Assembly: GCA_964351485.1 (NCBI GenBank)
Contig: CAYGOX010000004.1
Location: 1 to 35,759, forward strand
DNA: 35,759 bases
From: an uncultured Halioglobus sp.
Lineage (GTDB): Bacteria; Pseudomonadota; Gammaproteobacteria; Pseudomonadales; Halieaceae
Direction of reading: 5' to 3'
Part shown: piece by piece, positions 1 to 35,759 of the stretch
Layout: each line of letters opens with the position of its first letter
How positions within the stretch are numbered: the stretch's first letter is position 1
Notes under the pieces: model-generated
Told to the model about the DNA's origin: nothing
Databases searched by the model: none
The model's input: only the letters and a program-made list of their open reading frames with translations
Made by a program: the position numbers and the translations under genes

Positions 1-2
1 AG

Positions 3-632
3 GTGACTGCGGTTGCTGAGCGTAAACTCGGCGGTTTGGTTGACATTGCCGATTGTTATTCCCAATTTGATGACTGGTCGGCGCTCCGAATCAGCCGAGT
101 TCGACTGAACAATACTCACCATCCGCGTCACCTTGCGCTCGACAAGGATCGGGGCCTCGCCTTTCTCCGGGTGTTCGATTTCAAACCTCACCCAGCGTTT
201 TCCATTGCGTTCAAAGATTTCGACATCGCGAGCATCGAGGGAGGACGTTTCCGCCCCAGTATCTATACGGGCGCTGAGCGCCAGATTCAGCGTCGTCATC
301 CAGACCTTTTCAAGCTGACCTACCCACTGTTTACCGCCAGTAGCGGCCATTGGCGGGCAGATAGTGCGCTTCACCGGTGGCGCCGGCGCGGCGACCGGGC
401 CGCGTTTTTCTGCCAGAGTCTTGAGTTGCTCCGCCTGCCCTTCCAGGAGTGCCTGATGGGTCTGCAGCTGCGTTCCAAGCTGCTCCTGCCCTGCAATACA
501 ACTATCCATTTTCGAAACCAGTTCATCGTGCAGATGCGTATCGAGCTCAACCACAGGCAGCGGCGCACAACCGGTCGCAACCAGAATTGCTGACGCCAGA
601 CCCGATCGCAGGCCAATCTTCAGCTTAAGCAT
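3..632 (-). CDS. Lipoprotein retropepsin-like aspartic peptidase (RimK-associated, 'putative ATP-dependent zinc protease' family); 3' end runs off the window
   Basis: Translated by hand; not in the ORF track because it has no stop in the window. ATG at 632-630 overlaps the upstream TAA. Reads MLKLKIGLRSGLASAILVATGC (lipobox Cys22), a coiled segment, then VGQLEKVW...ARIDTGAETSSLDARDVEIFERNGKRWVRF...ERRPVIKLGITIG...AEFTLSNRSH. DTGA motif at 252-263. Confidence 0.88.
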   Translation of the reverse strand, partial: MLKLKIGLRSGLASAILVATGCAPLPVVELDTHLHDELVSKMDSCIAGQEQLGTQLQTHQALLEGQAEQLKTLAEKRGPVAAPAPPVKRTICPPMAATGGKQWVGQLEKVWMTTLNLALSARIDTGAETSSLDARDVEIFERNGKRWVRFEIEHPEKGEAPILVERKVTRMVSIVQSNSADSERRPVIKLGITIGNVNQTAEFTLSNRSH

Positions 633-1053
633 CGGGTATCTCCACATCGCAGGTCTGTGTCCACAAGAGGTTGAATTTTCGCCGTATGATTCGCCAGCCG
701 CGTTTCGTCCTGCGCAGTTCGTCATCGTAAATGATTCCCATATCCAGTTTCTTGCCCTGCTCTCCCTCGACAAAAAGATGAGAGGCCAGGCAATAGGTTT
801 GCCCACTGGCCTCATCTTCCCGAACATCGAACAGGACATTGGTCACCTGGTGGAGAGTCTGCGGGTAGTTCTCCAGAGCGTGCATCATCTGCTGGATCTC
901 TGGCAGGGTGGATACCGGGTTACCCATATACACAAACACCGCGTCTTCACAGAACACGTCGGCAAAGCCTGCGTAGTCTTTTTCGTCGGCACATCTGGCG
1001 TAACGGTACATAAGACGCGTAATTGCGATGTGGTCACTCACCGGTATAGTCAT
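625..1053 (-). CDS. SnoaL-like / NTF2-family protein
   Basis: DHIAITRLMYRYARCADEKD...F.EDA...TLHQVTN...YDDELRRTKRGWRIIRR is a typical SnoaL_4 pattern. Start placed at MTIPVS (1053); the ORF track start is 1086. Confidence 0.85.
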   Translation of the reverse strand: MTIPVSDHIAITRLMYRYARCADEKDYAGFADVFCEDAVFVYMGNPVSTLPEIQQMMHALENYPQTLHQVTNVLFDVREDEASGQTYCLASHLFVEGEQGKKLDMGIIYDDELRRTKRGWRIIRRKFNLLWTQTCDVEIPDA

Positions 1054-1169
1054 CAGATTCTCCAGCATCCCGGGCGCGGCATGCACCCGGAACGTTTCTA
1101 ATTATAGTTACTACCTGCAGTGACTGCTGCAGTTGTAATCGTAATTGCAGTGGTAACCACTATTATCTG

Positions 1170-2279
1170 TTACTGCAGATTGAAGAGCTGTTCCTTTTCA
1201 AAGGGGAGCAGGGCGTCAAACTGGTCCTCGCGCACCTTGCTGGCCCAGTCCGGGTTGGCGATCATCGCACGTCCGACGGCGACAAGATCGAACTCGCCGG
1301 CCTCGAGGCGCTGTACAAGGGCATCGAGATTGGCCGGCTCGGCCTCCCTGAAAGTAGCCTCACCTGGTAGCGGTATAAAGTCGGCATTCAGACCAACGCT
1401 GCCTACCGTTATCGTAGGCTTGCCAGTTATTTTCCTGGTCCAACCTGCCAGGTTCAAATCGCTGCCTTCAAATTCGCTTTCCCAGAAGCGCCGGGTGGAA
1501 CAGTGAAAGATATCGACACCGGCCTCACTTAAAGGCTGTAAAAAGTCGCCAAGCTCCTCCGGGCTGTGCGCGAGCCGTGCTTCGTAGTCCTGTTGCTTCC
1601 ACTGAGAAAGCCGAAAAAGTATGGGAAAATCTTCGCCAACTTCCGCGCGGGCGGCCTCGATGATCTCGCGGGCAAAACGACCGCGATTCTCCATTGACCC
1701 ACCGTACTCGTCGTCCCTAATGTTTGTCCCGGCCCAGAAAAATTGATCGATGATATAGCCGTGTGCTCCGTGAATCTCCACGGCATCAAAGCCCAGCGCC
1801 CTTGCAGTCGCAGCCCCACGCGCAAACGCGTCCACCACGTCACTAATATCGGAGCGGGTCATCACGTGTCGATTCACTTTACCCGGAACATTCATGCCAC
1901 TGGGCGCATAGCCGTTTACCTCGCCCTCTGGTGGCGTCCCCGCCTTGCGCATGCCACCCACGTGCCAAAGCTGTGCCGCGATTTTGCTTCCGCCTTCGTG
2001 CACCGCATCCACCACACGCTGCCAACCGGCCAGCGCCTCGGCTCCGTGAAAATACGGGACGTCGGGATAACCGCTAGCCGCAATATGATCGATACAGGTG
2101 CCCTCGGTAATGATCAACCCCGTTCCCCCTTCTGCGCGACGCCTGTAGTACTGCGCCACGTTATCTCCCGGGACGTTGCCCGGAGACGCATTGCGCGTCA
2201 TCGGCGCCATCACAATGCGATTCTTAAGCGCAAGCTTGGGGTGTTCAAAGGGGCGAAACAAACTACTGGCTTCAGACAT
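1170..2279 (-). CDS. NADH:flavin oxidoreductase (Old Yellow Enzyme family)
   Basis: LKNRIVMAPMTR, GLIITEG, QLWHVG, GFDAVEIHGAHGYIIDQF, RDDEYGGSMENRGRF, DLVAVGRAMIANPDW. Start at MSEASS (2279) with AGGA upstream. Confidence 0.95.
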   Translation of the reverse strand: MSEASSLFRPFEHPKLALKNRIVMAPMTRNASPGNVPGDNVAQYYRRRAEGGTGLIITEGTCIDHIAASGYPDVPYFHGAEALAGWQRVVDAVHEGGSKIAAQLWHVGGMRKAGTPPEGEVNGYAPSGMNVPGKVNRHVMTRSDISDVVDAFARGAATARALGFDAVEIHGAHGYIIDQFFWAGTNIRDDEYGGSMENRGRFAREIIEAARAEVGEDFPILFRLSQWKQQDYEARLAHSPEELGDFLQPLSEAGVDIFHCSTRRFWESEFEGSDLNLAGWTRKITGKPTITVGSVGLNADFIPLPGEATFREAEPANLDALVQRLEAGEFDLVAVGRAMIANPDWASKVREDQFDALLPFEKEQLFNLQ

Positions 2280-2310
2280 CAGGTTTCCTGCTTGTAGGTG
2301 GTTGAAATAA

Positions 2311-2982
2311 TCAGGCGGCGGGCGCGGTTTCTCGCGCATGCACCCGCGCCAGGACACGTTCAAAGGCGCTGGCTTCCTGCGCCCCGGGCACAAAGTATTT
2401 ATCCTGGAAAAAAAACATCGGTACCGCGTGTACCTCCCGCTCCCGCCAGGCTGCCTGTGATTCGCGCACGGCGACAGCGTAACGCTCACTGCGCAACACG
2501 TCCGCGGCCTTCGTGGCGTCGAGCCCGGCGCGGGCCGCGATTTCCGGCAGCAAACCGATGTCGCTCACATCCTCCCGGCGCTGGAAGAAAGCGGCAAACA
2601 GCGCCATTTTCAGCGCTGTCTGGCGGCCCTCCAGGCCCGCCCAGTGCAAGAGCTGATGCGCGGCAAAGGTATTGACCATGCGCATGCCCTCGAAATAGTC
2701 GAATTCAAAGCCCAATTTCTTTCCCAGCGCTTCGAGACGCGACCTTCCGGCCGAACGTCCGGCTGATTCCACGCCGTATTTCTGGCGCATATGCTCACGC
2801 AGGTCCTGGCCGCCGGACGGCATATCGGGGTTGAGTTCAAAAGGCTGCCAGTGCACCTGGGGAGAAAAGACTCCGGGCATCGCCTCAAGTGCCACACTGA
2901 GCTGGCGGTAACCGATTATGCACCACGGACATACCACGTCTGACACGATATCGACTCGCAGCGGCATCGGTTCTGAAGTCAT
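2311..2982 (-). CDS. DsbA-family oxidoreductase (FrnE-like, no signal peptide)
   Basis: VDIVSDVVCPWCIIG (CxxC), WQPFELNP, NTFAAHQL, AVPMF, VPGAQ. Start placed at MTSEPM (2982). Confidence 0.92.
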   Translation of the reverse strand: MTSEPMPLRVDIVSDVVCPWCIIGYRQLSVALEAMPGVFSPQVHWQPFELNPDMPSGGQDLREHMRQKYGVESAGRSAGRSRLEALGKKLGFEFDYFEGMRMVNTFAAHQLLHWAGLEGRQTALKMALFAAFFQRREDVSDIGLLPEIAARAGLDATKAADVLRSERYAVAVRESQAAWREREVHAVPMFFFQDKYFVPGAQEASAFERVLARVHARETAPAA

Positions 2983-3273
2983 CGTGCGTGTCTCAAGGGC
3001 TCGAGCGGGTGAAGCGCCAATCATAGAGTTAAATCGGCCGCGATGTAAGGGCGCAAAAAGTGTGTTCCAGTTCGCACTTCTTCGCAGGAAGGCCGACGAC
3101 ACCGCTGAGGCACAAAAAAGAACAATATATTGTGCCCGGCTACCACTCCAGCCGGCACAAATTGCGCTTGGGGTAGGCTGGCAGCGCCCAATTATCTCGA
3201 CTTTTCTCAGCTTTTTCATTTGTTTTGCCGCTAAGCCTTGTTACAAAGAATCCAGATCGGACGCAGGGCCAAT

Positions 3274-3288
3274 TGGCACCGCGCGAGC
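3274..3288 (+). promoter_or_regulatory. Candidate sigma-54 (-24/-12) promoter
   Basis: TGGCAC-CGCGCGA-GC has GG-N10-GC spacing and a perfect -24 element, ending 33 bp before the ATG at 3322. The -12 element (GAGC instead of TTGC) is weak. Confidence 0.3.
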
Positions 3289-3321
3289 CGGCAAGGACAG
3301 GACACCATTTGGGAGTGACCA

Positions 3322-3591
3322 ATGAGAATCGTTGAACATAACAGTCACGGCGCGACCCTCCACCTCGATCAGCGCGAGCTGCTGATGGTCATGGCGCTGG
3401 TTCAGGAGGGGCGGGATTCCTTCGAGTGCAATGGCCAGACAGGTCGGGCGCTCGACGAGCTGTTCAGCTCCGCCAACATCATGGTGGAGGAAGCCCGACG
3501 GGCGGACCTTCGCAACAATATGCTGCAGCAAACCATCGAGACCTTCGTGATCAACGAAGACGACAGCCAGGACAACGTCTCCAACGCCTAG
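3322..3591 (+). CDS. Small acidic hypothetical protein (89 aa)
   Basis: GGGAG RBS at 3311-3315, GC3-rich codons and helical protein-like composition. No motif recognised. Confidence 0.75.
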   Translation: MRIVEHNSHGATLHLDQRELLMVMALVQEGRDSFECNGQTGRALDELFSSANIMVEEARRADLRNNMLQQTIETFVINEDDSQDNVSNA

Positions 3592-3650
3592 CCTGAATCT
3601 CTCACTGGCGCGCCTTGACAGCATGTCTCAAGGCGCTATCTTCAGGTGGC

Positions 3651-4562
3651 ATGCAGCATCTGGTTCAAGAAGGGTTTCTCGAGCAACTGGCTGCCCAGAC
3701 CGGCGGCGCTTTCACTCTGCTTTTCTTCGCCTACCTGTCTTTTCTGTGTACCTGGCCACTGTTTTTATGGATGGAAAAGCGCTGGCCCGCTGTTCCCGAC
3801 ACACCGCGGTCAAATTACTGGTTCAACTGGCAAATAACGCTCAGCAATCTTTTCCTCGCCCCGGTATTTGCCGCCCTGGTGACACTCTTTACTCTCAGCG
3901 TGACCGGGTGGCTCGGCACTCCTTCACTTGAACTGTCGCCCGTTACGATCACTGTTGGCATCCCGGCGCTCGACCTGGTGATACAGGGCGCGATTATTTT
4001 CCTTGTGGCCTGTTTCCTTGGAGATTTTGCCTACTACTGGTGGCATCGCCTCCAGCACACGGTACCGGTGCTCTGGGAACTCCATAAGCTGCACCACAGT
4101 GACGAGCATCTGAACACGACCACGATCTACCGTTCACACTTTCTTGAGCCTGCGGGCCAGGGCCTGGTTCGCGGGCTGACGATCGGCCTGCTGTTTGATA
4201 TTTCCGCCCAGCCCGCGACACTCCTGGCTGTCGTCGCGGGCGGCTTGCTCATCGCCATCTGGGACTACTTTATCCACGCCAATGTCCGGCTGCCCTGGCT
4301 GGACCGGCTCCTGCCCCTGTTCTCGACCCCCCACTTTCACTGGATTCACCACTCCAGGGAGGCGCGACACCGGGACAAGAACTTTTCAATCTGGCTCCCG
4401 ATGTTCGATATCGCGTTCGGTACATACTATCGTCCCGGCGCCGACGAATACCCTCCGACGGGATTGTCCAACCGTGAACAGTTCACCAGTGTCTGGCAGG
4501 CTCAGGCCGCACCTTTCATCGCCTGGAGCAACTGGCGCGGGCGACGATCTCCACAGTGGTGA
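3651..4562 (+). CDS. Sterol desaturase / fatty acid hydroxylase family membrane di-iron enzyme
   Basis: His boxes YWWHRLQH, LHKLHHS, FIHAN and PHFHWIHHS, plus NFSIWLPMFDIAFGT and several TM helices. Start placed at MQHLVQ (3651). Confidence 0.92.
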   Translation: MQHLVQEGFLEQLAAQTGGAFTLLFFAYLSFLCTWPLFLWMEKRWPAVPDTPRSNYWFNWQITLSNLFLAPVFAALVTLFTLSVTGWLGTPSLELSPVTITVGIPALDLVIQGAIIFLVACFLGDFAYYWWHRLQHTVPVLWELHKLHHSDEHLNTTTIYRSHFLEPAGQGLVRGLTIGLLFDISAQPATLLAVVAGGLLIAIWDYFIHANVRLPWLDRLLPLFSTPHFHWIHHSREARHRDKNFSIWLPMFDIAFGTYYRPGADEYPPTGLSNREQFTSVWQAQAAPFIAWSNWRGRRSPQW

Positions 4563-4632
4563 TATTGCGCAGGTCTCGTATACTTCATGCGTGGTCTTGC
4601 TCGTATCATGGAATCCCAGCGGAGGTAGTGAC

Positions 4633-5643
4633 ATGAACAGGCGTGAACAATTGCAGGCTGCTGCCGCCCCCGTGACGGCCGGAGAAATCGCCCGCGCAGT
4701 GGCGCTGGCCAAACGGGGCGATACCCGGGGCAGAATTGCGCTGGCGGGCGCCATGGCCTGGGTGGCCTACTCGTGTCCCGACGCCTGTAGCGCGGTCTGC
4801 GACAACATCGCTTCAGGGTGGCTCGGCCACGGGCCCACGCCGGAAATACCCCTGGGCCTGCCTGAAGCACCGCTGGAGCCGTCCTTTTGGGAGGCCTTCT
4901 GGCAGGTGGTTGATGGCCACGACGAGGGCTACGATGCCATCTCCATCACGGTCGCCGTTGCCTCGCTGGGCGCCGCCGTTCACCCTTCTTTCGGCCAGCT
5001 CGCAGAACAACATGCCAACGGGCACCGGGGCGCAAAAAATGCCGTCTCCCGCGCCATCCCCGAATATACCGACATCCAGGCCCTCGCTGCCTGCCCCGAC
5101 AACAGTCTCGGCAAGGCGCTTCACTCGATGATCGTGGAGAATGGCTACGACCCCGAAGTGCTCGAACGCGATGCCATTGGCCTTGCGCAACTGCCTCACT
5201 CGCTGCACTACCTGAATGCGCGCATTCTCCAGATGCATGACGTTTGGCACCTTGTCGCCGGGTACGAGACAACGGCCTCTCACGAGATTGCCATTTCAGC
5301 GTTCCAACTGGCCCAGTTCGGCCACAACTATTCCTCCATGTTCCTCGCCGCTGTCATGTCCATCAGCACGTTCAAGGAACCTCGCGGATTCACCATCCTT
5401 ATGCAAATCATCTGTGAAGCATGGCAACACGGGCAGAATACGCCGCCCATGATGGATATTGAGTGGGAGCAGGAGTGGGATCGCCCCCTGGAGGCAATCC
5501 GCACGAGCCACGGCATTCCCCTCTACCAAAGCATCTTCCCGGCGGACCTGATGGAGTCTGTGGAAAGCGCTTCCTTCTTCCGCAAGCTCGCACTCGGATG
5601 GCAACTGGTGAGGTACAACAGCAGGCTCCGTGCAGCGGCCTAG
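4633..5643 (+). CDS. Coq4-family protein with N-terminal extension
   Basis: LAACPDNSLGKA followed by HDVWHLVAGYETTASHE (HDxxH-x11-E metal motif), AFQLAQ and WEQEWDRPLEAIR. GGAGG RBS at 4621, ATG at 4633. Confidence 0.85.
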   Translation: MNRREQLQAAAAPVTAGEIARAVALAKRGDTRGRIALAGAMAWVAYSCPDACSAVCDNIASGWLGHGPTPEIPLGLPEAPLEPSFWEAFWQVVDGHDEGYDAISITVAVASLGAAVHPSFGQLAEQHANGHRGAKNAVSRAIPEYTDIQALAACPDNSLGKALHSMIVENGYDPEVLERDAIGLAQLPHSLHYLNARILQMHDVWHLVAGYETTASHEIAISAFQLAQFGHNYSSMFLAAVMSISTFKEPRGFTILMQIICEAWQHGQNTPPMMDIEWEQEWDRPLEAIRTSHGIPLYQSIFPADLMESVESASFFRKLALGWQLVRYNSRLRAAA

Positions 5644-6382
5644 CGTCCACGTGCCTCAACTCAAGCGCACGAATACCGCCCTCGGTCGTTGCAGGCTATT
5701 CCTGCTTTTTTTCTGCCTGATTCTGCCCCGCGCTGCATGGACGGACGATGCGATCCATGACTGGGCCGACAGTACACTGGTCGCAAATGCCATTGCCGAG
5801 CTGGACGCCACCCGGCTGGACGAGCGCTGGTACTTCACCATGCACATTGAGCACGACGGCCAGCAACAGATCGTAAACAACGATCCACAGGCCGAACCTG
5901 CCCTGCGCAGGAATCTTTTATCGATCAACGGGAGCGAACCGACCGAGGCCGAACGTGCCGATTTTCGGGCAGCGGAGCAGGCACGCATCGAGGAAGAGGC
6001 TGACAACGAACAGGGCTTCCAGGCCCTGATCGATGTGTCGACACTGAACCTGCTGGAAGTCAGCGAGTCATGGGCTGAGTATGCGTTCATCCCCCGCATC
6101 AGGAAACTGGAGAAAGCGCAGGATGCACTGCGCGGAACGCTGCGCCTCAATCGTCAAAGCCGTGTCATAGAAACCATCCGCATCTTTAACGTCGAGTCTT
6201 TTTCTCCGGCGATTTCAGTATCGCTGGAAAATTTTCTGCTGCGTTTCGACTTTGCCATGCAGGAGGGCATCAATTTGCTCACCGTGACCGAAAACCAGGC
6301 ACAAGGCAAGGTGGCTTTTGTCAAAAGCTTTGACAGTTCTACCCGAATAGCATTCAGTGACTATCGGGCTATAGAAGAATAA
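5630..6382 (+). CDS. Exported hypothetical protein (beta-rich)
   Basis: Signal-like LFLLFFCLILPRAAW, LRGTLRLNRQSRVI and C-terminal RIAFSDYR. Start uncertain (GTG 5651 is an alternative). Confidence 0.7.
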   Translation: MQRPSVHVPQLKRTNTALGRCRLFLLFFCLILPRAAWTDDAIHDWADSTLVANAIAELDATRLDERWYFTMHIEHDGQQQIVNNDPQAEPALRRNLLSINGSEPTEAERADFRAAEQARIEEEADNEQGFQALIDVSTLNLLEVSESWAEYAFIPRIRKLEKAQDALRGTLRLNRQSRVIETIRIFNVESFSPAISVSLENFLLRFDFAMQEGINLLTVTENQAQGKVAFVKSFDSSTRIAFSDYRAIEE

Positions 6383-6412
6383 TTAACCTGAACATATCGC
6401 GGGGAATCTGCC

Positions 6413-8668
6413 GTGTCATTGCCAATCAAATGTATCAGCATCTCCCTCACGCTTGCGCTGCCACTGGTCTGCCTGCCCGCCACGGGAGAACCGACTCCGG
6501 AACAAGCAACCAGCCTCCTCGAAGAACTGGTCGTCACCGCGCGCAAGCGTGAACAGAACCTTCAGGCAATCGGCGGTGGTGTTTCGCTGGTGTCTGCCAG
6601 GGAGATTGCGCAGGCCCAGCTACGTAGCGCCGATGATCTTGCTACGCTCATCCCGGCACTCAACGTGCAGGCCAGCTCAGGGCCCGCGACTTCATCATTC
6701 AATATTCGCGGGATCGGCACGAGAACGTTCAGTCCCGGCGTTGAACCCAGCATTTCAACCATGCTGGACGGTGTCGTGATGGGCAGGTCAGGGATGGCTT
6801 TCTTCGACCTGGTGGATGTAGAGCGCGTCGAGGTACTTCGCGGCCCGCAGGGCACGCTCTACGGCAAGAACGCATCGGGGGGTGTGATCCACGTCATCAC
6901 CAAAGACCCTTCGCCTGAGTTCGAGGGGCGAATGGCGGCCACCGCGATCGAGGAGCACGAGTATCGCATCGACGCCACCGTTGCCGGCCCCGTGACGGAC
7001 ACACTTGGCTATCGACTGACCGGCGCCTGGGTCGATGATGGCGGATACAGTCGCAACCTGTTCGAAGACACGCGCGTCAACGGCACACAAAACCTCAATC
7101 TACGCGCCAAACTTCTCTGGACGCCGACCGACAAACTGGAGCTGCTCTGGACCAGCGACTACAGCGAGAACGATTGTGAATGCACCCTCCTGAGCATCCG
7201 CTCGGTACTCGAGTCCCCGACGCGCGACCGGGTGCTGGAACAACTGCTGCCTGTCGTACCCTCCAGCAGTAACCAGGACGTCAACAATGACCAGCTGACA
7301 TTCAGCCAGGTGGAAGCCTCGGGCCACGCGCTGACAGTGAACTGGACACTTGGCGATCACGTCCTCACCGCGATTTCCGCCTACCGCGAGTGGCAAAGTG
7401 AAGGCATTGTCGACCTCGACAACCTGCCCACAAACCCCATTGCACTGAGCTTCCCCGGTCCACCCTCTACCGACCAGGACCAGTTTTCACAGGAACTGCG
7501 GGTAACTTCGCCAGTGGCCAACTGGGGCTCATACGTGCTTGGCGCGTATTACTTCGAGCAGGATCTGGTGAGTGCGAGCCGTGTGGAGACCGCCATACTG
7601 GCACCCCTGGTGCCACCGACCCTGCGCGACGCTCGCACCGAAGTGGCGATTGAAAACATCGCCCTGTTCGGCGAGGTCACATTCAATCTTTCGGATCAGC
7701 TGGAGTTGGTGCTGGGGGGACGTTACACCTACGACGACATCCGTTACGACACCCGCGTGGTCGGAACCGACAACCTGGTGTTTCCACCAGACGGCGAAGC
7801 ATCGGACCAGATCGACGACAGCGACTTTTCCGAAAAGCTGGCACTGCAGTGGAGTATTGATAATCGGCACATGGCCTACGTCAGTTACGTATCCGGCTAC
7901 AAGGGCCCGGCTTTTGACACTTCACTGATCGCCAGGGACAGTTTCGTCAAACCCGAAACCAGCGACGCCTATGAGCTCGGCCTGAAGTCGAGCTGGTTCG
8001 ACGACCGCCTGATACTCAATGTGGCGGCCTTCTACGCCCGATACAAGAATTTTCAGGCTGAAGCCAGCGTCGATGACAATTTTGACGACGAGCTTCCGGG
8101 CAGCTTCCTGGTCGTCAATGCAGGCGAGGTAACGACTCGCGGTGTAGAGGCAGAGTTCATCGCCCAACCCAATTCGCAGTGGTCATTCACGGGCGGGTTC
8201 GCCTACACGGATGCGACGATTGAGGAATTTGCCGGCGGTAACTGCAGCGGCGGTCAACGTTTTCGCGGGGAGTGTCCGCAGGGCTTCCAGGACCTGGCCG
8301 GCGGAGAACTGCCCTATACACCTCGCTGGAAATTCAACCTCGCCGGCACCTACACTCATCCGTTGTCCCGCCACCCCTATGACCTGTTCGTGACCACCAA
8401 CGTGCGCTCGCAGGGTGACATACTGTACGAGCTTTCGCAGGACCCCTTCACCGAACAGGACGCGTACACCATTGTGGATATCACCCTGGGCCTGGTGAGC
8501 AACGCAAAACGGTTCAGGATCGCAACATTCGTGAAGAACCTCTTCGACAAGAATTATGCCTCGCTCATTTATGCCCAGGGCCCCGAGCTGATCCAGAATG
8601 CGTATATTCAACGCGTACCCAAGTATGCCAATCGCACAGCGGGTGTGACCGTCACTTTTGATTTTTAA
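6413..8668 (+). CDS. TonB-dependent outer-membrane receptor
   Basis: Signal peptide, TonB box LEELVVTARKREQNLQ, plug motif VERVEVLRGPQGTLYGKNASGGVI, SQELR, GYKGP, YELGLKS, KNLFDKNY and a C-terminal Phe. Confidence 0.97.
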   Translation: MSLPIKCISISLTLALPLVCLPATGEPTPEQATSLLEELVVTARKREQNLQAIGGGVSLVSAREIAQAQLRSADDLATLIPALNVQASSGPATSSFNIRGIGTRTFSPGVEPSISTMLDGVVMGRSGMAFFDLVDVERVEVLRGPQGTLYGKNASGGVIHVITKDPSPEFEGRMAATAIEEHEYRIDATVAGPVTDTLGYRLTGAWVDDGGYSRNLFEDTRVNGTQNLNLRAKLLWTPTDKLELLWTSDYSENDCECTLLSIRSVLESPTRDRVLEQLLPVVPSSSNQDVNNDQLTFSQVEASGHALTVNWTLGDHVLTAISAYREWQSEGIVDLDNLPTNPIALSFPGPPSTDQDQFSQELRVTSPVANWGSYVLGAYYFEQDLVSASRVETAILAPLVPPTLRDARTEVAIENIALFGEVTFNLSDQLELVLGGRYTYDDIRYDTRVVGTDNLVFPPDGEASDQIDDSDFSEKLALQWSIDNRHMAYVSYVSGYKGPAFDTSLIARDSFVKPETSDAYELGLKSSWFDDRLILNVAAFYARYKNFQAEASVDDNFDDELPGSFLVVNAGEVTTRGVEAEFIAQPNSQWSFTGGFAYTDATIEEFAGGNCSGGQRFRGECPQGFQDLAGGELPYTPRWKFNLAGTYTHPLSRHPYDLFVTTNVRSQGDILYELSQDPFTEQDAYTIVDITLGLVSNAKRFRIATFVKNLFDKNYASLIYAQGPELIQNAYIQRVPKYANRTAGVTVTFDF

Positions 8669-8773
8669 AGCGGAACCGCCAGTCGGTCGCGCAGTTGAAG
8701 AATCACCGCGTCACCGGCATCATACTCAGGCTGCCTTGGACAATCCCACCCACTGGAATATCGAACCACCACC

Positions 8774-10378
8774 GTGAACTCTCCTGTCGTCAACGATGGT
8801 CCCTCTGTGCTGCATATCGCTTACCTGGTGTGCATCGTGGTGTTCCTGTGCGCTATCGGTTACCACCACTTTCAACTGGTGACCTACCCGCTGCCACTGA
8901 GCTATAACGAAGCCTCACTGGTCAGCGTCACGCAATATCTCGTGCAGGGCAACAATCCTTATGCCATTGAAGCCCAGCCCGCTAACACCAGCGTGTACCC
9001 GATCCTGTACAACCTGATCGCTGCCACATTAGCCACGTGGTTCGACAACACGCTCGTTCTGCACCGGGCGGTAACGGCTGCGGCACTGGCCGGCTGCGCA
9101 ATACTTTTCTTTCGCGTAACTGCAGCGGCGTGCCACAGTCGACTGGACGCGCTTGCGACGACCGCCCTGCTCTACTGCGGATTGATGGTGTTCTCGACGC
9201 CTCTGGCCAGCCCCAATGGCGTAGGCCTGGTGATATTTTTGGGAGCACTCTACCTGCCACTGTTGGACGGATTTTCGAGGCGCAGCCTGCTGATCGCCCT
9301 GCTCCTGGGCATTATGGCTTTCCATGCGAAGCAGTATTTTGTGGCTGCGCTGGGCTTTGTCGCCCTTTTGCTCTTTCTCAAACAGTCCAAGACGCTGGGC
9401 GTAGGGTTTGGCCTGGCAGGACTCATAGGCTCGCTGGTGCTGCTGGCAGTGATTTTGCCGGGCTCACCGTACTACTTAGACGCATTGGTTTTCGCCGTCA
9501 GTGGCGCGTCCGAGCTGGCCTCGTCAAATACGCACATGTGGCAGCAATGGTTTGAGTACCTCAAGGTGCTTGGTCCGATCATCCTGGCCCTGGTTGCGGG
9601 CCTCGCCGCGCGCCGGTTTCTTCCCGATACCATTGAGCAAACGTCAGGCGAGCGGACGCTCTTGTCTGTATCGTCGCCACACACGCCGCTCTTTACGCGC
9701 GGGGTCAACGCCCATGTTGTATTTCTTGTCTGCTCGGCGCTGATTTTTACGGTCAGTCTCGGGCGCAATCCGGGCAATGAACTGACCTATCTTTTCCAAC
9801 TTGTCTCGCCTTTCCTGCTGACACTGGCGGCTGTAGCCATTACCCGAAGCCGCTGGCAGTGGCCTTTGCGACTGCTGGTGCTGATCGCTTTCTACACCCA
9901 CTACCAGGCGCTCTCGCATGACTTTGGCGTGCGCAATCTGGATCAATGGCAGAAACTTGAGCAGGCGGTAAGTGAAGCAGAGACAATCTATTCGACGCCT
10001 GTCGCACTCGAATTGATCGCCAACAAAAACGGGGAAGTCTTCAACAACGGGCATACCCTCTATTTCAAGTTGGCCGGCCGTAAACCGGCGCTTCTGGTAC
10101 GTGACGATCCGACACAGCGCGCTGACCATCTCTGGCGCCAATGGGTAAGCGGAATCCACGACAAGGTAAGAACAAGAGCATTTGACGCAATAATCATCGA
10201 CGCCTGGACGCCGCTGCCAGACCTTGATCTGGGCACGGATCGCGCCGTCAAGGGTAGCTCCCTGCTTCGCAAATACTATCGCCCCAGAGAAACGCTGGAT
10301 ATTTCACTGGCAAACCGTCCCGGCGGCGGCAACTACAAGGTGCAAATCTGGGAACCACGCCTCAATCACCGCGATTAA
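8774..10378 (+). CDS. Polytopic GT-C-fold membrane glycosyltransferase (ArnT/PMT-like), putative third component of a GtrABC-type system
   Basis: About 11-12 TM segments, first-loop acidic motif LSYNEAS..NPY...VYP.LY, conserved AKQY and a soluble C-terminal domain. Lies near gtrA-like and gtrB-like genes. Confidence 0.65.
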   Translation: MNSPVVNDGPSVLHIAYLVCIVVFLCAIGYHHFQLVTYPLPLSYNEASLVSVTQYLVQGNNPYAIEAQPANTSVYPILYNLIAATLATWFDNTLVLHRAVTAAALAGCAILFFRVTAAACHSRLDALATTALLYCGLMVFSTPLASPNGVGLVIFLGALYLPLLDGFSRRSLLIALLLGIMAFHAKQYFVAALGFVALLLFLKQSKTLGVGFGLAGLIGSLVLLAVILPGSPYYLDALVFAVSGASELASSNTHMWQQWFEYLKVLGPIILALVAGLAARRFLPDTIEQTSGERTLLSVSSPHTPLFTRGVNAHVVFLVCSALIFTVSLGRNPGNELTYLFQLVSPFLLTLAAVAITRSRWQWPLRLLVLIAFYTHYQALSHDFGVRNLDQWQKLEQAVSEAETIYSTPVALELIANKNGEVFNNGHTLYFKLAGRKPALLVRDDPTQRADHLWRQWVSGIHDKVRTRAFDAIIIDAWTPLPDLDLGTDRAVKGSSLLRKYYRPRETLDISLANRPGGGNYKVQIWEPRLNHRD

Positions 10379-10380
10379 CG

Positions 10381-10396
10381 TGGCACCCCGGTGCCA
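10381..10396. repeat. Inverted repeat (hairpin or operator) between the GT-C and methyltransferase genes
   Basis: TGGCACC-CC-GGTGCCA, 7-bp perfect arms, immediately after the stop at 10378. No U-tract follows on either strand. Confidence 0.4.
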
Positions 10397-10457
10397 AAAA
10401 CCAGTATCCTAGCCAGTCTGGCGAGCGCTATAACCACTAAAAGGGCCACTGGAAACT

Positions 10458-11270
10458 ATGGCTGATCTCGACACAAAAACGATTGCGGACTTTGACGACC
10501 AGTGGACACGCTACAGCGATAACGAAGGCTGGTACGGTTCCCTGGCACTGTTCCAGGACATCATCGACCCACTGATCGACGCTGACGAACTTGAAAACAA
10601 GCGCGTGGTGGATATCGGCAGCGGTACCGGACGCATCGTCGGCATGCTGCTTGAGGCGGGGGTCAGTCATGTCGATGCAGTGGAGCCGGCAGAAGGGGCA
10701 TTCCGGAAACTACTCGAAAATGTCGCGGCGATGGAGCGCTCCGACGCCGTGCACTGTATCAATGCCCGTGGCGATGCCTGGGAAATCGCCGAGCCCGCGG
10801 ACTATGTTTTTTCAATCGGCGTTATCCAGTTCATCCCCGATCCGGATCCCACGGTGAAGCGTTGTTTCGACTCACTGAAGCCCGGCGGGGAGATATTCTT
10901 CTGGTTGTACAGCCACGAGGGCAACGAGCTCTACCTGAGTTTCATCAAGCCGATACGTGCCATTACCACCCGCCTGCCGCATATCGCACTGGTCAGCTTC
11001 AACTGGCTGTTGTATCTCATCCTTGTTGTTTATCGAACACTTAGCCTGGTTCTACCACTCCCCCTGAAGCGGTATCTCAACCAGGTCTGGTGGCCCATGA
11101 CGCCGCGCAAGCGCCGCCTTGTCATTTACGACCAGCTCAACCCGAGCTACGCCAAGTATCACAAACGCCATGAAGCGATAGAGCTGCTGGAAAAGGCCGG
11201 ATTTGTCGACGTGAAAGCTCACCACCGCCACGGCTATAGCTGGTGTGTGTGGGGCCGCAAGCCCGACTGA
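10458..11270 (+). CDS. Class I SAM-dependent methyltransferase
   Basis: VVDIGSGTGR motif I, AVEP, DYVFSIGVIQF and LKPGG. Confidence 0.92.
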   Translation: MADLDTKTIADFDDQWTRYSDNEGWYGSLALFQDIIDPLIDADELENKRVVDIGSGTGRIVGMLLEAGVSHVDAVEPAEGAFRKLLENVAAMERSDAVHCINARGDAWEIAEPADYVFSIGVIQFIPDPDPTVKRCFDSLKPGGEIFFWLYSHEGNELYLSFIKPIRAITTRLPHIALVSFNWLLYLILVVYRTLSLVLPLPLKRYLNQVWWPMTPRKRRLVIYDQLNPSYAKYHKRHEAIELLEKAGFVDVKAHHRHGYSWCVWGRKPD

Positions 11271-11273
11271 CTT

Positions 11274-12002
11274 TTACCGAACGGCGAATACCGCGTAAGC
11301 ACTGCTGCCGGGAAGACTGCGCGGCAACAGGCTGTGCTCCAGCTTGAAAACCGCGGCGATCAGGTGGTGCAGCCAGCGCATCGATTTTGACGGCGGTATT
11401 ATCTGCGTCCCGCGATCACGCCCTATCAGGCCCAGCAATCGCGCCGGCAGGTAAAGTGACTGAAAAAAGTATCCCGCTCTGACAGACTCAAGACCTGAAG
11501 CCAGACCAACCTGCCGCAGCTCATCCAGCGAGTAGCGCCGCTGGTGACCGTAGAACTCGTCATAGTTCGACCACAGCTCTTGCCGCGCTGGTACCGTCAC
11601 GATGACAGTGGCAAGCTGTGGATAATGTTGCAGCAGATCGCGCAGAAACTCCGCCGGCTCCGGCAGGTGTTCAATCACGTCCAGCAGTAACAGGGTTCGG
11701 GCAGCATCACGCTCGGCTTGTGGCAACTCGCGCGCATCCACACCGGCATGGACACGGTCGGAAACCTGGGGCAGTGGCGAGACCGGCGCCAGCTCCACTC
11801 CGCGGATATCCACTCCCGCACCGGCCAGCGACAACACCTCGACACCGCGACCACAACCCACTTCGACAACCGGGCTTTCTATATCGGTGTATCGCGCAAG
11901 CAGTCGTAGAATGATCCAGCTGCGCGCACGGTTCCACCAGTGATGCTCAATGCCGTCAGGATAGGCGAGCGCGTACTGGTTGTCGGAGAATTCTGTAGGC
12001 AC
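11274..12002 (-). CDS. Class I SAM-dependent methyltransferase (type commonly adjacent to GT2 genes)
   Basis: EHHWWNRAR, VVEVGCGRG, LLDVIEHL and TVPARQELWSNYDEFYGHQRRYS. Start placed at GTG 12002. Confidence 0.9.
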   Translation of the reverse strand: MPTEFSDNQYALAYPDGIEHHWWNRARSWIILRLLARYTDIESPVVEVGCGRGVEVLSLAGAGVDIRGVELAPVSPLPQVSDRVHAGVDARELPQAERDAARTLLLLDVIEHLPEPAEFLRDLLQHYPQLATVIVTVPARQELWSNYDEFYGHQRRYSLDELRQVGLASGLESVRAGYFFQSLYLPARLLGLIGRDRGTQIIPPSKSMRWLHHLIAAVFKLEHSLLPRSLPGSSAYAVFAVR

Positions 12003-12033
12003 AACTGCTACGCTCGTGCGACGCGGCGACGGA

Positions 12034-13014
12034 TTAGTCGCTGTCCCCGGCCGGTTCGTGAGAAATGATTTCCTCCACCTGGTACAGCGGTCGGTTCTTG
12101 ACCTCCATGTAGGCCTTGCCGATGTATTCACCAGCAATGCCGATGGCAAGTAACTGCAAACCGCCAAGCAGGTAGATGGGAATGACGGTCGAGGCCCAGC
12201 CGTCAATAAGCTCCGAACTTCCGGTGATCTTTGCCCACAGGGCCCAGCCGCTCAGCCCCAGCGACACGAGAAAGACAAGCGCGCCAACCAGGGCAATAAA
12301 ACGCAGCGGGGCCATCGAAAACGAGGTGATGCCCTGCGTCGAGAGGCTGATCATGGCTCGCAGGTTGTACTTGGTCTCACCGGCCTGCCTTGCACCGCGT
12401 GCGTAGTACACCCGGTCAGTTTGCAAGCCCAGCAGGGGCACGATGCCGCGCAGGTATATATTGGTTTCGCGATACTGGCCCAGCAGGCGCACAGCCTTGG
12501 CACTCATCAGCCGGAAATCCGCGTGATTGGGAATCGAGTCAATACCAAACCGGGCCGCGATCCAGTAGTGAATGCCGGCGGTCCAGCGCTTGAACCAACC
12601 ATCGGTATGGCGATCGTCCCGCACTCCATAGACAATTTCAGCACCTGCATGGAACTTGTCCACCATCTCGTCGATGGCATCGATGTCATCCTGCAGGTCG
12701 GCGTCCATCGAGATCAGTGCATCACCCTCTGCCTTCATCATGCCCGCATACAGTGCATACTGATGACCGTGGTTGCGCGTCAGCTTGATACCCATGAAAC
12801 AGGGGGCCTCCGCGACCAGTGACTGGATTATCGACCAGGTCGCGTCTGTGCTCCCGTCGTCGACAAACCAGACTCTGGAACGCGCACTGACGGCGCCGCG
12901 CGCCGCCAGGCTCTGGAGTTTGGCACGCAACTGCCGGGCCGTCTCAAGAAGTACAAGCTCCTCGTTGAAACACGGCACAACAATCCCGATTTCTGGTGCG
13001 TCAGTCTCAGTCAT
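12034..13014 (-). CDS. GT2 polyprenyl-phosphate glycosyltransferase (GtrB/ArnC/YkoT-like)
   Basis: IVVPCFNEE, FVDDGSTDATW, LTRNHGHQYAL, MDADLQDD, ADFRLMS, RQAGETKY, two C-terminal TM helices and GEYIGKAYMEVKNRPLY. Confidence 0.95.
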   Translation of the reverse strand: MTETDAPEIGIVVPCFNEELVLLETARQLRAKLQSLAARGAVSARSRVWFVDDGSTDATWSIIQSLVAEAPCFMGIKLTRNHGHQYALYAGMMKAEGDALISMDADLQDDIDAIDEMVDKFHAGAEIVYGVRDDRHTDGWFKRWTAGIHYWIAARFGIDSIPNHADFRLMSAKAVRLLGQYRETNIYLRGIVPLLGLQTDRVYYARGARQAGETKYNLRAMISLSTQGITSFSMAPLRFIALVGALVFLVSLGLSGWALWAKITGSSELIDGWASTVIPIYLLGGLQLLAIGIAGEYIGKAYMEVKNRPLYQVEEIISHEPAGDSD

Positions 13015-13019
13015 TGCCT

Positions 13020-13811
13020 CTACCCGGGCGGGTGCTCCTTCCCCGCAGCGCGTTCGTCCGCGGCAGAAGATCTTCGCCAGCTATTCTGCAGCCTCTTCTT
13101 GGCCACGGCAATCTGCGTACGCTGCCGAACAGGCAGTGCCCGGATCAGGCGCTTGCGCCACTGGTAGAGCCGGGGCGACTTGTCCGGGGGAACGGTGCCG
13201 GGCGGAACGAGGTCGTTCGCGAGCGCATCGTGGACCTGCGGTAGCACATCGCGACGAACATAGACAAATGTATTGAAGCGATACCAGGGCATTACCGATT
13301 TGTCTTCGAGAATATGGTGTCGAAGTGCATCGTACATCGCGTATCCCCGGGACTCGAACAGCGCCTGCCAGTAGGAGTACGGCTGTTCATTAACGTGATT
13401 CTCGCCGCCCTGACCGGGCGCCGCCGCAGAAAACAAAACCACGTCGGCACTGCGACACAGGTTTTCCACGAATCCCGCAGCAAACTCCGCCGGCAGATGT
13501 TCAGCCACCTCCAGCGACTGGGCTATGTCAAAACGCTCACCCAGATCAAAATCCGCGGTCAGGTCACGGGCTCTGAATTCGTCGGGGTCGATCAACAACG
13601 AAGCGCTCTGTACGTAAGCACCATCCAGGCCTGTCACGGACACGCCCGCTTTTTTCCATACCGAAAGCCAGGCGCCCGCGCCGCAACCCACGTCAAGCAC
13701 GGTGGTAACGCGCAGCGGGAGCACCTGCAACAACGTGGGCACAACGACCTCAGCCGACGCCAGGGAGCCCTGGTTGATGTAGCGATAGAACGCTTCGTTA
13801 TAGGTATACAT
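13020..13811 (-). CDS. Class I SAM-dependent methyltransferase
   Basis: VLDVGCGAGAWL, FDIAQSLEVAEHL and FSAAAPGQGGENHVNEQPYSYW. Confidence 0.92.
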   Translation of the reverse strand: MYTYNEAFYRYINQGSLASAEVVVPTLLQVLPLRVTTVLDVGCGAGAWLSVWKKAGVSVTGLDGAYVQSASLLIDPDEFRARDLTADFDLGERFDIAQSLEVAEHLPAEFAAGFVENLCRSADVVLFSAAAPGQGGENHVNEQPYSYWQALFESRGYAMYDALRHHILEDKSVMPWYRFNTFVYVRRDVLPQVHDALANDLVPPGTVPPDKSPRLYQWRKRLIRALPVRQRTQIAVAKKRLQNSWRRSSAADERAAGKEHPPG

Positions 13812-13930
13812 TGGGCAAATTCTATCCTGTTGCGGCGGCCAACCCCACCGCGAGAATCAGGCGACAGGCCAAATATGGCACTGGATCACAATTATGGCAC
13901 TCTCGGCCAATCGGCGCGCCCGCGGGGCGA

Positions 13931-14821
13931 TTACGCCTGCTCAACCAGTGTCCAGGCCTGTGCGTTTTCGCGCAGCTGCGCCACGGACTTGACGCCGGGG
14001 ATGACGGTGGAAACTGCCGGGTGACGCAAACACCAGGCATTTGCCCACGCCACAGGGTCAACGTCTGCGGGCTTTTCTCGCAGCGCAGCCCCCGCTGCCG
14101 TCAGCGCCTCGTCGATCTTCTCGACAGGACGCATCGATCGCACATCCGCCGGCGCGAACCTGTCCCCGGGCTGATACTTGCCGCTGAGGAACCCGCTGGC
14201 CAGCGGCTCGCGGATCACCACTCCCAGCCCCAGATCGGCAGCGGCGGGCAACGCCGTATCAGCAGCGATCGTCTGGATCGCGTTATACGTGGTCTGCAAT
14301 ACGCTGATGCCGTAGTCAGGTGACTTCTCAATCTGATTGCGCATCTGCGGCATCAGCAAAGAGTTTCCCAGGTAGCGTACCTTGCCCGCCTGAACCTGCT
14401 TGTCCAGCATTGTCCAGAGCGCGTCGTTTTCGAACAGCACGTTGGTCGGTGAATGCACCTGGTAGACATCGATGTAGTCGGTTCCCAGCGCCCGCAGGGA
14501 ACTTTCCAGCTGCAGGCGAACCTGGTCCGGTCCAAAATTCTCGTCGCCGAGGCCGTTGGACAGGTTGTGCCCGAACTTGGTTGCCACGATCCACCTGTCA
14601 CGGTCGCCGCTGATACTCGCGCCCACCAGTTGCTCGGCCAGGTGATCACCGTAACACTCCGCTGTGTCGACGAAGTTGATTCCCAACTCGGTAGCTACCG
14701 CAAACATCGACTGCACTTCCGGCAGGGAGAACTGCTTGTTCCACATACCGCCTAGCTGCCAGGTGCCGATCCCGATCACAGAGACGCGCAAACCTGTCTT
14801 TCCCAGCGTGCGAAACTTCAT
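13931..14821 (-). CDS. Aldo/keto reductase
   Basis: MKFRTLGKTGLRVSVIGIG; catalytic tetrad in DTAECYG, ATKFG and YQVH; SLRALGTDYID, GKVRYLG, PLASGFLSGK, VIPGVKSVAQLREN. Start at 14821. Confidence 0.95.
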   Translation of the reverse strand: MKFRTLGKTGLRVSVIGIGTWQLGGMWNKQFSLPEVQSMFAVATELGINFVDTAECYGDHLAEQLVGASISGDRDRWIVATKFGHNLSNGLGDENFGPDQVRLQLESSLRALGTDYIDVYQVHSPTNVLFENDALWTMLDKQVQAGKVRYLGNSLLMPQMRNQIEKSPDYGISVLQTTYNAIQTIAADTALPAAADLGLGVVIREPLASGFLSGKYQPGDRFAPADVRSMRPVEKIDEALTAAGAALREKPADVDPVAWANAWCLRHPAVSTVIPGVKSVAQLRENAQAWTLVEQA

Positions 14822-14939
14822 GCCCCCTGCGCTCCCAATCCCGACAAGCCGGTTGGCCGGGACAGCGCCGGACCAACGGTTACAACTCACTGTAGCCGAT
14901 ATATGATAGACCGGTAAACCCGGTAACCCAGGCGTCCCG

Positions 14940-15326
14940 ATGCTTCCCCGGAAACTCGATCTACCACTACTGCGTCGCTTTGTTTTTGTCGGCGGCAGCA
15001 CCGCTGCGCTCTGCCTGGGACTTACCTGGGCGCTGGTGGAGGGCCTGGCCATGGACACCACCATCGCCAGTACCATCGCACTGCTCGTGGCCGTGTGCTA
15101 CAACTATGTGCTCCACTATCACTGGACCTTCGGTAGCGAGGCTCCCCATGGCGTGGTGTTGCTGAAGTACCTGGCCATGTGTGTCGGCGCCCTGGTAGTG
15201 AACGCCCTGGTAATGGAAGTCGGCGTACAGGTAACCAGTGTGCACTATCTCGCTGTACAGATTGTCGCTGCCGGTATGGTCGCACTGTGGAGCCTGACGA
15301 TCAGTGCCACCTGGGTGTTCCGGTGA
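14940..15326 (+). CDS. GtrA-family lipid-linked sugar flippase
   Basis: 128 aa with 4 TM helices: LRRFVFVGG, NYVLHYHWTF, LAVQIVA and a C-terminal WVFR. Confidence 0.9.
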   Translation: MLPRKLDLPLLRRFVFVGGSTAALCLGLTWALVEGLAMDTTIASTIALLVAVCYNYVLHYHWTFGSEAPHGVVLLKYLAMCVGALVVNALVMEVGVQVTSVHYLAVQIVAAGMVALWSLTISATWVFR

Positions 15327-15375
15327 TCAGGCTACCGGTGTGCCAGCCATCCAACTCGAGAAGAGCGACAACTAC

Positions 15376-16941
15376 ATGACAAGAAGCGCCAGACAAAACC
15401 GGTTTATCCAGCGAAGCCTGGGAATTCTAGCAAAAACCGCTTTTCTCCTGGGTTTAACTCTCTCCCAGCCAGTTGCGGCCGACAAACCCAACATCCTCGT
15501 CATCTGGGGCGATGACATCGGTATCTGGAATATCAGTAAATACAGTCACGGCATGATGGGCTACCAGACCCCCAACATCGACCGCATCGCGAACGAGGGC
15601 ATGCTGTTCACCGACTATTACGGCGAGCAGAGCTGTACAGCGGGCCGCTCCGCATTCATTACCGGACAACACCCGGTGCGCACAGGGCTGACCAAGGTAG
15701 GCATTCCCGGCGCCGACCTGGGCATCCAGCCCGAAGATCCCACGCTGGCTGAACTGCTGGCACCGCTGGGCTACGCCACCGGTCAGTTCGGCAAGAATCA
15801 TCTGGGTGATCGCGACGAGTTTCTGCCCACCAATCACGGCTTTGACGAATTTTTTGGCAACCTCTACCACCTCAACGCCGAGGAGCAACCCGAAGACCCG
15901 GACTACCCGAAGGACGCCGGATTTCATCAGCGATTCGGGCCCCGCGGCGTCATCCAGAGTTATGCCGATGGGCGAATAGAGGACAGCGGTCCTCTCACGC
16001 GCAAGCGCATGGAGACGATCGACGACGAATTCCTGGCCGCCTCCCTCGCGTTTATGGAGAAATCCGTCAAGGCCGATAAACCCTTCTTCCTCTGGTTCAA
16101 CTCGACGCGGATGCACTACTACACCCACGTCAAAGAGCAGCAACTGGGTGCCTCGGGACAGGGCTTTTACAACGACGGCATGCTCGAGCACGATGCCCAC
16201 GTGGGCGCCCTGCTGAACAAGCTCGATGCGCTGGATGTTGCCGACAACACCATCGTCATCTACTCCACCGACAACGGTCCTCACTACAACATGTGGCCGG
16301 ATGCCGCGATCACCCCGTTTCGCGGAGAGAAAAACACCAACTGGGAAGGCGGCTTCCGCGTGCCGGCAGTGGTACGCTGGCCCGGCACGATCGCACCGGG
16401 CAGCGTCAGCAACGAAGTCATGTCGCACCTGGACTGGTTCCCCACGTTGATGGCGGCGGCCGGTGTACCGGATATCGCCAACCGTCTCAAGCGTGGCTAC
16501 GCGGCCGGCGACAAGCAGTTCAAGGTGCACCTGGACGGCTACAACTTTCTGCCCTACTTCAAGGGGGAGCGGCCGGACGGACCAAGAGACGAGTTCTTCT
16601 ATTTCAGTGACGACGGCCTGCTGGTATCGGCACGCGTGGGCGACTGGAAGCTTGTTTTTGCAGAGCAGCGCGCTCAGCGATTTGACGTTTGGCGCGACCC
16701 GTTTGTCACGCTGCGCATTCCCAAACTGTTCCACCTGCGGCGCGACCCCTTCGAACGCGCAGACACTGACTCCAACAGCTATAACAACTGGTGGGATACC
16801 AAGATCGCACCGGCTGCCATGCAGGGCCGGGTTGCCGTCACGCGGTTTGTGATGAGCCTGCAGCAGTTCCCACCGCGCCAGCGGCCGGCCACTTTCTCCA
16901 TCGACCAGATCATGGAGACGCTGTATCAGCCCCGGCCCTGA
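15376..16941 (+). CDS. Arylsulfatase (Cys-type formylglycine sulfatase), exported
   Basis: Signal peptide, KPNILVIWGDDIG, SCTAGRSAFITG (CxAxR), FGKNHLG, STDNG and RGEKNTNWEGGFRVP. Start placed at 15376. Confidence 0.95.
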   Translation: MTRSARQNRFIQRSLGILAKTAFLLGLTLSQPVAADKPNILVIWGDDIGIWNISKYSHGMMGYQTPNIDRIANEGMLFTDYYGEQSCTAGRSAFITGQHPVRTGLTKVGIPGADLGIQPEDPTLAELLAPLGYATGQFGKNHLGDRDEFLPTNHGFDEFFGNLYHLNAEEQPEDPDYPKDAGFHQRFGPRGVIQSYADGRIEDSGPLTRKRMETIDDEFLAASLAFMEKSVKADKPFFLWFNSTRMHYYTHVKEQQLGASGQGFYNDGMLEHDAHVGALLNKLDALDVADNTIVIYSTDNGPHYNMWPDAAITPFRGEKNTNWEGGFRVPAVVRWPGTIAPGSVSNEVMSHLDWFPTLMAAAGVPDIANRLKRGYAAGDKQFKVHLDGYNFLPYFKGERPDGPRDEFFYFSDDGLLVSARVGDWKLVFAEQRAQRFDVWRDPFVTLRIPKLFHLRRDPFERADTDSNSYNNWWDTKIAPAAMQGRVAVTRFVMSLQQFPPRQRPATFSIDQIMETLYQPRP

Positions 16942-16960
16942 CAACGCATCCACGCCGTGG

Positions 16961-18175
16961 ATGAAACGCTTCGCCCTGGGACTTATCGGGGCGACGCTGC
17001 TATTGCCGCTTCTGTTCTGGATCACGTTACAACTGCGGGGAGAATCTCTGGCAACCGTACTGATGAAGCCGGCCCATACGTACGCGGAAGAGCCCATCAC
17101 GGTCCCCCCCGATTACTACCTTGAACGATACTGGGCTTCACTGCCGGGCGGTGAAGGCCTGGCCAACCTCGTCCCCAATCACCAGTCGCCACGCGAGGGC
17201 GAGGCCAGTACCGCGGTGTTTTACATTCATCCCACATCCTACCTGAGCGGCAAACGCTGGAACGCACCGCTGTTTGCCGACAGCTGGGCGTGGGAAATGG
17301 TAGGCCGCATGATGGCGACGCAGGGCAGCGCATTCAACGGCTGTTGTGATGTATACGCCCCGCACTACCGCGAGGCCACTTTCTGGAGCTTTCTGGACAG
17401 GGAAACCCGGGACGGTCACCGTGCCCTGGAATTCGCTTACGTCGATGTGGCTGCCGCCTTTGATGTCTTCCTGGACGAACTGGCGGGTGACCGCCCGTTT
17501 ATCATCGCCAGCCACAGCCAGGGAACGGTGCACGCTCTGCGATTACTGAGCGAACGTGTCAATACGACAAAGCTGCGGGATCGGCTGGTCGCCGCCTACC
17601 TCGTGGGGTACGAGGTACCGCTGGACTATTTCGACCGGGAGCTCACGCGCATACCGCCGTGTACTACCCCCACCGACACCGGCTGCGTGGTGCACTGGGC
17701 GACCTATGGCGAGGGCGGCAAACCCCAACCCGGAGTCCGGCACTATTACCAGGATGGCTGGGAGTACGCCGACCACAAGCGCATTCTCTGCACCAACCCG
17801 TTGAGCTGGCGTAACGATGAAGTGCGCACGGACGCTTCGCAGCACGCTGGCGCGCTGGCAGTTGTCGGCGACTATAGCCTGGACAAACTGCTGTTCAATC
17901 GTCCGTCAGGCAAGCAGCTCGATCTGCTCCCGGCGGTCAAGCCGGGCTGGACCTGGGCACAGTGCCGCAATGGTTTCCTGTTCGTCGAACCCCAGCTCGA
18001 GGGGCCCTTCGCCAGCGGACGGGATGACGAGAAGCGGAACTACCATACCCGCGACTTCACCCTTTTCTACCAGAACATCCGCGAGAACGCCGAGCTGCGC
18101 GCCAGCCAGTTTCGCGTCAACCGAACACCGGTATCCCGATACCCGGACAGCTTCACAGAGCCGGCCTACCGCTAG
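16961..18175 (+). CDS. DUF3089-family alpha/beta hydrolase (membrane-anchored or exported)
   Basis: VFYIHPTSY, VYAPHYREAT, AYVDVAAAF, nucleophile elbow IIASHSQG, LVAAYLVG, CTNPLSW and NYHTRDF. Confidence 0.88.
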   Translation: MKRFALGLIGATLLLPLLFWITLQLRGESLATVLMKPAHTYAEEPITVPPDYYLERYWASLPGGEGLANLVPNHQSPREGEASTAVFYIHPTSYLSGKRWNAPLFADSWAWEMVGRMMATQGSAFNGCCDVYAPHYREATFWSFLDRETRDGHRALEFAYVDVAAAFDVFLDELAGDRPFIIASHSQGTVHALRLLSERVNTTKLRDRLVAAYLVGYEVPLDYFDRELTRIPPCTTPTDTGCVVHWATYGEGGKPQPGVRHYYQDGWEYADHKRILCTNPLSWRNDEVRTDASQHAGALAVVGDYSLDKLLFNRPSGKQLDLLPAVKPGWTWAQCRNGFLFVEPQLEGPFASGRDDEKRNYHTRDFTLFYQNIRENAELRASQFRVNRTPVSRYPDSFTEPAYR

Positions 18176-18269
18176 GTCCGGTCAGCAACACCGGAACGGG
18201 GTTGCGATCACGCGCTGTTCGCCACAGAATGTTTCGCCAACCCCCGCTTTCTTCCGGACAGGCCCGCCG

Positions 18270-19112
18270 ATGGATATTCAGGATTTCAAAGACATTATCT
18301 ACACCCGGGATGACGCAGGTATCGTCACTCTCACCCTCAACATTCCGGGCCGCAAGAACGCGCTGAGCGCGATCACCTTTCTCGAAATCTGTTACGCGCT
18401 GGATCACTTTCAGGCTGACGAGTCAGCGCACGGTATGATTATCACCGGGGCCACCGATCCGGCCAACGAAGATCCGGCTAAAGAGGCTTTCAGCAGCGGC
18501 GGATATTTCAATCCCGATGCGTTTGAGGGAGTTGCTCCGGAAATCATCGAACAGATCGACATGTCAGATATCGCACAGAAAAGCGCGACCCTGAAGTTTT
18601 ACGCCTGTGACAAACCCATCTTCGCGGCCATCAACGGGCTGGCGATTGGCGGGGGATTTACCCTGGCGCTGGCCGGCGCCGACCAGATCTACCTGTCGGA
18701 ACACGCCTGGGTCGAGATGCCTTTCGCCAAACTCGGCATCGCCGCCGAGTTGTCATCGACGTTCCTGCTTCCGCGCCTGCTCGGGTTTCAGAAGGCCAAG
18801 GAACTGTTATTTTTCCCCGGAAAACTCGACGCGCACACCGTGGTCGAGCTGGGCCTGGCCAACGCGGTGATCGCGCACGACGAACTGCTGGACTTTGCCC
18901 GCGAACAGATGCTGCAGCTCATTCCACCACGCGGCGCCGCGCTTTCGATCCGGGAGATGAAACGTATCATGCATCAACCCCATCTCGACGCCCTCGCCCA
19001 GGCCCTGGACCTGGAGAACGAGGCGTTGAACAAACTCATGCGGTCGGAGGATTTCGTCGAGGGCCTCACGGCAAGAGCGCAGCGTCGCGAACCTGTGTTC
19101 AAGGGGCGCTAG
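18270..19112 (+). CDS. Crotonase-superfamily enzyme (enoyl-CoA hydratase/isomerase family, probably isomerase-type)
   Basis: IVTLTLN.P..KNAL, AFSSGG, KPIFAAINGLAIGGG, PFAKLGIAAE, LPRLLG and EDFVEG...RREPVFKGR. Start at MDIQDF (18270). Confidence 0.92.
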   Translation: MDIQDFKDIIYTRDDAGIVTLTLNIPGRKNALSAITFLEICYALDHFQADESAHGMIITGATDPANEDPAKEAFSSGGYFNPDAFEGVAPEIIEQIDMSDIAQKSATLKFYACDKPIFAAINGLAIGGGFTLALAGADQIYLSEHAWVEMPFAKLGIAAELSSTFLLPRLLGFQKAKELLFFPGKLDAHTVVELGLANAVIAHDELLDFAREQMLQLIPPRGAALSIREMKRIMHQPHLDALAQALDLENEALNKLMRSEDFVEGLTARAQRREPVFKGR

Positions 19113-19122
19113 CAGGCAACCT

Positions 19123-20094
19123 GTGAACGAGATAGGCGACTACACAACACAGAAACCCCTGCTGGGCATTGGTTCCTGCCTGGCCGGCAACGCCGTACGC
19201 TATAACGGCCAGACCAAGAAACCCAACGCCCACGTGGTCAGCCTGTGTGAACACTTCGCCACCCGCGCGTTCTGCCCGGAACTCGGCGCGGGCATGGGCG
19301 TGCCACGCCCCCCTATTCACCTGGTGGGCGACGAGAACAACGTGCGTGTGCTGGACGTCGATACGCATACGCAGGATTTCACTGCTCCCATCAGCGCCTA
19401 TGCCCAGCGCGTGCTGGACGAAGCGCCCAACCTCTGTGGCTACATCCTGGTGAAGGGCAGCCCGAGCTGTGGCTATGGCCGGGTAAAACGCTACTCAGAG
19501 AAAGGTCATCACCTGGCCTCGGACCAGAATGGCATTTTCGCCAACGCGCTTCACCGCGCCGACCCGCTGCTGCCGCTGGAAGACGACGGACGACTTAACG
19601 ACGACCGGATTCGCGAATCGTTCGCCACCCGCGCCTGCGCCTATCACGACTGGAAACGCCTGGTATCGCGGGGGCTCAGCGCGCACGCACTGATCGAGTT
19701 CTACACCCGCTACAAGTACCTCGTAATGGCGCACCACGTGCCCAGCTACAAGGCACTGGGAAAAATGCTCGCGGACGCGGGCAATGCCGACATCGAAGCG
19801 CTGTCGAAGGAATTTATAGGTACACTGATGGCGGCGCTGTCTCGCACCACGACACGGGCCAGCCACAGCAACACCCTATTTCACCTGTCGGGGTACCTGA
19901 AACGCAGCATCACGGCGGCGCAGCGGCAGCGACTGGCAGAACTTATCGAGAGCTACCGGGTGGGGGATATTCCACTGATCGTGCCGATCACGATGCTCAG
20001 GCACTACTTCACGGACATGCCCGACGCGTACATCAACAGCCAGGTGTTTTTTACGCCCTACCCGGACGAACTGAATCTGCGCAACCACCTCTGA
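19123..20094 (+). CDS. DUF523 + DUF1722 protein (YbgA family; TudS-like Fe-S domain)
   Basis: GIGSCLAGNAVRYNG, FCPELGAGMGVPRPPI, KGSPSCG, EDDGRLND, KYLVMAH, HLSGYLK and PYPDELNLRN. Confidence 0.92.
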   Translation: MNEIGDYTTQKPLLGIGSCLAGNAVRYNGQTKKPNAHVVSLCEHFATRAFCPELGAGMGVPRPPIHLVGDENNVRVLDVDTHTQDFTAPISAYAQRVLDEAPNLCGYILVKGSPSCGYGRVKRYSEKGHHLASDQNGIFANALHRADPLLPLEDDGRLNDDRIRESFATRACAYHDWKRLVSRGLSAHALIEFYTRYKYLVMAHHVPSYKALGKMLADAGNADIEALSKEFIGTLMAALSRTTTRASHSNTLFHLSGYLKRSITAAQRQRLAELIESYRVGDIPLIVPITMLRHYFTDMPDAYINSQVFFTPYPDELNLRNHL

Positions 20095-20100
20095 GACAGG

Positions 20101-20122
20101 GGCCGTTGCCGGCGCAACGGCC
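20101..20122. terminator. GC-rich hairpin between convergent genes (possible bidirectional terminator)
   Basis: GGCCGTTGC-CGGC-GCAACGGCC forms a perfect 9-bp stem between the stops at 20094 (+) and 20122 (-). No strong U-tract. Confidence 0.5.
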
Positions 20123-20343
20123 TACTCCTGTTCGCGCTGATAGGCGAACCTGGGCACCGTGCTGCCCTCGTGCTCAACCACCTCGGTGAACATGGCCAGC
20201 GGCCGCACCCACCACGTACGATCACCGTACAGCGGATGGTAGACGACCAACTGTTCCTCAGTCTCTGAATGCCTTGCCACCCCCATGACCCGGTACTCGC
20301 TACCCTTGAAGTGGCGGTAGATACCCGGCTTGAGATTCGCCAA
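20122..20343 (-). CDS. DUF1653 family protein
   Basis: LKPGIYRHFKG.EY.V.GVARHSETEEQLVVY.PLYG...WVRPLAMF..V...G..VPRF. Confidence 0.93.
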   Translation of the reverse strand: MANLKPGIYRHFKGSEYRVMGVARHSETEEQLVVYHPLYGDRTWWVRPLAMFTEVVEHEGSTVPRFAYQREQE

Positions 20344-20346
20344 GCG

Positions 20347-20820
20347 CTAGGACCCCACCGGCGAGAAGATCAGGATGGGAATGTGCCGAACTCCCTCCAC
20401 GCGTGCCCGGTATTCCTTGTAATCGGGATACATGGCCTCCAGCTGGGGCCACAGCGCGGCCTCTTCCTCGGGGTTGGCCTCGCGCATGCGGTAAGTCCGC
20501 TTCTGGTTCCCGATCTGGATATCGGAGGTGTCGGCCGCTGCCACGTTGTAGTACCACACCGGCAGTTTTGTCATACCACCCTTGGACGCCGTCATCACGA
20601 CATCTTCGCCCTGGCGCAGGTAGAGCAGCGGGACTTTACGCACCTTGCCCGTCTTGCGGCCAACGGTGGTCAGAATGGCGACAGGGCCGCCCTGGAAGGT
20701 ATTCCAGAGACGCCCACCGGTTAGCTCGTAGACCGTAGTCTGAAATTTCCCCAGACGGTTTATCAGGAAGCTGCCAAATTTTTCCTGGCCTTCCGTGTAG
20801 GGTTTTATCTGATCGGTCAT
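20347..20820 (-). CDS. Nitroreductase-family deazaflavin-dependent oxidoreductase (Ddn-like, FDOR-A)
   Basis: YELTGGRL, LTTVGRKTGKVRKVPL, ASKGG..KLPVWYYN, YPDYKEY and RHIPILI. Start at MTDQIK (20820) with GGAGG upstream. Confidence 0.9.
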   Translation of the reverse strand: MTDQIKPYTEGQEKFGSFLINRLGKFQTTVYELTGGRLWNTFQGGPVAILTTVGRKTGKVRKVPLLYLRQGEDVVMTASKGGMTKLPVWYYNVAAADTSDIQIGNQKRTYRMREANPEEEAALWPQLEAMYPDYKEYRARVEGVRHIPILIFSPVGS

Positions 20821-20966
20821 ATGAAGCCTCCGGGTATGTCCTGGATCGAGCGAGTATCTGACCCGACCGCGCATTCGTCAACACGGTGATCACTTGCACG
20901 CGGTGAGCCGACTACTATGATGTACCACATACCAATACTGACCTGTCCGACACGACGCGCCCACTT

Positions 20967-23900
20967 ATGAAAAAACTACTCGCTGCCCTGCTCGCCCTGC
21001 CACTTGTTCTCGCCCTGCTGTTAGCCATCGGCGTAGGCATTGGGCTGCAACAGGGCCTGGTGTCGCGTTCGGACCTGGCCTTTCTCTACGACCTGGGCAA
21101 ACGCAGTGGCATACCCGCCGTCATCGCGGTGATCCGGGCCGAGGTATACGGTGTCGACACCAGCGCCTCGAGCGATCCGTCCTATGGCCGGGTGCAGGTC
21201 GAGGGGCGCGGTCACGCCCCCTGGGTAATCCGCGGCAATCTCGACGAGCGCCCGCGCATGATCAAGTTCGCACTGGCCCCCGGACTGTGGGCAGCCTATG
21301 CAGTGGAATCGCAATCACTGTACCAGGTGTGGGAAGGTGACGTGCTGTTCGAGGGCGCAGCCTATAACTACCAGCACGGCCCACAGCCAGCGAGCAGCGG
21401 TCGCTGGTTTCTGCGCGATGCCGAGGGTGCGCGCTGGACCATTCTGCAGGCGGGCGTTGAATACCCGGCAGAGGTTCGCTATCTGGGCCACGAGTACAGT
21501 GCGGGGCGCTCACGCGCTGCCATGCGTTTCACGCTCTCGGCCAATGCGATCACGCTGGAGCTGACAGAGAAGCCCGACATTGAAGACAAATCGCCCTCAC
21601 GCGCGCTGGTGCGCGAATTTGAAAGGCACGACACATTTTCCGATGCACACGCAGTGTTTTATACCGGCACCGGCGAGCGCCACGTGGCGCAGGGCCGACT
21701 GCTCTTCGCACTGGACAACCCGACACCGATTCCGGAGCGCATCGCGACCGGCGCGGGCAAGTCTGCCCCCGCCCAGGATATCGTCAGCCGCGGCGAAGCG
21801 GTGATCAGCGCGAGCGACTGCCTGGGGTGCCACGGTGAGCAGCACCGTATCGCCGGGCCGGCCTGGACCCAGATCTCCGGCAAATTTCGCGGCCGCGTTC
21901 AGCCCGAGGTCGTCGACGTACTTGCCCGCAAGGTTATCGACGGCGCCCAGGGCACCTGGGGCCCGGTACCCATGCCGCCACATCCGGACATGAGCCTGGA
22001 GGATGCGCAGGCTGCGGTCACCTACGTGCTCAGCGTGGGTGAACCTGAAACCGGGCTCGATGGCCCGGTGGACGCCAACGGCGAGCCCTACCCATCCACC
22101 TACAGTTACGATGTCCTGCCACGGCTAACGAGCCTTCACCCGTCATTCGAGATCGACAACCTGGCACCACCGGGCTTCGAGCCCAGGGTCGGCGGCATGG
22201 GCTTCCTGAGCGACGGCACGCTGGTGCTGGCCAGTTGGGATATCGACGGGGCCGTGTACCTGGTCGATCCGGAGGCTCCCGAATCGGCCCGCGTGCGTCG
22301 AATTGCCGAGGGGCTGCACGAACCGCTGGGACTGGCCACCGTCAATGACCGTATTTTCGTCCTGCAAAAACAGGAAATCACAGAGCTGGTCGATCGCGAC
22401 GGCGATGGCATCACCGACGTGTACCGCGCGCACTCCTACGATTGGACCGCCAATCCGAATTTCCACTCTTTTGCGTTTGGGCTGCTGCACCGTGACGACG
22501 CACTGTATTTCCTGCTCTCCATCTGCGTACTGCCCGGCGGTGCCAGCTGTCCGGAACAGGAAGCGACGCAGGGCAAGCTGCTCCGTGCGTCGCTCGACGA
22601 CGGCCGCGTTGAAGTCGTCGCGTCGGGCTTTCGCACGCCCAATGGCATTGACGTCGGGCCCGACGGTGCGGTGTATGTCACCGACAACCAGGGCGACTGG
22701 CTGCCTGCCAGCAAACTGGTGCGGATCGAGCCGGGCGCCTTCTATGGTTCCCGCGCAGTCGACGGCCCGGCCGTTGCAACGCGCGCCGAGTCGCCGCCGG
22801 TCGCCTGGCTGCCGCAGGACGAGGTGGGCAACTCACCGACGCAACCGCTGCTGCTGAGCGAGGGGCCCTACGCGGGACAAATGATTCACGGTGACGTGTA
22901 CAACGGCGGAATCAAGCGCGTCTTTATCGAGGAGGTCGCGGGACAACTACAGGGCGCAGCTTTTCATTTCACGGGCGGATTGCAGGCGCCGGTCAATCGC
23001 CTGCTCCGCGGTGCCGATGGCGCCATCTATGTCGGCGAGGCCGGCAGCCGGCCCAACTGGGGCGAGTACGGCAAGCCATGGTACGGACTGGAACGCCTGC
23101 GCTACGTCGGCAACAACGCCTTCGAAATCCGCGCCGTGCGCCTTCAGGGCGACGGCCTGGAGATAGAGCTGACACAACCGCTGTCACCCGACATCACGCC
23201 CACGCCCGAGGATGTACGCATCGAGCAGTGGTTCTACCACCCCAATGAACAATACGGCGGACCAAAATATGATGTAACCCCGCTGGCAGCCGACGCTGTC
23301 GGTCTTAACGAGGACGGGACCCGGCTACGCATCGCAGTGGAGGGCCTGAAGGCAGGCTATGTTGCCTATATCGCGCTCGATGACCGCCTGCGCAGTCATA
23401 CTGGTGACCCGCTGTGGACGGCCGAAGCCTGGTATACGATCAACGCAATGCCCGCCGATGCAACGGCCGCCGTGAATACTGTCAGCCAGGCAACCTGCGA
23501 AGACGATTCGGAACTCCTGTTCGATGGCAAAACGCTCAGCGGGTGGCGCAACTACGGCAGCGAGTCCACCGAGGTCAGGAAATGGCAGGTAGACAATGGC
23601 GTCCTGGCACTCAAGCAGGAAAGCCGCTTCCCCTGGTGGGATATGATAAAGAGCGCCCTGTTCGGCGGCCCCAGCGGTGACCTGATCTACTACCGGGAGA
23701 AATTCCGCGATTTCGAACTCAGCCTGGAATGGAAGATCAGCGAAAACGGCAACAGCGGCATTTTCTATCTCGTGGCGGACGAGGAAGAAAAGATGCCCTG
23801 GGAGACCGGGCCGGAAATGCAGGTGCTGGACAACGACGGGCATCTCGACGGTCGCGTCACGACGCACCGCGCGGGCGACCTGTACGACCTCGTCTCGGCA

Positions 23901-24155
23901 GTGCCGGAAACGGTGTTACCGCCGGGCCAATGGAACAAGGTCAGGATTCGCGTGAAGAACAACCAGATCGAACACTGGCTCAACGGCGAGCGCGTGGTAC
24001 AGATCGAGCGCGGCGGCGAGCGCTGGAACACACTGGTGGCGGGCAGCAAGTACATCGACATGCCGCGCTTCGGTACCGCCGATGAAGGCTACATCGTACT
24101 GCAGGATCACGGCGACGCGGTGTGGTACCGCAATATCCGGATTCGTCGCCTATAG
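20967..24155 (+). CDS. Membrane-anchored or exported multidomain protein: c-type cytochrome + sugar/sorbosone-dehydrogenase-like beta-propeller + C-terminal DUF1080 (3-keto-disaccharide hydrolase) domain
   Basis: N-terminal hydrophobic helix; SDCLGCH (21819-21833) with IAGPAW and WGPVPMPPH; propeller motifs GLHEPLGL, SGFRTPNGI and TDNQGDWLPASKL; DUF1080 motifs LFDGKTLSGW, NSGIFY, GPEMQVLD and LQDHGDAVWYRNIRIRRL. Confidence 0.88.
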   Translation: MKKLLAALLALPLVLALLLAIGVGIGLQQGLVSRSDLAFLYDLGKRSGIPAVIAVIRAEVYGVDTSASSDPSYGRVQVEGRGHAPWVIRGNLDERPRMIKFALAPGLWAAYAVESQSLYQVWEGDVLFEGAAYNYQHGPQPASSGRWFLRDAEGARWTILQAGVEYPAEVRYLGHEYSAGRSRAAMRFTLSANAITLELTEKPDIEDKSPSRALVREFERHDTFSDAHAVFYTGTGERHVAQGRLLFALDNPTPIPERIATGAGKSAPAQDIVSRGEAVISASDCLGCHGEQHRIAGPAWTQISGKFRGRVQPEVVDVLARKVIDGAQGTWGPVPMPPHPDMSLEDAQAAVTYVLSVGEPETGLDGPVDANGEPYPSTYSYDVLPRLTSLHPSFEIDNLAPPGFEPRVGGMGFLSDGTLVLASWDIDGAVYLVDPEAPESARVRRIAEGLHEPLGLATVNDRIFVLQKQEITELVDRDGDGITDVYRAHSYDWTANPNFHSFAFGLLHRDDALYFLLSICVLPGGASCPEQEATQGKLLRASLDDGRVEVVASGFRTPNGIDVGPDGAVYVTDNQGDWLPASKLVRIEPGAFYGSRAVDGPAVATRAESPPVAWLPQDEVGNSPTQPLLLSEGPYAGQMIHGDVYNGGIKRVFIEEVAGQLQGAAFHFTGGLQAPVNRLLRGADGAIYVGEAGSRPNWGEYGKPWYGLERLRYVGNNAFEIRAVRLQGDGLEIELTQPLSPDITPTPEDVRIEQWFYHPNEQYGGPKYDVTPLAADAVGLNEDGTRLRIAVEGLKAGYVAYIALDDRLRSHTGDPLWTAEAWYTINAMPADATAAVNTVSQATCEDDSELLFDGKTLSGWRNYGSESTEVRKWQVDNGVLALKQESRFPWWDMIKSALFGGPSGDLIYYREKFRDFELSLEWKISENGNSGIFYLVADEEEKMPWETGPEMQVLDNDGHLDGRVTTHRAGDLYDLVSAVPETVLPPGQWNKVRIRVKNNQIEHWLNGERVVQIERGGERWNTLVAGSKYIDMPRFGTADEGYIVLQDHGDAVWYRNIRIRRL

Positions 24156-24767
24156 GCTGGTCATCAAAAAGCCCGTGAGCGCCGCGTTGTTGGGCGCGAG
24201 CCGATCCGAGACCGTATCGCGAATGTCTTTCAGCAGGCGCTGGTAGCCGCGGTAGAAGGCCCAGGTTGGCTGCGGGCGGTATTGCAAGTCGTCCACCTCC
24301 AGTGCGGCGAGAATCCCCTTGGCTGTCGTCGGTTTGACAAACGCCTCGCGCTGCGGGAACACGTAGAAGGGAATCACCGATACGACCGACCATTTGGCGA
24401 CACCGTGCGGCTGCAACATACCGACCAGTTCTTCGAAACCGCGCTGCCTGGCACGACCATACAGACGCAGCTCCAGCGCCTGGGCAAACGCCGCCTTTTC
24501 GTCACTGTTGAGGCATTGGACAAAATCACGGAACTTCGGTTTTTCAAAGCGCGACACCATGGAGGATCGGCTGACAATTTTCAATGCAGTGTCGACCACG
24601 TGTACCGGCCGGTGGAACTTTTCGCGCGCCAGTTCTCGGCGCGCGAACTCTGTCAGCTTGTCGACGTTGTGCTTTTTCTTGATGGACGCGAGACCCGGAT
24701 CATCAAAGCCTGCGGGGTACTGGCCGAGGAATCGGGCCTCGGCCTCGAGGAGTCTGGTACGGTTCAC
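24150..24767 (-). CDS. Hypothetical protein (205 aa)
   Basis: Coding-like ORF with conserved-looking blocks YPAGFDDP, KKHNVDKL, SMVSRFEKPKFRD, AKWSVVS, FVKPTTAK, YRPQPTWAFY and NNAALTGFLM. Its stop overlaps the convergent gene's stop (CTATAG). Confidence 0.8.
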   Translation of the reverse strand: MNRTRLLEAEARFLGQYPAGFDDPGLASIKKKHNVDKLTEFARRELAREKFHRPVHVVDTALKIVSRSSMVSRFEKPKFRDFVQCLNSDEKAAFAQALELRLYGRARQRGFEELVGMLQPHGVAKWSVVSVIPFYVFPQREAFVKPTTAKGILAALEVDDLQYRPQPTWAFYRGYQRLLKDIRDTVSDRLAPNNAALTGFLMTSL

Positions 24768-24802
24768 GCCGGCGCCTCTGACTGCGGGATGATACCCGCA
24801 CT

Positions 24803-26299
24803 CTAGCTGGCCCGGCGCAAATCATCCAGTGATTCGGGCAGCCCTGCCTCGTTGATGATCTGGGCGTGATAACGCGCCAGCTCGCCCGGTTCCCGGACAC
24901 CGCAAGAGTGCGCGATAACCTCCACCTCATGCATCATGGTGGTGGCGTAACTGGCCACGCGGTGCGCCTTGTCGGCCGGCACCAGCCCTCGCTGCAAATC
25001 CCTGTCATGCGTGGTAATACCCGTCGGACAGGTATTCTTGTTGCACTGCAGGGCCTGGATACAACCGAGTGCGAGCATGAAGCCCCGCGCGGAGTTGGCA
25101 CAATCGGCGCCCATGCAAAGCGCCGCCGCAACATCGGCCGGGTTGATCAATTTGCCCGAAGCCACCACCCGGATGCGATCTCGCAGCCCGTGCGCCTTCA
25201 GCTTGTCGATCAGGATCGGCAGGCTGCGCCGCAGCGGCAGGCCAACATTGTCGATCAGGCTCTGGGGCGCGGCCCCGGTACCACCGTCGGCGCTGTCTAC
25301 CGAGAAGTAGTCCGGCGCATAGTCCAGCCCCTTCTCCTTGATCGCGGTGAACAGCGCATCGAGCCACTCTGTCTGGCCCAGCACAGCCTTGATACCCACG
25401 GGCTTGCCGGTGACGGTGCGAATGCGGTGAATCATGTTGAGCAGATCTTCGTCGCAAGCGATGTCGGGATGACGATTGGGACTGATGGAATCCACGCCCT
25501 CGGGAATGCCCCGTGTCCGGGCGATGATCGCGTCGACCTTTTCACCGGGCAGGATACCGCCCTTGCCGGGTTTGGCGCCCTGCGACAGCTTGATCTCGAA
25601 CATCCGCACTTTTTCGTGCGCTGCAACCTCTCGCAGCCGGTTATCACACAGCTCGCCACTGTCATCCCGCACGCCGTACTTGGCGGTACCGATCTGGAAC
25701 ACGAGGTCGCAACCGCCTTCCAGGTGATAGGGCGAAATCGCGCCCTCGCCCGTGTTCAGCCAGATGTTGGCCTCACGCGCGCCCTTGGAAAGCGCGAGGA
25801 CGGCCGGCGCTGACAGTGCGCCATAGCTCATCGCGGAAATGTTGAAAAACGAGGTCGTGGAATACGGCTTCTCGGCAAACCCCATACCGAAGACGATATC
25901 GCGCCGCGGGAGCGCCTCTTCTTCCAATGGAGGATAGGGTCCATTGAGAAACAGGAAATCTCCGGGAGTATTGATGGGATGGGTCGAACCAAAGGCCACC
26001 GTGGAATCCACATTCTTGGCGGCGCGGTATACCCAGGAGCGCTGCGCGCGGTTGAATGGCAATTCCTCGCGATCCTGCGCAAAGAAATACTGGCGGAAGA
26101 AACTCCCCATATGCTCGAAGAGGTAGCGGAATCGCCCGATCACAGGATAGTTGCGGCGGATGGTCTGCGCCGTCTGCGTCCTGTCCACGATATACATATA
26201 GGCCACGGCAACGAGCAGACCGGCCAGGGTCAGGGAAATCCCTACTGCCAGGATTTCCAGAAACACGCGGGTGAATCCCCACAGAGAATCCATATTCAT
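24803..26299 (-). CDS. FMN-binding glutamate synthase family protein (stand-alone FMN/3Fe-4S domain with N-terminal TM helix)
   Basis: NYPVIGRFRY, ISAMSYGALS, NTGEGAIS, EIKLSQGAKPGKGGILP, GGTGAAP, CIQALQCNKNTCPTG (3Fe-4S). No amidotransferase domain. Confidence 0.93.
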   Translation of the reverse strand: MNMDSLWGFTRVFLEILAVGISLTLAGLLVAVAYMYIVDRTQTAQTIRRNYPVIGRFRYLFEHMGSFFRQYFFAQDREELPFNRAQRSWVYRAAKNVDSTVAFGSTHPINTPGDFLFLNGPYPPLEEEALPRRDIVFGMGFAEKPYSTTSFFNISAMSYGALSAPAVLALSKGAREANIWLNTGEGAISPYHLEGGCDLVFQIGTAKYGVRDDSGELCDNRLREVAAHEKVRMFEIKLSQGAKPGKGGILPGEKVDAIIARTRGIPEGVDSISPNRHPDIACDEDLLNMIHRIRTVTGKPVGIKAVLGQTEWLDALFTAIKEKGLDYAPDYFSVDSADGGTGAAPQSLIDNVGLPLRRSLPILIDKLKAHGLRDRIRVVASGKLINPADVAAALCMGADCANSARGFMLALGCIQALQCNKNTCPTGITTHDRDLQRGLVPADKAHRVASYATTMMHEVEVIAHSCGVREPGELARYHAQIINEAGLPESLDDLRRAS

Positions 26300-26374
26300 T
26301 ATTGTTGTCCTCCAGTGTCTTGATTTAGTTTCGGCGCTTACTGGAACCGCGCCTGTGCTGCGAGGCAGTGCTCC

Positions 26375-27247
26375 CTAGCGGAACATCGCCATCGCAGCTG
26401 CGTACTCCTCACTGTTTTCATCCAGTTCATCCACTTCCACATCCGTCTGGATATCGAGCTTGCGAAACGCGGGCAGCGCAGCCAGTTCCTCGGGAGTGCG
26501 GTGCTGGCGGGTGTTGAGGTGACTTTGCAAACTCGCCACCTGCACCACGTCAACCAGCTCCGGTTCGTTGGCGGCGTTGCGCTCAAAGTCCGGGTAGTGT
26601 TCGACGACGTTAATGAGCTTGACGGGAAAATCCCAGCTCACCAGAACAGCCACGCCGATCGGCGCCGCGAGCGCATCCACCAGCGCCTCAAACGATGCAT
26701 CGTTCTCAAACAGCTCCGGGTGCCGCTCTGCCTTGGTCAGCAGCGGCAACACACAGATGTTATAAATAAGGCCTGCCAGCATCGCCTCATCCGCCTCAAT
26801 ACCCGGCACCCTGCCGGCCAGGACCTGACAGCGGGCGGAGACATCAGTATTCAGATCCCAAATACCGCGCAGCCGCTGCTCGGCACTGGCTGAGGTGGAG
26901 GAGAACATCTGCTGCATCGCAAGGCTTGATACCAGGTTCTTGACCACCTTGAAGCCCAGGCGCGAAACCGCCATCGGCACAGAATCGACCGCCTGACGAC
27001 CCCGGTAGAGCGGACTGTTGGATACCTTGATTAACTGCGAGGACAGGGTCGGGTCGGTTCTGATCAGGTCGGCCAGGTCAGCCAGCGAGGCGTCGGGATC
27101 GGCCGCCATGTCACTGACGCGCAGCGTCACTTCGGGCAGCATTGGCAGGACCAGATCGCCGCTGTGCAACTCCCCGAGAATCTCGTTGCTGAACCCCTCA
27201 ATTGAAACGTCCTGGACCGCCATGACGCTCTCGCTACCAACACCCAT
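26375..27247 (-). CDS. HDOD domain protein
   Basis: LVLPMLPEV, IRTDPTLSSQLIKVSNSPLYRG, AVSRLGF, AMLAGLIYNIC and VSWDFP. Start placed at ATG 27247 (AGGAG 7 nt upstream); 27223 is an alternative. Confidence 0.9.
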   Translation of the reverse strand: MGVGSESVMAVQDVSIEGFSNEILGELHSGDLVLPMLPEVTLRVSDMAADPDASLADLADLIRTDPTLSSQLIKVSNSPLYRGRQAVDSVPMAVSRLGFKVVKNLVSSLAMQQMFSSTSASAEQRLRGIWDLNTDVSARCQVLAGRVPGIEADEAMLAGLIYNICVLPLLTKAERHPELFENDASFEALVDALAAPIGVAVLVSWDFPVKLINVVEHYPDFERNAANEPELVDVVQVASLQSHLNTRQHRTPEELAALPAFRKLDIQTDVEVDELDENSEEYAAAMAMFR

Positions 27248-27390
27248 AGACCAACTCCTGTTACCTGCCATCAAGTTCACTCCGGGCAGACGCCCGGTAT
27301 CACCGGGTATCGACAGAAGAAGCGGTAAACTTTAGGTTAACAGGACAAAATCAGGGGAGAATCCACGCCGCAAGCTATTGTTTTTATTGA

Positions 27391-29025
27391 CTATAGTTTC
27401 TTCGCACGTTCCCGTAGCAGGAACTTTTGAATTTTCCCTGTTGAGGTCTTGGGCAATTCATCAAAGACGATGGTCCGCGGCATCTTGAAGCCGGCCAGGT
27501 GCTCACGGCAAAACGCCAGTAGTGCATCTTCGGTGACTGTCGCACCGTCAACCCGTTCGACAAATGCGCAGGGGCTCTCCCCCCACTTTTCGTCGGGCCG
27601 GGCCACGACAGCCGCCGCCAGCACCTCGGGATGGCGGTGCAATGCGCCCTCGACCTCGATGGAGGAGATATTCTCTCCGCCGGAAATAATAATGTCCTTG
27701 GAGCGATCCTTGATCTCGATGTAACTATCCGGGTGCTTCACCGCAAGATCGCCCGAATGAAACCAGCCGCCCGCGAAGGCCTCGGCTGTCGCCTCGGGGT
27801 TTTTCAGGTAGCCCTTCATCACGACGTGACCGCGAAACATCACCTCGCCAATGGTCTGCCCGTCGGCCGGCACTGGCGTCAGGGTCGCTGGATCCAGTAC
27901 GTCCAGGCCACCCAGCACAGGGTACGGTACCCCCTGACGCGCCTTCATCGCGGCGCGCTCCCCGGCGGGCAGCGCGTTCCAGTCCTCCTGCCAGGCGCAG
28001 TACACACAGGGCCCGTAGACTTCGGTAAGACCGTAGGTATGAGTGATGCTCGTGCCCAGTGCCTCCATCGCGGCAATGACCGCCGCCGGGGGCGCGGCGC
28101 CGGCCGTCATCACCTGCAAACCGGGCGGCAACTTCTCGCGCAGCGATGCCGGGGCATTGGCCATCATCGACAGGACAATTGGCGCACCGCAGAGGTGGGT
28201 GACGCCCTCGGCAACCACCGCCTCGATAATCGCTTCTGGCGCCACATCGCGCAGACAAACGTGCGTCCCGGCCTTGAGTGTGATCGTCCAGGGGAAACAC
28301 CATCCGTTGCAGTGGAACATGGGCAGGGTCCACAGGTAGACGGGGTCGCCCTGCAACTGCCAGGCCTCGGCGTTGCCGATCGCGTTGAGGTAGGCACCGC
28401 GATGGTGATACACCACGCCCTTGGGGTTGCCCGTGGTACCGGACGTATAGTTCAGTGCCAGCGATTGCCAGTCGTCGGCAATCGCTCGTACCGGGGGTCC
28501 GTCTCCCGCCGATTCAAGCAGTGCCTCGTACGTCATCGAACCGATGTGTCTGTCACGGGGACCGAGGTGATCGTCCAGGTCGATGACAACGGGCTTGCGC
28601 CCGCTGATCTCCAGTGCCTCGCGGGCAACATCGGCAAACTGTGCATCGGCCAACAGCACATCGCATTCACCGTGGTCGAGAATATACGCGATGGTCGCGG
28701 CCTCGAGGCGGATGTTGATGCTGTTCAGCACGGCACCGCAAAGCGGCACGCCGAAGTGGGCCTCCAGGTGCGCCGGCACATTCGGTGCGATGATCGAAAC
28801 GGTACTGCCCGGCCCCACGCCCAGATCGGCAAGCGCACTCGCAAGGGCCTCGCAGCGGCGCAGGAGCGTGGCGTAATCGTAACGAAGATCGCCGTGCACG
28901 ACCGCGGTCTTCTGCGGATAGATTCTCGCTGTATGGTGCAAAAAATGTACCGGCGTCAACGCCTCGAAATTCGCCGGCTGCCGATCGAGGCCCGCGTGAA
29001 AAGGGCTGTTGTTCTGTTGGTTCAT
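27391..29025 (-). CDS. AMP-forming acyl-CoA synthetase (short/medium-chain type)
   Basis: ANFEALTP, LNYTSGTTGNPKGVVYHHRGAYL, LPMFHCNGW, TYGLTEVYGP, GWFHSGDLA, DRSKDIIISGGENISSIEVE and LPKTSTGKIQK. Confidence 0.96.
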   Translation of the reverse strand: MNQQNNSPFHAGLDRQPANFEALTPVHFLHHTARIYPQKTAVVHGDLRYDYATLLRRCEALASALADLGVGPGSTVSIIAPNVPAHLEAHFGVPLCGAVLNSINIRLEAATIAYILDHGECDVLLADAQFADVAREALEISGRKPVVIDLDDHLGPRDRHIGSMTYEALLESAGDGPPVRAIADDWQSLALNYTSGTTGNPKGVVYHHRGAYLNAIGNAEAWQLQGDPVYLWTLPMFHCNGWCFPWTITLKAGTHVCLRDVAPEAIIEAVVAEGVTHLCGAPIVLSMMANAPASLREKLPPGLQVMTAGAAPPAAVIAAMEALGTSITHTYGLTEVYGPCVYCAWQEDWNALPAGERAAMKARQGVPYPVLGGLDVLDPATLTPVPADGQTIGEVMFRGHVVMKGYLKNPEATAEAFAGGWFHSGDLAVKHPDSYIEIKDRSKDIIISGGENISSIEVEGALHRHPEVLAAAVVARPDEKWGESPCAFVERVDGATVTEDALLAFCREHLAGFKMPRTIVFDELPKTSTGKIQKFLLRERAKKL

Positions 29026-30488
29026 CGACTGTCTCCGGTCCGGTTGTTCTCTAGCTCCTGCAAAAATTCCGCTGCGAACCGCTGCGCCTGCACCAGCACA
29101 TTGACCAGCGGCGAGATATCGTCGGGTGCGGCGCGAACCCGCCGCAAAGCCCGACCCAGTTCACCGCGAAGCCCAAGCGTGCGCGGAAACAACAACGGCA
29201 TTTCGCCCTCGCGCTCCAGTGCGCGATTGATAAAGGTCAGGGCCACCCGGGCATTGCCGTCGGCAAAGGGATGCAGATCGAGCAGTGTCAGCAATTGTAC
29301 TGCGGCACCAGACAGACCCGGCGGCAACACGGGATAGAGTTGTCCGATCACGTGCTGCACAGTGGCACTGGCAGATCGCGGTTCGACACGCCGCAGACGG
29401 GGATTGTGCGGCGACCAGTTTTGCGTGTACTTGAAGTGGCCGGGCGAAAAACCGTCAATGCGCTCGCAGCAGATTGCGTGAATACTGCGCCACTGCGCTT
29501 CGACCTGGTGAGGCGCCGCAGTTCCTTCCGCCTCGCTCCGATGCGCGATCACCGCATCGCGAACATTGAGCGACTCCCTGAGTTCTGCATCATCGTGCGC
29601 GGATTGCGCCTCCACGTCCAGCGCCAGGTACTCGTCGACGGTGTTCACCAGGGGAATCATGAACACCCCCTCGATCAGCGGCCAGTCAGGTGGCAGTGAT
29701 GGAGCCGCAAGCGATGGTCGATCCGCCAGCCGTCGGGCACTGGCCGCGTACCGGGCGAAGGCCGCGATAGCCAACTCATCCACTTCCTGTACCGACTCGG
29801 GCAGTGCCTGCAGGGCCTGCTCCAGTGCGCCGGTGCCCGCCCCGTCGACCACTGCCTGTAGCGCTCTCGCCAACCGGTGGTACTCGCCCAGCGCCGCCTG
29901 CGCGTTGGTAACTTCATTCTGTTCAACCGGCGGCAGGCGAGACGCGGCCAGTTCCGACAGCGATGCCGCCGCTGCGTCGAAGTCCCCGCTTTCCAAAAGA
30001 AGTGTCGCCCGATTAACGCGCGCCAGGGAAAAAGCCGCATCGCGCTGAATCGCCTCGTCGTACAGGCAAAACGCGGTGGCCGCTTCGCGGCGTGAGCGCA
30101 GGTGGCAGGCCAGCTTGTTGAGCGCCTGCGGGCTGCGCTCCAGACTGACAGCCTCCTCGTAGGCGCGAGCCGCCGCGTCCGCCTGACCGAGCAGGCGAAG
30201 CACATCGCCCTGCAGCATGGGAATCGTTGCCAGCGTCGGGTTGAGTACGCGGGCCCGCTTCAATGCTGTTTCTGCTGCATCCAGTTCACCCAATTGCAAC
30301 AGCACCGACCCCAGGTTGACCCACCCCTCGAAACGTTTCGGCTGCAACCGGGTGGCGGCAGCGAATGCGCGGCGAGCAACGTCCAACTGCCGGTGCCGGA
30401 ACGCCCGTTGACCGGCCTGCATTTTTTCAAGCCAGGCCTGCGACTTTTTGGATGTCGCCCCGGCCCCTCGCCTGGTCTCGCTTGGCAT
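29022..30488 (-). CDS. TPR-repeat + Fic-domain protein (paralog 1)
   Basis: About 4-5 TPR-like repeats (GWVNLGSVL, GDVLRLLG, ALNKLAC, RVNRATL), IHAICC, PGHFKYTQ and Fic loop LHPFADGNARVAL (His at 29271-29273). Start placed at MPSETR (30488) with AGGAG upstream; its stop overlaps the ligase start. Confidence 0.9.
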   Translation of the reverse strand: MPSETRRGAGATSKKSQAWLEKMQAGQRAFRHRQLDVARRAFAAATRLQPKRFEGWVNLGSVLLQLGELDAAETALKRARVLNPTLATIPMLQGDVLRLLGQADAAARAYEEAVSLERSPQALNKLACHLRSRREAATAFCLYDEAIQRDAAFSLARVNRATLLLESGDFDAAAASLSELAASRLPPVEQNEVTNAQAALGEYHRLARALQAVVDGAGTGALEQALQALPESVQEVDELAIAAFARYAASARRLADRPSLAAPSLPPDWPLIEGVFMIPLVNTVDEYLALDVEAQSAHDDAELRESLNVRDAVIAHRSEAEGTAAPHQVEAQWRSIHAICCERIDGFSPGHFKYTQNWSPHNPRLRRVEPRSASATVQHVIGQLYPVLPPGLSGAAVQLLTLLDLHPFADGNARVALTFINRALEREGEMPLLFPRTLGLRGELGRALRRVRAAPDDISPLVNVLVQAQRFAAEFLQELENNRTGDSR

Positions 30489-30630
30489 TGCGATACTGTC
30501 TCCTGATTGGACGGCGCTGCGCGCCACCGTGGGCGCGAGCTTAACGAAATTCGACCCGGGGCGCGAACCGCTGGACAACCGCCGTAGGCACCATCAGACT
30601 AACCCGGCACACCAGTGAGGAACCAGGACC

Positions 30631-32085
30631 GTGACCACGACCCAGCCCGCCAGCAATCCAGCACAGACTTCTCCCGACCCACAATGGTTATCGCTGATGC
30701 GCAGGGGCCAGGACGCGTTCAAACAAGGGAAAATGCACGACGCCATCCTGGCTTTCAAGGCCGCCACGGACACCGAGCCCACACAGACCGCCGGCTGGAT
30801 CAACCTCGGCTCCGCACTGCTTGAACACGGCCAGGCGGAATCCGCTGTGCGGGCAATTCGCAACGCAATCTCTCTCAACCCGGCGCAGATGCTGCCGCAC
30901 ATGATGATGGGAGACGCCCTGCGCCAGCTGGGCCGGCCCCGGCAGGCGCTGGAAGCCTACCAGCAGGCGGTCGAACGCAAGCGGCACCCGGCGGCGCTGA
31001 ACAAGCTGGCCTGCGCGCTGCGCAGCAAAGGGCGGGTGCGCGAGGCCGAGGCATTGCTCCGCGAGGCGATGGAGAGCGAACCGCGCTTCACCCTGCCCAG
31101 GGTCAACCTGGCGACCATGAAACTGGAAACCGATGCGCTGGACGAAGCGCAATCCCTGCTGCAGGCCCTGTCAGAAACCGCACTTCAGCCTGCCGAGCAG
31201 GAAGAGGTGCGCGCGGCAGGCATCGCGCTCACGCTGCGCCGGCAACTGGGCCAGCCGATTGCAGACCTTCTCCAGAGCGCAGATTTCAAAGCTTTCGAAC
31301 GCGCGCTGGAGCATTCACCAGAGGAAACTTTCGGCACTGATAAATCGATATGGGAACAGCTCGCACGCTACGGTGAACATGCCAACGCGCTTCAGGTGAC
31401 GCCGGTTGACCTCACGCATCCGCTGCCCGAGCACTGGCCCCGCATCGAGGCCGTGTATACGATTCCGTTGGCGAACGATCCCGCGCACTGCCAGGAACTG
31501 GCTAGCTCGCTGCAGTCCTCATCCGACCACGACGCCAACCTCGCAAAAGCACGGGGTGTCAGCAACGCTGTGAGCGCGGCCAGGCAAACGCTGCCGGCCG
31601 AGCCCGCGGGTGCAGACATGGAAGCGAGACTGCGGTACTGGCATGGCCTGGCCTGCGAATTCGATCCCGGTGTGAAACCCGGCCATTTCAAATACACCCA
31701 GTTCTGGGTGCCCAACGAACCCACGCGACGCCGTGGCGAACCCATACTCTGCGGCGCGACGTTCCGAGCCTTTTGTGACGACATCCTGTCGCAGGCAGCC
31801 CCGGGCTATCCGCGCGCGGCCCTGGTCATGATGGCCATAGCCGACATACACCCCTTCGCCGACGGCAACACGCGCGTCGCGTTAACCTGGATGAACCGCG
31901 AGCTGGAAGCAGCCGGGCTGCAGCCGGCCATTTTCCCTGCCGGTGACGGGATGCGCGACACATTGAAAAAGGTGATGTCGCAGGTCAGGGAGCGCAACGG
32001 CGACCTGACCCCGCTGGTTGACCATGTCGTGTGTGGACAGCAGGCTGGCCTGGAACTGCTCGCAGCGCTGCCAGCGGCGCATTAG
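30631..32085 (+). CDS. TPR-repeat + Fic-domain protein (paralog 2)
   Basis: TPR-like repeats (GWINLGSAL, GDALRQLG, ALNKLAC, RVNLATM), WHGLAC, PGHFKYTQ and Fic loop IHPFADGNTRVAL (His at 31849-31851). GTG start with AGGA upstream. Confidence 0.9.
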   Translation: MTTTQPASNPAQTSPDPQWLSLMRRGQDAFKQGKMHDAILAFKAATDTEPTQTAGWINLGSALLEHGQAESAVRAIRNAISLNPAQMLPHMMMGDALRQLGRPRQALEAYQQAVERKRHPAALNKLACALRSKGRVREAEALLREAMESEPRFTLPRVNLATMKLETDALDEAQSLLQALSETALQPAEQEEVRAAGIALTLRRQLGQPIADLLQSADFKAFERALEHSPEETFGTDKSIWEQLARYGEHANALQVTPVDLTHPLPEHWPRIEAVYTIPLANDPAHCQELASSLQSSSDHDANLAKARGVSNAVSAARQTLPAEPAGADMEARLRYWHGLACEFDPGVKPGHFKYTQFWVPNEPTRRRGEPILCGATFRAFCDDILSQAAPGYPRAALVMMAIADIHPFADGNTRVALTWMNRELEAAGLQPAIFPAGDGMRDTLKKVMSQVRERNGDLTPLVDHVVCGQQAGLELLAALPAAH

Positions 32086-33107
32086 TCGCGCGGAAAATAC
32101 GCCAGCGGGTGGGTCGTGGTAATCCGCAGTTGCACGCGGTCTCCCGGCTCACACTGCAGTTCGTGACTGCATCGCACCTTGACCTGTTCGCCGGCCTCCG
32201 TGGTGACCGCGTACAGCCTTGCACTGCCCTCGTACCGCGCCCAGGAGACCACCCCATTACCCGTGTCGCTGGCAGCCAGCGAAAGGTCGTCGGGGCGCAG
32301 CAACAGGCTCACCTCGCCCGCGGCACCGGCAACAGGCACACCCGGCGCCGTGCCCAGTGAGGTTTCCACCGCATCCGCGTGGTTGCCCACCCGACCATTG
32401 ACGAAGCTCGCTTCACCCAGAAACCGGGCGACAAACGCGTTTGCGGGGCAGCTGTAACAGTTTTCCGGTGTGTCGACCTGCTCCAGCCGACCGTTTCGCA
32501 ATACGCCCACCCTGTCACCTACCGACAGCGCCTCATCCTGGTCGTGCGTCACCCAGATTGCCGGCACATTGGCCGCCTTGAGGGCATTGCGGATTTCCCA
32601 GCGGACATCGTCCTTGAGCGCGGCATCGAGATTGGACAACGGTTCATCCAGCAGGACACAGGCCGGGCGATGGGCCAACGTCCGGGCCAGCGCAACACGC
32701 TGCTTCTGCCCACCCGACAGCGTCGCCGGGCGCGCATGCCGGTGCGCCTCCAGGCCCAGCCGCTCAATCCAGTAGTCGGCCTGCGCGGTGTCGGCCAGCC
32801 GGAAACGGATGTTCTGCTCTACATCGAGATGGGGAAAGAGAGCAAAATCCTGGAACACCATGCCCACGTTGCGCTTCTCCGGGGGCACGGGATGTTCGGG
32901 CGTCGCACGCCAGTTCCCCAGCTGTACAGAACCCGAAGCTATCGGTACAAGCCCGGCCAGTGCCTGCAATACTGTAGTCTTGCCACATCCGGTCGGGCCG
33001 ACCAGCATGAGAATTTCGTTCTCCGCGAGCGTAAACGCCACGTCCGACACCACTGTCGTGGCGCCGTATTTTACGGACAGCCCAGTGACGATCAGTTCTC
33101 GACTCAT
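32082..33107 (-). CDS. Fe3+ ABC transporter ATP-binding subunit (FbpC/SfuC-like)
   Basis: Walker A GPTGCGKTT, VFQDFALFPHL, LSGGQKQRVALAR, LLDEPLSNLD, VTHDQDEA and a C-terminal TOBE-like region. Confidence 0.93.
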   Translation of the reverse strand: MSRELIVTGLSVKYGATTVVSDVAFTLAENEILMLVGPTGCGKTTVLQALAGLVPIASGSVQLGNWRATPEHPVPPEKRNVGMVFQDFALFPHLDVEQNIRFRLADTAQADYWIERLGLEAHRHARPATLSGGQKQRVALARTLAHRPACVLLDEPLSNLDAALKDDVRWEIRNALKAANVPAIWVTHDQDEALSVGDRVGVLRNGRLEQVDTPENCYSCPANAFVARFLGEASFVNGRVGNHADAVETSLGTAPGVPVAGAAGEVSLLLRPDDLSLAASDTGNGVVSWARYEGSARLYAVTTEAGEQVKVRCSHELQCEPGDRVQLRITTTHPLAYFPRD

Positions 33108-34618
33108 GCGGAGGGTTCACTCTCTTGCAGGCCCCAACGCTCACCGCTGAACATCAGTGCCAGGGCCACCGCGGAAATGGCAACCAACAGAAGCCCGGGC
33201 ACCGCAGCCTGGCCGAAGTAACCCGCTTCATACACGCGCCACAGGTACGTGGCCAGCGTGTCGAAGTCGGTGGGACCGAGTAAAAGGGTTGCGGGTAGTT
33301 CTCGCATGGCTTCCAAAAATACCAGGGCTGCACCGGCTACTATACCGCGAAGCGTGAGCGGCAGGGTGACTCTCCGAAAGGCTTCGGCGGGCGATGCACC
33401 CAGCACGCGGGCCGCACTGACCAGTGAATCGTCGAGGTTTTCACTGGCCGAGCGCACCGATCCCACCGCCAGCGGCAGGAACCGCAGGACATAGGCGGCC
33501 ACGAGCAACGCCAGTGTCTGGTAGAGCACCGGTAACTGCAGGCCCACGTACACCAGCGCCGTGCCCATCACGATGCCGGGCACCCCGAAACCGAGATACG
33601 TGACCCGCTCCATGAAGCGGCCGGTACGACCGCGCAGCGCGGCCCGGGCCACCGGGATGGCCAGCACCACCGCAACCAGCGCCGCGAGCAGGGAGGCGTT
33701 GGCGGAATTGAGCGCAAGCTGCCAGTCAAAGTCCTGGGCCCCGTCGCGCCACAGCCACAGGCCAAACACCGCCAGGGGCAGCACAATCGCCGCGACGATA
33801 ATCGGCAGGACGCCCGCGAGCATCAGCGCACCCTGGCGGTGGGTGGGCCACAGCACCAGCGGCCGTCCCGGCCGTTCGGCAGAGCCGCCGACCCGCGATT
33901 CGAGAAACAGGAAAAGCCCGACAATGATCAACAGCTGCAGCGACAACATCGCCGCCTGACTCAGGCCGAACGCGTTGTACTCGACGTAGATAACCCGCGT
34001 GAAGGTATCCACATTCATAATGGCCGGCGTACCGAAATCCGACAGCGCGTACAACCCGGCGAGCAGGGCGCCGGCCGCGATACCGTTGGTGACACGCGGC
34101 AGCACGATGCGCCACAGGCTTTCAAACAGCGATAGTCCGAGCGTACGCGCAGCATGCACGTGACTGGCGTCGAGGCTGCACAGCGAAGCGCGCGTGGTCA
34201 GCAGCACAAAGGGATAGGTGTACAGCGCCATGACCAGCGACGCGCCGGCCAGGCCCTCCATCGACGGTGACGGCAGGCCGATCACGGTATCGAGTTCGCC
34301 TCCGGGACCGAACGCGGCGTAAAAGGTGAAAGCGCCGATGTAACTGGGCATGGCCAGCGGCGCGGCGAGCAAGACCAGCCACAGGCGCCGCAGCGGTAAT
34401 GCAACATAGGCAGTCAGCAGCGCCAGCGGCACCCCGATCAGTACGGCACCCACTACCGTGAACAACACCAGCAGCAGGGTGTTGAGCAGCACATCGAGAT
34501 TGCGACTGTCCAGTACCAACGGTTCCTGCAACGCCAGCGCCACCAGCACCACCAGCGGCAACAGTGCCGCGACCGCGATGGGCAGGCTCGCTGCGTAGGC
34601 TGTCGGGAACTGCTTCAT
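33104..34618 (-). CDS. Fe3+ ABC transporter permease (FbpB/SfuB-like, duplicated TM domain)
   Basis: About 12 TM helices with two EAA-type loops (HAARTLG, SAARVLG), LSDFG and MRELPATLLLGP. Confidence 0.93.
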   Translation of the reverse strand: MKQFPTAYAASLPIAVAALLPLVVLVALALQEPLVLDSRNLDVLLNTLLLVLFTVVGAVLIGVPLALLTAYVALPLRRLWLVLLAAPLAMPSYIGAFTFYAAFGPGGELDTVIGLPSPSMEGLAGASLVMALYTYPFVLLTTRASLCSLDASHVHAARTLGLSLFESLWRIVLPRVTNGIAAGALLAGLYALSDFGTPAIMNVDTFTRVIYVEYNAFGLSQAAMLSLQLLIIVGLFLFLESRVGGSAERPGRPLVLWPTHRQGALMLAGVLPIIVAAIVLPLAVFGLWLWRDGAQDFDWQLALNSANASLLAALVAVVLAIPVARAALRGRTGRFMERVTYLGFGVPGIVMGTALVYVGLQLPVLYQTLALLVAAYVLRFLPLAVGSVRSASENLDDSLVSAARVLGASPAEAFRRVTLPLTLRGIVAGAALVFLEAMRELPATLLLGPTDFDTLATYLWRVYEAGYFGQAAVPGLLLVAISAVALALMFSGERWGLQESEPSA

Positions 34619-35646
34619 AGCACGCCGGCGGCGCGCATCAGGTCCAGCGTGGGGCGCAGGTCGGCCAGGCGCGTGAGGTCCACCCGGGGCGGGTTGATGG
34701 CGTCCAGCGCGGGTATCCCCGGCGGAGTTGCCACGCCGTCCACCAGCGGGATTTCATAGGCCTCGCTGGCCAGGTAGGACTGCACCTCCCGCGTCAGCAG
34801 GTAGCGGATGAAATTGACCGCGGTCGCCCCGGGCCGCAGGGCGACAACGCCCGATGCATTGACCAGACAACCCGCGTCATTATTGGTAAACGCGAGCTCA
34901 ATCGCGGCGTCCGGACGGCCGGACCTGAGCCGCAGCGTGTAGTAATGATTGGCAAGACCGATATCGACCGCGCCGCGCTCAACCGCCATTACAACGCCCA
35001 GCTCACCGGCGTACCGGGTGGCGCGCGACTTCACGCCGCGCAGCCAGTCGGACGTCGCCTTGTCACCTTCCAGCAGCCGCATGGCGGTGACAAACGACTG
35101 GAACGAGGCGTAGGCCGGCGCCCAGCCAATGGACAGATCACTGTCCGCCAGATCCATCACGCTGTCGGGAATTTTGTCGGCACTGAGCCGCTCGGTGTTG
35201 TACGGCAGCGTACGGATACGCCCGGTCACAGGGACCCAGTTCCCGAAGCGAAACTGGGGCTGGAGCTGGTCGACAAGGTCTGAGGGTAAGGGCTGCGCCA
35301 GACCGGCGCCGGTAACCTGCCCCACGGCTGCTGAATCCACCGCCCAGAACAGGTCTGCCCGGTGCACACCGGCTTTTGCCTCGGCCAGGATCGCGTTGGT
35401 AAGCGCGGCGTTGGAGCCGCGGCGGATGCGCAGGTCGAAATCCGGGTTGCGATCGACGATGGCGTCCAGCACATCCTCGTACAGGCCGCCCTCACCGCGA
35501 CCGAGATAGAGCGTTAGCGATCCCTCCAGCGGCGGTAACTGCGTGACTGAGAGCGCAGGCGCCGGTGCCGCGCTCCAGCCGAGGGAACTGGACAGCGGGA
35601 GCGCGCCCGCAATACCCAGGCCCTGTAAAAATGTTCTGCGGTGCAA
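34615..35646 (-). CDS. Fe3+ ABC transporter substrate-binding protein (FbpA/FutA-like) with Tat signal
   Basis: Twin-arginine signal HRRTFL, ADLFWAVD, GRIRTLPYN, SFQSFVTAM and the Tyr iron-ligand motif LANHYY. TTG start. Confidence 0.9.
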   Translation of the reverse strand: MHRRTFLQGLGIAGALPLSSSLGWSAAPAPALSVTQLPPLEGSLTLYLGRGEGGLYEDVLDAIVDRNPDFDLRIRRGSNAALTNAILAEAKAGVHRADLFWAVDSAAVGQVTGAGLAQPLPSDLVDQLQPQFRFGNWVPVTGRIRTLPYNTERLSADKIPDSVMDLADSDLSIGWAPAYASFQSFVTAMRLLEGDKATSDWLRGVKSRATRYAGELGVVMAVERGAVDIGLANHYYTLRLRSGRPDAAIELAFTNNDAGCLVNASGVVALRPGATAVNFIRYLLTREVQSYLASEAYEIPLVDGVATPPGIPALDAINPPRVDLTRLADLRPTLDLMRAAGVL

Positions 35647-35757
35647 CTAAAACACGTCCTTTTTCTTGCGCTGGGCGCTTTCGAGCAACGACTTCGCCCT
35701 GGCGAGCTTCTCCTGCATGGCCACCACGACCGCGCGCACGCTGTCGACGCCACCATT
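35647..35757 (-). CDS. 3' end of an upstream hypothetical protein (partial)
   Basis: Hand translation ...NGGVDSVRAVVVAMQEKLARAKSLLESAQRKKKDVF*. The TAG at 35649-35647 directly abuts the TTG start of the binding-protein gene. Confidence 0.65.
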   Translation of the reverse strand, partial: NGGVDSVRAVVVAMQEKLARAKSLLESAQRKKKDVF

Positions 35758-35759
35758 TG

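What the first reader, a model, noticed from the sequence alone, without database searches (positions are those of the whole stretch)
29022..32085. Head-to-head pair of full-length paralogous TPR-Fic proteins (FICD/HYPE-like architecture)
Seen in sequence: two ~485-aa genes transcribed divergently from a ~140-bp spacer are colinear over their whole length. They share GW[VI]NLGS, ALNKLACxLRS, RVN[RL]AT, WPxIE[GA]VxxIPL, PGHFKYTQxWxP and HPFADGN[AT]RVALT. Residual inverted DNA similarity remains: GCGCTGAACAAGCTGGCCTGC near 30994 matches the reverse complement near 30105-30125 at 20/21 positions, consistent with an old inverted duplication in which both copies stayed intact. Established: Fic domains transfer AMP or related groups to proteins, and N-terminal TPRs plus a Fic domain is the architecture of metazoan FICD/HYPE, whose TPRs engage the Hsp70 BiP. 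Typical bacterial Fic genes are FicTA/Doc-Phd toxins, Fic-HTH proteins or secreted effectors. Here there is no small antitoxin ORF, HTH, signal peptide or mobile element. Inference: an undescribed two-enzyme post-translational-modification module, such as a heterodimer, a writer/eraser pair, or a TPR-sensor/Fic-effector stress or anti-phage system.
Basis: partly seen in the sequence, partly recalled or inferred. Interest (0 to 1): 0.85.

Follow-up and report, generated by a model that had tools for sequence, protein, structure and literature searches.

The report
TPR-Fic enzymes linked to CDP-alcohol synthases
These two intact marine-bacterial genes encode repeat-armed Fic enzymes that lack the residues typical Fic enzymes use to grip ATP's end and to self-inhibit, and because about half of their relatives sit just behind genes resembling CDP-alcohol-making enzymes, they likely attach a phospho-alcohol tag rather than AMP to proteins; their head-to-head layout is likely incidental.

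Summary
In detail: two intact TPR-Fic genes, 39% identical, lie head-to-head across a 142-bp spacer. The interpretation changes. The two genes belong to different subclades, so they are not a local inverted duplication. The divergent layout was seen only in this genome. The family occurs in 22 of 48 genus genomes, as singletons, scattered copies or tandem pairs. Both proteins lack the inhibitory glutamate that FICD-type erasing needs and the second motif arginine that binds ATP's gamma-phosphate; that arginine survives in 5 of 62 clade members versus 46 of 48 basal relatives. In 20 of 41 loci of this clade a cytidylyltransferase-like gene lies just upstream, from three families (IspD/TarI-like, often with a RuBisCO-like gene; LicC-like; TagD-like); 0 of 7 arginine-retaining loci have one. 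Best reading (0.45): AnkX-like transfer of a phospho-alcohol from a CDP-alcohol onto TPR-selected proteins. Against it: this pair has no such neighbour (candidate donor genes lie elsewhere in the genome), 10 of 22 carrier genomes lack both donor types searched, and no AnkX CMP domain is evident. No activity was tested. No description was found in ten paper searches. New variant of a known kind; interest 0.62.

The parts
29022..30488 (-). TPR-Fic gene A (P0001, 488 aa): about five TPR hairpins, linker helix, class II-type Fic core; stop overlaps the start of the downstream acyl-CoA synthetase by 4 nt
   Evidence: keeps 59 of 62 columns conserved in the family
30631..32085 (+). TPR-Fic gene B (P0002, 484 aa); likely orthologue of the single gene of the closest sampled species G067
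   Evidence: keeps 55 of 56 conserved columns
30489..30630 (.). 142-bp divergent spacer with a ribosome-binding-like site for each gene; no sigma-70-like promoter match
29238..29273 (-). Fic motif of gene A (His406): second Gly replaced by Ala, second Arg by Leu
31849..31884 (+). Fic motif of gene B (His407): second Gly replaced by Thr, second Arg by Leu
29640..29675 (-). Degenerate inhibitory-helix segment of gene A (residues 272-283): no Ser/Thr-xxx-Glu-Gly/Asn motif
31444..31479 (+). Degenerate inhibitory-helix segment of gene B; the modelled helix ends at residue 277, before the conserved Pro279
30994..31014 (+). One arm of the 20/21 inverted match (other arm 30105-30125); codes for the invariant LNKL motif of a TPR
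27391..29025 (-). Flanking acyl-CoA synthetase; end of a block syntenic with G067, where no TPR-Fic gene lies beside it
32082..35646 (-). Flanking ABC transporter genes (ATPase, permease, binding protein), convergent with gene B; permease not found in G067 with this query

Best explanation
The two genes are old paralogues of a TPR-Fic clade that lacks the inhibitory glutamate and the gamma-phosphate-binding arginine of AMP-transferring Fic enzymes, and they likely act, as AnkX does, by taking a CDP-alcohol made by a partner cytidylyltransferase and transferring its phospho-alcohol onto proteins likely selected by their TPR repeats. Shown here: the architecture, the residue losses, the gene neighbourhoods of relatives and the separate ancestry of the two copies. 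Inferred: the donor is a CDP-alcohol (it has no gamma-phosphate, so the second arginine would be dispensable); His, Asp, the anion nest and the first Arg would run the usual Fic chemistry; the RuBisCO-like enzyme would supply the phosphorylated precursor for the IspD-like enzyme; in G000 the donor would come in trans from the IspD-like + RuBisCO-like cassette on contig C23 or the LicC-like gene on C19. The two copies would have different targets or donors, and their head-to-head position likely results from a lineage-specific rearrangement.
For: Second Arg kept in 5 of 62 clade members, 46 of 48 basal TPR-Fic and 38 of 40 non-TPR sister proteins with a readable motif; inhibitory motif in 0 of 63, 0 of 52 and 40 of 42. 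His kept in 58 of 62 and Asp/Glu in 60 of 62. The second Arg binds the gamma-phosphate (PMC4342408; PMC4454073). Doc lacks it and binds ATP inverted; AnkX binds CDP-choline inverted (PMC4177925). A cytidylyltransferase-like gene lies co-oriented within three genes upstream in 20 of 41 merged loci (23 of 46 rows), versus 0 of 10 rows (7 loci) that keep the Arg, and at most 0.7% of genes in G000. Three partner families: IspD/TarI-like, LicC/PntC-like and TagD-like. The IspD-like - RuBisCO-like - TPR-Fic operon recurs at different sites, in a second genus (G242) and in a compost metagenome. IspD-like stays adjacent where the RuBisCO-like gene is missing (L056, L132, L134, L136). IspD-like neighbours occur on the earliest branches of the clade. 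IspD-like (E below 1e-30) and RuBisCO-like genes are in the same 8 of 48 genus genomes, all TPR-Fic carriers, including all 7 with adjacent pairs, over about four lineages of a gyrB tree.
Against: The pair in this window has no cytidylyltransferase neighbour. G000's IspD-like and RuBisCO-like genes are a divergent subtype (37-41% identity to the operon-linked ones) never seen beside a TPR-Fic gene. 21 of 41 loci lack the neighbour. 10 of 22 carrier genomes have neither the IspD-like nor the LicC-like type (TagD-like not searched genus-wide; four of the ten are 83% complete or less). G067 (95% complete), which holds gene B's orthologue, is among them. Four single-copy genomes have lost the catalytic His. 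AnkX's inverted binding uses a CMP domain that is not evident here, and the fold is closer to FICD (Z 18.0) than to AnkX (Z 10.8). Loci are related, so the Fisher values overstate. Neighbour labels were entered by hand from mechanical ORF maps. Known Arg-less Fic groups have been read as possibly inactive.
Confidence: 0.45

Rival explanations
1. Both are uninhibited nucleotidyl transferases that pass AMP (or CMP) to TPR-bound targets; the TPR arm replaces the inhibitory helix as regulator.
For: His, Asp, Asn and first Arg are intact. Closest folds are FICD and class II AMPylases. Basal TPR-Fic proteins keep the full motif (46 of 48). CMP transfer from a CDP-alcohol would fit the same neighbours.
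Against: Loss of the gamma-phosphate Arg and the Gly-to-Ala/Thr change in both proteins; the Arg positions ATP for productive transfer.
Confidence: 0.2
2. They are pseudo-enzymes: TPR adaptors or nucleotide sensors that bind or regulate partner enzymes (cytidylyltransferase, RuBisCO-like protein, GT41) without covalent transfer.
For: His is lost in the only copy of four genomes. Motif erosion is clade-wide. A non-catalytic Fic role is reported for BepC (PMC8097203).
Against: His is kept in 58 of 62, Asp/Glu in 60 of 62, and Asn and the first Arg are invariant in alignments A4 and A5. The four His-less genomes lack the IspD-like cassette, which fits decay after donor loss; one of them (G061) keeps a LicC-like gene.
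Confidence: 0.22
3. First reader's module: an obligate heterodimer or writer/eraser pair born by inverted duplication.
For: Adjacent pairs occur in 7 of 22 carrier genomes and arose more than once. Multi-copy clusters also occur among basal members (G611, G653).
Against: The copies are not sisters. The layout is unique to G000 among the loci seen. Singletons occur in complete genomes. Neither copy has the glutamate needed for Fic deAMPylation.
Confidence: 0.06
4. An anti-phage TPR-sensor / Fic-effector system.
For: Patchy presence (22 of 48). Weak PADLOC SoFic match for gene A (E 1e-5). One relative lies near Wadjet JetD and a helicase (L068). DUF7275, a mostly phage family, flanks four Arg-retaining members.
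Against: The commonest site is a housekeeping locus beside aceF and miaE, with metabolic neighbours. No defence genes among the 31 window proteins scanned with Pfam. No close relative in viral contigs or plasmids.
Confidence: 0.07

Closest known systems
FICD/HYPE, FIC-1 (metazoan TPR-Fic AMPylase/deAMPylase of BiP)
   Same: N-terminal TPRs, helical linker, class II-type Fic core; best structural match (Z 21.4, rmsd 2.9 A over 211 residues).
   Different: About five TPR hairpins versus two; different TPR placement (rmsd about 14 A over the whole); no membrane anchor; no Glu234 or Arg374 equivalents. Much closer in sequence to a bacterial non-TPR Fic family (profile E to 1e-58) than to FICD (about 1e-7), so the architecture is likely convergent.
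AnkX (Legionella phosphocholine transferase)
   Same: Fic chemistry on a CDP-alcohol donor is the proposed mode of action (PMC4177925). Lack of the second Arg in AnkX is recalled, not shown by a call.
   Different: No CMP domain or ankyrin repeats evident; fold Z only 10.8; chromosomal, no secretion signal seen, with its own candidate donor-making genes.
Doc kinases and Arg-less 'GNTR' Fic proteins of clade F3 (PMC4454073)
   Same: Second Arg absent; gene B has Thr at the second Gly position, like the F3 subgroup.
   Different: No Lys at that position as in Doc; large TPR protein with no antitoxin; whether gene B's clade is that F3 subgroup was not tested.
Bacterial ~490-aa class II 'Fic family protein' without TPR (e.g. 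P0046, P0091)
   Same: Nearest sister group; profile-profile probability 99.8% over 278 columns.
   Different: Keeps the inhibitory motif (40 of 42) and second Arg (38 of 40); no TPR.
GT41 TPR O-glycosyltransferases (OGT/SPINDLY-like)
   Same: TPR arm plus transferase using an NDP-activated donor; lie next to TPR-Fic genes in G611, G621, G653, L132, L134.
   Different: Unrelated catalytic domain; no GT41 match found in G000, which is 79% complete.

Membership tests
Fic/Fido domain superfamily | Helical Fic core with HxFx(D/E)GNxR loop | tested here: met
   Pfam Fic over cut-off; fold matches
Canonical AMPylating Fic | Full motif with second Gly and second Arg | tested here: not met
   Ala/Thr and Leu in the two proteins
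Class II Fic / FICD | N-terminal inhibitory helix with (S/T)xxxE(G/N) | tested here: not met
   0 of 63 clade members; no acidic residue in either alignment register.
FICD/HYPE | TPR repeats before the Fic domain | tested here: met
FICD/HYPE | N-terminal membrane anchor | tested here: not met
   hydropathy scan
FICD/HYPE | AMPylation/deAMPylation of an Hsp70 | not testable with these tools
   needs an assay
AnkX-type phosphocholine transferases | CMP-binding domain and Fic insert | tested here: inconclusive
   AnkX aligns over the Fic core only (Z 10.8); the model is accounted for by TPR, linker and Fic; no AnkX CMP-domain profile was run
AnkX-type phosphocholine transferases | Uses a CDP-alcohol donor | not testable with these tools
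   suggested by gene neighbourhood only
Doc kinases | Lys in place of the second Gly; Phd antitoxin upstream | tested here: not met
   DOC_P1 score far below cut-off
FicTA class I toxin-antitoxin | Small antitoxin gene with the inhibitory motif | tested here: not met
   ORF list of 40 aa or more around the pair; shorter ORFs not examined
SoFic anti-phage system | Match to the SoFic model; protection from phage | tested here: inconclusive
   weak partial match for gene A only; protection not testable

The most novel reading that the evidence does not exclude
A self-contained bacterial protein-modification pathway: a RuBisCO-like enzyme makes an unusual phosphorylated polyol, a cytidylyltransferase activates it, and a TPR-Fic enzyme that evolved from an AMPylase writes it onto cytoplasmic proteins or onto O-glycans placed by neighbouring GT41 enzymes. 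It would be a new post-translational mark, a housekeeping counterpart of AnkX chemistry, and a new role for a RuBisCO-like protein; duplicated copies would widen the target or donor range.
Probability: 0.3. Interest if true: 0.87.

Novelty: new variant of a known kind. Interest (0 to 1): 0.62.

Why it matters
Among the Fic enzymes covered in the papers read, AnkX, a secreted pathogen effector, is the one that uses a CDP-alcohol. A free-living clade encoded with its own candidate donor-making enzymes would show that this chemistry evolved again from an AMPylase, in traceable steps: loss of the inhibitory Glu, then loss of the gamma-phosphate Arg with recruitment of cytidylyltransferases. The compact three-gene operon can be tested directly by mass spectrometry. 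It could also give a function to an unassigned RuBisCO-like clade. The head-to-head arrangement itself is of little interest.

Tried and rejected
Complex prediction of gene A with gene B gave no answer (score 0.00); this is no evidence either way. The genome-contig scan was swamped by the generic Fic pattern and gave only distant Fic proteins. Viral contigs: none with the clade-specific patterns, only distant Fic hits with the broader profile (those 80 loci were not examined further). Plasmids: no match. Class and phylum samples: 6 of 399 and 1 of 400 other genomes matched, at scores like those of the non-TPR sister family; they were not opened, and G915 was not scored. Expression: the RNA run X7 has flat depth like the DNA runs, so it shows nothing about transcription. 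No sigma-70 promoter match. The RNA-level and DnaK ideas were not modelled. An idea that G006's RuBisCO-like gene lies by the orthologue of the window's acyl-CoA synthetase failed (29% identity). An early guess of an LPS island at the aceF site was wrong: the neighbours are miaE, fabV and glucosylglycerate genes. The Atlas returned generic Fic clusters. Five look-ups of earlier scan findings returned nothing. The AnkX structure paper was not held and a search for its motif found no paper. Rows dropped before neighbour counts: L110, L119, L120, L121, L126, L128 (same as genome loci), L118 and L124 (duplicates), L112, L130, L135, L096 (cut off or broken), and six rows with unknown upstream context.
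Full report
Observation. The window holds gene A (30488-29022, minus strand, 488 aa) and gene B (30631-32085, plus strand, 484 aa), 142 bp apart. They are 39% identical over 453 aa. Both have TPR matches and a Fic match just above Pfam's cut-off. They are the only two proteins with a Fic-type motif pattern in the 79%-complete genome. A model of a near-identical database copy of gene B (P0003) is confident (pLDDT 91.6) and shows ten N-terminal helices (five TPR hairpins), a long linker helix and a Fic core. The core matches FICD best (Z 21.4, rmsd 2.9 A over 211 residues), while the whole-chain rmsd is about 14 A. Genes A and B keep 59 of 62 and 55 of 56 family-conserved columns, so neither is decaying. 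The 20/21 inverted DNA match is real but codes for an invariant motif; fourfold sites are near saturation, 34 of 80 versus 30% expected. Public contigs cover the spacer in overlapping pieces.

Host and distribution. The tool groups G067 in the same genus; its family member matches a database protein labelled Halioglobus sp., so the host is likely Halioglobus (Halieaceae; inference). The family is in 22 of 48 genus genomes. Outside the genus, 5 of 252 other family genomes matched, two of them clade members. In an order sample 18 of 400 other genomes matched, of which two outside the family score at clade level. A profile search of 1.84 billion representatives gave 76 proteins at E below 1e-30. 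No close relative was found in viral contigs or plasmids.

The pair. Six other genomes have adjacent copies, all head-to-tail (G003, G006, G026, G028, G030, G035). Others have unlinked copies or one copy, including the single-contig genome G071. In a quick maximum-likelihood tree of 49 full-length proteins (careful search unfinished) gene B falls in a clade with G067's gene (support 100), gene A groups with a G003 copy (95), and the G030/G035 pair is a separate duplication. A FastTree tree of the C-terminal part also separates A from B, with weaker placement of A. G067, sister to G000 in the gyrB protein tree (0.997; not in the nucleotide tree), is syntenic left of the pair but has another gene beside the acyl-CoA synthetase, and keeps its TPR-Fic elsewhere. 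The head-to-head layout is therefore likely a lineage-specific juxtaposition of two old paralogues. Pairs did arise more than once, which may mean that two specificities are useful.

Active site. Three groups form a gradient (proteins of 400 aa or more, nine near-duplicates removed). A non-TPR sister family keeps the inhibitory motif (40 of 42) and the second Arg (38 of 40 readable). Basal TPR-Fic proteins lose the inhibitory motif (0 of 52) but keep the Arg (46 of 48). The clade of this pair loses both (0 of 63; Arg in 5 of 62) while keeping His (58) and Asp/Glu (60). In genes A and B the second Gly is also Ala or Thr. The register of the inhibitory Glu is uncertain by one residue, and neither register gives an acidic residue. 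In FICD the second Arg binds the gamma-phosphate (PMC4342408, passages), and the Glu is needed for deAMPylation in FICD and EfFIC (PMC6408439, passages; PMC8373988, passages; PMC8097203, passages). A FICD-type eraser role is thus unlikely for either copy. Doc lacks the second Arg (PMC4454073, passages and section 6); Doc and AnkX bind their donors inverted, AnkX with help from a CMP domain (PMC4177925, parts 1-2 of 3; PMC5033356, passages). That AnkX also lacks this Arg is recalled, not shown by a call.

Neighbourhoods. The commonest genus site is the 3' end of aceE-aceF near miaE and fabV. An operon of IspD-like gene, RuBisCO-like gene and TPR-Fic, often with overlapping stop and start, recurs in G026, G028, G003 (two loci), G014 (across a contig break), G242 of another genus and five further metagenome loci (L111, L115, L117, L123, L125). 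IspD-like alone precedes the gene in G006, L136, L132 and L134, the last two flanked by GT41 TPR glycosyltransferases. A LicC/PntC-like gene takes that place in G012, G031 and G035, and three genes upstream in G003 C37. A TagD-like gene does so in G474 and L122. By their closest solved relatives these three families are CDP-alcohol or related CMP-phosphonate synthases; TagD's fold differs from the other two (own knowledge). Counted by hand-entered labels, 23 of 46 Arg-less rows have such a gene and 0 of 10 Arg-retaining rows do; merged, 20 of 41 loci (three with the motif cut off) against 0 of 7. The chance rate in G000 is at most 0.7%. Arg-retaining members lie instead beside GT41 (G611, G621, G653) or DUF7275 (four loci). 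Genome-wide, the IspD-like and RuBisCO-like genes occur in the same 8 of 48 genomes, all carriers, including all 7 with adjacent pairs; none of the 26 non-carriers has them. Kin are not independent, but the seven of these eight that are in the gyrB tree (G014 is not) span about four lineages. G000 has an IspD-like + RuBisCO-like cassette on C23 and a LicC-like gene on C19, neither beside the pair.

Mechanism. Best reading (0.45): the clade switched from ATP to a CDP-alcohol donor, which has no gamma-phosphate, and transfers the phospho-alcohol to a Ser/Thr/Tyr (or a glycan) of a TPR-bound target, releasing CMP. Every step of that sentence is inferred. Against it: no neighbour for this pair; G000's cassette is a divergent subtype (37-41%); 10 of 22 carriers lack both donor types searched, among them G067; four single-copy genomes lost His; no CMP domain is evident and AnkX is a weaker fold match (Z 10.8 versus 18.0). 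Rivals: pseudo-enzyme adaptor (0.22), uninhibited AMP/CMP transferase (0.2), anti-phage system (0.07), obligate pair (0.06).

Comparison and novelty. It works, on this reading, like AnkX and is built like FICD, but is a member of neither by the features tested. Ten paper searches in an open-access library found no account of bacterial TPR-Fic proteins or of this operon; PMC2686095 (passages) mentions TPR only for eukaryotic Fic proteins. Subscription papers and supplements were not seen and could hold a domain-architecture listing. Database names are generic. Verdict: new variant of a known kind, interest 0.62. The value lies in the family and its operon, not in the head-to-head layout.

Noticed in passing
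G000:C23 (L082:7931-9934); also L089, L090: IspD-like + RuBisCO-like (type IV-like, KDDE kept, Lys of the KP motif replaced) two-gene cassette of a second subtype, found only in genomes that also have TPR-Fic pairs; function unassigned.
   Followed up: partly
G000:C19 (L083:10442-12926): panE-like, NeuD-like acetyltransferase and LicC-like nucleotidyltransferase cassette; the same cassette precedes a TPR-Fic gene in G012 and G031 and stands without one in G064 and G061.
   Followed up: partly
L068, L102, L105, L108: DUF7275, a mostly phage family, is adjacent to TPR-Fic genes in four loci, all of which keep the second Arg, two of them nested inside the Arg-less clade; possible partner or eraser.
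   Followed up: partly
L102, L103, L104, L132, L134: TPR-Fic genes cluster with GT41 TPR O-glycosyltransferases; G611 has three TPR-Fic genes in 10 kb.
   Followed up: partly
L066, L067, L069, L073: Single-copy members with the catalytic His replaced by Asn or Leu, beside aceF; three directly follow glucosylglycerate synthesis genes.
   Followed up: partly
P0046, P0091 and about 40 relatives: Widespread ~490-aa class II Fic family with an N-terminal region that has no Pfam match; sister group of the TPR-Fic proteins.
   Followed up: no
L054, L100, L106, L083: IS200-like (Y1) transposase genes lie next to several TPR-Fic genes or the LicC-like cassette.
   Followed up: no
window 10458-13811: Cluster of three methyltransferases and a family 2 glycosyltransferase; 8774-10378 (534 aa) and 24150-24767 (205 aa, conserved in G067) have no family match.
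   Followed up: no
L091:3252-4604: RuBisCO-like gene of G006 with an internal TGA in the match.
   Followed up: no
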